Shown piece after piece: positions 1 to 64,000 of a stretch of 64,000 nt of DNA. The DNA is taken from NCBI GenBank assembly GCA_030295235.1, contig AP026147.1, forward strand, positions 434,001-498,000. Reading direction: 5' to 3'. The notes below the pieces were generated by a model that saw nothing but the letters and a program-made list of their open reading frames with translations, was not told the DNA's origin and made no database searches. The stretch's first letter is position 1; each line of letters begins with the position of its first letter. Both the position numbers and the translations under genes were made by a program. Origin of the DNA: Fistulifera solaris. Lineage: Eukaryota.

Positions 1-183
1 CCTTCCGAGGACCGAGCCATTCGTGCCGTGGTGCAAAAAATTTATCAACGAGGAGGATTGAATGCCTTTTTCACGGGTACCCAAGCTAGAATTGTGCATG
101 TTGGAATGATTATTACATCCCAATTGGTCATTTACGACATGGTGAAGCAAATGCTGGGCCTACCTGCCACCGGATCGCATTAA
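1..183 (+). CDS. C-terminal end of a mitochondrial carrier (phosphate-carrier-like), 5' part outside window
   Basis: Frame 1 reads ...IYQRGGLNAFFTGTQARIVHVGMIITSQLVIYDMVKQMLGLPATGSH*, resembling the last SLC25 repeat and the phosphate-carrier tail. Stop at 181-183. Confidence 0.7.
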   Translation, partial: PSEDRAIRAVVQKIYQRGGLNAFFTGTQARIVHVGMIITSQLVIYDMVKQMLGLPATGSH

Positions 184-541
184 TTGCAAGTTAACTTATT
201 GCAGCTAGTAGATTCTGCCGAGAACGAATCATCGTCCAAGCTTTCTTATTCCGTGTCAAAAGCGTGACTGATATACAGTCGTGGTTAAGGGAAACTAACA
301 CTTTAGTACTATAGTAGTTCGACTTTGTCGCAGAGGTGCGTTACTCCGCGTTTCAAAATGTCTCCGTATCCTTTTTTACGTAAAAAGTGCCGTAGCCGTA
401 TCCATTCGATAGACACACACACACGCGAACGCCGCGAAAGCAAAAAAGAGCAACGGAAGCAAATTCCAATGAAGCCTTGTGGTAGTTGAAGTTGCTGAAG
501 ACTCGAAACAAAGAACAACAACTGAAACAAACAAAAACATC

Positions 542-2281
542 ATGAAATTATACATTCTATTCTTGTCGTTCTTGGCGGCCGAAGCATTCGTAGTACCGGC
601 ACGAAGATCATCGGCAGTCACGTTCCTTCGCGAACAACCCGATGAAGAAGCCGCCGAAAGCTCGCACGAAGAAATCAAAGCGTACCGCTCCCAATTGAGT
701 TCGAATGCAGAACGATCCAGTGATAAGGTTCGTACAGAAGTTGTTTTCCGCTTGTCTTCCTTCGAGCCGTAACTCACCTCGATCGATCACACAGCCGATT
801 GATGTCGTCATGAAGTTCGGAGGTAGTTCCTTGGCCAATTTGGAACGTATAGATCATGTAGCACATTTGATTCAAGATCAAATCTCGTACGGATACCGTC
901 CTAGGGCTATTGTCTGTTCCGCCATGGGCAAGACGACCAATTCTTTGCTCTCGGCCGGTGATTTTGCTTTGGGTGAGTGGGGTGCTTGCGACGTGTTGTG
1001 TTCCTTGGATTCAATAGTATCTCACACTCCAATTTTATTTGTGCGGATCATAACAGAGGGACGTGTCAACATTGATGCCATTCGAACGCTTCATACTTCC
1101 ACTATGAAAGCTTTTGACATGCCCGAAAGCACCGTCAAGGAAGTGACAGAATTGTTACAAGAGTGTGAAGATATGCTCAATGGTGTCCGTCTCATTCAAG
1201 AATTGAGTCCGAAATCACTCGATCAACTTGTTTCTTACGGAGAGCGTTGTAGTGTTCGCATCATGGCAGCGCGGTTGAATCAGATTGGAGTACCTGCCCA
1301 AGCCTTTGATGCCTGGGAAGTCGGTGTCTTGACTTCGGCGGAATTTGGAGATGCCCGACTCTTACCGTCGGCGGAAAAGGCCATCCGTGACGCGTTCGAT
1401 AAAATCGATCCCAATATTGTGGCCGTGGTTACTGGATTCATCGGTCATGATCCCAAGAAACGCATCACGACGCTGGGACGCGGTGGCAGTGATTTGACGG
1501 CCACCGCATTGGGCAGTGCCTTGGCATTGGACGAAATTCAGGTATGGAAAGATGTCGACGGAATTTTGACCAGTGATCCACGTTTGGTACCCAACGCGCA
1601 ACCCGTCAGTGACGTAAGCTACGAAGAAGCGGCCGAGTTGGCCTACTTTGGTGCCCAAGTGCTACATCCGGTGGCCATGCAACCGGCCATGAAGAAAAAT
1701 GTTCCCGTCCGTGTCAAAAACTCGTACAACCCCGTGGCACCGGGAACGATCATTCAGCACGAAAAAGTGAACGACCGATTGGTCACCGCAATTACGTACA
1801 AGAGAGCCATCAAATGATGGATTTGCATTCCACGCAAATGTTGGGGGCCTATGGATTCTTGGCACGCGTATTCTCCGAATTTGAAAAACATAAACTGTCG
1901 GTGGACGTGTTGGCTTCCTCAGAGGTCAGTGTGAGTTTAACGCTCGACAAAAAGCAAGATTCGGCCGAAATTGACGGACTGGTGAAGGATCTGGAAGGAT
2001 ATGCCGATGTCGTTTTGGAGGAGAACAAAAGTATTTTGACCTTAATTGCCGATGTCGAACGGAGTTCTGAGGTGCTGGCTACTGTTTTCCGAGTATTCAG
2101 CATGAGTGGAATCAAAGTCAAGATGATGAGTCAGGGTGCTTCCAAAGTAAATATTTCTTTTGTTGTGGACGATGATGAACTGGAAAGGGCTGTTCTTGAA
2201 CTGCACAAATGCTTCTTTGAAGATGAATGCAGCGTACCACTCGCGAAGAGCAAAGCACCAGCAGCTATGGCGGCTCCTTAA
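542..2281 (+). CDS. lysC: Aspartate kinase (monofunctional, ACT domains), plastid-targeted
   Basis: Motifs VMKFGGSS, SYGERCS, TTLGRGGSDLTA, WKDVDG and ELAYFGAQVLHP, plus C-terminal ACT domains. Presequence MKLYILFLSFLAAEA-FVVP. GT-AG introns 728-794 and 973-1056. One-base frameshift near 1814. Confidence 0.93.
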
Positions 2282-2563
2282 ATCTTGTGCGCTCTCTGCA
2301 ATCACTGGTCGAAATACAATATAGACGACCTCTAATATCAGTTTTTCAACGGTATCAATGATAGACATCTTTGTGCTAAAAGTAGTTCATGGATGTGATT
2401 GTAATATCATGACACTTTGGATTCATTGCAAGTTCATGCCGTTGCATTCCTTATTGCCAGCCTATAATAGGTTTCTGTAAATGATGACCACATGCGGATA
2501 AATGAAATGAGTTACGATTTAAGGTGGATATGTAGCATCTAATATACAATTATCGCAATATAG

Positions 2564-3921
2564 CTAATCCAAATCAATAACTTCATCATCCTCGCCATGA
2601 TCCTCGTGCTCATCTTCATAAACAACTTCGTACTCATCTTCTTCTTCAAAGGGCATACCAGCATCGGGAGCGTCATCCGGTGCAACATTCCATTTACTAG
2701 CTTCATCTTCCATTCGCTTGCGCCGTTGGCGTTCCATCTCCGCTAACTCTTCCGGTGTCTTTTCTTTTACATTGTTCTTCCGGCGATGCTCCTCACGGCG
2801 ACGATCGCGTTCGGCACGTCGACCTTCTCTTGTGCCATCGTTTTCAGTACTGCTGGTCCCTGCGTTGGAAGCTTTTTCTTTTGTCGCGTCTGTTGTTCCT
2901 TACGCCGCTGTCGTTTCTGTCGTTCCTCTTCGACCAATTTTTTCGTTCGTGTTTTGACGGATGGAAGACTGGGAATTTTCTCCGTGGCCTTCGTTCTCCG
3001 AACGACACTCGCCACCAAGTTACTCATGGTCCCGTAGCTCACAGAAGTATTTTCATCCAACGTGGCATAACTGGTAATCAGGCGCTTACCATCCTTATCA
3101 AGACTTCCACTGAGTTTCTCCAGCACCACAAAACGAGGTTCCTCGCCTTGCAGTTCTGGCAAGTATTCTTCCAGATTTTTCACATACAAGACGCTGGAGT
3201 CAATAGAAGCAAACGTCACCTTGGGGAACTCTTCTAGTAACTTGGACATGGCGTCTTTAAGATAAGCAGGAGCCTTCTTGGATCCTTTTAACAAGAGCCC
3301 GCATATCGGCTGATTCAAGCACTTGACTTTCAGATCCTGTGTCGTCTCAATTTTCGCTGCATGTGGCTCTAGTTTCATTTTCAGAGCTTTTACCAGCATC
3401 GCACCTGTTTTCAAATGTTTGGCGGGGATCTGCGTCGGCGCTTCGACTCCTTTTCCGGAAACGAAAACAGTCGGACGGACCGATGTATCGAGTTTGAACC
3501 GATCCGCGATGGATTTTCCGGAAGCTGGTAAGACGTACTGACAGTCCAAGAGTCGAAAATGCGCACGAGACGATCCCTCCTTGAAGGCATCGCTGAAAAC
3601 AGAACTGATGGGAGCCGTGCTGGCTTCATCCTGACACAAAACGGCATACGATCGTCCCGAATCCCCTTCACCAAACAATACGTCCCGCAGTTCTAATTCA
3701 TCGTGAACATTGACTCGAACGAGCTGTGTTATGAACTTTTGTGAGTGTTGATCGTTGTATTTACTTATCGTCTACTGAAACGTTGACTTACATCAGCTGT
3801 CATTCCCTTGATAAACTGATACGCCAACAGAGCCAAACCGATCCCTATCGCAGGGATGATGAGCTTATCGATCGGGGGAGGAGTCCCATTTTTCGGTTTT
3901 TTTCACTTTAGGAGGTGCCAT
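2564..3921 (-). CDS. Membrane-anchored hypothetical protein, possible thioredoxin-like fold, acidic C-terminus
   Basis: Exon 1 MAPPKVKKP...IIPAIGIGLALLAYQFIKG contains a TM helix. Intron about 3724-3791, then the long ORF 2767-3678, a frameshift near 2870 and an acidic tail ending EVIDLD*. Confidence 0.65.
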
Positions 3922-4293
3922 GGTAAGAATAAGATTGAATCCTTTGTCTTGACTATACCAGGTACCAGGTAATGCGAAAAAGTTGGGATGCTGTGATACC
4001 TGTGATGCTTTTGTTGCGTGGTGGGTTGTCGAGTGGTGTGTGTTTCATGAGGGATGAGGGATGAGGCTAAAAATCACGTTTTACAACAGGGCGCTCAAAC
4101 CGATCCGATTTAAAAACGATATTGGACAGACTGTACAAAGTTGTACTGTATGTCGCTGTCGTTTACCGCCTTACTAAAACGAAGGCATCGAGCCGAGGCA
4201 TCGTTTTTCACGGTCGATGCAGTTTACCTCGACGCTGCGGATACGAAACTCGTCTGGGACTCTCTTTCATTCAGATTCGTTGAAACTGAATAG

Positions 4294-4689
<396 letters not shown>

Positions 4690-5364
4690 ACAATAACATA
4701 GTAGCTGCAAATTGTCACAGCAGTTGTCAAATCGTGTCGCGTCTTGTCGTGTTCGCTATCTGCAAGATCATGTAGGAAGTTTTTGTGCTATCGATGAAAT
4801 AATAAAAGCTTTTGAAAATCAGACATGATAGCATCTTGTATAAATCTTGTTGGGATTCTCTTTGCGATATGGAAATAACATCGACCATGGGGGCGGAAAA
4901 ACCCAGCTTCCTTGTCTTTTGAATTACTTCACGGCCACCACTAGATCAAATCTAATATCTTGGCGCAAAAGTCGCTGTTCTATTGATTCCAATTACTAGA
5001 ACTTAGAATAAATGTTTGCCATTTGCCTCAAAAAAAAGATGCTTCGTAACAGCTTCGTACCTGGTAGTTCTTTGAGTCCTGAGTTCTCGGTTGAACTGAT
5101 TGAGTCAAGGGTGTAGAGTAGAAAAAAGTGTAGACGACGCACTGATTGCACCTTTGTTCTTTGCATTGACCGGTACTCACGGGTACAGTAACTTCTATAC
5201 GATTGCAATGACATTTCTGGGCTTTGCCGTCGACGTCAGCATCATGGCGCGCACCGCGAAAAAGTGAAAGAAAAAGAAATGCGCGCCAAACTCGCTTTCG
5301 ATTTTTCGTCATAAAAAACTCAGGAAAGGAATAGCGAGAAAGCTCGCCACCATGAGCCACAAAT

Positions 5365-6194
5365 ATGACAACCGAAGATAAAGATGACATTGTTGCACCA
5401 ACGGATCTTCTCCCACATGATGTAGTGCTCGGGAAGATGGCCAGTGGGAACTTTTCGTCGCCAGGGAATCGTTTATTCAAGCAATTTCTGATGAAAAGAA
5501 ACGCGATTATAGCCAGGTCTCAAGTCATTCGGGGAAAAAACGATTTCATGCGCAATGTGTAGATGAATGGTGCAACAGAATGGATGGACGATTTTTGTTC
5601 AGAGAAACGACGATACTATGTACTGTTGTCAAGTCAGACGAAGATAGAGCTAAGCTGCTGACAAAGGTAAATGCTCTCATGCGAAATCTCCCCTCTCCTT
5701 CGTCGTCACAGGCGGCTGAATCAGAGATTGGGTCTGCCACCGTACCACTACATGAGGAGTCACATACGACTCCCAAAAAGCAAAGAAAGCCCATTGCCAG
5801 CGTCGCTACTTCAGTGACGGTCTCTTCTACCTCCTCTGACGCTAGTGAATCGGAGGGTAATGAGTCTCAAGACCCGGCATCGATTGCAAGTCCGGTTGAG
5901 ACTACACCGGATACACGTAAGAAACCATCACTATCCGTTGTGACGGAAGAGAAATTACTAGAAGACTCTCCTGTCAAAGCGAAGTCAGAAGACACCCACA
6001 CCTCTGACGCTCTCATATCTTCGGATTCTAGTACAGACGAAGTGCAAAATTCGGATAATAAAACGAAGGAAACGCCAGCGGCTCTCTCCAAGAAGAATCA
6101 GCTGCGGCCTTCCCCCACATCTATAACGGGGTTTCATCAAGTTCAGGAAGATGAGACGGTCCGAGAGGAAAGCTCTCCATTGCTACAAATGTAA
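5365..6194 (+). CDS. Diatom DUF6824-like protein with Ser/Thr-rich tail (3' end uncertain)
   Basis: PHDVVLGK...PGNRLF...GRFL resembles the diatom-expanded DVLxGRG...GN domain. Split across two ORFs by an indel near 5550. Confidence 0.5.
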
Positions 6195-6837
6195 CTTCTA
6201 CGTTTGACCATGGCATGCCTCGAATGCCTTCTCGAATAACCGGCCATATGCTTCAGCACGTCTATTTCGTCACAATTAGACGGCGCAAAAGATTCTCAGC
6301 CTGTCTCTGTCGCGCGTCGCGCGCTTGTTAGGACTGCACCCTGTCGGCCTTCGAGACTGCCTAGGTAGATTCAATAGGAAGCATGGATCAATGTAACCGG
6401 CCGTATACTGTCAATAAGGATGCTTAATGTTTCAACAATTGATTTGCCAGGGCGATGTACCATACGCTATAGCTTTTTACCTAGTTGAAGAGAAATATGC
6501 CGATCGAGTAAAGTTCATGACATGATTGCATCTTCCCCACGGACGTCACGAGCGATGACGTGTTCAATAACGCTATCCCTATGGTACCAATAAAGTTCTC
6601 ACCTCGCAAGCATAGAAGAAAGTTCAGTTTTCGTAAGAAAGCGCAAATGAAGACTAATTGCTGCAACTTTGCGCAAGAACTGAACTTGTCTCACAGCTCA
6701 CAGTCTTTGTTAAAACGAAGGGCGGGTAAAGAGTGCGTGAAGGTCATCGAAATAATTTTAAAAAAGTCGACTTGCCGGGACTAGAAATAAGTGAGTCGCA
6801 AAACTCCATGCGCTATAGTACACATTCATTTTCTCGT

Positions 6838-7050
6838 AACGAGAGTTATTGATTGATTGAGTCACGAGTTACGATTCAACGTATGACGGACTTACGTCCG
6901 TGTATTGGAGAGCAATCTTGTTCGAACGTAAGAAGTAGGATGATAATTATATAGTGTGTTGTGAGTTACCGATTGGCTTTGTTATCGAAGTTGATCTTGT
7001 TATTGCGGTTATTCATTGGATAATCGCTCAGAGGAACATTTATCTTCGCT
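6838..7050 (+). repeat. 5' LTR (213 bp)
   Basis: Identical to 13318-13530 except one base (C6899 vs A13379). Confidence 0.97.
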
Positions 7051-7064
7051 GGTTATGAGCCCAG
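7051..7064 (+). promoter_or_regulatory. Primer-binding site, copia-type (internal tRNAi-Met priming)
   Basis: GGTTATGAGCCCAG lies directly after the LTR and closely resembles the Drosophila copia/Ty5-type PBS GGTTATGGGCCCAG. Confidence 0.75.
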
Positions 7065-7135
7065 GTCACGCCGATTGGATTTGATTCGATTGAAAAGCGT
7101 GAATCTGAGTGTGTTGAAGTCATTCTCTCTGGTGG

Positions 7136-8780
7136 ATGACTGATCGTGGAGAAGAAGAAGAAAGCCTTCCATCGTTACAGGAAGAAGAAGAGGAGCCCGA
7201 CAGGCTTCATTTGAACGTTTTCTGGCAAGGAGAAAGAGATTCGGATTCGGATTCGGAGTCGGAAGAAGAAGAAGAACAGGATTCGGATTCAGAGTCGGAA
7301 GAAGAAGAAGAAAAGATGGCCGACGACGATAATTTGGACTATTTGAGCCAGAAACTCGGAGTTGCTCTTTGAGCGACCGACCGTACCACCCAGGAAGTTA
7401 AGAAGAAGAAACCTTTGGTCGAAGCTAAGGATCGAGAAAGTATGAAGCCGAAGGAGAAGTCCCAGCTGCATGAAATTGCTACGGCGGGCATCGAAACGAA
7501 GTTCGAGATCATGGATTCGATCAATTTGAATGATGGAGAAGCGGTTGCAACTCTGTCGAAGGCATACCGTGTTGATTTACGACGCTGAAGTTCCCGTGCG
7601 GTGGCGAACGATATGACATGGATGATGTTTTTCAGATTCCGTCAGAGTTTGTGGCGCACCCGGATTTTTCGGTGCCGATTCCGACCGCACGCAGCGAAAT
7701 GGTGAATTTGTTTACTGGATATTACAAGTTGGATATGGATACTATCAAGAAAGCTTGTGATTTCTACGCGGTGCGAGGTGCAGATTGGCAGGTCGAGAAT
7801 TTGCAATGGACTGGGGAATTGATCCTCAACTGTTGCTCGCCCGACTTGCGAACTCGGATTGAGACACAGGCCCAGAGTGTACCCTACGGAAAGAGGCCTA
7901 CCAGAGCGGGCCGGTCTACTTTAAGATGATGATGGATTACGTTATCGCATGCGTGATTCGTCGGCTATCCGAGGGCTTATCAGTCAGTTCGAGTCGATTA
8001 CGGTTAAGAACTTTCCGGGAGAAAATGTGCGCGACTATAATACGGTTGCGGTGGGCGTTTACAATATGCTCGCAAATTCGATGAACTTATCGGCTAATGC
8101 GGCGATTCCGGATATGGCGAAGCTTGTGAAGCGTGGATTGATCGCGAGCTCTACCGGAGTTTAATAGCGATTTGACAGCCCATTCGGTGCTATTGGGACG
8201 CGATTGTACCGTTGAGGCTTTGACTGATAAAGCCAACGAGTTGTATTCTGGCTTATTGGGAGCAAGTCTTTGGGTTGCTGGCGATGGAAAGCAAAGCGAC
8301 TCTGGATTCTTTGCCGGTAACTGCTATGAGTGCGGTGAGAAAGGACATAAGTCTGTCGATTGTCCGAAGAAGAAGAAGGACGGCGATGGAAATAACAACT
8401 CTGGCAACCGTGGTTCGGGCAATGGTCGTGGAAATGGCCGTGGTGGACGCGGAGGCCGTGGAGGAGGTCGTGGTGGTCGTGGGCGGACGCTGGTGGTGGA
8501 AGAGGCGGAGGCGATTCGAACGGCTCGAATGACAAGAAAGAAAAGGATCCCTTCAGTACCCCGCCCAAGAAAGGCGAAAGTCACACGAAGACCATCAATG
8601 GAAAGACTTACTACTGGTGTGGACGGTGCAATCGTTGGGTCGATCACGACACCGACCAGCATCGAGCTATGTTAGCGTTAAAAGCGAGCTTGAACCTTCG
8701 GATACCAAGTCGTCTGACAAGTCGGATGACAAGAAGGAGTCCGGCAACTTCGCGAGGGCGTTTGACGCCCGCGTTTTTAA
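7136..8780 (+). CDS. gag: gag of the copia element (frameshifted in the assembly)
   Basis: Acidic N-terminus, CCHC knuckle CYECGEKGHKSVDC (about 8322-8363), RGG-rich tract and a second WCGRCNRWVDH motif. Confidence 0.8.
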
Positions 8781-11700
8781 TGGGCCGCTTCAGTGGTTTT
8801 CTGGACCGCTGGAGCAGATGGCCCAAACTCTCCAGAATTGGAAAGGAGTTTATGAAGACAGTCTTCCGAAGCAAGCTCGGGATTATTGGGCTGTTACTTT
8901 GGTTGCTTATGGTTGGAGTTATGATTTTCGGGCGATTGTCGATGGTTCGTGTTCGACGTCGATTATTTTGATGGAAATGCCACTTCGCTTGCATTTTATG
9001 GCGGAGGGTGTGTTAGGATTTGGTTCTGTTGCCCCAGTTTGGTTTGACGTTACACGCAGACCGATTGTGCGCGACAGAGAGAGAGTTGGAAAGAAGAAGC
9101 GACGTCGCTGCCGTGGTTTCGCGAGGAGCAAGACTCGGGAGTCAAAACGCTACCTAAACGTCCTGGATTCCTAGGAGACGAGATTTCTGAGTGGATTAAA
9201 GGATGGGCAGATATACCCGTTCGCTATGTTCCTACGATTCCTGAGATGTTCGATGAAGCGTGCCGTGCCAATCCTGAACTTTTGGATCTCCTCTGTGGTT
9301 TTGGTCGATTCAAATGGCTACGGTGCCTCTCGTTGACAGAAAATCTGGCATTGACAGACAATCTGGTTACCTGCTTAGCGACACTCAAGCCGCTTGCGTA
9401 CAACAATCTGAGTCCTGTTGATGGATGTGTTCAATTACAGAGCGTCTACTTTGGTGCAATGAATGATACGCCCTATTGTGTTCGATACTGGCGCGTCAAC
9501 TGGTGTTACCCCACATCGCGATGATTTTATTGACTTCACTCCGAGTGATTCGTCTTTGACCGAGATCGCTCAGCAAGCACGAAGTTTGTGGTTCGGGTAG
9601 TGTATCCTGGACGGTTCGAGATGATACTGGACAAGAGCATGAATTGAAAACGCGGGCTCTTTATGTGCCTGACGCTCAAGTTCGTCTCTTTAGTCCACAA
9701 GTGCATTTGCAGATCGAAGCTAGAGGGGGTCGTGGTGAATTTCGAGTCACGGAAAAGGGTTCTGTCTTTCGATTTCCTTTTACGAAGAAGTCGTTGACGT
9801 TCCATGACACATGACCGACTTCCGATTGCACGTCTAGCTACGGATGTTGTTGACGACCTCTCTGCGTTTCCGAGTTTTACGCCGCCTCAGGTTGCGGTGG
9901 AAGAAAATGTCCATCTTTCACCAGGGCAGTGCGAGTTGAAACTGTTACACGATCGTTTGGGACACTTTAATTTCCCTTGGATTCAGCAACTCACGCGAGT
10001 TCGAGAGGGGGATAGAGTGCAGGAGCCCATTTTGCGAACAAAATACAAGTCTACGTCCTCTTGTGCGCCGCCGATCTGTGCTTCGTGTCAGTTTGGCAAG
10101 GCAAAACGAAAGGCTATTGGAACGGAAAACAAGTCGAAAGTCCCAGAGAGAGACGGTTCGTTGAAAGAAGGTATCTTGACGCCAGGTCAGATGGTATCGA
10201 CGGATCAGTACGTGTCAAGTGTGTCGGGTCGACGATCGCATACTTACGGGAAAGAGCAAGAGCAAGACAAGTTCAAGTGTGGGACAATCTTTGTGGATAC
10301 GGCTACGACGTACCTGTATGTCGAAAATCAAGTGTCCACGTCGTCAACGGAAACTATTCGATCAAAACATATGTTCAGAGAGAGCTTCGTTCGTATGGAG
10401 TTGAAGTCAAGGAGTACCGCGCAGATTTAGGAGTGTTCAAGTCGCAGGAATTTCTGAAGGATTTGGAGTTGCAAGGACAGCGAATCCATTTCTCCGGTGT
10501 CGGTGCACACCATCAGAACGGAATTGCAGAGAACGCGATCCGAACTGTGACAGAAAGCGCGAGGACGATGCTACTGCACGCGATGATTCACTGGCCAAGC
10601 GAAACGTCGGTGGACTTATGGCCATTTGCGGTAGACTATGCGGTGTACTTATGGAACAGGTTACCGAAGCAGGATTCAGGACTTGCACCGGTCGAGCTAC
10701 TGTCTGGAGTTACGATGGATATGAGTGTACTTCAGCGAATGAGAGTGTTCGGATGTCCGTGCTACGTTCTGGATACTAGGATTCAAGATGGAAAGAAATT
10801 ACCGGGCGGAAGCCGAAAAGTCGAAGAGGTCAGTTCTTGGGAATGTCGAAGCGACACGCAAGTACAATTGGGCTTATTAGGAATTTGAGAACGGGAGCGG
10901 TTTCGCCACAGTTTCACGTGGTGTACGATGACAAGTTCACGACGATTCCGTTGATTCAAAACCTGATGTCGAAGAGCCCGAACCAAAGGATTGGGAAGAG
11001 TTACTTACGTTTAGCCGAGATAAAGTTGAACCCGAGGATGGACAAGAATTACCTTTGCTACACGAGGATTGGTTGACTGACGAAGAAAAGAAACAGAGAG
11101 AGTTGTTAATTCGACGACAAACACAAGAGAGAAACTTGGCTCCGGGACCTCGCCATCGAGAACCGAGAGTCGAGCCGGATCAGATTCATGCGGATCAAGA
11201 TCAAGATGAAGTTCCTATGTTTGCTCCAGAGAGAGATGATAGTGATGATGAGGATGTGGAAGAACCTGCTCCTCGTCGAAGTGAGAGACCGCTGACGTTG
11301 GAATCGCAGTATTACGGGTTCCGATTTCGTAAATCGGCCTGTTAGTCGTGGAAGATTTTATGGGCCCGACGACGATGACAACATTGAAGAAGTTTATATT
11401 GCTGAGTGCGATATGACGAAATTCGGAAAGGAGACCGAGTCTGAGCTGATAGAGAAAGTACAGAAAGAGTTTGGTCTTCCGTCGGAGAATGAAGTTTTTC
11501 TGGCGAAGTCTGGATTTTGATGGGGACATCTTGTCGCAGGGAAATTGGGGTGCGCATGCTTTGTTGATGCGATCGAACGTCGATGAGGACGGATTGGTCG
11601 ATGATTTGCATCCTTTGGCGTTTGCTGTGAAAGCGAACAACGAAGACACTCAATTACCACCAAGCGATGAATGGACCGAATAGTGAGGGCTATCGTCAAG

Positions 11701-13242
11701 CGATGGTCGAAGAGATCGAGTCGTTGGAAAGTTTGGATCCTTGGGACGTGGTTCCGAGATCTGACGCAGTTGAAAAGGGAGCGAATATCTTGCCGAGCAC
11801 TTGGGGCGCTCAAATGCAAAAAGATACCCCGATGGTCGGATCAAGAAATTTAAGGCGAGATGGTGCATTCGCGGAGATCGTCAAATTGAGGGCGTCGATT
11901 TCTTTGAGACGTATGCCCCGGTGGTTTCGTGGAGTACCGCTCGTTTGTTGTTGATTCTGTCGATCGTCTTGGGCTTGGCTACGAAGCAAGTCGACTATAC
12001 GTTGGCGTTTGTGCAGGCTGACCTGAACGAGGAAGTGTTCTGTGAGATGCCGAAAGGATTCGAGCGTCCGGGATACGTGTTGAGATTGAAGAAAAGTGTT
12101 TATGGGTTAAGACAGAGTCCCTTGAACTTCTTTAATTGTTTGAAGAAGGGATTGGAAGATCGAGGATTTGTTCAGTCGAAGAATGAACCTTGTTTGTTTA
12201 TGTCGAGGAAAGTTGTTTGCTTGACTTACGTTGATGATTGCCTGTTCTTCGCGACGTGAGGAACGCGACATCGATGCAGTGATTGACGATCTGCGTAACA
12301 ACGAAAAGTTCCAGAGATTTCAGTTGAATATTGAAGACGATGTTGCTGGATTTCTTGGGATTTTGATTCAAAGAAAGGAAGATGGATCGATTGAGCTTTT
12401 GCAAAGGGATTGATTGATCGGATTTTAGTCACGATGGGTTTACAGGATTGTCGGACGAAGTTCGACTCCTGCTGAATCGAAAACGCTTGGAAAGGATTCT
12501 GATGGAGAAGACTGTGTTGAGAAGTGGTCGTATGCCTCAGTTGTCGGAATGATGATGTATTTGGCGTCGAACTCGCGACCAGATATTGCGTTTGCGGTGC
12601 ATCAATGTGCTAGGTTCACGCACTGCCCTAAACGTATTCACGAGATAGCATTGAAACGAATTGGTCGTTATTTGAAAGCAACGAGTGATCGAGGGATGAT
12701 TATTCGTCCGGATAAAGACTTGAGATTGGATCTTTACGTGGATGCCGATTTCGCGGGATTATGGAATTCCGAAGACGCCGAACGATCCTACGAGTGTGAA
12801 AAGTCGCATCGGGTATGTTATTACGCTTGGAGGTGTTCCGGTGCTTTGGGGATCTAAGTTGCAAAGTGAGATTTCGTTGTCTACTACGGAAGCGGAATTT
12901 ATTGCAGCGTCTATGGCAATGAGACAGTTGTTACCCGTACGCTGAAGTTATGGAAGAGCTGACGGAGCATTTCAAGATCGAAAGCGGAGTGCAGAGTCTA
13001 CTGTTTCTATTGTGTGGGAAGACAACAATGGAGCGCTTACTATGATGAACAACTCTTATCCAAAGATGACCCCTCGGACAAAGCATATTGCTTGCAAGTA
13101 TTGGTGGTTCATTTCGCATATCAAAGATGGAGAGATCGAAGCGAGACGAATCGATACAGCTGAGCAGAAGGCGGATATATTTACGAAGGGCTTGTCGAAA
13201 GGAGAGTTCGAAACAAAGCGCAGGTTATTGATGGGTTGGTGA
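8780..13242 (+). CDS. pol: pol polyprotein (protease, integrase, RT, RNase H), multiple indels
   Basis: PR: PIVFDTGAS (about 9472-9498). HHCC: LHDRLGH...CASC. IN: STDQY / RADLG / HHQNGIAE. RT: KFKARW...ETYAPV...YVDD. RH: YVDADFAG, STTEAE, EDNNGA, QKADIFTK. Confidence 0.92.
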
Positions 13243-13317
13243 GACTCGTCGAAGTTATATGTGTTTAGAGAGATTTAGGATTTTAGGAAGAAGTTCGAAG
13301 CTACGATTGAGAGAGAG

Positions 13318-13530
13318 AACGAGAGTTATTGATTGATTGAGTCACGAGTTACGATTCAACGTATGACGGACTTACGTCAGTGTATTGGAGAGCAATCTTG
13401 TTCGAACGTAAGAAGTAGGATGATAATTATATAGTGTGTTGTGAGTTACCGATTGGCTTTGTTATCGAAGTTGATCTTGTTATTGCGGTTATTCATTGGA
13501 TAATCGCTCAGAGGAACATTTATCTTCGCT
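13318..13530 (+). repeat. 3' LTR (213 bp)
   Basis: Direct repeat of 6838-7050, preceded by the polypurine tract GAGAGAGAG. Confidence 0.97.
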
Positions 13531-13638
13531 CTCGTCAGTCTACGTCCGCCCATTTTTTATTGCGTCGTTATTATTGTTGTCGTTGCTATCATAATATAGT
13601 GAACCCGTTAACATCTTCACAATAGAAGTACGATAAGT

Positions 13639-14253
13639 ATGCACCGATCTTTACAAAGGGGCGTACTCGTTGCATCACGAAGAAGTCGGCGAGCACTGGG
13701 CGGCGTGCGATGGCACGGCGGACCAAAGGTACCGAATGATGCACCGACCATCACGGTAACGTTTTTGCAACCCGACAAAACACGAAAAGAAGTTCAAGCC
13801 CGCGTGGGAGAATCACTTCTTCAAACAGCGCATCGAAATGAAATTGATTTAGAAGGAGCTTGTGAAGGCGGTGAGTCGATTTATATGATGATTCTAAGGC
13901 TCTTCGCGGCGTTCGCTGTCTCACTTTTTCGTTGCCCGCTAGTTTGTGCTTGCAGTACATGTCATTTAATCATGCCACAAGATCTCTATGATATTTTACC
14001 TGATCCATCGGAAGATGAAGAGGATATGTTAGAGTAAGTCTTAAGGAACATTGCACGCGTAGTTGTACCCTTCGAGTTCATCGCCTCGCTCACTTTTCGA
14101 TCGACATATCACAGTATGGCATTCGGGTTGACCGATACGTCAAGACTTGGTTGTCAGGTGATTGTCACCAAGGATATGGAAGGTACCGAGTTTAAAATGC
14201 CGGCCGCGACTAGGAACTTTTATGTGGACGGCCACAAACCGAAACCTCACTGA
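13639..14253 (+). CDS. FDX2: Mitochondrial [2Fe-2S] ferredoxin (adrenodoxin/Yah1-like)
   Basis: Arg-rich presequence. Spliced sequence (introns 13871-13942, 14034-14114) gives GACEGVCACSTCH...[20 protein letters not shown]...ATRNFYVDGHKPKPH*. Confidence 0.95.
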
Positions 14254-14296
14254 TTATTCAACAACAACAAAAAACGAAAACTAATGATTTATTTTC

Positions 14297-16523
14297 CTAT
14301 GCAACCTGCAACAAAAGCTCTTCCAATTCTTCCCACTCTTTTGTGTATTTTTCCACTGATGCTTCGAGGCTCTCCTTTTGCTTGGAAAGATCCATCAGCT
14401 TGCCCGTGTCACTTCCATTCTGTATCATTTCTGCTTCTAATGCTGCTATTTTGCCCTCCGTTTCCTCGATCATCTTTTCTAGCTTTGCGATACGTTTTGG
14501 TGCATTGAATGCCTGTTTTCGAAGTGCAGGATCCAGATCTGGCTTTTTCGTTTCTTTTACTTCCTGATGTATTGTTCTAGACGTCGCCGCTGCTTCCATG
14601 TCGTCGATAGCCCAGTCGCTATCACGAGCACCCCGCTGTTCGATGAAGAACTTTCCGTCCGCGACCGTGGCGACATGAGTGAACTCAATTTTGTCACAAA
14701 ACTCGCGATCGTGCGAGACCACCAATAATGCCCCTGTTTCCTCGCCCCAATCGCGAAGCGCATCGCCGAGTGCTTCAACACTTTTCAAGGATCGTTAGGC
14801 ACCATTCAACATCCAAGTGATTAGAAACCTCGTCCATGAGATTTACATTACTCGGCTTTAACGCGAACATGGCTAAAGCAACGCGTGCCTTTTCTCCTCC
14901 ACTCAAGTCGCCCAACTTTCGAAGCGATTTTTCGCCAACCAAGCCCAAGCCCCCATGACAGTACGAGCTTGTTGATCTGTGATCATTATGTTTCCTCCTT
15001 CGCCTCGGGCGTATTGCGTCACAATGTCGACCGCTCGCTGAGTAGGATCCAGCTCTTGGGCCAAGTCCTGGGTAAACATGCCAAGACGTAAGGTGTCGTT
15101 CTCAATACGCTCACCGCCAAGCAAAGGACAAGTTCCCCGTAATGTGTGCAAAACAGTTGACTTCCCTGAAGAACAAACAAACATGAGATTCCTTTTGATA
15201 TTGTTCCATCCATCTGCAATGTCTGTACGAACCTGCACCATTCGGACCCCGAATCAATAGCTTCATTCCTCTGGTAACTTCCAAGTTAACCCCACTAATC
15301 AACACCCTACCTTCGTGTCCTACCTTGGCATTCTTTAAAGTCAGCAGAGAATGACCAATGGATTTAGGAGGATCGGGCAGATTCAGTGAGGGTTTGAAAC
15401 GCTCGGTAATGATTTCTTCGGCGGGTGCATCCAATAAGCCTTCTCGTTCCATGCGCTCGATTTGTTTTACGCGAGATTGTGCAGCGGATGCTTTGGTCGC
15501 CGATGCTCCAAACCGATCCACAAAGGATTGCAGTTTGGCAGCCTTTTCCAAATTCCTTTCGTACGCATTCCTAGCAGCTTCCGCTCGTTCAGCTTTCAGT
15601 GCCAAATACTGATCGTAGGTGCATGATTTGTAAATTTGCAATTTTTTCGAGCTGACTTCCGCAATGTGATCCATTGATCGCAGCAGCTGAACATTGTGGG
15701 TCACGAGAATTAAGCTGCCTTTATCGTAGTTGGCAGGTATCGAGCCAGCCACTTGAGAGCGGCTGCATCCAAGTGATTGCTGGGTTCATCCATCAAACAA
15801 AAGGAAGGCTCACTGAGCAATAATTTTGCCAAAGCCACGCGCATTTGCCATCCACCCGATAACTCATCACACCTTTGTTCTAAATTCGAAAATCCCAATC
15901 CTTTCAATACCGAAGAAACTTTGGCTTCTTGTTGATAGCCACCCGCTGCTTCAAACCGCGTCGTCGCTACCTCTAATGCATCCATGTCCGCTTCTTCCAT
16001 GGCCTTTTCCATATCACGTTGTGCCTCCATAATGTCGGTCATTCCGGAACACGCTTCTTCGTAAATGGTGGTTTGGCTCCCCGCGACGGCCGTTTGTCGC
16101 AAATATCCCAATGTTTGAGTGTGTCCGATGGCCACTTTCCCATCAAAGGTTGCTTGACCGACAATGGCGCTCAATAAAGTGGATTTTCCTGCGCCATTTT
16201 GACCCACAAGCTACGAAAGGTAGGAATCGGTGGTGAGTAAGATGAATAGCTAAAGGTAAATTCCGTGCAAACGGACAACATCCATGCCACACGTACCGCC
16301 CATTTCGTATTCGGTTCTACTCTCCAGGAAATCTTGTTCAGTATTTCGTTCGGTCCTCGAAAGACGCTCACATCCTCCAGCAATAGAGCAGCACCACGAG
16401 CATCACCCTTGTTTTCGGCAAAATCATCGGCCACGGCGTTTAGGAACGATGGGGTTATCGTCGGCTGGGGGCTAAGGAACGCATCGGAGTGATACACAAA
16501 AGGAGCCACCATAACAGCCTCAT
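14297..16523 (-). CDS. ABC-F family ATPase (two NBDs, C-terminal coiled coil), probably plastid-targeted
   Basis: GQNGAGKST, LSGGWQMR and DEPSNHLD, an interdomain linker, a second GPNGAGKST / LSGGEKAR, and a Uup-like C-terminus. Contains introns and several indels. Confidence 0.9.
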
Positions 16524-16942
16524 GATATATAGAATGCTCGTTTCTCCGAGTTATACGGAGTTCTCACAAAACAATATTATTGTTTTTACTTTTCTTGTAG
16601 AATGATGACGGATGACGAAGAAGAAAAAGTGCAACGCGAAAAACGGATGGAGAATGCCGCGAAGTACACCCGAAAACTCACCGGTACCGATAAGTCGTTT
16701 TACAGATATTGCAATCTGGTGCTTATGCGATGACTTTTTGTGCCACACATAGCCCAAAACACGACTACCATCGCGGCGCGGGCATGAATCTGATTCATGG
16801 CGCGGGGGACGAGAATAATAAACGCGACGAAAACGACGCTCTGTTACTCTTCTTTACGAGCAAAAAGACACGACACAACGAATCAATAATATCAACAGAA
16901 TTGTTTCACCTTACATCTATTCATTTAAAACTAACAATTAAA

Positions 16943-17260
16943 ATGACACAAAAATACGACGACGTAGAGAACAAGGGCAAGAATGATGAGCCGGAAATCT
17001 TTGCAACGGCCGTCCCCGCCGCCCACAACGAACCTCCCATTCCAGCCGGACATGCTCGATTCTATTGCTCCAAATGCCACACCGTAAGTGCTTTAGGCGT
17101 GACAAATGTATGAATGTGTTGAAACGTCCGGGAACTTACGCTACGTTTCATCTTCCAGCCCTATGACCTTCCGGATAAAGCGACCTCGTGGCGTTGTGCG
17201 AACTGCATGACATTCAATTCGATCACTCGGGGGGAATGTGAATGGTGCACGATCATTTGA
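16943..17260 (+). CDS. 80-aa zinc-finger microprotein with C-terminal CaaX
   Basis: Exons 16943-17083 and 17159-17260 (intron GTAAGT...CCAG) give ...FYCSKCHTPYDLPDKATSWRCANCMTFNSITRGECEWCTII*. Confidence 0.75.
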
Positions 17261-17450
17261 AATGCGCACGGATGCACGGGTTCTCTTTGTCAATGCGATT
17301 GAGCGATGTGGATTTTAATTTTTTTTATAAGATTAGTAGAACAAGCGTTGACGCGTTCGTATTGCTTACTCGGTTTTATCTACATTCAAATTTCTATGCA
17401 TTAGCGCGTCCTACAAATGCTAGCTCATTGATTCCCCTCATCCTCACTTT

Positions 17451-18489
17451 TCACTGAATATGATAGTAGGACCTTTTCGGTATATGACTCATGTCACCGT
17501 TCCTCAAATACGATTTTCGAGTCACTTCGCTCTGGCCGGATTTGGGAATGATGTAAATTTGCTCAAATGCGGTTCCTACTTGCTGCGGATACGTATACAC
17601 GTAAGGAAATCGATCGGGATCGGTGTAAGCGTGTCGATCGTTGCGTTCTAACGTGGTGCGAGCGAGATGGACCGCAACACGCGCGAGAGCCGTGCTGAAA
17701 GCCACACCTTCGGGCGAATGATCGATGGCTTCGTAAGGGAGTGTCGTGTGTGGATAGGTCGCATACTCAAAGGCATTCTTTTCTGGATGATACTGTACAC
17801 CGTAGAAAGGAAGGTCACTGATGGGTTCAAGAGTCGAAACAAACGGTCGTCCCGTCTCGTCATGGTTGATCGATGTAATTTCCCAGACACTTTGCAGAGA
17901 CGGACTCGACCAGTACGTAGCAGGATGCAAGCCCAGATGATGATTGTTCAAAGTAGTATTGCGTGAAATGACCGTTTGGTAAATATCATCGTCGGAATAA
18001 AGAAAAGAGGTGCGGACGACTCCTTCCAAAGGCAGACTTTTGTTTTCCGCTTGATACCCCGCTTGTAGAATATCATCTCCTCCAATGAATCGCACTAAAT
18101 ACTCAAATCCCATGCAGGTACCCCATACTGGAAAGTAGTGACCCTCTTGATTGCTTTCAACGGCTTTGTTTAATAGATACTGTATGGCGTACGACATTTC
18201 GTCCGTCGCACCGCCCGGAATGAAGAGACCGTGAATTTGCTGAAACAGTTCATCCAATTCGACGTCATCCGTCAAATCATCTTGAATGGCAATCGATCGA
18301 GCCCCACCTGCCTCCAGCCATTTAACGTAGGAGGCGGCAATGTACAGATGATCGCCCTTGGCCGTTGGCTGGGCGAGAATGCCCATGACAGGGGGAGTGG
18401 GATGCATCCGAAGAGCCTTCGGAAAGGATGCCGAGGAAGCAGAGAAGAAGGGGTATTAATACACGAGAAATCATCCTTATTCTCGTCAT
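17451..18489 (-). CDS. GGH: Gamma-glutamyl hydrolase (peptidase C26), signal peptide
   Basis: YIAASYVKWLE, FPVWGTCMGFE (catalytic Cys) and GVQYHPEKNAFE. The signal peptide MTRIRMISRVLIPLLLCFLG is in the adjacent frame (indel near 18400). Confidence 0.93.
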
Positions 18490-19107
18490 CGTGAATATCC
18501 TCACAGTTGTATCGTCGCTTATTGTGTTTGTGGTGTTGGCATTTAAGACTTTCGCAGTTTTCGTTGTGGTGCAAGAAGTTTTTTCGAAGCGGACGTTTTT
18601 GGCCGAGGAGTCAAAAAGTCCTCATAGAAAGGAAACTGGTGTGGTCACACCGGTTAAAATTATGAAAAGGCCTTACAGATTAGAATCATCTATGGCGTAG
18701 TGAGTAGTCTGGCGTAGACTACAAAGTACAAGGTCGTTTATTGACTGTAAAAAGCCTGATGTTGATGGAGCAATTCTGATTTCACTTTTTGCGTTATGCG
18801 AAACGTGACAATGCTTTCCGTGTGCAAAAAGTAATATACACAAAGGCTTTATAGTCCTTTGTACCGTTTCCTTTTGACGTCAAGAAGGAACAACGCACGA
18901 CGAGCACGGACTGACACACTATAGTAGAAAAGAGTAGAAAAGAGCTGGCAATCTGCAACCACAGCTGGCTTCTGAAAGAATTCTGCCCCCTTTTGATTAT
19001 TATTTTAGATCCTTTCTCATTCTCATTGACATCAATGTTTGCAATGAACTTTACCGAAGAGAGAAACAACCATGCGAGATCAAATGCGTTACTTCATTTG
19101 ATCATAC

Positions 19108-20025
19108 ATGCTAGTCCATCGAACAACGACTCCCCGCGTCGCGGGAGGCCATCAGATGTCACTTTTGGATGCATCTTCGATCGCCGCTATTTTACAGTTA
19201 TCACCGTCAGAAATGCGCCATCATCGCCTACCCATGCCTTTGAAGCTATACTCCATTCTAAGCTCTGCATCACATGATGTGATTTCGTGGTTGCCGGATG
19301 GTCGCGGTTTTCAGATTCGCCACCCGGAACGGTTTGAACAAGAAATCTTATCTCATTATTTTGATTATGGCAATCAGAGCTATGTGACGTTCATTCGTCT
19401 TCTTGCTCTTTGGAACTTCAAGGCGGGATCGGATAACACTTATTGCCATGAGGTAAGCTGAGCCACTGTCTTTCGCCGTGTGATCAATATGAAGCCTCTA
19501 ACATCCGTCTAGTACTTAATGAGGGGATTTCCCGAGCTTTTGTGCTCAATGCATCTATCTGCTAATGACAGTGGATGTACAACAAGTACGGCTCTCAATC
19601 CTGGCAATCCCTCTCGTCCTCCTCTTCTTCCGATGGAGGAATTCGACTCGATGGAAACCTCAAGTTCACTTTGCCAGTTGCGATTGAAACCAACCCTCCA
19701 GCCGAGAATCGCCTTTGGTGGGACGCTATCCTTTGGCGACTCGCAGACTACGTTTGCGCCTCTGCATCAAGTCACGAAACAACACATTGTTCAAACATTG
19801 ACGATAGCAGCCCAGTTCTCTGCTGACCAAGAGCACCCCAAGCCAACCGTCGTTTCTCCGACCAGCATCTGCGCCGCTATGAGCGGTGAAGACTCCGCGT
19901 GTCGATCGCTGACTTCATCCCCACCTACGAAGAAAGCGCGATGGTTACCACCCTTGGGACCTGCCTCTCCGGACGAGCAGCCGCTTTTTCTCGGTCCCAG
20001 ACCAGGAACCAGGTCTGGAATATAG
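19108..20025 (+). CDS. HSF-type DNA-binding domain transcription factor
   Basis: PLKLYSIL...DVISWLPDGRGFQI...F...Y..FIRLLALWNF. Intron about 19453-19512, continuing YLMRGFPEL. Confidence 0.85.
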
Positions 20026-20243
20026 TTCGTGGTTCTCTACCAATCCTGAACTCTTTGCTACTCTTGCCGAGAGTAGCAATAAGTCTTAACTCTCTTTTAC
20101 CGACTTACAACATTGTTGAATCGGTATCATCTCTAACGCTACGCAATACGGAATCCACGGAAATTTTGGCCATAAAATACATGCTTACATCTATATTAAG
20201 ATTGTGAAGAAGATAACGATAGCTCTTAGCACTACGATCCGCA

Positions 20244-20804
20244 TTAACTGCGTTTTTTCTTCTGTTCCTCCATTTGTCGCTCGTGAATGTAAATTAAATG
20301 CCATCCGAAAGGCGTTTGTACCGGCCCGACGGCCTGCTCGACGGGTGTATTGGGGTCAAAACAGATCGCATCAAAGCGCGGTGTCATGTTCTGTGGTTTA
20401 AATTTCCCCAAATTACCTCCGTGTATTTTTGAAGGACACACGGAATGTGCTCGCGCATATTTGGCAAACGCGTGTGCATCACCTCCAATTTTCTGTTTCC
20501 ACTCCTCCAACTTTTGCTCCGCTTCGGGGTCCTTGTGCTCGAGCAGAATGTGCGAGGCCACCACATAGACCGGTTTGCTATAAAATACGAAAGCCAAGTA
20601 AAAGACGGACACGAAGATCAGCGCAAGAGTGACCGGTGTAAAAGGAAGAGTGGTGTTACCAATCACCAAATAGCGTGTGTACCACGGTCGTTTGAGCTTG
20701 CGGGCTTCTTTCGCCGTCTCTTGCGCCATGATGAGCACACAGCAAAGCGTGGACACGACAAAGAAACGCAGTGTCTTCTTTGAAAGCATTTGTGAAGTCA
20801 TCAT
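20244..20804 (-). CDS. Parvulin-type peptidyl-prolyl cis-trans isomerase with N-terminal hydrophobic segments
   Basis: ASHILL, FAKYARAHSVCPS...GGNLG, GPVQTPFGWHLI. Confidence 0.93.
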   Translation of the reverse strand: MMTSQMLSKKTLRFFVVSTLCCVLIMAQETAKEARKLKRPWYTRYLVIGNTTLPFTPVTLALIFVSVFYLAFVFYSKPVYVVASHILLEHKDPEAEQKLEEWKQKIGGDAHAFAKYARAHSVCPSKIHGGNLGKFKPQNMTPRFDAICFDPNTPVEQAVGPVQTPFGWHLIYIHERQMEEQKKKRS

Positions 20805-21255
20805 CGCAATAAAGCAAAGAAAGATTTGTTCAGTAAACCAGGTAATCGCAACATCAATGTTGCGGCTTTTTTCACTTTGGTTGGGTCTATTATTATTTTA
20901 CTCCGGTGGTTTTTATGTTAAGTGCCACATCATTCACTATAGGCTCAAAGTGTAGTTTCACGGGGAGCAGTAAAGATCCAATTACGGAAGACGACTATAA
21001 ATAGTTTTTTGATAAAATACTCCGTAAATACATGAATCTATGCAGAAGAACAACAACTAGTCTGCTTTGAAACAATAAGCAGGAATGTGTTTTTTTTATT
21101 CTGATGGCGTTGGCGATGCGATTCGTATGGATCACCGTAAGTCGAATGGCGAAAACAGGTGCGGGAAATTTCTAGGAGCCAGCTAGGTCTTTGGATTTCT
21201 GTGACAAATATGACCCAAACACTGGGATACGTAACGTTTCCCTTTACAAACCATG

Positions 21256-22437
21256 GTGTGAACCAAAACACCGATGGTCCAGAACTTCTGGACCAGTCGC
21301 AGAATTTCTGTGTGACCAAGAACTATTCCAGATTATTGGGAACGTGCAAAGACCTCATCGAATACGTAAAGCATCGATTTCAGAATTTCTGGAACCACCA
21401 AGGATCCTCGGTATGACCCAAAACACCGATGGTCCAGAATTTCTCGACCAGTCGCAGAATTTCTGTGTGACCAAGAGCTATTCCAGATTTTCTGGAATCT
21501 GCTCAGAATTTCTGTAGGACCAAAATCAACGATTCCAGATTATTGGGAACGTGCAAACACCTCATCGAATATGTAACGCATCGATTTCAGAATTTCTGGA
21601 ACCACCAAAGATCCTCAGTGTGAACCAAAACACCGATGGTCCAGAATTACTGGACCAGTCGCAGAATTTCTGTGTGGCCAAGAACTATTCCAGATTTTCT
21701 GGAATCTGCTCAGAATTTCTGTAGGCCTGTAGGACCAAAATCAACGATTCCAGATTATTGGGAACGTGCAAAGACCTCATCGAATATGTAATGCATCGAT
21801 TTCAGAATTTCTGGAACCTCCAAAGATCCTCAGTGTGAACCAAAACACCGATGGTCCAGAATTTCTGGACCAGTCGCAGAATTTCTGTGTGGCCAAGAAC
21901 TATTCCAGATTTTCTGGAATCTGCTCAGAATTTCTGTAGGCCTGTAGGACCAAAATCAACGATTCCAGATTATTGGGAACGTGCAAAGACCTCATCGAAT
22001 ATGTAACGCATCGATTTCAGAATTTCTGGAACCTCCAAAGATCCTCAGTGTGAACCAAAACACCGATGGTCCAGAATTACTGGACCAGTCGCAGAATTTC
22101 TGTGTGACCAAGAACTATTCCAGATTTTCTGGAATCTGCTCAGAATTTCTGTAGGACCAAAATCAACGATTCCAGATTATTGGGAACGTGCAAAGACCTC
22201 AACGAGTACGTAACGCATCGATTTCAGAATTTCTGGAACCACCAAAGATCCTCAGTGTGAACCAAAACACCGATGGTCCAGAATTACTGGACCAGTCGCA
22301 GAATTTCTGTGTGGCCAAGAACTATTCCAGATTTTCTGGAATCTGCTCAGAATTTCTGTAGGCCTGTAGGACCAAAATCAACGATTCCAGATTATTGGGA
22401 ACGTGCAAAGACCTCATCGAATACGTAATGCATCGAT
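21256..22437. repeat. Tandem array, about 6 units (155, 207, 215, 215, 207 and a partial unit), palindrome-rich
   Basis: Units start at 21256, 21411, 21618, 21833, 22048 and 22255. The 215 and 207 bp units differ by an 8-bp duplication (CTGTAGGC). Confidence 0.95.
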
Positions 22438-22724
22438 CCCATCTTGTGGCTTCACGTACCCGAAAATCTGGAAACGTTATGTTTTCACAAAAACTTTCCG
22501 CCTCTCACGACGGCGGGCTCCACAATTTAATTTCGATATCTCTCAATCTCATTACCCATTATTGTAGCTTAACCATCACTAGCAACGATGCATGATTTGC
22601 GTCTGTTTGAAGTATAGTTCCATAGTAAGCGAATTGACTGGGAGACCAAATATGGTGGGGTTTCTGGATATAGTCAGATAATGACAATATCACGCGTTCG
22701 AATATTCTTTTCGGAGCCGCTTGT

Positions 22725-23747
22725 TTGTATTGTTGTGCAGGGCTTCAGCTACAACTTACGAGACGAGAAATAGGAGTGTTATCGGTGTTAACGGTGCCGC
22801 CTTTACTGTTATCTAGCCAACCGGTGTCGGTAACATTTCCTCTACAATATCTTCCTATCGGTAATTGCTGGGCGTTGAGGGTTTCCATCGCCGACGATGC
22901 GATGAATGGCTTCACTTATCTAGCTATTGTCGATACAGGATCACCTTTCCTGACCGCTCCCGCTCGGAGTTTACAGTTGACGGATTCTACCCGATTTCCG
23001 AGCTCCTACGAGCAATATGGTGAACTGTCCGGGAAGATGGAATGGAGAAAGGCAAATTATGTAACACTCATCGCCGAACAAAATGCCCTTGTTGATCAAA
23101 GAAACGTTGTTTTAGGTGTTCCCTCGGATGAAGTTGTAAAACAGACGGGGGGAATATTTGCTGGATTGATATGGAAGGATGACAATCGACCGTCCTTTCT
23201 ACAGCAATTGGGTTTCATGGCTGTGCGCATGGACTTTGTCAACAATCAATTGACTCTTTCTCGACAACCTTTGTTGAGTCTCAATGACCCAGCAAGCTGT
23301 CCTTTGTACAACTTGCGTCCGTTCGGGCCTGATTTATACCATTATGCCGTATTGTGCGATGTGTTGGAACTCCAGTTTATCGACAATGATGACGATACCC
23401 TTATTCGAACACTTACATGGGACCGAACTATGGTTAAAAGACCCATAGTTGCTGTTTTGGATACTGGACTGACGGGGTGTATTCTATCGGACTCGTTCCA
23501 GACAGAGAATGGTGTTCCTTTGCCGGAACGGATTCTGGGTGCTAGCGTTACAATTCAAAGCATAAACGGCGAACCTATTCGTTTCAAAAGCTGTAATCAG
23601 CATTGGCAACTCTCCTCGTTCCGCCTACCTTGGTTCTACGATGACGACAATCACCCTCATATCATCGCCATGGGAAATACTTTCTGGCAAAATACGAAGT
23701 CACTTACGATCGATCCCAGCATAAGTAGGTTCAAGGTGGAAGTTTAG
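22725..23747 (+). CDS. Two-lobed aspartic-protease-like protein (start uncertain)
   Basis: AIVDTGSP and AVLDTGLT catalytic-type motifs, with an IAMGNTFW flap-like motif. Confidence 0.7.
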   Translation: MYCCAGLQLQLTRREIGVLSVLTVPPLLLSSQPVSVTFPLQYLPIGNCWALRVSIADDAMNGFTYLAIVDTGSPFLTAPARSLQLTDSTRFPSSYEQYGELSGKMEWRKANYVTLIAEQNALVDQRNVVLGVPSDEVVKQTGGIFAGLIWKDDNRPSFLQQLGFMAVRMDFVNNQLTLSRQPLLSLNDPASCPLYNLRPFGPDLYHYAVLCDVLELQFIDNDDDTLIRTLTWDRTMVKRPIVAVLDTGLTGCILSDSFQTENGVPLPERILGASVTIQSINGEPIRFKSCNQHWQLSSFRLPWFYDDDNHPHIIAMGNTFWQNTKSLTIDPSISRFKVEV

Positions 23748-24100
23748 AAGTTATTGATCTAATTTCAAGCTTGATTTGTGCTCTAAAGTATTTACAGAGG
23801 CAACGTTCTTTTGACTGGTCTAGAGAAGTAGAATAGTTATTTCGTATTCTCCTTAGTCCCTCTAGAGTTTGTGTTAGTCACTGTGCGGTACTCATTCAGT
23901 ACCGCTTCAGTACCGTTAAGAAGGTTTGTACTATCAAGACAGATGAAAGGAATATTCAAAAAGATCGCTTCGCGTTTATTCCGCCCTTTCCATTTCCATC
24001 TTCCAATGGCGAATGGTCGTGAAAGGTGTCACGAAATGCAAGTTGCATATTTCTTGGAAGCATACAAGTTGAGAAGAGATTTGTCGTTTGCCACTCTAGA

Positions 24101-24565
24101 ATGATCGGTGTAGTCTTCAAAAACTCGGTTGCGTCTGCGCCGGCACGGTTCTGTTCAACATCCCGTCGTTTCACGGCCCCGACGACATCGGCAGTTTTGA
24201 AAGAATCGCCCCCAACAGTCAAGGAAAACTTCGCGGAATACTGGAGTATATTCGGGGCATTGGCAGGAATGGCTGTTAATCTATCGTCTGTCTGTAATCA
24301 ACGACCCGATGAAGCTTCTATCACAATGTCTCGTGATTTATGTGTCGTGGGCACCGGCCTGATCATTTGGAGTTACAGAATCGCTCCGACGAATATCGGT
24401 CTCGTTGGCTGCCATGTATTCAATGTAATAACACAGCTGAACCTTCTTCGACATAGATTGCAACATAGACATGACAATCGAATCCGCATACTGCAGCCCA
24501 ACTGCACTCGACAGCGACGAAAGGGCGAAATCGATCCTAGCCGTCGTCATCGACATCAATCATAA
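24101..24565 (+). CDS. Mitochondrial pyruvate carrier-like protein (divergent)
   Basis: Presequence-like N-terminus. YWS..GA....S..M...LC......WSYRIAPTN..L..CH..N...QL follows the MPC pattern. Confidence 0.7.
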   Translation: MIGVVFKNSVASAPARFCSTSRRFTAPTTSAVLKESPPTVKENFAEYWSIFGALAGMAVNLSSVCNQRPDEASITMSRDLCVVGTGLIIWSYRIAPTNIGLVGCHVFNVITQLNLLRHRLQHRHDNRIRILQPNCTRQRRKGEIDPSRRHRHQS

Positions 24566-24855
24566 TGAAAATAGAACAATATTTACAGGTTGATTAACTG
24601 TAAAGCGCTTTAGAATATAAACGGCTTACTAATACAGTTGTGTATGCTGGTTGCTACGCTTGTAAAAGCGGTCGAGTAAATTCTTCAAGCCGAGTCGCTA
24701 CTGAAGTTTCACCATAATGAGCCATCAGAATCATTATCGGGTATTGAGGCGGCTGTAACTGACAAGACTGCCGGATACGTCGAAGAGCAATGAACTCACT
24801 TTGACGAAGAGAAGTTATGACGCGTGAGACATGTCCCCAGACATCTTTTCGCGAG

Positions 24856-25977
24856 TTACACGCTTTCGATGATAAAGTCCTCATCGTCCTCGTCATCTTG
24901 CACGAATCGCTGCACGTAGGACTCGCGTAATTTTTTCAAAGACGTTTCCAAGATAACGCGCACCTCGCTCGGTTTTACTTGTATTTTCTTGGCAATCGCT
25001 TGTGCTGACTGAGGCGGGGTGTCGCCCAAGCCGTAGGCCGAACGAATTACAGTGATTTCCTGCTCATTCAACGCCGAGCGGAGAAACGATTGCAGGTCCG
25101 ACTCAATCAGCTCTTGCAATATGATATCATCTGGTGAAGGATCATCGCTGGGTATGACGTCTTGTAGTCGTCCAGCAATTTGTTCTTGTTGAATGTAACT
25201 ATCATCGTCACCTTCTGTGTTGATTGTTTCGTCTAGATAATCTTCCACCAGTTCATCTTTCTGTACTTTTTCTCCGTTGTCCAGTAATTTTCCACTTTGC
25301 AGTTCCCATACATCTTGATCGACTGTTTGAACTCGATCGTCTAACCACGGTTTCCTGACTTCCACCGTGCGTTCCATCGATAACAACGTCTTTCGATTCG
25401 CCAATTGCGCATATTGCTGCAATCGTTCCAGAGGCATATCCAATTCCCGCGCGACTCGGGACCAGCTGCGGTATTTCGTATGCAAAACCCGCGCTCGTTC
25501 GACGACTTCCGAAATAGCAGCCGGAACCTTCACCGGACGATCTTCGTTTCGGTACTCCGCGAGGCGCTCCTGAATGCGTTTCTTCGCGTAGGTCTCAAAA
25601 TCATGGTCGGGTTGAGAACGATAGTCACTCATGGCATCCAGTAAAGCCGTCAATCCTTCTTGAATCATGTCAACATCGTCGATATCCTGTACCATGTCTT
25701 CTACGAGTCGCAAACCCGCGCGTACGCTGTACTCCAATTTCGGCAAATTGCGTTCCTGTCGACGTTCTTGTTCCCAAGTCCAGATACGTTCGGCTAATTC
25801 TCGATTGACGTGTCCGAATTTGTCTTCGAGAATGTTAAATTCGGATCGTTCGGAAGCCACCATACGCCGTGACGACGATACTGATGTCGAATCGAAGGGT
25901 ATGAAACCGAACCCCGTTTGCAAGGAAAGTAGCAGCACTGTTGCGGATGCAATGTGTATTCTTGTGGATGCTCTCAT
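24856..25977 (-). CDS. Nucleus-encoded plastid sigma-70-family factor (divergent)
   Basis: Signal peptide followed by G-FIPF. Region 2 DMIQEGL.AL...FETYA, region 4 LNEQE..VI...YGL...IAKKI...VRVI...L.KLR. Confidence 0.8.
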   Translation of the reverse strand: MRASTRIHIASATVLLLSLQTGFGFIPFDSTSVSSSRRMVASERSEFNILEDKFGHVNRELAERIWTWEQERRQERNLPKLEYSVRAGLRLVEDMVQDIDDVDMIQEGLTALLDAMSDYRSQPDHDFETYAKKRIQERLAEYRNEDRPVKVPAAISEVVERARVLHTKYRSWSRVARELDMPLERLQQYAQLANRKTLLSMERTVEVRKPWLDDRVQTVDQDVWELQSGKLLDNGEKVQKDELVEDYLDETINTEGDDDSYIQQEQIAGRLQDVIPSDDPSPDDIILQELIESDLQSFLRSALNEQEITVIRSAYGLGDTPPQSAQAIAKKIQVKPSEVRVILETSLKKLRESYVQRFVQDDEDDEDFIIESV

Positions 25978-26666
25978 TTGTGTTTGTTGTGTAGTGTTGA
26001 ATTAAAATCTCTGTGCTTTGACAATGGTATTCTTATTGATGTTGTTCTTGACATGAATCTCGAATCTTTTTAGGCTTTTTTATTGCCGTCAATCGCCGTC
26101 ATCGTCGCGTCGTCACGCACGCGCAGGGTTTCTCATTGTGCGTGTCCGAACAATTCTGCTGCCACCCCTACTTGCCACCCCTACTTATGGAGGGAGAGTT
26201 GCATTACCGGTACGAATACTAATGATAGGACTCCCCTCTCGTTTCAACGTCTTGCCCTTCTCCACGTTAAAAGCTTGAGTGGCCTCGAATATAATAATAT
26301 TATGCTATTGGGAAACAAACTCAATATTTTTATGTTGTTCTCGTGAGAAGGTACAAGAGAAAATTGAATTGTTCGTGGGCTAAAAACAGCTTGATTCATG
26401 ACTGACATGCAGTCGTGAAAAAGTAATCTACACTTTGGGCCATAGTAATCACGAAGTCTAAGGCACAAGTCGCTACAAAACGAGCAGACGAGTCGTCAGA
26501 AGAAGGCTACCAGCATCTACATGAAGAAATTCATGTAAATGAACTAAGCAATTTTTTCACAGTACAATGCAAGCAATACAGTGCGACGATTCTAAACTCA
26601 GGATTAAAGACCAGTATCTGATGGGGTTGCAGGTATTATTCTTCTCCTTTGGTGAGTGATCATTAT

Positions 26667-27223
26667 TTAAGCACCTACTTTGACAAAACGGCGTCGGGCA
26701 GCTTCCTTCTTGGTGAGTTTCTGGGGTTCTTCCTCTTCCATCTTCTCTACAGACTCCTCCTTCTCCTTCAACATAATTTCAATGTGAGCCGGTTGGCTGG
26801 CGTATTTTCCAATACGACCGTGAGCACGGTATGTTCGTCGTCGACCAGCGGGGGCTCGGTTTACCTGGGCATGGTCAATGATCAAGTTTTCTGTGTCCAA
26901 TCCCTTGGTTTCGGCGTTGGCTACGGCGTTCTTCAATAGATCGCGGTAAACGGCCGTGGCCTTGACGGGCCAGCGACCCTTGCTACCGGGGGCTTTGACC
27001 TGCTTGGCCTGGGCTTTGCGGCCGATACCTCCAGTGAAACGAACAAAGGAATCACAGCCTTGAAGGCTAGAACATCATCCAAGTGCTTCAAAGCCTTGTT
27101 GACGGGCATTCCCTTGGTGTAGTGGGCAATTTCACGGCAGTGCTTGAAATGCACACGGAGGTGGGATCCTCGCGACTTCGAAACCTTTTCGGGGTTTTCT
27201 GGTTCAACACTATAACGGACCAT
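26667..27223 (-). CDS. RPL17: 60S ribosomal protein L17 (uL22)
   Basis: SRGSHLRVHFKH.RE, GRWPVK and RRTYRAHGRI. One indel near 27045. Confidence 0.97.
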
Positions 27224-27914
27224 TGTATTGTATTGTTATATATTCTTCTGGAATGTGAAAAAGGAAAAGTGAGATGAAGGCATTCGACAAAATCGATGAA
27301 CGAAGGGCACAAACGCCCATAAATCAACCGCTAATCAAGCTATTTTAATAAGAAATCTCCGTTCGTTCAAGAATTTCACCAGATATATAGAATCATCGAC
27401 ATAAACACTAGAAAGAAATATTCACAAAGAGGATGCCATCGCATCCAGAAAGCAAGCGACACTCCTCGATCTCGTTTCCAGGGCACCCTACCGAATGCTT
27501 GCTTCTCTTTCGACTACGTGTGACCAGCTTTATTTGTTCAAAATAATTTGTTGTAAAGACACGACACAGCATGCTCACCTTACTAGGATGGATGATCGAA
27601 GTAAACACTACAACAGCACGATGGCCAACTGCGTTGATGCGAGTGTTGCGAGAATTTTTAGTAAGGCGGTAAAGCAATGGTGACGCATGTCTCATCGGTA
27701 TAGTATGACTCGTGACTCATTGGCTGCCTTGTTTTCTGGAAGGACTGCGGATTCATGACTCACAAAGACACGATTGAATTTCCGCGAAAACCATGACGCC
27801 GCGTGGAAGCAGCTTTTCGTCGCATCTGCATCGATCTTCAACTCATTACCATTATTTTGGTGTTATCCTGCCCATTTATTATTCTTTCTTCAAAAGAAAA
27901 CGATCCTTTGTAAT

Positions 27915-28785
27915 ATGAAACTCGCATTTTCGTCTTTGTTGAGCCTTTTGGTGGTACGTTGTTGCGCTTGAACTTTTGCAAGATGATTATTGATGCGAAG
28001 GCTGATCTTCCGTGTCTTTCTTTCGTATCACAGCTGTTCGGTGTCGAAGCATCGATTGATGTTCAAGTAACAGTTCGGGGAAAGAAATACGACATATCGG
28101 GTGTTACCACCGTCAAAGATTTGCAAGAGCAGCTCAAAGAGTCGGGTGTAGAGCCTTCGCAACACACGATTTTGTTTGGAGGGAAACGTTTGGAAGACGA
28201 CGACGTATTAAGCGATGCCGGTGTTGAAGATGGAGCGCAATTATCCGTAATCCCACGCATCAGCAAACCGAAAGCAAAGAAAACAAAACAGCAGCAGCTC
28301 CAACAACGTCGGCGTCTCCTCAGATGAACGCGGATACTCAGAGCATGATGGAACAGTACATGAAGAATTCGGGGATTGATACATCAAAGTTAGATGAAAT
28401 GATGAAAAGTATGGGTGGCGGTGATGGTATGCCGGATATGCAAGAAAGTCTGAAACAGATGTCGTCAATGATGAATAGCCCCGTGTTTCAAGACTTCATG
28501 AATGATCCGGAAAACTTGGAAAAATCGCGTCAAATGATATTGAATAATCCCATGTTAAAAGGTATGATGTCGGGAATGCCAGGTATGGATGAATTACTGA
28601 ACGATCCGGTTGCATGGCGAGAAGCTATGATGGCAGCGGCTAATATGTACAAAAATATGGATCCCGAAGATCTGATGAAAGCCATGGGAGGAGGACAGCC
28701 GGGAGGACTTTTTGATGGTACCTTAGATCCTTCTTCTTTGGCCGCAGCCAAAGCGCTCGACGAATTGGATGAAGATGACGATTAA
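27915..28785 (+). CDS. Signal-peptide-bearing ubiquitin-like + STI1-like (ubiquilin-like) protein
   Basis: Signal MKLAFSSLLSLLV/LFGVEA (intron 27954-28033). UBL: TVKDLQ...ILFGGKRLEDD..LSDAGV. Met-rich STI1-like segments MNSP..QDFMNDPE and NNPML. Indel near 28290. Confidence 0.8.
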
Positions 28786-29088
28786 GTAACTTGATATCTA
28801 GAAGTAAACATTATTTATTTGAGTTACCTTGTAAATCGTCGCGCGATTTTTGTTAGTCTATGTACATGTATGTTCTTTTCGAATGTCGCGAAGTGACGTC
28901 ACAGATGAAAAATTTCGGCGTGCGCGAAATATTGCATGTTGCGTTTGAAGACACACCAAATAAGACCATTAAAAGGAATAATCCGGTCCCATCGATTGTT
29001 TCCTTCTTATCGGAAAGCTCCATCCCGAATTTGCTGTGGCGTTTAGCGCATCTGCTCTCTTTTTTTCTGGTCGATATTACAAAATATA

Positions 29089-29640
29089 ATGAAAGGCCAC
29101 ATTTTCTTGCTACAGGGATGTTTCATGTTATTCTTCGGAACTACGCATGCGCTCGAAATGAGTAGCAATCGCAGATCCTTCTTTCGAAGTGTCGCTGCCG
29201 GAGTGACTATGATACCGTCATTTGCCAATGCATCCGAACGCATCAGTGATAAAGAACTAAGAGAGATTGTCAAGGCCGATATTCTCGAACGTCAGTTTCT
29301 CGTGACAGGTCAAATCACACGATCGATATATCTCCCGACTGCGACGTTCACCGATGAGATTGATACATATAAGCTCGATCAATGGGTCAAAGGAACAGCA
29401 AAACTGTTTGTTGGAGAACAATCGAATGTCCGATTGATTGGTGATGTGGACGTCTCTGCCGATGAAGTCAAGTTCCGTTTTGACGAGGATTTGATGTTTC
29501 GTATCCCTTTTCGACCTATTGTGTCTTTAAGTGGAACCGTTGTGCTAGCTAGAGATGCAACAACAGGACTAATTAGCTCGTACAGGGAAATATGGGATCA
29601 AGACGTCGCGACAGTTCTGAAGTCGGCGAAATTCAAGTGA
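29089..29640 (+). CDS. DUF2358/NTF2-like protein, plastid (possibly lumen) targeted
   Basis: Signal peptide followed by RRSFF...ANA Tat-like motif. QFLVTGQITRSIY...FTD and GLI..Y.E.W motifs. Confidence 0.65.
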   Translation: MKGHIFLLQGCFMLFFGTTHALEMSSNRRSFFRSVAAGVTMIPSFANASERISDKELREIVKADILERQFLVTGQITRSIYLPTATFTDEIDTYKLDQWVKGTAKLFVGEQSNVRLIGDVDVSADEVKFRFDEDLMFRIPFRPIVSLSGTVVLARDATTGLISSYREIWDQDVATVLKSAKFK

Positions 29641-30463
29641 TGAATTATCTTTCATGTAATACGACACACTTGAAATCAAAAGAAATATTTCAATGAAAAG
29701 AAAACAAGTCGCATTTAGTAAGTTTTCATGGAGGATCACACATAAGCCTAAAGCCAAGCAAAAAAGTTTCGGCTGCAAGAATATTTTAGACACTGTTCAA
29801 GCGCCCAAAAACTTCATCAATATCCAGTTGCTCTTTCATATGATTCCTTGTTTTGAGCTTATCCATCTAGCTCTGGAAGACAATAGGAAGCATTAATTAC
29901 TTTTGTATTCCTAATCCCTAGCAAGCCGCGCCACGCACCCTCTACTAGAGTCAATTGTTAGACCGGTAGGGTTCCGGTTCATAGTTCCTACTCGGAGTCG
30001 CCGGTGTCTGAAGTACTGTGAAGACCTAGTGTCAAAACATGATCTGTTCTTAAATCTACGTTGGAGTGTACAATGTCCAGCTAGGACAGTCATAAGACGT
30101 TGTCGCTTCCGTTGATGAAAACCAGATGCTTTCCGCGATATATATCGTTCAGAGTAGTTATTGATGTCGCTTCTCGGTACATTTGTTAAATCAGCGATAG
30201 TATAAAACAGGCATCATTTGTTTTACTTAGGCTAAAAATATCAGTGTCTTTTTGTTTGCGATCGGCATTTACCCAACTTCTCACATTTTCAGCTCTACCA
30301 CCATACAACTTCGCAGTTGAAGCGTTGTAAATTGAAGGTATACTCCACATTTTCGCAACCTGTCGAACAACGTTTGGTTCGTAGGTTCACTCAGAATTTT
30401 GTTTGCTGCGGTATTGGCCAAGAACTGCAAAAAGTGTTTATTATTGTTGTTATCTGAAGCGCC

Positions 30464-31027
30464 ATGATTATTCGTTCCACCATTTTGTTATCGGTTCTCT
30501 TTGCTCTTGCAGCTGCTCAAGACCATGTGGGCATTGCCAGAGGGGCACAGCGAAATCTTCGAGTTATCAAAGCGAGGCGTGTTGCGCTTGTCGACTCGCA
30601 GGAAGAGAATATGCGTGACGAAGACTTCAAAGGCATCTGGAGATCGCTTCAAAGCGAAATGAGTATGCCTATCGGCGTTCCCTCGCCGACACCGGTAGCG
30701 CCCACTTCTCCGACGAGCCCTGTTGTTCCCAGAACTGAGGCCCCTATTGCTGCACCAGTGGAAACAGCACCGATAGCTACAACTACCACGCAAAGCCCCA
30801 CAGCTACGGGAAGCGAAGCACCAGCGTCTTCGCCAGTCGAAATAGCACCCAGCGCGCCAGTTGAAAGTCCCGTTTCTGTCGAAGAAGTTCCTTCCATTTC
30901 ACCAGTGGCGGATATTGCTTCTGATATTCCGTCGCTTGTCCCTGGTAACGAAAACGACGAACGTTCTGACATTCCCTCTGACTTACCTTCCGATATTGAA
31001 ACCGAACCTCCTGTGACAGAAGTTTGA
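30464..31027 (+). CDS. Secreted Pro/Ser/Thr-rich protein, short paralog of 31970-33611
   Basis: Signal peptide, RNLR and MRDEDFKGIWRSLQ.EMSMP, a PT-rich linker and SDIPSDLPSD. Confidence 0.75.
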   Translation: MIIRSTILLSVLFALAAAQDHVGIARGAQRNLRVIKARRVALVDSQEENMRDEDFKGIWRSLQSEMSMPIGVPSPTPVAPTSPTSPVVPRTEAPIAAPVETAPIATTTTQSPTATGSEAPASSPVEIAPSAPVESPVSVEEVPSISPVADIASDIPSLVPGNENDERSDIPSDLPSDIETEPPVTEV

Positions 31028-31969
31028 AAGCTCAGCATTGCATACAAGCTGAAATTCTTGACTGGGAAAATTTCTTATTGAAAATTATAGACCCCTAAAC
31101 AAATAATAGACAAGAATAGGGTAGACGAATGCTTCGCATCTTGAGTGATGTAGGTATGAAATATGAATGACCACACCACCTTTCAATCACTGCTTGGACT
31201 TCGATTTTTCCTGGAAGCATGGATCGGCTGTTCTATCACTCGTATATTGATATGACCATGCTGACGAAAGACGATAATTACGGAGCATGAGGGGTGATGG
31301 ATGATCCACGAGTTTAACAACAAGACAAAGACTGCGTCCAGAATAAGAGTAGTCTTTGAATTGCGGCATGAATTCTGTTTAATACTCACCATATCACAGT
31401 AGTAGGACGCAAGCTATGGCGGATAAAAATTGCTCCTGCTGCTCTAGTCTCCTCAGCTCGTTACAGTAGCACATCAGAGGCATGGGCAATACATCAGGGT
31501 TCGGGATTTGAGACTTTGGATCTTTTTCCTTTCATACTGTCGCAGATAGTACAATCTAAACGCATTGACAGCCGTTGGCAATGAGCAGGACCAGCTTTCT
31601 ATCCTAAGTAATTTTTAGAGCATTACTTCTCTGTATCAAGCCGTTCAACGCCACAGCTTGTTACAGCTACATTATATTGGATAATACATAGAAACCGTCT
31701 ACGATACTTAGGATGGGTTTTAAGTTGTGTTTTTGTAAGCGACGCTTTCATTTAGCTGGTCACATTCTTACGATTTTTGCATTCTCCATCCGAGCGGTTG
31801 CAAATTGTGAACGACTTTTAAAATCAAACTCATATCAAACGAGAAGCTTCATAAAGCACCTGTCAATCTCGTGTAGTTACATTTGACCGATTATAGCATC
31901 GTACTTGAGACTTAGGAGACATCGACTTCCAGGGGTTGCATTCCATTACGTTGCTCGTCTTCAGGAAGC

Positions 31970-33611
31970 ATGATTTTCCGTTTCCTTTTACAATCGGTCC
32001 TTTTTGCACTTGCCGTTGCTCAAGAAAATGCTAGGGCAACAGCACAAATTCAAAGAAATCTTCGCACAAGCAAAGTTAAGACTGCAATGGCAAATGAAAT
32101 CATCGAGGCGGATGCCATGCGCGACGAAGAGTTCAAGGGCATCTGGAGGTTACTGCAAAATGACATGAGTATGCCCAGCGACGTCCCTTCGTCTATGCCA
32201 ACACAAAATGCACCAGTCCCGATCGCGCCCACTTCGACTAGTGCGCCAACACAAAGTCCAATCGTGGTGAGAACTGAAGCCCCAATCATCGTAGCCCCCG
32301 TTGCCACTCCGACAGCCTCCCCCACAACGACCAATATTACGAATATTCCGACTCGTGTTCCTTCCCAAAATTCATCGTCTGCTCCAATTGGAGATATTTC
32401 CCCAGCCCCAACATCTTTGGAAACCGAAGCCCCTTTTACTCCAGATCCAGAAATTGGTTCGGATATCCCCTCTGACTTACCGTCTGATATCCCTTCTCTA
32501 ATGCCGTTTCCACAAGTGCCATCGCCCATGGATCCCACAGAACCATCGATGCCACCTACATTTCCTTGTGGCTCATCGCCTGATTTACGCGAGCTGCTAA
32601 TGAAGGTGCCTTTACTAGGAATATCTGACGAAGAAGCACTAGATACGGAAGGAACACCCCAAAATGAAGCGTTTCAATGGATCGTTGGAGGCGATCCAAG
32701 TTACTTGTGTCCCAACGATCCCATGTTATCTCAGCGCTACAGCTTGGCAGTATTTTACTACTCTACCAACGGAAATCGTTGGACCCAATGTGAGGCTCCA
32801 GTCGATGCCAGTGATGAAGCGCAGGTTGAAGAGGCGAACCAGCGATGCGACCTTGAGCCCCTTCCAGATAGTGGTTCCAACGCCTGGCTAACGCCGGGGA
32901 GTGAGTGTGATTGGGCTGGAGTGGTCTGCAACGATGATGGAATTATTGAACAGCTTGACATGGGTAAGTAGGCTTCTGTTTCGATGTCAGCAAGTGCCTG
33001 TACACTGTTTCACGTGTCGCTTATTTCATTGAATCTTTCACAGAGCAAAATGGGTTAGCTGGAACCTTGCCTTCTGAATTGCAACATCTTTCGGCTCTGA
33101 AAGTCCTCAGTCTTGAAAACGGTGTTATATCAGGTGTTATTCCTTCGGAGATAGGAGCACTAACAGCGCTTGAAGTTCTGGATCTTAACTTCAATCTGAT
33201 TGGTGGTTCTATTCCCAGTAGTATATACACTCTAAGCACACTGCGGCAACTTGATCTCAATGACAACGCCCTCACGGGTATCCTTTCTTCGGAAATCGGA
33301 AACATGGGTAACCTCACCTTCCTGCAAATTCATCAGAACCAGTTTGAAGGGACATTTCCATCCGCGTTGGGGCGGCTTTCATTGTTAGGTAAGTATCAGG
33401 CTGAGTTGAAGAGAATCACATCCTTCGGAGTACCTTAAATCTATTCTCATGTCATTGTTGTCTTGTAGAGGCCGCATCTTTTGAATCAAACACTTTTGAG
33501 GGATCGATTCCCGCTTCCGTTTGCAGCTTAGCATCGGATGGACCCTTGGCAAGCCTATCCAGTGACTGCTTGACAGAGGTCGAGTGTTCTTGTTGCACCC
33601 AGTGCTTCTAA
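31970..33611 (+). CDS. Secreted diatom-type leucine-rich repeat protein with mucin-like N-terminus
   Basis: Signal, PT-rich region, TPQ..A..W...QRY.LAV.YYST.G..W cap, ECDWAGV.C, plant-like LRRs and C-terminal DC...VECSCCTQCF*. Introns 32964-33043 and 33389-33468. Confidence 0.88.
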
Positions 33612-33825
33612 AGGGCCCTGATGTCATGACAAGTCGTGATGCGAGCAGTTTTCGTTGCTCGTGTGAGTAGTTCCATAATATAAAAGAGTATATAGAAACC
33701 GTTCATTATCTTCATGCTTTAGAAAACAAACGTATCTAACAAATTATTAATTCATCAGAATATACCACCGATCAAAAAGAATGTAACAGATAGTTTCGTA
33801 TGCATTAGTTAGATTCGAATTACGG

Positions 33826-35401
33826 CTATGTTTGCGTAATCAGTCCGGAACGGAAACATGCAACCCCATTCGACTTTAACTGGTTGTTTGTTACTACCGT
33901 CTTCTGTCGAGCCACACTTCCCAACGGCGGTAGCTCCAACTGATTTGAACCATTCGCTACGAGATCACTTGATTCCAAGGTCAAAATGGCATTTGAGGGA
34001 GATACCGCGGAGATTCCTGTGAGCGTATTATCGCTAATCTTGCAATTTTTAACATGGGCTGTTCCTTGTTCGAGATAAAAACCAGAGTGGCCTCTGGCAA
34101 CTCCTCCGATAATGTTTCAACTCCGTTGCGGTAAATGTCGCTGTCTTCCACAACCGCGTGACTTCCAGGCCCGCCTACATACAAGCCAGTTGCTGCACAA
34201 TCTTGGATAGCACATTGCTTCATAACAACAGTTCCGCCGTCGATATTGACGATTCCACGACCGGACTGCGATGTCACGGATACTTGCTCCAGCATCACCG
34301 AAGGTCGAGCATAGCGAGGGGTGAACTCATCTCCAGGCGGCTGAATTTGCACGGCAGCGTTTCCATTCCAGATATCGGTTCCTTCACAAAAATGGGTGAT
34401 ATCAAGACCCTTAAGTATCAGGTGACCTTGCTGGACGCGAAAGAGAGGTTCGTTGGATCTCCGCGTCCGGAAAACGAGTGTGGCACGCGACGAAGCAATC
34501 GCCGACCGTTGCACTAGATAGTCCCTGTCGTCTAGAAAGGTCTCTGTGCTTCCTATCACATCGGTAAGATCCATGCGTGTACATGAAAAGAATCGCCGTA
34601 ATCCCGATCTTCGAATCTCGGGCCGGGAAATAACTTCTTGATGATGTTGTGCAGAGGAACGGAAAACCGTATCAGGAAGAGATATTACTTCAACAGTAAT
34701 GCTGAAGTGCTTCTGCGATTGTATTTTCATGGATTCATGGATGCTGTAGACCCCAGGGCGGACAAGAATGCGAATAGGCCTTACTTGCTTTTGATTTTGT
34801 CGGCGCTTGCCGGGTTTCGCACACGCAACTTGAAGCGCCTTGGGAATCGTTGAGTAGTCTGTTGGGACGCAAGGTGATCGCTGATAAAACTCAAACCAGC
34901 TCGATGGTTCTTTGTCGCCGGGTTTCCACTGTGTCGAAGATCAAAGAAAAGTGAGACACCGGCTGTTGCCTTGAAATAATAGAAAGCTTTTAAAAATATT
35001 CTCACCTTATACAACTCTTCACATACAACGCGCCAGGTTTCGTCTTTTTGAATTGTTTCATGGAAGAAACGGTTTGTTTGATTTAATCGCGACATCATCT
35101 GTGGACCTGCGAACGCCAGCACCTTGGGGATTAGATCTGCCGGACAGGACGATTGCAACCATTCGAGAACGTTCGGGGGAGCCTCCGACGACTGAGGATT
35201 GGGAGGTCTCGACAGAGGAGGTACCCAGCGACGCAACTGATTCGAATGGCTGACGATCTTTCGTGAAGACGTGGAAAGCGGACTGTTCTCGATTTCAAAA
35301 GAAGATTCAGACTCGTCGGTGTATCGTCTCACGTGAGCCCATCGTTCTAGAGATTTCTGTCGCATCATGGCGGATGGGCGGCGCTGCGTGTCGCTAGCCA
35401 T
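33826..35401 (-). CDS. F-box-like + right-handed beta-helix (pectin-lyase-like) protein
   Basis: LQSSCPADLIPKVLAFAG...W..VC F-box-like segment and beta-helix repeats (CAIQDCAATGLYV, CKISDNTLTGI). Intron near 34930-35006 and indels. Confidence 0.7.
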
Positions 35402-36838
35402 GTTATGTTAATGAAGATAAGGAACGGATATGAGCCTGCGTTAAGTGGAGACTTCGCTTCGACTTCAATGTACTTCGCTTCTACTTTCTCGAGCCGCAAA
35501 TTTGCCAGATTTACGACGCTGGCACTCAAGGATATCGTTGCAACGTATCGTAAATGCAAGAAGTAGGGATCTTGAGTGCTCTTGGTTGTAAAAAGATGAT
35601 AAAAGCTATACAACTGCCGCTGGGCCGTTCTCGGAACATCGATGATGGCGGAATTTTGGAAGCAATTGTAAAGATCTGGAGGTGTGCGGGCAAGTATATT
35701 CGTTGAAAACGGCAGAGACGACGAGCGCTCTCTTTCAAATATTCCAAGAAGCGTGCGCGCTCGAACGTCACACGTCACGTTTCTACAGAATTAGCTACAT
35801 TAATGTAGCAGAGAAGGACGCTGGAATCCCGGAAGGTCTAAGTAAAAATTTGGCTATTGCGACTGGTGTACACCGCAAATGGTTCTACTATGGACTCCGA
35901 GAAGTACGACTTGACACTCCGCTGAACAGTGACAACGAGCTCTGACGAAAGTTGTACATTCACGGATGCACTAAGTCACGATCGATGTCAAGGTTTTGTG
36001 ACGTTTTTTTTCGAAAGAGCATTTTCTTCACATAGGCTGGGAACTCCGATCTCCATTGGCTCTTGCTTCTTGCAAAGCAAGCATTGCAGTTGAAATTACT
36101 AGTACGTATTGGTGATCCTTGGATGCTAGATTGCCTTCGTCACCTTTCGGCTATACACGGTGACTTGTCACACCTTGTTATGATGATCTTTTTAACTAAG
36201 GTTCTTGATGTGGCAAGGATTCGAAAAAGTAAGGCTGTTGCGGCATTAATACTTCGTTTTTAATCTTTCTTGGAGAAGAATCGTTTGCTTTGCGCAGAGA
36301 AGTTACGCATGGCACCTTAAGTTGTTTCGGAAAACTAGTTGCTTGCGTCGTCTAAGTTTTACAATGCATTTTGCATGGCTAGCAAACCTCTAGAAAGAAA
36401 AAAGGAAATCAACTTGCGTTTGACTCGAAAGAGAAACTCAAACGATTATTGGGTTGGTAATATTCGTCCTCGCTAACTGAAAAAGCGACGACCTGAAAGT
36501 CGCGTTCTAAAAAAACTCAATGTAGTTGTCATCCCTTAGGTCTCTATTAGATGTTTAATGAGTGATTATTATTCTCTTCTAAATTTTCTCAATAGCCTAG
36601 AAGATGCTGGGCATTAGCGCCAGTATAGCTCAAAAGAATCAATCGTTTTTAAAGAAATTCTCTGACCTAGCTTCAGGTTAACCTGAGCCTTAGTTTCGTA
36701 CCGTACTAGAGGTACAGAAAAGAAAAATGATGCGATGCATGGAATGATGCGATTGACAAGTAATTAACATCTCTGGAGATAACAAGCTAGTTGATCACAA
36801 AACGGTAAATTTCATAATTCGTGCAAATCAAGGCACAC

Positions 36839-37594
36839 ATGTCGAGTGGGTATGAGGGAGATCAACTAAATTCGAGGACCGCAACCGGAAAAAGTAACAT
36901 TGAATACTTGCTGGCCGCTGGTCTCGAAACATGGGCTCATCAGGTTCTTTATTCACGCCGTGTGTATCCAAAAGCGACCTTTGGTAACGTGAGATTTGCA
37001 GGAATTCAATGTCACGTGAATCGACATCCGGACGTTGTTCAATACATACAAGAAACCGTGAGCCTTGCTGCTCCAGCTATCATTCAGGGATCGGTCGATC
37101 AGGTTTCTCTCCTCATTACATGTTATGAGAACTGGAGTCAAGAAGGCCTGGATGAGACAGTAGAAGAATGCAAGAAGCTTGAAGAATGTCAGATTCGGTT
37201 TGGGAACTTTCAAAAGGATCGTATTGAGATTTCTGCGGATAACGGTGATGGAGAATTGAAACAGTGTTTTCGCGAATTGATTCTTCGTCTTGGGAGTCTT
37301 GAGAGCGTACCCTCGAATTTCCAGAATGCACGAGGTCTGAGTTTTCGACTCGAACTAGGAATGTCGACCCAATCACCTGATTCTATACCTTCCTCGCTGC
37401 TCACCGCCCTCTCCGAAGGGCGTTGCTTGGAGAGTTCCAACAATTGGGAAACCAAAGGCAAGGGGGTGGTCGTACGACCTCTTTGTCAAAGCAACATGTC
37501 CTTTGGCAAGATTAACTTATTTCATCGGCGAATACTACAGGCTCAAGTGACGCACGACCGACAAGCATTGTTGGGGAAGGACAATTCGTCCTAA
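36839..37594 (+). CDS. REV7: HORMA-domain protein, REV7/MAD2L2-like
   Basis: LETWAHQVLYSRRVYP..TF.......CH..RHPDVVQYI matches the REV7 N-terminus. Confidence 0.8.
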   Translation: MSSGYEGDQLNSRTATGKSNIEYLLAAGLETWAHQVLYSRRVYPKATFGNVRFAGIQCHVNRHPDVVQYIQETVSLAAPAIIQGSVDQVSLLITCYENWSQEGLDETVEECKKLEECQIRFGNFQKDRIEISADNGDGELKQCFRELILRLGSLESVPSNFQNARGLSFRLELGMSTQSPDSIPSSLLTALSEGRCLESSNNWETKGKGVVVRPLCQSNMSFGKINLFHRRILQAQVTHDRQALLGKDNSS

Positions 37595-37779
37595 TAAGAA
37601 CGTTTTTCACCGGAGAAATAGATTTACGTCCTGGCGATAGCCATGATTCGTCACCGTTTGAGATTCCTGTGCCACGTATGAAAGAAGAGCACCGGCTCAT
37701 CTATGCTTTCAGCATTTAGCTCAGCAAGCCCGGCTACAACAGATGAAAGCGTACAATTCTACTACGTTTTAGTACAGCA

Positions 37780-38534
37780 TTAAGATACTTTTCGATCATT
37801 CAATAAACGAACTTGTTTCTGCGCAGCACCATTCCATTGAAAACGTGTTTTCGTTATGGGAAGAATTCTTCGCATTTTCTTTAAACTCTCTTCGGCTTCC
37901 TCACAAGCGCCTTTCATTTGTTCATAGAATTCCGTTTCACGTGCGGCAATCTCTTTCACTGTCGCCTTGGCAATCTTTTCGTCGTACGACATATTGCGCG
38001 CTTCTAATTTGGCGACAATCGCATTCACCGCTTCTTCTTCGGTTCCCACCGGACGCTCCGGATATTGTCGCGTGGCTCGAAGTTGAATGTTGGATCCGCC
38101 TTCGTAATAGTGCAGATGGACCTGTGTAGTGCCTCCCATTGCGACTTGTGTTTCGGTTTTCGGTGTTATATTCCATGTCGTCGACCATCCCCCCGCACGG
38201 CAATTCGGTGATTCCAATTTTTCGACGTACGTCTTTGCGGTGATTTGACATTCCTTTTCGGCGTTCGCTTGCACTGTCAAGCGTGCCGTCAAATCTTGGC
38301 CGCGTAACGTCCTTGATAATCTTCTAATTTTCCTTGAATCGCTGTCATTAAGGGTGTTGCCGCATTCTCGTTCGGGTCGATCGTTAAGGAGCATGTTCTT
38401 TCGTTCAATTCCTTCATAACGTCATCATTCAACGCACTCAACTTCGTCAGTTGATTTTTCAGGGCCGCCTTATCTTTCGTCTCCATTGGTGGCAACGAGA
38501 GCATCACATCACGCCCAAAATCTGTGTCGGGCAT
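37780..38534 (-). CDS. F-actin capping protein alpha subunit-like
   Basis: N.RAG.WS..W, VHLHYYE.G.NIQL and LKKMRRILPITKTRF.W. Indel near 38295. Confidence 0.78.
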
Positions 38535-39310
38535 TTTCGCAACGATTCGACGAAGTGATCAGTTTCTGACTAACAGTCGATGCGGCGAGATGGGAAGCGC
38601 AAAGGATTAGACAATATTGGTGACAAAATGATGATGTGAAATGATGTGAAAGTGACCCGTCGCCATGGTCATGGTGGCGGTGAAAAAGCAACGCAAAGAC
38701 CTTGGTACTGTTTCAGCTATAGTAGGTCTTGAGTGCCACATTATTCGGGACCGGCTTGGATTGAGTCCCCCAACCAGGACGACTTTTTTTATTAAAAAAT
38801 AAAAATTTCTATGAGAGTAACAAGCGGTGTGATAAATTCAGCAAAATCGTGCTAATTATTCACCAACATGACCAGAAAATAGCCTGCACTCACTTTCCAA
38901 GGCAACTAGGCCCATTGATTTTTTTCGAATAGAGGCAGCATCGCAACACCCCACAATATTTTTACTCGTGACGGAAAGGGAGTCGTGGCGAAAACGGACA
39001 ACACTTAGCGTCACAGTTCAACGATAACAAAAACTATAACCTTAATGATGCCTTCAGAGACTCGAAGACGCGCCGACACCATCATCATGATGACGATGAA
39101 TGGCAAAATACTTCAGTTTAAACATTTCAAAGTACCTGGTAAATTAGAAATCATACCTTCATTTCCAAGTATCTATCAATCATATTCACAAAGCCGGTGA
39201 GTCTCAGCAGTAGCACTCATTGCGACGACGACTCCTCTACTAGTCTTGTGTTTGTCACAATTTGATACGGAGTATAGGCGTACCAAAATAAGAAGACTTT
39301 TGACAATAAT

Positions 39311-39913
39311 ATGCTGTTGCTACGAAACCTATGCATTGCCACTTATCTTTGCGGATTAGTGAACGCATTTGTTACACCAAACGCGGCAACAAGAGTCACT
39401 CGGCAAGTCACTATATTGAACGCGGCGTCACGCCGACGTGTCCTTGAACAGTCCTCGGCTTGCTTGCTGGGCTTGCTTCCACAAGCCAGTTCGGCGTCAT
39501 CGTCCTTATCCGATTCACTGCAAGCGATTCAGCAAGCCCGTAAACAGATGGAAATTATCCCCCATTTAATTAAAGAAGAGAAATGGGATTCGGTGCGTGC
39601 CATTTTGATTACACCGCCCCTCGCCGACTGCTGGGCAAAAACCAGTCGGCCTTTGTTAAAGAACTACGCCGATCAGGTGGGAGATAGTGGAGGAGATGAA
39701 TTGGCGGCCATCGAGCTAAAAGAGGATCTCATTTCCCATTTGCGATACCTCGATATGGCTGTGTACAACAATGTATTCAATCCAATCAACACGATGGGTG
39801 AGAACGGGGCTACAAAGGCACTCATAAAGTCTTATTACGAAGACCCGATCAACGAGTACAAAGCCTCTATTGAAGCGCTGGACAGTCTCATTAAACTGGC
39901 GGATCCATCATGA
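39311..39913 (+). CDS. Conserved plastid (thylakoid lumen) helical protein, PsbQ-like fold possible
   Basis: Signal + NA-FVTP plastid motif, SRRRVL...ASSA Tat-like second signal, EEKWDSVRAIL motif. Confidence 0.6.
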   Translation: MLLLRNLCIATYLCGLVNAFVTPNAATRVTRQVTILNAASRRRVLEQSSACLLGLLPQASSASSSLSDSLQAIQQARKQMEIIPHLIKEEKWDSVRAILITPPLADCWAKTSRPLLKNYADQVGDSGGDELAAIELKEDLISHLRYLDMAVYNNVFNPINTMGENGATKALIKSYYEDPINEYKASIEALDSLIKLADPS

Positions 39914-40206
39914 TGACCTACCCATCCTGAAAGATCTACATCATAGAAAGAAATAAACATCATCAAATCACAACTAAACAGAAAGAGAACTCTTTAGAAA
40001 AGAACAAGTAGGTAATTCAAGAATGTAAGATTCTAATAGCTTATGATAGGAACTTTGTGGGCTTAAGGAGCAATGCAGCTGCATTCCTCCTCGAGGCCAC
40101 AATTCGGAACAATGCTATGCCTTCGACAAGCCTTGGTCAACAAGATATGCTCTTTAAATCATATTTCGCTGCGCAAGATTAGTCGCACTCCCGTAGGAGA
40201 GTGAAC

Positions 40207-42032
40207 TTACTGTCCACTGGTAAAGTCAAGGTAGCAGGGCCGTCACTCATTCCGAAACCGAACTGATCGCCGTCCATTTGGGGAGCAAGATTCGCAATCT
40301 CGCCTTCCTCTTCAATATCAAAGTAAGTCTCCAAAATCTTAATCGACTTTTCGTAGATGTCGTTGTTCGAGTGTTGTTGAAGCTCTTCGATCTTGGTGAG
40401 GCCTTCGGCTTCTGAAATGAGCGCGACCATCATGTTGGGACTTCCCGTTTGCCGAGATTCTTCTTCGCCAGTCTTTAAGATGTTTTCTAGTCCCTCTAGA
40501 GCGATAGTGACAATCTTCGGATCGGAGACTGTCAACAGGTCGCAAAGAGGACGAATGCAACCCTGTTGAACCAAAAATTTGATTTGCTGAGGACTGCCGC
40601 CCGAAGTGGCGTTGGAGATCGCCCACGCAGCTTCCTTGCGGATGTCAAATTCAGCGTTACTCAGAAGTTGAACGAGTGGCGGAATGATGTTATTCTCAAT
40701 TACCGACTGGATCTGTTCCTTGTTACCGGCGGTGATGTTTGAAATCGTCCAGCAGGCCTCCTTGCGAATACCTTTCTTGGGACTAGAAAGGAGTGCCAAC
40801 AAGCATGGAAGTGCATTGTTGTTGATGACGTATTGTGTCTGCAAATCATTACCCGTCACAATGTTTCCAATCGTTCGTAGAGCAGGAGTCTGGACAGCAG
40901 GGCTACAAGAAAAAAGGGCATAGTGAGACAGGGAAATCATCATTGTCGACAGGTAAAACACCAACTAAATTTTGACGTACCTCGGGTTCAGGAGTAATTC
41001 AACCAAGCGGCGAATGATACCAGACTCAATGACAGCCTGGATCTTCTCATTAGGACCATCCGAAAGGTAGGAAAGGGCCCAACAAGCATCCGTAAGAACC
41101 TCCTCATCCGGACTAAAAATGAGCTGCGCCAAGGTTGGCAATGCAGGTCGAACCATCTCAAAATCCGGCTGCGGCTTTCCACGGCAAAAGTTCGATAACG
41201 TCCAAGTAGCATTACGAAGCATACTCAACTTCGAGTTCTGATGCAACTGCATGAGAAGTGGCTGCATAGCGCCTGCTTGCAACACCAGATCACGGCAGGG
41301 AGGAGAGTCACCCGCAATGTTTCCGAGGGCCCAAACAGCCTGCTCACGAACATCATCATTGGGGCTCATCAAAAGGCGGACGAAAATGGGGACGGCTCCC
41401 ACCTCCATGACAACTTTCGTATGCTCCGAAGTACCACTGGCAATGTTCGTCAACGCCCACGCCGCCTCAAACTGAAGAGCCGGATTATCATCACGCTGCA
41501 GAAACTCAACAAATCGAGGGACTACCTGTGCATCGATGACTTGTTGAATGGGCGGGTTTTTCTCAATCGACAAGAGACGACGGAATTGCGTAGTACATTC
41601 GGTTTGCACCGCCGGATCGTTCCCCATGACACCTTGAACCATCGCCGGAAGTTGCTCGAGCTTGGACGCATTGACAGCCGCACGGGCGGTGTTGGTGATC
41701 ATGCCCTGATCGAGATCCGCGTATGTGTTATCTCCCGCATTCATCAACATGTTGGCCGCCGCCAAACCCGCCGGGGTGGTTGCGGACATTTCTCCCGACG
41801 GCATTTGACGACGCTTGGCCATGCGAGCATCCTTTTTGTTTTTGCGCAATTGAATCGTCGTTTCCTCACGATCTCTGCGGCTTTCTTCCGCGTCAATCGT
41901 CTTTTTGAACTGTCGCTGTGAATGATAAGAAGAGGTAAGAAGTGTAAGTGAGCAAAGCTGTCATGCAATCCTTTTGCGACAAACGTGCAAAAAGAGCAAA
42001 CTTACATCGGCTGGTTTCGCTGCGGCGCTCAT
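40207..42032 (-). CDS. Importin subunit alpha
   Basis: IBB (RQFKK...RREE..IQLRK.KK) and ARM repeats ([27 protein letters not shown]). Introns 41916-42005 and about 40904-40980. Probable indel near the stop. Confidence 0.97.
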
Positions 42033-42569
42033 CGTTCTGGTTGAGAAAAGCGAATTCAATAACTGTTTCTTTGGAATGTAAATCGCTTGTGGCGATCAAT
42101 TAACTCTTCAAAGGAAGATGAATGTTGTTTGTGTGATAATTCGCTTGGTCCTTCGCCTTCGATGGCTGCGCTTTGGCTGTTTGCCGCAAAGAAATGGAGC
42201 CGTTTCTGATTTAACGCCTACGATCAATGTTCATTAAACACGTAAAGCTGGTGCGACACATTACTAAGGGCCCCTAACGAATTGATAAAAATTTAGGAGG
42301 TCGCGCCAGCCGGCCCGGTTCTCTCCAGCTCGACTACAATGTACGCTACACAACAACATCGGTAGGAATTCGGAATTCACTCGCGTCAAGTATCAAAGAA
42401 AGGATTCAATAACGGGTCACAGGACAGACGAAGCAGGAAACTGGCAACTCTGGCATTCGCCTTCTCGTCATCTCGTCCTCGCTTTTTGCTTTTAGGTTGC
42501 AACAAAGTGTTTATAATCGACCAAGACCATGAGCAGATAGGTTTTCGCATTCAAGGAACACTTTAAAAC

Positions 42570-44631
42570 ATGTCAGAAACTCCTTCTTTTGCAAGGTCCC
42601 CATCCTTTGAGGAGGAAACGCCGCGGAATGAGAATCCAAGTACCGACAAAACGGGCACTCCGTTTTTTGCCGATTACGTTATGGATCTTAGTGAAGCGCA
42701 CGATCTTGCGGAGACTCCGGATCCAACAAAACCCCCTTTAGATGTTTCCAATATGAGTTCAAGTCGGATTGAAAGTATCCAAGTTCCTTCCCTTGGTGTT
42801 GCCCTCAAAAGGACTGTTGAAGAATCGGACGACGTTTCCTCAGAAGCGGATTCTACTTCTGGCAACGAGCCGCGATCGTTTAATCGCATCTCCAATTTTG
42901 AAATGAACCTTCGCCATGCTTCCCCTCCCCCGTCTGTACCTAGATGGCCTCGAGACATTCCATGGGCATTTGCCTTTCTAGTATTTGTGCCGCTATCAGC
43001 CGTTGTGCCGATACTCGATTGGCGACGGAACAACGTGGCATCACCGTTGGAAGTCCATCCTCTTTCGACAGCCTCTTTGCATGCTCTCTTCTGGGCAGGA
43101 ATCGCTGCACTAATATTAAGCAGAGCTCTGTATCGCACCCCAGGAGGAGGAGATGGTGAAGACGCCCGCCACTTGCTTGGCGCTGCTCTGACGACGGCGG
43201 CACCCATCTCGGTGGCTATTAATATTGCGCTCGTTCTGATGGTTCTTTACGCATGCCCTCGTGCTCGAATAGGTGCACTTGTCCCTCTATGGTACACGGT
43301 ACGAGATCTTTACTTGTTTCGTCGATGGCGAAGAAGAAATCAACAGTCGGTGCAGGGAGTCGTCAAGCCTTTTCCAGGCTCTGACATCCATGGTTTTAGA
43401 TATACTCAGTCGTTCGTTACGGCGCGCCAGCTTCTTTCGTGTTTTAACTTTGATACTGGGAATACAGTTCGGGGTGTTGATTGTATGGCGTTGGGCTCTA
43501 CTAGCATCGCTGCATCAGCCCCTCCATGTGATCCTGATGGTGCTCATCGGCTTCAAATGGGTGACAGGAACAGTTGCACGTATGCTGAGCTTGCTTGCTT
43601 CGGGTGGCATTATGTCTTGGTTTGCGCAACAAGCAAGGCTGGCTCATGAATACCCCTCTCCCTCCTTAGACCGCGAGAGCTCTGACGGTACCTCGGAAGA
43701 CATTGAAAATGATGCTATGATAACGGAGGCATACAGGACGGTTGATGCATCTGTATACCAGTCCGTCGCTGATATGGACGATGTATTGGATGATGATTAT
43801 GAAATGGATGACGAAGAGTTCCTCGAAGCTCCAAGCCCACGAGTCGATGGACGGCGAGAATCGATGCAGAGAGCCGGCGTTATGAATCACTCTACTGTGA
43901 AATCGATTTTGCATGGCGGCATGACAGTCTCTTTTGGTTCAGTTTGTCAATGTGGTTTATTGGGGGGATAGCGCAGTTTGTTTGGAGCCAGATAAGAAAG
44001 ATTGAATTTTCCCGTTCTTTGATACAGAGACACCGCAACAACGGAGGACAAAATGGCTTTCGTGGGATGGAGGTAAACGGTTCATATCAATCGTGCGGTA
44101 ATCGGATGTACGAAAGCGCTCTTTATCTAGCAAGAAGCTTTGTGAGGAGATTTTCAGATCTGGCCATGTGTCACGTTGCACTATTCTACAAGAGTTATCA
44201 AAGGGCGGCCCTAGACGTTGCGACTCTGGTCGAAGAATCAGGTAAGTCCTTTGCAGTCGCTGGACCAATTTTCAAGTGTCTTGCGCTCATCATTTTGTAC
44301 AGGAGTTGAGCCTATCCTTCACGATGACATCTCGACTCATATGTGTGCTTGCGTTGGCGGGGCTATTTCGGGCATCATTGTGATTATAAGCGGCCTTCTG
44401 TTGCTGCATCAGCGAAAGAACTTTGACCCTCCCATTTCCGATGCACAAGTTGTCACAAACATGATTGCGGCGTTCGTTTTTTCTTACACAATGATATTCA
44501 CAGTTATGGAGCCCCTGCGAGCCTCGATCAAGGCTGTCTACGTTTCTTTTGCGCAACATCCAGAGAGTCTTAGTCGAGCTTTCCCTATCATTTACCACAG
44601 ATTACACAGGCTATCATCGGAGCACAGATAG
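42570..44631 (+). CDS. Choline transporter-like (CTL/SLC44) multi-pass membrane protein
   Basis: RD..WA..F, multiple TM helices, T.SFGS.C.GL, A...KSY..AA and ..VYVSFAQHPE.L motifs. Intron about 44242-44302 and indels. Confidence 0.72.
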
Positions 44632-44748
44632 TCTCAGGAAATACTGAATTTAAATGAAGCTAGTTACTACGAATGCGACTATCAAATCAGTATATTCGTT
44701 ATAAGAATCATTTTCTACTAGTTGTGAGATCATGACTCATCGACTCGC

Positions 44749-47096
44749 TTAAGCAGAATCCTTTTTCTCTTCTTCGTTGTCTTCTGCGTCAGGTCCAGCA
44801 ATAAGCGCCTCGAAATATTCAGGCTGTACAGAGCAAACATAGAACTTTTCGCTGGGTTGGAACCCGTTAAAGTTCGAAGACGCAGCCATGGTGTATGCAC
44901 CCATGTTCTGAAAGTACATCCAGTCTCCAACCTCCAACTTGGGAAGCAAGACGGAGCGAGCCACAACGTCAATCGAGTCGCAGGTATTTCCAAACACAGT
45001 GGACGTGTAAAGCTGCTGGTTCACTTGGAATGCATCGGGCATGGTGTCTGCATCGAATTCGAGGATACCATCGACAGTCTTGGACGCGAATACCTTTCCG
45101 TTGCGCTCACGTAACACACGTGGTCGAACAGTGGCATGGTCAAACATGATATTGTTAAAAGCAGAGTACACGCTGTTGTTGATCGTGTAAGCAATATCGT
45201 CTTGCAACGGCCCACTATCCGCAACAGCTTGCATCACAATGCCATTGATGGCTGCCTCACCGGCCGCTGCAAGAGTGATCAAGGCATCGGTTTCTTCACC
45301 ATCCTTGTCCATCGCAACAAGAGGATAAGTCATTCCTTCCACAGTGTGCTTCATATTCTTGGTCTGAGCCTCCGTCGGTGCTCCCAAAATATCAGCGGCC
45401 GTTTCGAAATCTTCATCATAGATATCGATGACATCGTTGTAGGCGTCTGCTTCCTGCTGAGACAGGTTCTGACGAGCGTAGAGTCGGGAGTAGCTCTGCA
45501 ATTCTTCCACCATGGTTTCAAGAACAGTTTCGGTCTCGGTACCGCCCAATGACAAGTTGCGAATGGTTCGATCCATGCGATTCTTCGGTCCGTTGACAAG
45601 CTCCGCTTCCTCTTCTCGAGTCATCTCGCTGAGTCGTTGAGCATGTTCTTGATCATCATGAGGCTCAAGCTCGAAGGTATCGTCGCACTCGTTGGTGCGC
45701 ATCGCAATGACGTTGCAGCAGAGCGTCGAGCACGCGGCGACCAAGAAACGCCCCGGCTCTCCGATGACTCGTACTCCCGAATCTTCCGGGAAAAGGTCAT
45801 CGATGATGGGCGCAACATACTCCGCAATTTCTTTGAAGAACATGAATCGGTCGGATTCTTCCGACACGCCATCATCGGATCCTTGTTCAGTTCCTTCTTT
45901 CTTCAAGGATTCCGGCTCTTCATCAATCTCTTCTTGAGGATTCCAAAGACTGTGAGTTTCACCAGGGAAACCACCACCAATGTCAAGAACCGACATGTTG
46001 AAGCCGTACTCCTTCTTGGCCAAGTCAAAGATCTCACGAGCATCCTTGAGCGCCAATTCGTAGCGCGTTCCATCGCGACATCCCGATCCGACGTGAAAAC
46101 TGACACCAATGACCTCCAAGCCGCATTTCTTGGCCGTAGCCAAGAGCGGTCGCCACTCTGGCACGCGGAGCACCGAACTTGCTCGAAAGGCGGCATTGCG
46201 AACCGCGGTCATCGGTCACGATGCGGAGGATGAGCTGAATCTTCTTGGAGATTGCCGCGCATTTTTTGATCTCTTCGGCATTGTCGAAGGTGACCATGCG
46301 AATGCCTTTGCAAACGGCTTCCAAAAGGTGAGCACGAGCTTTCGAAGGATTGGCGTAGATGATATCGGGCTGACGGGGAAGATCTTTCGCAATGTCTTGC
46401 ACCAGACGAATTTCCTCACGGGAAGCGCAATCAAAGTTGCATCCGAGAACGGCCAAAGTGCGCACAATGACGGGATCGGGGTTGCACTTGACAGCTGATG
46501 ATAGGAAGGGGCATAATCAGTGACATTGAGTGCAAACCCGTCAACAATGCTGTAGAGGAAGAAAAGAGTCTTACCATAGAAGGGTTCGATACGAGGAAAG
46601 TACTTGCGCCATTGATAGACTTGCGAAACAACAATGCCGAGATCGATTACGTAAAAGAGTCTTCAATAGGCGTCAAGTCAACACCATCGTTAACCACCCC
46701 CTCTTCAATGTTTTGAAAATGCTCAGGAACAGAAGCTTTCGAAACTCGTTCGGAGAGGTAGTAGCGGGTGGCGCGATTGAGACCGGTGCCTATCGCGCTG
46801 CCTCCGAGATAGACTTCATTGTCAATCAAGACCTTCGAAAGAATACCTTTGGATTCAACTTCATCGATTCCGGAGAACGAAATGCTGCGACCGTGGCGTA
46901 CCATCAAGCTTACTGTTTGGAAATAGCTCCCGCTCGTAAAATCGGTAACAACCACAACCGATTTTTTTGTGACGATGATTGTTGGAGGTGCGAACCGATC
47001 AAATTTTACCGCCGACGAGGAACTTGGGGCTGTCAGCCATTGCTTGTCTTTTCGTGGTCGGAGTGTGTCGATGTTCGAAGAGCCGGCATTCCCCAT
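44749..47096 (-). CDS. ODC: Ornithine decarboxylase (group IV PLP decarboxylase) with N-terminal extension and large inserts
   Basis: PFYAVKCNPDP (PLP Lys; intron 46495-46574), FDCAS, SFHVGSG, DIGGGFPG, EPGRF, GNTCDSID and MGAYT...SNFNGF. Start codon uncertain (47096 or 47040). Confidence 0.93.
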
Positions 47097-48003
47097 CAAG
47101 AATCGGACGAGCCTACGGCATCCTACGTGAAATCTACAGCACGAATCGATTTCTTGTGGAAAAACGTGGTGAGGGTTTGGCCAAGATCTACTGCAACTAT
47201 TGATAGTCAACTCGACTCTACTTTCTGACAGAGAGTCTGGCATCCGACACAGAACAGACACTTTCGTTTTGGCACAAAGCACAAAGCCAACGTCTTGTTC
47301 AACGTTCCTCGTTCCTCCGCACGCGTTGAGTTTTGCATGCGTGCAAGATTTACTGAAATATGACCGCATTCGCTATCTGTGATCCGTGTCGTGTACCGTG
47401 TGACTAAAACGTGTTTTAAGTTCCAAGGAGATATTTTCCTTGTTTTCTACTTTCCAGTTCTTGGATTCTGGATTCTGAATTCTGAATTCTAGATGACATA
47501 AAGCCTGTTTCCAATAATTGTTGTTCAATGTTCCAGACTCTCCTGTCATTAGGCCTCCTGTTCCTGTCTCTGCTCGCGTTTTGGAATCCTAGAGTTTCCG
47601 ATCCCGACGAACTGTTGTCGAAACATTCGTGCCGTCAATGTTTTGTCACAAAGCGGGACAAAACCAACCGGCCGGCGTAACTGTTTCAGCATACAAGACT
47701 GAACGAAGGGATGGTCGGATTGTACAAAATAGCCCATACCCAGCCCGGCGGAGTTTTGTCATTCACGAGATAGACTTGCTTTTTCAACAGCCAATATTAT
47801 TTACTGTGAAATAACCGTTGGACGTTAAAATGATTTTCTCTACCGTACTCAGTATTTAACACGCGCACTTCCTTTCAACGGACCTCTGTTTGCATGCTGT
47901 TTGCGGAGGAGGTTTGGGGGCAGACAAGCAGCACGATACAGTTTGACTTTTCCATCTCAAACTCTAACTTCCCGCTAATCAAGCTATTAATTACTGTTCG
48001 AAT

Positions 48004-51000
48004 ATGTCATCTACCGAACAAGGGAAACGATGGTATGATAGTGCCATGCAGACGGTCACGAGAAGTCTTTCGCAGCGTTCGTTGACGGGCATGGACAGTG
48101 AAGGAACGCAGCGACCGCCTATACCGATGTCTGCCTCGTTTGGGTCCATCGATATTCCGTTCTTAAATAGATCTTCTCACGGTAAAAGGAGTCGTTAGCT
48201 GATACTGTCAAAACCTTGTCGGAAGAGAATCAAAGATTGACAGAAACAGCGGCGAAATTGGAAGATGAGTACGTGGCCCAAATCGACAATTCCACACAAA
48301 GTTTTCGCGAGCAAAAGAATTTACTGAATGAACAACTTGATTTAAAAGAGAAACAAATTATGGAACTTCAAGAAAGATGCAACAATATGGAAGCGTTATT
48401 GCGGGAGAAAGATGCTGGATTTCAGGAATTAGAAACAGAAGCTGCGTCGTATCGGCGCACAATGGCGGAACTGGAGCAGAAAAGTAGACATCTTGAAACG
48501 GGTCTCAGAGAAGAAAAGAAGGAAAGCGTTGGAAGTGACGATCAAACTCAAGAGGAAAAGGAAGAGCTCCTGGCCTTGCGTGAACAGTGCCGTCATTATT
48601 CTTCGCAATTAGCGGAAGCGAACAGTCAACTGGCCGCACTCCAAGCGGAGGCTGAAAGCAAGGATCGATCAAGAAACGTTGAGGTTAGAGACTTGCGCGT
48701 CATGAATGAATCACAGCAAGAAGAGATTGATTCGCTACGACAGCATCTGGAGCAGCTGCAGAGTAACCTTTCGTCGCAGAAGGAAAACTATGAAAATTCA
48801 CTCAAATCATTAGAAAAGGATCTTGAAACTACCAAGGTCGAATCGTCCAAACAAGTGAATGAGCTTTTGAAAGACGTTGAACGACTGGAGAAGGAAAATC
48901 AGGCGCTGAAAAAGCCGAAGTCGGCATTCGAAGATGACGACAATGAGGACTTAATGGCCAGAGTAGAAACCCTAGAAAGAGAGAGACGTATGGTGGATGA
49001 CGACTACCAGCGAAGAATTTCCAAACTGCAACACAGTCACAAGCTAGCATTAAAAGAGTTACAGGAAGAGCTCGATGCGAGAGAAAACGAATTGCAAAAA
49101 TTAAGGAGAGAGCGTATCCCTTCCGAACTGACAGAGGACCCTCGCATCAATAATATGAAAGAGGAGATACAGAAGTTGAAAACTGACTTGTTACAGGCCT
49201 CACGTTTGCGCTATGAAGAAGAAGAATTTTCATTGGACCGCAAATCCATGGAAAAGAGATTTCGTCGCTAAGAGTAAAACTGGAGGAGCGTGAGGCGACA
49301 ATCGCCACTCTCACCAGCACCTCAAATACTTTGAATAAACAAGTCGTGTCTCAGAAAAACGAACTTGAGTCGTTTCGTTCGGTAAATTCTGCGGCAGAAG
49401 TAGCTAGGCTAAAGAGAGAGCTTGAGGCTAAAACTAAAGTGGAAGAGACGCTGACAGGTCAGTTTCAGCAGTTGAGGAAACAAGCTCAATCGACGCATGA
49501 AGAGCTTGCCCATCTTCATGCCATGCTTGAGCAAATCACCTCCGAGAAGAATAGACTGGAGCGCAGTCTGGACGAAGCTTGCGTTAACCCCGATAAAGTG
49601 GCCGCGGAGCACACCCGAAGGCAGTTGCAGGAGAGAGATGATGCTATTGCAAACCTTGTTAAACAATCAATCGCACTCGAAAAGACAATTCGTGAGTTGC
49701 AAGATGAGCTGTCCTTTACGAAGAAACAGCTGGTCCTGATGCAGGAAAATGGACCGAGTTCGTTGTCATCACAAGAAGTCAGTCAACTGAGGCGTGAAGC
49801 GGAAGTTTTTGCTGGCCAGGTCATCGAACTTGACGAAGAAATTGACTCGTTGAAGAAGTCGCTTGAAAGCAAAGATGGAGAAATTAACGACCTAAAGAAA
49901 GTGATCCAAAAGCTTGAGTCCAGTTCGGGTATGCGAAGTGCGGCTTTCTCTTCGAGGGGCGCCATGGACCTTAAGGCTGAATTGGACGAGTTGAAAGAAG
50001 CCAACGCAGTTCAACTAGAGGAGATTCGTCTTCTCCGTCGGAGAGCACGAGAGTTTGAGACTCAAGCTGACCAAGTTTCAAGAGCACAGCACGAAGCATC
50101 GACAATTCGGTTCGAGGCCGAGCAACTTAAGGACTCTGTTGCGACTTTATCAAAAGAGAGAGATGATGTCTTACACGAGCTGAGCACCTTGAAGCAAAAG
50201 TACGAGCAGGATCTTGCCAATATGGAACGCGAACTCCATGCAGCAAAGACTCAGCAGAGTAGGTCGATCGCAGAGCTTGAGGATGAATTAATGACGAGAA
50301 ACAAAGCTCTTACTCAGCAGAAAAGTGGAAGTATTGACGAGATGGAGCTGCAAGGACTACACGAGGAATTAAGTACACTTCGTCGAAATTTTGCCAGCCA
50401 GTCGGCTTCTCTGGAATCTGCAAACTCAACAATTAAGGAGCTCGAAAGTATGATTGCCAACAAAAGTTCTGTGGAGACTGTGCGTTACGAAGAAGAGAAG
50501 GAAGAACTGCTTGCCGAGATAGAATCTCTCCATGAGCAGCTTGAAAACGCTCAGCTTGAGCTCAAGAGAGTGGAAGAGCAAAGGTTCATCATTGATGACT
50601 TCAAAGCTAAGCTGGAGAGCGCAGACGAGGCCCGCGAAGCATCCGAAAAATCTATTATTGACACCTACGAGAGGAAACTGTCTCTTTTGAAGCTCGACAA
50701 AGATCTAACAATCGACAAATTACGAAGCGAGCTAATGGTTGAAAAGGAAGGAAACACGGAGGAGTTGAAAGAATTCGAGGACAGAATAAAGGAATATGAG
50801 AATGAAGTTAGCGAGTTGAAAGAGGAACTCAAGACACAAGTTGAAGAGAGAGAATCAAAAATATTTTCATTAGAGAGCACTCTAGAGGCCCAGGAACAAC
50901 TTTTGAAGAACATGCGCATCGAGATGGATCATCTCCAGTCGAGTATGGATGTTACCGCGGAAACTCGAAGGAAACAAGCCGACGATATGCAGCAAGATCT

Positions 51001-51559
51001 GCTGGAAGTGACATCGAAAAATGCCAAACTTGAACGTGAGATAGATTCGTTGAAAGCGCAACTTGAAGCCGATAGATTAAAGTACGAGAGTGAGGTCACG
51101 TCGTTACAAGATAAAATTGCTTCCTTAGAATCGGCATCTTTCGAAAGCCATCAAGATGATACGGATGCGAAGATGGAAGCTCGCCTTCAAGCTGTTAAGG
51201 AACGCCTCGAGAAACTGTCGTGGCGCAATACTTCACTGAAAGAAGAAAACATGGAGCTTCGCGAAAGACTTTTTAAAGCAGAAGAGGCTGCAAACCAGTG
51301 CGCAGTACAGGATCAGGAGGAAATTTCAGCGCTCAAGGTCAGGATCGAAGAACAGACTTTAAGAATTCAAGAGCTCGAGACAATGAGCATCAAATCAAGG
51401 GCACCTTCAAGACCAAGGGCAATGTTTTCACCTCCTCCAGCGCCTCCTCAATCAACTAATCGATCAGTGGAAAGACGGCCGTCAAATCGACTAGGGGGGA
51501 TTTTAAACCTTGGAAAACGCTCGTCCTCTGTCCCACGAGGTACGACCGGTGAAATTTAG
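48004..51559 (+). CDS. Large coiled-coil protein (about 1180 aa)
   Basis: Continuous E/K/L/Q heptad-rich ORFs joined across indels at about 48190 and 49260. Confidence 0.8.
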
Positions 51560-51601
51560 CCTCAACAAAAATTAATGAAGATGCATTTTGATTGTGAACT
51601 A

Positions 51602-52924
51602 TTACCATGGTTTTGAATCTTGGGAGTCGTCAGGAGTTAGGGATGAATCTTGAAACATCGTAACCACGCGTTTGGTACCCCGAAAGCTAAATCTTAGAAC
51701 AGCACATCGTGCTAGAGCATCAATACCGAGAATTCCTCCTACTCCCTGATTCTCCAGATTCTTTAGCAAGGGAATATCGCCAACATCCATGGATAAACGC
51801 TTGTTACCAGCTCCCAACGAAATTCCTGGATAGGAGCCGGGTTTGCCAAAGTCAATCTTGCTGCTTATATTAATTCGATGAGAAAGTTGGATTGCTGTGT
51901 TGTCAGATCCCATGGCGCCCATTCGTGTCGTTAGTGGTTGGACAAAGTTCGAGCTTTTCGAAAGCCCCAGATCGGCGATGCCTTTCCAAGACAAGAGCGA
52001 GGCCGATGCCCCGGTATCGAATATCATCTCTACAGGGCCTCTGTCTCCAATGCAAACATTAACTGAATAAACACCTAATCGGGGAATGAGTTTCATTTCT
52101 CCCTCTGCTACAACTTCTAAATTGTCTGGCTTCGGTGCCGGCTTTTCGTGGAAAAATGTCACCTTTCCTTTCGAAAAGTCCATTTCCACACACTCAAATC
52201 GGCTCAAAAACGATAGGCCAAGAATCCCGTCGAGTCCTTTTGGTAAGGCTCCAATGTTTTGTACTGCCGCCGGAAGGGGGCCGAACGACTGGTCTCCGAC
52301 TTTGAATTTGTCGAGTTGGGTGAGACCGGTCGATCCCGCTTGTCCACCGGCCCCGGTCATGGTGACGGGTGTAGTGAAGGAAGGCAGATTGTATTTGGAG
52401 ACAATCTCCGGTCGCAAGACAAATCCTGTGCATGCCGTATCGAGCAACAGATTCAACTGGAACTCGCCCTGCTTCCCCTCGGCGGTCATTTGGATGGTGG
52501 CAAAGGGTTGGTCGCCGGCTTCCGCTATGATTCCTCCATCTAAGACGTTTTGTGCCGCGATTTTGATATCGTCATCCATGTAAGTAAAAAGGAGTGGGAT
52601 TTCAATGGCATTATTAGGGCGCGTGGCCGGTGCTGTGTCATCGGATGCTGTTTTCGAGGCCCTCGCTTGGAAGAGGCGTTGCACCAACTGCTCCTTCTCA
52701 AAAACATCATTGGTAGATTGCTTCAGCTGAGAAAGTTCTGCTTTCAACTCGCGTACTGACATGGAACGAAGTTTAGCGATCTCGTTTTCTTGTTCTGTCG
52801 GAGACGAAAAAGGAGGGTATTCGTCTCTCGGAACCTTCGACGTCCAGGGCTGATCAATCCGAGCGTGAACGCTGGAAGAAAGAGAATCGAAAGCCATCCG
52901 CGCATGTCCCTTCTCTCGCTTCAT
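51602..52924 (-). CDS. Two-domain retropepsin-like aspartic protease with N-terminal SAP-like helix pair
   Basis: LLLDTACT...GILGLSFL and MIFDTGAS...GILGIDAL. MSVRELKAEL...EKEQLVQRL motif. Confidence 0.75.
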   Translation of the reverse strand: MKREKGHARMAFDSLSSSVHARIDQPWTSKVPRDEYPPFSSPTEQENEIAKLRSMSVRELKAELSQLKQSTNDVFEKEQLVQRLFQARASKTASDDTAPATRPNNAIEIPLLFTYMDDDIKIAAQNVLDGGIIAEAGDQPFATIQMTAEGKQGEFQLNLLLDTACTGFVLRPEIVSKYNLPSFTTPVTMTGAGGQAGSTGLTQLDKFKVGDQSFGPLPAAVQNIGALPKGLDGILGLSFLSRFECVEMDFSKGKVTFFHEKPAPKPDNLEVVAEGEMKLIPRLGVYSVNVCIGDRGPVEMIFDTGASASLLSWKGIADLGLSKSSNFVQPLTTRMGAMGSDNTAIQLSHRINISSKIDFGKPGSYPGISLGAGNKRLSMDVGDIPLLKNLENQGVGGILGIDALARCAVLRFSFRGTKRVVTMFQDSSLTPDDSQDSKPW

Positions 52925-53041
52925 AAACACAGATAAACTTATTGCGGAAAAACAATTGTCAACAATCGAACTCGAAACGCAAAAAGGAAAAAATGCAATG
53001 CGTGGTGTTATATCACGAATTATCTGGGCTTGTAACCTTAA

Positions 53042-53629
53042 GGGCTGGTTTCGCGGACAGGCAAACTCCGCTATAAATGCGTGAACGTACATTAACACCT
53101 ATAGTAGTTACGATGCATAAAAACTCCACGCGGATCAACATCGTGAAACAACGCGATGGATGCGCGTCGTACCATGTTGGGCTTTTAACATCGAAGTAGA
53201 GTCCAATAATGATTCTTTTTACATTTTAATGCGTATTTTACCCAGAAGAATAGATTGGCGCTTTAAATGCCGCCACTAATGCGATTTTTGAGGCGCAAAC
53301 ATGAAACTTCATTCACTCCACGGAGAAATAACACGGCAAAACGACTCAAAAGCTGATATCTCGACCGGAAACGCTCAATTTTTGGACAAACTTTTGAATT
53401 GTCTTCTTCATTATAATATTAACCAATGGCCTTGGTTTGACCAAAACTGAACAAGCATAGCGTAAGAAATAAGCACTTCATTTATTTTGGCCATGGTCGT
53501 CGCGATGTTATCGCGGTGGATTTTTTTGAAGTGAAGAGTTTTTACTATAGTATCAACCTGTTGCACGTAGAAATTATTACCAGGTCTACGAGCATTTTTT
53601 GTCAGTTGCTTTGTACGTTTAACCAGCCC
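53042..53629. mobile_element. Non-autonomous DNA transposon (MITE), TTAA-flanked
   Basis: TTAA-GGGCTGGTT ... AACCAGCCC-TTAA. The inverted repeat including flanks is a perfect 17 bp (53034-53050 / 53621-53637). No coding capacity. Confidence 0.65.
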
Positions 53630-53645
53630 TTAAGGTTTTCGCGTC

Positions 53646-53910
53646 TCCATAAAATCTGGTCTCCATAAAATCTGGGGGAGTGGCTTTCGACGTTTCCATA
53701 AAATCTGGGGGTGTGGCGTTCGACTTTTCCATAAAATCTGGGAGAGTGGCGTTCGACGTTTCCATAAAATCTGGGGGTTGTGGCGTTCGACGTTTCCAAA
53801 AATCTGGGAGTGTGGCGTTTGACGTTTCCATAAAATCTGGGGGTTGTGGCGTTCGACGTTTCCAAAAATCTGGGAGTGTGGCGTTTGACGTATCCATAAA
53901 ATCTGGGGTG
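53646..53910. repeat. Minisatellite, about 33-bp unit, about 8 copies
   Basis: TCCATAAAATCTGGGRGWGTGGCGTTCGACGTT units start at 53662, 53695, 53728, 53761, 53795, 53827 and 53861, with partial units at 53646 and 53893. Confidence 0.95.
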
Positions 53911-55379
53911 GGAGTCAAAGTGGACTGTCCAATCCATAGTGAAAAACTACCTCGAGTCGAGCGTTGCGACATGAAGTATCTATGTGGAAAACCAGTGTAC
54001 GGAAAAACTAAGGTGATCACGAAAGAACAAGCATCCTTCGCGACTTTAACACTGGAGTAATAAGTAGACTTTAACGGGAGGAAGCATTGTGTCAAGACGC
54101 TGGTGTCAAAAGTCATTGACACTAGTCGTGCTTATCGTTGCTCTCGCTCCCATGCTTTTATAGTTAGTTTGCAAAATTGCTGGCCGTTCGTGTTGCAGAG
54201 ATTGGACAACTCTACAGCGCATCAAACGGCACACAAGGTAGAGAACTAAGCTACATTGCTATTGCTGTTATTCATTCTACCTTGACTGGGGGTGGCGTTT
54301 TACCTATAGCTGTCCATGAAATATTTGCTGGGGGCTGTGCTGCTTTATTATTCGTCGCCCTTGAATTTTCTAAAAAAAATTGCCCGCATTAGAAAAAAAA
54401 TGAAAACACTTTGAAACAAAACGGCAAAGACAAAATAGTCTATACTGGTAGAGGGTAGATGGGTCTAGAGTAAACGACTTGCCGTCAAGATGATGAATTA
54501 CACGGTGACGACATTTCGATAGCCGTGGCCGAAGCTATCACAAAGCTTGATCGGCAATGAGAGCTCGAAATAAAAGTTTAGTCAGAATCCAGTGGAAGGA
54601 AAATGCACTTCATCTAGAGTCTCCGTGCAGCAATAAGTCCTTGAGATCGCTTTTATTGAAGCAGATCAGGTGGATGTAAAATCGGAAACATGGGAACTAT
54701 TTCGAAAGCAAGTAGAGGAAGGACGTATCCTTACCGCGAAGGCGCCGCTGTTCGCCGACACGGCTTTACAGTACGGTGACCATTCTGCAACGAACAAGTT
54801 TATCTTCTTCTATCTGGCAACCATTAGAAGAGAATAAAGCACGATCATTGCATCGGCAAAACCAATACGGATTTTTTGGTTTTTCTAGGGCAAGGAGAAT
54901 TTGATGGAGGCGTTCACAAGAAAAGAAAGGTTAGAGGAGTCAAGAGTGACTATCAAGCGGTAACAGGATTTCAGCAGCCAATCAGTTATTGTGTAGCGAA
55001 AGTGGAATTGCAGGTTCAAATTTACAGCGACCAATCAAAGTGATTATGAGAGTTGAGAACCCAAAGAGGAGATGTCTATTTCTTTGCCGACCGAAAAAGT
55101 TATCACAAAATTCATGGTTAACCAGAATGATCCAAACACGAAGAAGGATCCATAGTATATTTACAGTTTTCACCATGAGCTCCACCAATGCGATCGACGA
55201 ATTGACTGCGCCGCTGCAGAAACAAACTTTGGAAGACACCAAAGAGAAACCGTCTCACCTACCGTCTCCGGAAACGATTCACAGAAGAACTTGACAAGAC
55301 GGGCTTCACAATCTTCAAACCTATTTCTGATCTGGGATTCTTCGAATGGAAACCCGATCTCAAAGGTCATAGTCCGTTC

Positions 55380-56230
55380 AACAAGGTTTCGGTCGCTGAA
55401 CTGAAGGGGCAGCTCGACGTCAAGGGCACAACCGCCTCTAGTGGAAACTCGATCCATCCGATTTCCTGTTGCACTCTCTTACCTTTCACCGCAAATCTAT
55501 AAGAAGCAGTATCCTTTGTCGAAGATTGTGGGTGTCTACGTTGCCACAAAGATTCGAGGTCTTAAGTTTAAATGAAATTGTTTTTGTGGTTTGGTGGCTC
55601 GACCTTATCAATGTTGGCAGATGAAAATGAAAGTGGGAAAAAATATCTTGTTACAAATATCCCAGGTACTTCCGTAGGTCTTATTGCCAAGGATGACGAA
55701 TATGATTTGAATCTGGCCGAGCCTGGCTTTCAGTTCGAGCGTTGTTACCGGAAAGCGGATTGATGCACGTGACGAACCAGCATTTACTGAACACCTGCAG
55801 TTGATGCAAGTCGGACCGTTTAAAGTTCTCTTTATTGCTGAGACAGATGCCTTGAAAGACGGTGAGCCGGTCAAGTAGCCTGCTCAAATCCCTACTATTT
55901 GGGCATCAAGAAGTGTTTGCAGTGCGTCAGCAGTGGTAGCCCAGTTTTGTGTCATGGAACCAAATATCGTGGATCTACAATTACTTCCATTACGATGAAA
56001 AGTCTCTCTGCGATGTATGAAAGTAACTCGAACAGTTGCGGAAAGCACAGAAGCAAGTAGTCAGTGCTCTTGAGGATTTGAAGGAGCAACTCGAAGACTC
56101 AACTCACTCAGGCGATTCCAAAATCTCGCTCTCGTATACGGGCAAAATTAATATACATGACCAACGGGGACCATCCAAGCTCTTGCCTTCCCTTGATGTT
56201 GTCAAAGAACTGCTTTATGACGTGTGCTAC
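55380..56230 (+). pseudogene. Disrupted ORF with RAI1/DXO-like nuclease motifs
   Basis: Across frames: FGGSTLSMLA, GFQFER, LFIAETDA...GEPV, SNPYY.G.K..Q..SSGS..LCHG.K.RG. Several breaks. Confidence 0.4.
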
Positions 56231-56824
56231 CTGGTAAGCTGCTTCTTCACCAGCAGAAGAGATCCTTACTCAAGAAAGACATCCGGGATAATTAAGTACG
56301 TAATTTGGAACTCTACTATGTCTTTATTTTGATTTGAGTAAGTTTGTCGTTGCTAGGAAATTGAAGTTATGTGGTCAGATCGATCACCATGAAGAATCCA
56401 AATGGCATATAGATTCATGAAATTTACTATAGTCCAGAGTGTTGTCCGTTTTCACCAAGACTGGATTTTTAGTCATGAACACTTTTGCAAATGAATACGA
56501 AATTCTTAGACTACGCGCTAGTAAGTCCTTCTCGAGAGATTTTTCGCACATCAAGCAGCTTCCAAGACACGTTGTATTCTTGAATATGCGATACGATGCT
56601 TGATAACTAAAGCTTTCAAACAAATTTGTACTTCACTACTTCGTATAACACTAAAGTGTCGGCGACCTTTGGTGTGACTGCGGAGTCATGAGTGAGTCGT
56701 CATGATGTTGCGACAAAAGGATTGCATGCACAAAAATTAAAGCGTCTCTGCCATAAGGATGTAATAAACATTAGAATATATCTGGTAAGGTTTCGTTGCG
56801 CTTTTGTCTGTAAAACGATCTCCC

Positions 56825-57954
56825 ATGACTACCGAAAAAGCGGGAAACACGGGGGCATACGACACCGCAAGGATGTAGCATCGACGAAGCAAGCGCAAAT
56901 GCTTCGTCAAATGAACGAGCATCGTCGCGCGGAATCCCAACAACGTAAAATTGTCAATGATTACCAAAATACTGCACTCGTGGGTTTGGCCATCCGATAT
57001 ACTCAATTTCTACTGCTCCTGATGCTGGTGGGTATTGGCTTGATTCTTTACATTTCGCCTTCCTACTTTCTTCGCTTCTATGACGCCCGAACGAAACTGC
57101 CGTTACGAAACTTGATTTTCCTGTTCCCCCGCGACATGAAAGTGAAAGCCAATACGCCCCGATTATTTCGTAATTATGCTTTAAAGACAGAAAGCAATAC
57201 GGCAGTGGTGGAGGCGTTGCAGCGTGTTTCCAAAATTCGTGAGATCGCTACCGATAGTGGCATCTACCGTCAGCCAGTGAATTTGCATGCGTGGGAATTT
57301 GACGATTTCTTTTCGCAACTACCGACACCCGAAAGTCAAGACAATGTTTGCGGCGCCGGTTTTGCTGCGGCGTATCGCAATTTTGCGCACTTGGAACGAG
57401 CACAAACCGATATGATCTTGTTTTGTTTATTAGCTTTGGGGACACATGACGGGATCTTACGCTGGAATACAACCGTTGAACATAGTCTGACACGAGGTCT
57501 CAAAGGGTTAGCGGCACATTCGGAGGGTCGCATTCATTCTTCGTTCCTTTTGTTGCCCATTCTTTCACAAGAGCAATTGGACCGCCAACAGAAACGTCAA
57601 CCGAATGATCCATCGGTGCCTCCGAGCACGCGACTTCCTGTTTTGACAATTTACTGGCTCACTGAACTAGGAAATTCACTCGACCGTATTCCTCAAGACG
57701 AGAATGCCTATCAAGATGCGCTAGGAACATTCCTGTATCAAATCATCCAAGCCGAGCAAAAAGAATCGGGGTCATGGGTCCTTTTGGATGCGGCCTGTAC
57801 AGCACCCCTGCGTGAAGATCATGATGCACAGTTTCGCCGTGTGGCGACCGATTGTCCCGGTGTTCAAAATTGTTGTTCTTGCTATGACACGTCGCTGCAG
57901 CCGTTCTCGATTCCTCGACGTCGAACAGACGAAAAAACAATCTCGTCATCGTAG
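56825..57954 (+). CDS. Type II membrane hypothetical protein with Cys-containing lumenal domain
   Basis: Long ORF with a basic N-terminus, a single TM (FLLLLMLVGIGLILYI) and C-terminal C...CC.C. Start uncertain. Confidence 0.6.
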
Positions 57955-58464
57955 AGAACATCGGACTCCAATCGTTTATAAGTCTTGTTTAATCTGTTTT
58001 CTCGGTTTAGCACATGGGCACCTAGTCTATTTGCTACTAAACTAGAAGACTTTATTTGATATTACTGCAATAAGGATTCCGTGTAATGTTTTGGTTTCAG
58101 TTAGAGGATCGTCGCTAGACTATAGCTACTCCAGTTCGACATAGACTAGACTAGACTAGACTAGTCCATGAGATCTAGCTTTAAAAAAAGAATTCATCAT
58201 AGTGAACTGCGGTGTGTGTCGTGTTTTTTTATTAAAAAAGCGACGACGTATAGAGAAGAATTCGGTTTCATGACTCATCTCAGTCGCGGGATTTCCACAA
58301 CATTTTTTACTTCGCGACGACCACGATGACAGCTGTTTTCTGACTCGGAAAGCGAATTGAAGTGTCATAAGTCATGAACATTTTCATTCTGTTAAAACAA
58401 TGTGTTTTTTATAAAATAAATCTACCTGAAGCTGAATTGATAACGGAGACTATTTTTTGTTACA

Positions 58465-59448
58465 ATGGTGTGCTGCAACAATTCGCATTTTCTTATGGCG
58501 GTTGTTGTGATGTTATACATCTCCACTACCGATGGCTTCCTCGCTCTTTCGCCCTTGATCCAGACTCACAGTCCAGCGAAAATGCTTATCAGTAAACGAC
58601 TTGACCTTACGACGACGTCCGATGATGAAGCACTGGATGCGAAACTGATGCAGATTGCGCAAAGTCTCAAATTGGAGATTTTTGATCTTGACGAAGGAGT
58701 CTTCGGATTCGATTCCCGGGACAATCGATACGGATTGGAAGTCGTCAAGACGAAAGTATCCACCAAGGGCGGCTTGGGACTTGTGCTTACTGAAATGGCG
58801 GGAAATGCGGACGGTCGTGGGCTGGTCTTGATCAGTGAGGTCACTGGTAACGCCGCGAAAGCTTCTCCGCCTATACAAGTGGGAGATGTGTTGATTGGTG
58901 TCATCGCCCCTAGCACAAACTTTCGAGAGAGAACAACAGGCCTAAACTATGATTGCACGATCGAAGCAATAGGACGAGCTAAGGAAGCTGTGACAGATGG
59001 GGTTTTGATGCTGGAGTTAAATCGCCTAGTAAAACGAGCTGAAATCGTAGTGGAGGTTGAAGACAGTGAAGGCAACATTCGAGAAATTCCAACGCTTGCT
59101 GGAGAGAATCTAAGGACGCTCCTTTTACGGAAAGGGATTAAACTTTACGACACCAATACGAGACGTTTTGACATGCCTTTTTCGAAGGGTGATTGTGCCG
59201 GTGAGGGCTTATGCGGAACTTGCTTAGTTGAGGTTCAGGAAGGGGAAGATCTACTTAGCCGCAAGGATAGTCTTGAAGAGTTGATAACAAAAGGGCGCCC
59301 CCTTAGATGGCGAGCTACGTGCCGAACTGTTGTTGGACCAGACAACAAACCGGGTCGCATACGAGTGAGACCGAAACCTCAGACGCAATTTGCCAACGAA
59401 ATCAACCCTGGGGTAAAAGTGTCAATTAGCAAAACTAACTTTCATTAA
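58465..59448 (+). CDS. Plastid-targeted PDZ + [2Fe-2S] ferredoxin-domain protein
   Basis: Signal + DG-FLAL. PDZ: GGLGLVL...IQVGDVL. Fer2: GENLR..LL...CAGEGLCGTC...RATC. Confidence 0.82.
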   Translation: MVCCNNSHFLMAVVVMLYISTTDGFLALSPLIQTHSPAKMLISKRLDLTTTSDDEALDAKLMQIAQSLKLEIFDLDEGVFGFDSRDNRYGLEVVKTKVSTKGGLGLVLTEMAGNADGRGLVLISEVTGNAAKASPPIQVGDVLIGVIAPSTNFRERTTGLNYDCTIEAIGRAKEAVTDGVLMLELNRLVKRAEIVVEVEDSEGNIREIPTLAGENLRTLLLRKGIKLYDTNTRRFDMPFSKGDCAGEGLCGTCLVEVQEGEDLLSRKDSLEELITKGRPLRWRATCRTVVGPDNKPGRIRVRPKPQTQFANEINPGVKVSISKTNFH

Positions 59449-59477
59449 AACAATTGCGTTAGCTTTGAACCTGTGAG

Positions 59478-62400
59478 CTATTCTTCGTCTGCGTCACTGG
59501 ATTCGTAGTAAATAACTTTTTTGGAAGAAGGCTCTAGAGCTGGGGAGGTATCCTCGTCATCAGGACTCGCCTCTGCCATCATCTGATTGTACTCATCCTC
59601 AATTTCATCGGCGTTCCCACCCTGTCGATGATGTTCCAATACACTACGAATGAAGTGCATATTTCCGAGACCAGTTGCTGAGTCAGGTGTCCCTACCGAT
59701 TCCCTCCCTTTCGCATCTCGCATTCTTCTATTTAGGATGGGGTTTTGAATTGTTGAGCCCGGGCTCGTATATTGTCTAACTCTTGATGAGCAACTGTTAC
59801 GTTAGCGTCAACTCCTAACTTATCGAGCTCGTCTTGCGTGTAGCCGAGTTGAGACGTATCGTTAATAAAGCCACTAATATCAGCCTCCTCGTCCTCGATA
59901 GCTAAAATATCCTCCTCTTCGCTCAAATCCCCATCCATGTCTTCATCTGAGTCGATGCCTGCTTCTTCGTCGAAAAACCTTCTAACAGCTCTTCTTCGGT
60001 CCATTTTTCCCTGACGAAGCGCGTCATCATGATCCTCATCCTTTTCTTTGCGACGCAAAACACTTGAAGGTGCGAATGGCTCAGGCGCACAGCGCAAATG
60101 ATGGAAGATGTTTCCGTCTACGCGCTTGAGGGCCCCGTCGCACTTCCCACACGAAAGACAGACGATAGCTTGATTGTCAAGTCCTTTATGTCGGAAGTCA
60201 CAGGGATCACATCTCCACTGGTCTTCGTCTCGAAAAGATGCTGGGATGGAATAGCAGGTTGTGTGAACAGCAACGTTACATGCATAGCTACGGCCGTAGC
60301 CATCGCACAAGACGATTGGATCCTCGTCAGGAGAATCACCAGACAAGCAAATTGCACAGACGATCTCTTCTGTTGGCGATTTTGTACAAGAAACTCGCGG
60401 TTCTTGCGTGTTGGTGAGATCGCGCAATGGTGGAGTATCTTTAAGAGTATCATGCGGGGATTGCTCTTTGACAGAAGCATCATCAATGCATTGGGTAGCC
60501 TCGAAAATAGCTCGCCTTTTCCGGTATTTATTTGTTTTCGTGAAGATGATTTTCTCATCAGGTGTACCCAAATTCGATGCAGTGTTTCCGACAACTGATT
60601 GGTCAAGTGCCTGTAATTCTTCACATGGGGGATCTTGTGGAGAGCGTTTCTCGACTGACGCATCCTCTTCACATTGTGTAGCATCAACAATAGCTCGTCG
60701 TTTCTTGTACTTATTCGCTCCCTTGAATACTAGTTGCTCTTCAGGCGTAAGCGATCCCTGCGCAGCATTCTCAATAACTGGATGTTCACTTACGTTCGGA
60801 GTTGGAACACATTGTTGCAAAGTCTTTGTGGTTGTATTTCCTGATCGCTTACTTGTTTCAACAGTTTGATCTGTAGACGAAGCTGAGCACGAAGAAGCAG
60901 GAGACGGCAGACAAAACTCAGATTCTTTGCAAGTCGCTCAGGTGTAGAAGGTACAGTTTTCTTCTCCAGGTCACTGTTTGTAGCGCGATGTTCACTGTCT
61001 TCGTCGCTACTCGATGAACAATCAGACTGGCTGGGTAGAACAAACTCGTCCTCGGGTAGAATGAAGCCATCGTTGGGCTCCGCGATGTCACTGGCCGAAG
61101 TCTGGTAATTGAGTTGGACAATTGCTTCTTCGATAGGACTTTTGACAACCAGCTTTGAGGTAGATTCCTTGTTTGTTTGTAAAGACGAACGCGCGATCTC
61201 TTGATTTTCTCTTTGATCTTCCTCATTTGCTGCCAAATTAAGACCACCAGCCACCATTACACCACTCTCTTTGCGCAAGGGACTGCGTTCATCTGTCGCT
61301 AACTCGACAGGGGCCCTACAAGGATCGATATTTTGAGATTGATATTGTTTGGAGACTCCGTTTGAAGTGATTGCCGGCAGCGCGATGTCCTTCGTTGCCG
61401 CCGGGACAAGGATATCCAAGGAACCAGCACGCTTTACCCGATCGTTAGCCGAGGAAGAGTTTGACTCAAACGCTTTCTGGGTGACGCGAACATTAGTATC
61501 AGTAGCATTCACAGTGAAACTTAAACTGTGAACGGCGGTTTTCGCGACGCTTGCGTATGGGTTTCGCTTAATGTGAGGTTGTGGCTTTGGAACGATTGAT
61601 GTCGGAGCGTCAGGGCTATTCTTCGAGTGTTGGAGCGATTTGTTTTGGCATGCCGATCCAGATATTTCAATGACTTCAGACGCCCCTTGATAAAGATTGT
61701 GTGAACTGAGCTGATATCTTTCGGTACAACGCGACATCGGCCTAAAGCTATCTTGTTCGTGATCTGTAGTCGAATTATGCTTTTTCGTTTCATGAACAAT
61801 GTGAAAATCCACGTAAGCCTCCTCTTCAAGAACTTTCAAAGGAAAGGTCTTGTATTTAAAGTCAGATGGCAGCTTGCTCGGCAGGGATCTACTCTTCTGT
61901 CTTCCCAAGTCGTCGGTACCAACCAGGCTCTCAAAACGATTCAGTATGAGAGAAGTTCTCCCACTCGTATTGTTTCGTTTATCGTTGCGTGAAAATGACA
62001 ATCTCCTCCCTGTAATAAACCTCCTTGATAGATCCTGGGGTATTTTTTCGCACGTGGGATAGTCTGATACAGTGGTTGCCAGCGTAAGCCTTGACATATA
62101 TTCTTGTTGTGATGCTGATAGCTTCCATTCCGAAGACAAGACATTCTCCATTTTGTCATCCAAGCTGGCGTCACGCCCTCTTTTCTTGGCTCCGTCGTGC
62201 CCTTCTACCTGCGAACTACGAAAAGAATTAGACACGGCCATCTTCTTTTCGCAAACGACTGGCCTCGTTGGAAAGAGGGGATCGCCGATGTTGACCTTAA
62301 ACTTGTTGCTTTTCAGCGCGCGGGCCAGCGTCCCTACGGAGTGCTTAGAACTATCGTAAGATTTCTTTTCCTGACCTTCCGAGACTAAGACTACGACACG

Positions 62401-64000
62401 TCCATCGCGTTTTCTACCTGTCCTTCCAATACGCTGGATTGAACGTATGGCTGATCGAACGACATCGTAGTTAACTATCAAGTCAACTTCACCTATATCC
62501 AAACCTGACAGAAACAGCAAGAAAGTGGTTTAGAACCGAAGGATAGGTAAATGCGTAAAAGTAAGGTTTTGTCACGTACCTTCTTCACCAATCGAGGTGC
62601 ACACCAGTACGTTGAACACATCGCTGCGAAACTGGCGAATGACTTCTTGCTGTTCCGCTTGGTTCATGCCCTGGAGCTGCCCTTCTGTTCCTTTTGTACG
62701 GTTGCCTTGTCCAATAAAGTGCCTTGGTCGAATTAATGGCGAACATGCTTGCAGGGTAGAAACGATTTCGGATACCGAGTCTCGAAATTGCGAAAAGACA
62801 ATCGACCGCGATGACCTGCCAATCGCTCGGTCCCTTTCAAAGTGCTCCGTCAAGATCTCTCGTAATTTCATTAGCTTGGGGTTGTTGGCAACTGCATCCT
62901 TTCCATTTTCTACAACATTCCATACTTTGAGAAACTCTTCGGACCGCAAAAGGGTGACATGGGACCCGTTTGCCGAGTACTGAGAAGTCGTTTCATAACG
63001 GAATGCACACATGCCAGTCCGTTGACATGAACTTTGGTGCGCAAATCGCATAAGGTCGTCGCGATATGAAATATACCGGAAAGACTGGTATCCGGAAGAC
63101 GTTCCTGAATCTTTCTCAGCTGATGGGAAGTGATATACTGATAGTCTAAGTTTCCACTCAGGGCACCCCGAGCCCGCAGCCTATCCAACTGTACCAACAA
63201 CAGATCATTCAGCATCCTTTCGACATCTTTCGCGACGCTCACGTTCGGCACCAGAACTTCTTCTACAGCACGGTCGTGAATGTATTTCGCAATGCTCGCA
63301 TCATCTTCGGTTCGCGCCTCAATTTTACTGATTCGCAATACATCAATGACCGCTTGTATGTCTTTAATGGTTTTGCCGGGCGTTGCACTCAATCCGAGCA
63401 GCCGAAATTTGGCATTGGATTCGAATAGTCGATTGACGATGGTAACATACGAGTGATTGCCCGTCGCTCGATGCGCTTCGTCCAGCACCACACACACAAA
63501 GTAGTCGGGATTGCACCGCGATGCTTCCAAATCAAATTGAATGGTTTGAGGAGTACAATAGAAAACTCGTTTTTCGTTCCACAATTCGGCCCTGCGACTG
63601 GCATTGATCTTGCCCGTGAGTACAGCCGTATCTGTTTCGGGAATTCCCATAATATTAAAACAGGCTTGGACTTGCTGATTGACCAACGGCAACGTGGGAG
63701 CCAGAAACAATATTTTCCCTCGAGGGAAGAAGCGATAATAGTTGTACATGACAACCGCCGCGATCAATGTTTTACCCAGGCCCGTGGGTAGTGAAACCAG
63801 TGTGTTCTCATGAATGGCAGCTTCTGAGATTTCCAACTGATAATCTCGTTTCGGAAAGTCGTCATCGACAGGGAAAATCCATTCTTTCGAAGATGCCTGG
63901 TCCAAGGGAACGGGTCCCGGTGTAAACGGAATGGGCTGCCGTTGCTGGTGACTCGTTGGACGAGACGAATTAGTACGGGGCTGAAAAATGGGACAAATGT
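59478..64000 (-). CDS. FANCM: FANCM/Mph1 DEAH helicase-translocase (5' end outside window)
   Basis: RDYQ, LPTGLGKT, DEAHRA, LSATPG, FIGQG, TSIGEEGLDIGEVD and QRIGRTGRKR, with C-terminal FFDEEA...FIND. Intron about 62506-62580 and several indels. Confidence 0.93.

What the first reader, a model, noticed from the sequence alone, without database searches (positions are those of the whole stretch)
6833..13535. Copia retrotransposon with non-canonical LTR ends (5'-AAC...GCT-3', not TG...CA)
Seen: four independent landmarks fix the LTR boundaries, namely the limits of LTR-LTR identity, the TSD CTCGT, the PBS abutting 7050 and the PPT abutting 13318. The ends are AACGAGAG... and ...TCTTCGCT, an imperfect inverted repeat (AACGA vs AGCGA) with no TG/CA at the boundaries. 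Established: LTR integrases normally join a CA-3' end; the exceptions I know are insect errantivirus AGT...A(C/T)T ends and a few plant motifs such as TA..CA and TG..CT. Inference: this is an active copia lineage whose integrase uses T-3' ends, and motif-based LTR finders would miss it. Alternative reading: a 6-bp TSD TCTCGT with the LTR ending GC, which is also non-canonical.
Basis: partly seen in the sequence, partly recalled or inferred. Interest (0 to 1): 0.75.

Follow-up and report, generated by a model that had tools for sequence, protein, structure and literature searches.

The report
Diatom copia with AA...CT repeat ends
This recently inserted jumping gene of a diatom really has end repeats that start AA and finish CT instead of the usual TG...CA, one of several odd-ended families in the same genome, which suggests its inserting enzyme tolerates, rather than requires, the unusual last base.

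Summary
Observation confirmed. The 6,693-bp Ty1/copia element has 213-bp LTRs (212/213 identical) reading AAC...GCT. A 5-bp TSD fits 5 of 6 two-LTR copies in the genome (the sixth has an irregular junction); the 6-bp alternative fits only this copy. An empty site in another study's short-read data lacks exactly 6,693+5 bp. The PBS pairs with nt 26-39 of host tRNA-iMet (half-tRNA priming). The host is a Fistulifera-type diatom.

The interpretation needs softening. One family member ends AA...CA at both LTRs, the sister family ends AG...CT, and other families end TG...GA or TG...CA; A-starting ends arose at least twice. So end recognition looks relaxed, not switched to T. The integrase residue after the catalytic Glu is Asn in this clade and Arg in 62 of 66 outside relatives, a weak candidate cause. 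'Active' is not shown: the assembly copy is full of indels, probably read errors. Non-TG/CA ends are published for diatom CoDi and plant copia; I did not find AA...CT in the papers read. The scan noted AG...CT, AG...GT, CG...CG and CA...TG diatom copias before, on other DNA.

The parts
6833..6837 (+). Left target-site duplication CTCGT (5 bp)
   Evidence: empty site lacks element + 5 bp
6838..7050 (+). 5' LTR, 213 bp, AACGAG...TTCGCT
7051..7064 (+). Primer-binding site, 14/14 complementary to nt 26-39 (anticodon arm) of the host tRNA-iMet; abuts the LTR with no spacer
8319..8369 (+). Gag zinc knuckle (gag region about 7300-8700, broken by frameshifts in the assembly)
   Evidence: Pfam zf-CCHC E=1.4e-05
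9478..9573 (+). Protease region (IVFDTGAS motif)
   Evidence: Pfam Pol_BBD E=0.0028, below the curated cut-off; motif
9927..10940 (+). Integrase: HHCC zinc domain and DDE core; catalytic Glu codon 10529-10531 followed by Asn 10532-10534
   Evidence: Pfam gag_pre-integrs E=2.6e-05, below cut-off; motif; model of the intact relative P0004 matches PFV integrase, Z 20.7, rmsd 1.8, 163 residues
11640..13242 (+). Reverse transcriptase and RNase H, ending at TGA 13240-13242 (frameshifted in the assembly)
   Evidence: Pfam RVT_2 E=1.6e-27; 516 of 516 positions of the RT-RNase H part of P0004 covered
13309..13317 (+). Polypurine tract GAGAGAGAG abutting the 3' LTR, in the same register as GAGAGGGAG in related families
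13318..13530 (+). 3' LTR, 213 bp, AACGAG...TTCGCT
13531..13535 (+). Right target-site duplication CTCGT

Best explanation
A recently inserted diatom Ty1/copia (CoDi-type) retrotransposon from a lineage whose integrase does not require the terminal CA. Shown: ends AA...CT, 5-bp TSD, half-tRNA-iMet PBS and PPT abutting the LTRs, a DDE integrase fold. Inferred steps: minus-strand synthesis starts from a 5' tRNA-iMet fragment ending at nt 39, so the first base copied is the LTR's last base; PPT cleavage sets the left end; the cDNA is blunt, and integrase joins the two 3'-T ends (..GCT-3' and ..GTT-3') directly with a 5-bp stagger, without 3' processing. The ancestor of this family (A) and its sister (B) swapped the outermost base pair, TG...CA to AG...CT. 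Family A then changed the second base of the left end (AG to AA), and one copy carries CA at the right end. Recognition probably rests on the 5-8 bp subterminal inverted repeat. An Arg-to-Asn change next to the catalytic Glu may have loosened read-out of the last two bases.
For: Ends and TSD in 5 of 6 copies. Empty sites. PBS = tRNA-iMet nt 26-39; nt 40 is C and cannot pair with the terminal T. PPT register is the same in families A-G, so the end base is substituted, not shifted. A and B form one clade, 100/100; B ends AG...CT in 3 of 3 TSD-bounded copies. The C12 copy ends AA...CA with the same integrase motif. Family D (AG...CT) is rejected as a member of the A/B clade, p-AU 0.006. TG...GA in 20 copies of family C and 7 of family G. 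Subterminal inverted repeats persist: A AACGA/AGCGA, B AGTGA/AGCGA, C TGTCACG/TCTCACG, D AGTCAA/AGTCAA (read). Glu+1 is Asn in 6 of 6 proteins of the A/B clade and Arg in 62 of 66 others. The PFV stretch Glu221-Lys228 contacts the CA bases and Arg222 is singled out (PMC3554684, passage); HIV-1 S153 is listed among DNA-binding/specificity residues (PMC3228729, passage).
Against: CT is still the right end in 12 of 15 family-A LTRs, at both ends in B and at both ends in D; symmetric CT at two independently templated ends argues for some selection for CT, not only tolerance. The CA case rests on one copy in an error-prone assembly (though on both of its LTRs). The Asn is neither necessary nor sufficient: family D (AG...CT) and family C (TG...GA) keep Arg, family E (TG...CA) has Asn, one B copy reads Lys, and 2 outside proteins have Asn. 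The Glu+1 = PFV Arg222 equivalence is by motif position; the fold search printed no residue pairs. No biochemistry; absence of 3' processing is inferred from geometry.
Confidence: 0.62

Rival explanations
1. Switched specificity: the A/B integrase has been retuned to prefer T-3' ends, as in errantiviruses, and CA or TT ends are tolerated leftovers.
For: CT-3' at both ends in B (3 of 3 TSD-bounded copies) and D; right end CT in 12 of 15 family-A LTRs; clade-wide Arg-to-Asn change beside the catalytic Glu.
Against: The C12 copy integrated with a CA-3' end and a clean 5-bp TSD; the left end of A is TT-3', not CT-3'; D has CT ends with Arg.
Confidence: 0.27
2. The family is mobilised in trans by the integrase of a more abundant family (such as C, TG...GA), so its ends say nothing about its own integrase.
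For: No family-A copy in this assembly has an intact pol; A, B, C and D share the PBS type, PPT and 5-bp TSD.
Against: The breaks look like read errors: near-identical copies differ by 44-51 gap openings, family C is broken in the same way, and short-read contigs differ from the window at 50 indel places. Intact 1,446-aa relatives at 89% RT identity exist (P0004, P0006).
Confidence: 0.07
3. The ends are mis-drawn (6-bp TSD, LTR ending GC), an assembly artefact, or canonical ends that mutated after insertion.
For: The 6-bp reading fits this copy; the assembly is indel-rich; the C25 copy has an irregular 3' junction.
Against: The 6-bp reading fails in 4 of 4 other clean copies; the same ends recur in both LTRs of independent insertions; a short-read junction in run X2 keeps the terminal T; tRNA nt 40 cannot pair with that T.
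Confidence: 0.03

Closest known systems
CoDi elements (Ty1/copia of diatoms; Maumus et al. 2009, PMC2806351; Filloramo et al. 2021, PMC8147415)
   Same: Diatom host, copia domain order, length 6.7 kb (range 5.2-8.1 kb), LTR 213 bp (range 153-844), near-identical LTR pairs. TG/CA is missing in CoDi3.2, 4.2 and 4.3; tables S10/S11 list TACA, TGTA, TATA, TTCG, TGAG, TGGA, TGAT.
   Different: Every motif in those two tables starts with T; none is AA...CT or AG...CT. The published non-TG/CA CoDi3.2/4.2/4.3 copies have 4-bp TSDs, this family has 5. No named CoDi sequence was available for a tree.
Non-TGCA plant Copia: AACA and TGTT of Rosaceae (PMC5659011); TGCT, TACT, TGGA and others (PMC9804982; LTR_retriever, 10.1101/137141)
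   Same: Copia elements with short LTRs and non-palindromic ends; AA starts (AACA) and CT ends (TGCT, TACT) each have a precedent; the C12 copy is literally AA...CA; same ends not monophyletic in lotus.
   Different: The combination AA...CT, with CA at neither end, is not in the passages read; the lotus and LTR_retriever papers report the first T as invariant; unrelated host lineage.
Drosophila errantiviruses / Zam clade (PMC5408687, PMC3601003)
   Same: A-starting, T-ending LTRs (AGT...AnT); families B and D here read AGT...GCT and AGT...ACT.
   Different: Ty3/gypsy with env and target-site specificity; here a copia, so the likeness is convergent.
Hemivirus-type priming (Drosophila copia, yeast Ty5; recalled, not read here)
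   Same: PBS complementary to the anticodon arm of tRNA-iMet, abutting the LTR end.
   Different: Those elements end TG...CA (recalled); no phylogenetic link tested.

Membership tests
Ty1/copia LTR retrotransposon | LTR pair, PBS, PPT and TSD | tested here: met
Ty1/copia LTR retrotransposon | Order gag - protease - integrase - RT - RNase H, with an RVT_2-type RT | tested here: met
   two of the Pfam hits are below the curated cut-off and the integrase-core and RNase H fragments had no Pfam hit
Ty1/copia LTR retrotransposon | DDE integrase | tested here: met
   D105, D179, E214 invariant in 64 relatives; model of relative P0004 matches retroviral integrase cores
Ty1/copia LTR retrotransposon | TG...CA termini (usual, not universal) | tested here: not met
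   AA...CT; published copia exceptions exist
CoDi (diatom copia) | Diatom host | tested here: met
   Fistulifera solaris protein GAX10397.1 falls inside family B of this genome at branch length about 0
CoDi (diatom copia) | Element and LTR length within the CoDi range | tested here: met
   6,693 bp and 213 bp against 5,182-8,062 and 153-844
CoDi (diatom copia) | RT clusters with a named group CoDi1-7 | not testable with these tools
   No named CoDi sequence among the 120 listed homologs; additional file 1 of PMC2806351 not readable
CoDi3.2/4.2/4.3 (published non-TG/CA families) | TA...CA / TA...TA ends with 4-bp TSD | tested here: not met
   AA...CT and 5-bp TSD here against table S11
Hemivirus-type priming | PBS complementary to an internal 5' half of tRNA-iMet | tested here: met
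   14/14 match to nt 26-39 of the host gene; use as primer not shown
Errantivirus | Ty3/gypsy pol order and env | tested here: not met
   Integrase lies before RT; RVT_2 hit; only 75 bp between pol stop and 3' LTR

The most novel reading that the evidence does not exclude
The A/B clade of diatom copia has an integrase that has lost dependence on the 'invariant' CA through an identifiable change in the alpha-4 helix (Arg to Asn after the catalytic Glu), and diatom copias as a group cycle quickly among TG..CA, TG..GA, AG..CT, AA..CT and AA..CA. Near-identical integrases with different natural ends in one genome would make the long-open question of why LTR elements keep CA directly testable.
Probability: 0.25. 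Interest if true: 0.65.

Novelty: new variant of a known kind. Interest (0 to 1): 0.42.

Why it matters
The terminal CA is treated as nearly invariant for LTR integrases, and plant surveys found at least the first T fixed, with the Rosaceae AACA elements as an exception. This family has neither TG nor CA yet inserted repeatedly and recently, and its close relatives in one genome span five end types. That gives matched integrase/end pairs for a biochemical test of end recognition, and it means that motif-filtered LTR annotation probably undercounts intact copia in diatoms. The surprise is moderate, because non-TG/CA copias are already published for diatoms and plants.

Tried and rejected
6-bp TSD reading: rejected. 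Post-insertion mutation or shifted PPT cleavage: rejected, ends recur in independent copies and the PPT register is conserved. Single origin of A-starting ends (A+B+D): rejected, p-AU 0.006, two changes on the tree; the group was named after I had seen the first tree and D sits on a long branch (1.17), so the p value is optimistic. Self-priming for this family: no match of the PBS to its own LTR. Viral-contig scan: no relatives. The metagenome scan (80 loci) gave no locus of the A/B clade among the 14 placed in the tree and no locus with both LTRs among the 16 examined; PPT-adjacent starts there were TG (5), TA (3), TC (1), possibly AG and AA (1 each, no TSD, not counted as evidence). Sequence searches of the PDB with the integrase found nothing meaningful; only the fold search did. 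No RNA holder listed; X1 is only guessed to be RNA. Earlier findings by sequence: none. Literature: searches gave no description of AA...CT ends or of this family (one search returned no paper); the library lacks most subscription journals, Repbase and GyDB. Table S12 of PMC8147415 had no hit for six A-starting or GA/CT motifs, but I did not check that it has a motif column. The Ty1 integrase paper PMC8487063 was seen only as a search listing, so the statement that Ty1 needs no 3' processing is recalled. The LTR_retriever motif list is in a supplement that I did not see.
Full report
Observation. The window holds two 213-bp direct repeats at 6838-7050 and 13318-13530 with one mismatch. Both start AACGAGAG and end TCTTCGCT. 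CTCGT flanks the element on both sides, GGTTATGAGCCCAG starts at 7051 and GAGAGAGAG ends at 13317.

Boundaries from other copies. A search of the own genome (51.7 Mb, 62 contigs) with the LTR gave 15 hits: six two-LTR elements (C34 = this one, C1, C42, C25, and the 83%-identical subfamily on C6 and C12), one truncated copy (C18) and two fragments. All 13 LTRs with a left end start AAC. Twelve of 15 end GCT; both LTRs of the C12 copy end GCA; the 3' junction of the C25 copy is irregular. Five of the six elements have an exact 5-bp TSD. The 6-bp reading works only for this copy, 1 of 5, and for 0 of 3 copies of the sister family. Independent short-read data agree: a contig of run X2 (wetland metagenome, another study) crosses the site without the element and lacks 6,698 = 6,693 + 5 bp, and another X2 contig follows the LTR through its last base before diverging. 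The empty site fixes the sum of element and TSD, not the split; the split comes from the other copies. The paralogous locus on C35 is also empty.

What it is. Pfam finds a zinc knuckle, weak protease and pre-integrase hits, and RVT_2 (E 1.6e-27) in copia order; 6 of 11 fragments had no hit and one had an unrelated weak hit. The nearest proteins are intact 1,446-aa pol proteins from metagenomes (89% in RT) and a Fistulifera solaris protein (82%) that falls inside the sister family B of this genome, so the host is that diatom or a very close relative. A model of the integrase of the intact relative P0004 (mean pLDDT 89) matches retroviral integrase cores (PFV Z 20.7, rmsd 1.8, 163 residues). The window copy has no long ORF. 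Near-identical copies differ by 44-51 gap openings over 6.7 kb, other families are broken likewise, and short-read contigs differ from the window at 50 indel places (12 shown, 38 counted), so most breaks are probably long-read errors. Activity is therefore not shown. Recent insertion is: LTR pairs with 0-1 substitutions and absence in another sample.

Priming. The PBS pattern also hit two host tRNA-Met(CAT) genes. The PBS pairs 14/14 with nt 26-39 of that tRNA, the anticodon arm, and nt 40 is C, which cannot pair with the LTR's last T. This is the half-tRNA geometry that I recall for Drosophila copia and Ty5. It makes the terminal T the first templated base and again argues against the 6-bp reading.

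Context in the genome. I fetched 60 loci around RT or PBS hits (of 90 RT matches and 14 PBS matches) and tested this element plus 58 of them for TSD-bounded ends. Fifty of 59 gave such ends (5 no LTR pair, 4 no exact TSD at the expected boundary): AA..CT 4, AA..CA 1, AG..CT 4 (family B 3, family D 1), TG..GA 27 (family C 20 with 5-bp TSD, family G 7 with 6-bp TSD), TA..TA 1, TG..CA 13. So 37 of 50 lack TG...CA. The sample is ranked by likeness to this RT and is not a genome-wide fraction. Of twelve further loci fetched to look at distant families, most were TG...CA and one (L215) was not. The PPT ends in the same register in families A-G, so terminal bases were substituted, not shifted. On an RT-RNase H tree (34 of 76 rows) A and B form one clade (100/100). 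D lies outside it, separated by TG-starting relatives, and a tree that joins D to A/B is rejected (p-AU 0.006; group named after the first tree, D on a long branch). AG...CT is best read as a swap of the outermost base pair of TG...CA, a wording taken from earlier finding e1-7577389 and supported here: D starts AGTCAAAG where canonical family H starts TGTCAAAG, and B starts AGTGAAGA where metagenome locus L104 starts TGTGAAGA. Family A adds G-to-A at the second base of the left end.

Integrase. The residue after the catalytic Glu is Asn in A and B (one B copy reads Lys) and in all 6 listed proteins of that clade, and Arg in 62 of 66 other relatives with the motif. By motif position it corresponds to PFV Arg222 and HIV-1 Ser153. 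A passage of PMC3554684 places the CA-contacting residues at Glu221-Lys228 and singles out Arg222; a passage of PMC3228729 lists S153 among residues for DNA binding and specificity. That Arg222 hydrogen-bonds the penultimate bases is recalled, not read here (0 hits). Against a simple link: D and C have odd ends with Arg, and E has TG...CA with Asn. It is a candidate, not an explanation.

How it most likely works. Half-tRNA-primed reverse transcription gives a blunt cDNA ending ..GCT-3' and ..GTT-3'; integrase joins these directly with a 5-bp stagger (inferred). Because one member integrated with a CA-3' end and close families use GA-3' or CA-3', while all keep a 5-8 bp subterminal inverted repeat, relaxed read-out of the last two bases (0.62) is preferred to a switch to T (0.27). 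The symmetric CT in B and D is the best argument for the switch.

Comparison with print. Maumus 2009 (PMC2806351; passages and section 18; supplement not readable) reports TG/CA missing in 3 of 26 CoDi families. Filloramo 2021 (PMC8147415; passages, section 33, tables S10 and S11 read whole, S12 searched only) lists TACA, TGTA, TATA, TTCG, TGAG, TGGA and TGAT, all T-starting. Yin 2017 (PMC5659011; abstract and section 12) describes AACA and TGTT copias. The lotus paper (PMC9804982; passages) and LTR_retriever (10.1101/137141; passages) list TGCT, TACT, TGGA and others with an invariant first T. PMC5408687 and PMC3601003 (passages) give AGT...AnT for errantiviruses. PMC2774666, PMC12477816, 10.1101/2025.10.24.684338, PMC3738965, PMC3797783 and PMC6784120 were searched for passages and added nothing on these ends. 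AA...CT or AG...CT in a copia was not found in these or in searches; Repbase, GyDB and most subscription papers could not be searched, and the unread supplement of PMC2806351 bears on the claim. The scan itself noted AG...CT and AG...GT diatom copias in other genomes and CG...CG and CA...TG in this one (unchecked AI notes).

Verdict. Real, well supported, and a new end motif within a known kind (non-TG/CA copia). Interest 0.42: the single motif is a modest surprise; the range of ends among close relatives and the integrase change give a usable test system.

Noticed in passing
L051, L053, L057, L062, L065 (own genome, families E, F, G): The PBS (CGCTTCCTCTGC...) pairs for 12-16 nt with the D-arm of the host tRNA-iMet, always ending at nt 23, and not with the own LTR. 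This suggests priming by a 23-nt 5' tRNA fragment, shorter than the copia/Ty5 half-tRNA; I did not search the literature for it.
   Followed up: partly
L064, L066, L074, L076 and other family-H loci: PBS position holds CGCTTATAAGCG, a perfect palindrome whose first 5 nt match the same tRNA register (nt 19-23); TG...CA ends, 6-bp TSD.
   Followed up: partly
window 53913-54287: Solo LTR of family D (AGTC...GACT, 81% to L049) inserted in the 33-bp tandem repeat at about 53650-53912; flanks GTGGG / GGGGG, an imperfect TSD.
   Followed up: partly
window 6832-6844: The target and LTR start form a palindrome, TCTCGT-A-ACGAGA. Five of the six family-A target sites contain CG, against 9 of 20 in family C and 0 of 3 in B (read); noticed after the fact, untested.
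   Followed up: no
L037-L081 (family C, 20 TSD-bounded copies): The most numerous copia family in the sample ends TG...GA with a 5-bp TSD; its integrase motif reads QNAVAER rather than QNG..ER.
   Followed up: partly
L215 (G000:C33, about 190.3-198.1 kb) and L087: Further odd ends: an element with about 250-bp repeats that do not read TG...CA, and a distant element with TA...TA ends.
   Followed up: no
window 21256-22464: Tandem array of 207-215 bp units, about six copies.
   Followed up: no
L048 (G000:C37): A 4.5-kb internally deleted family-B element with near-identical AG...CT LTRs and exact TSD, possibly a non-autonomous copy.
   Followed up: no
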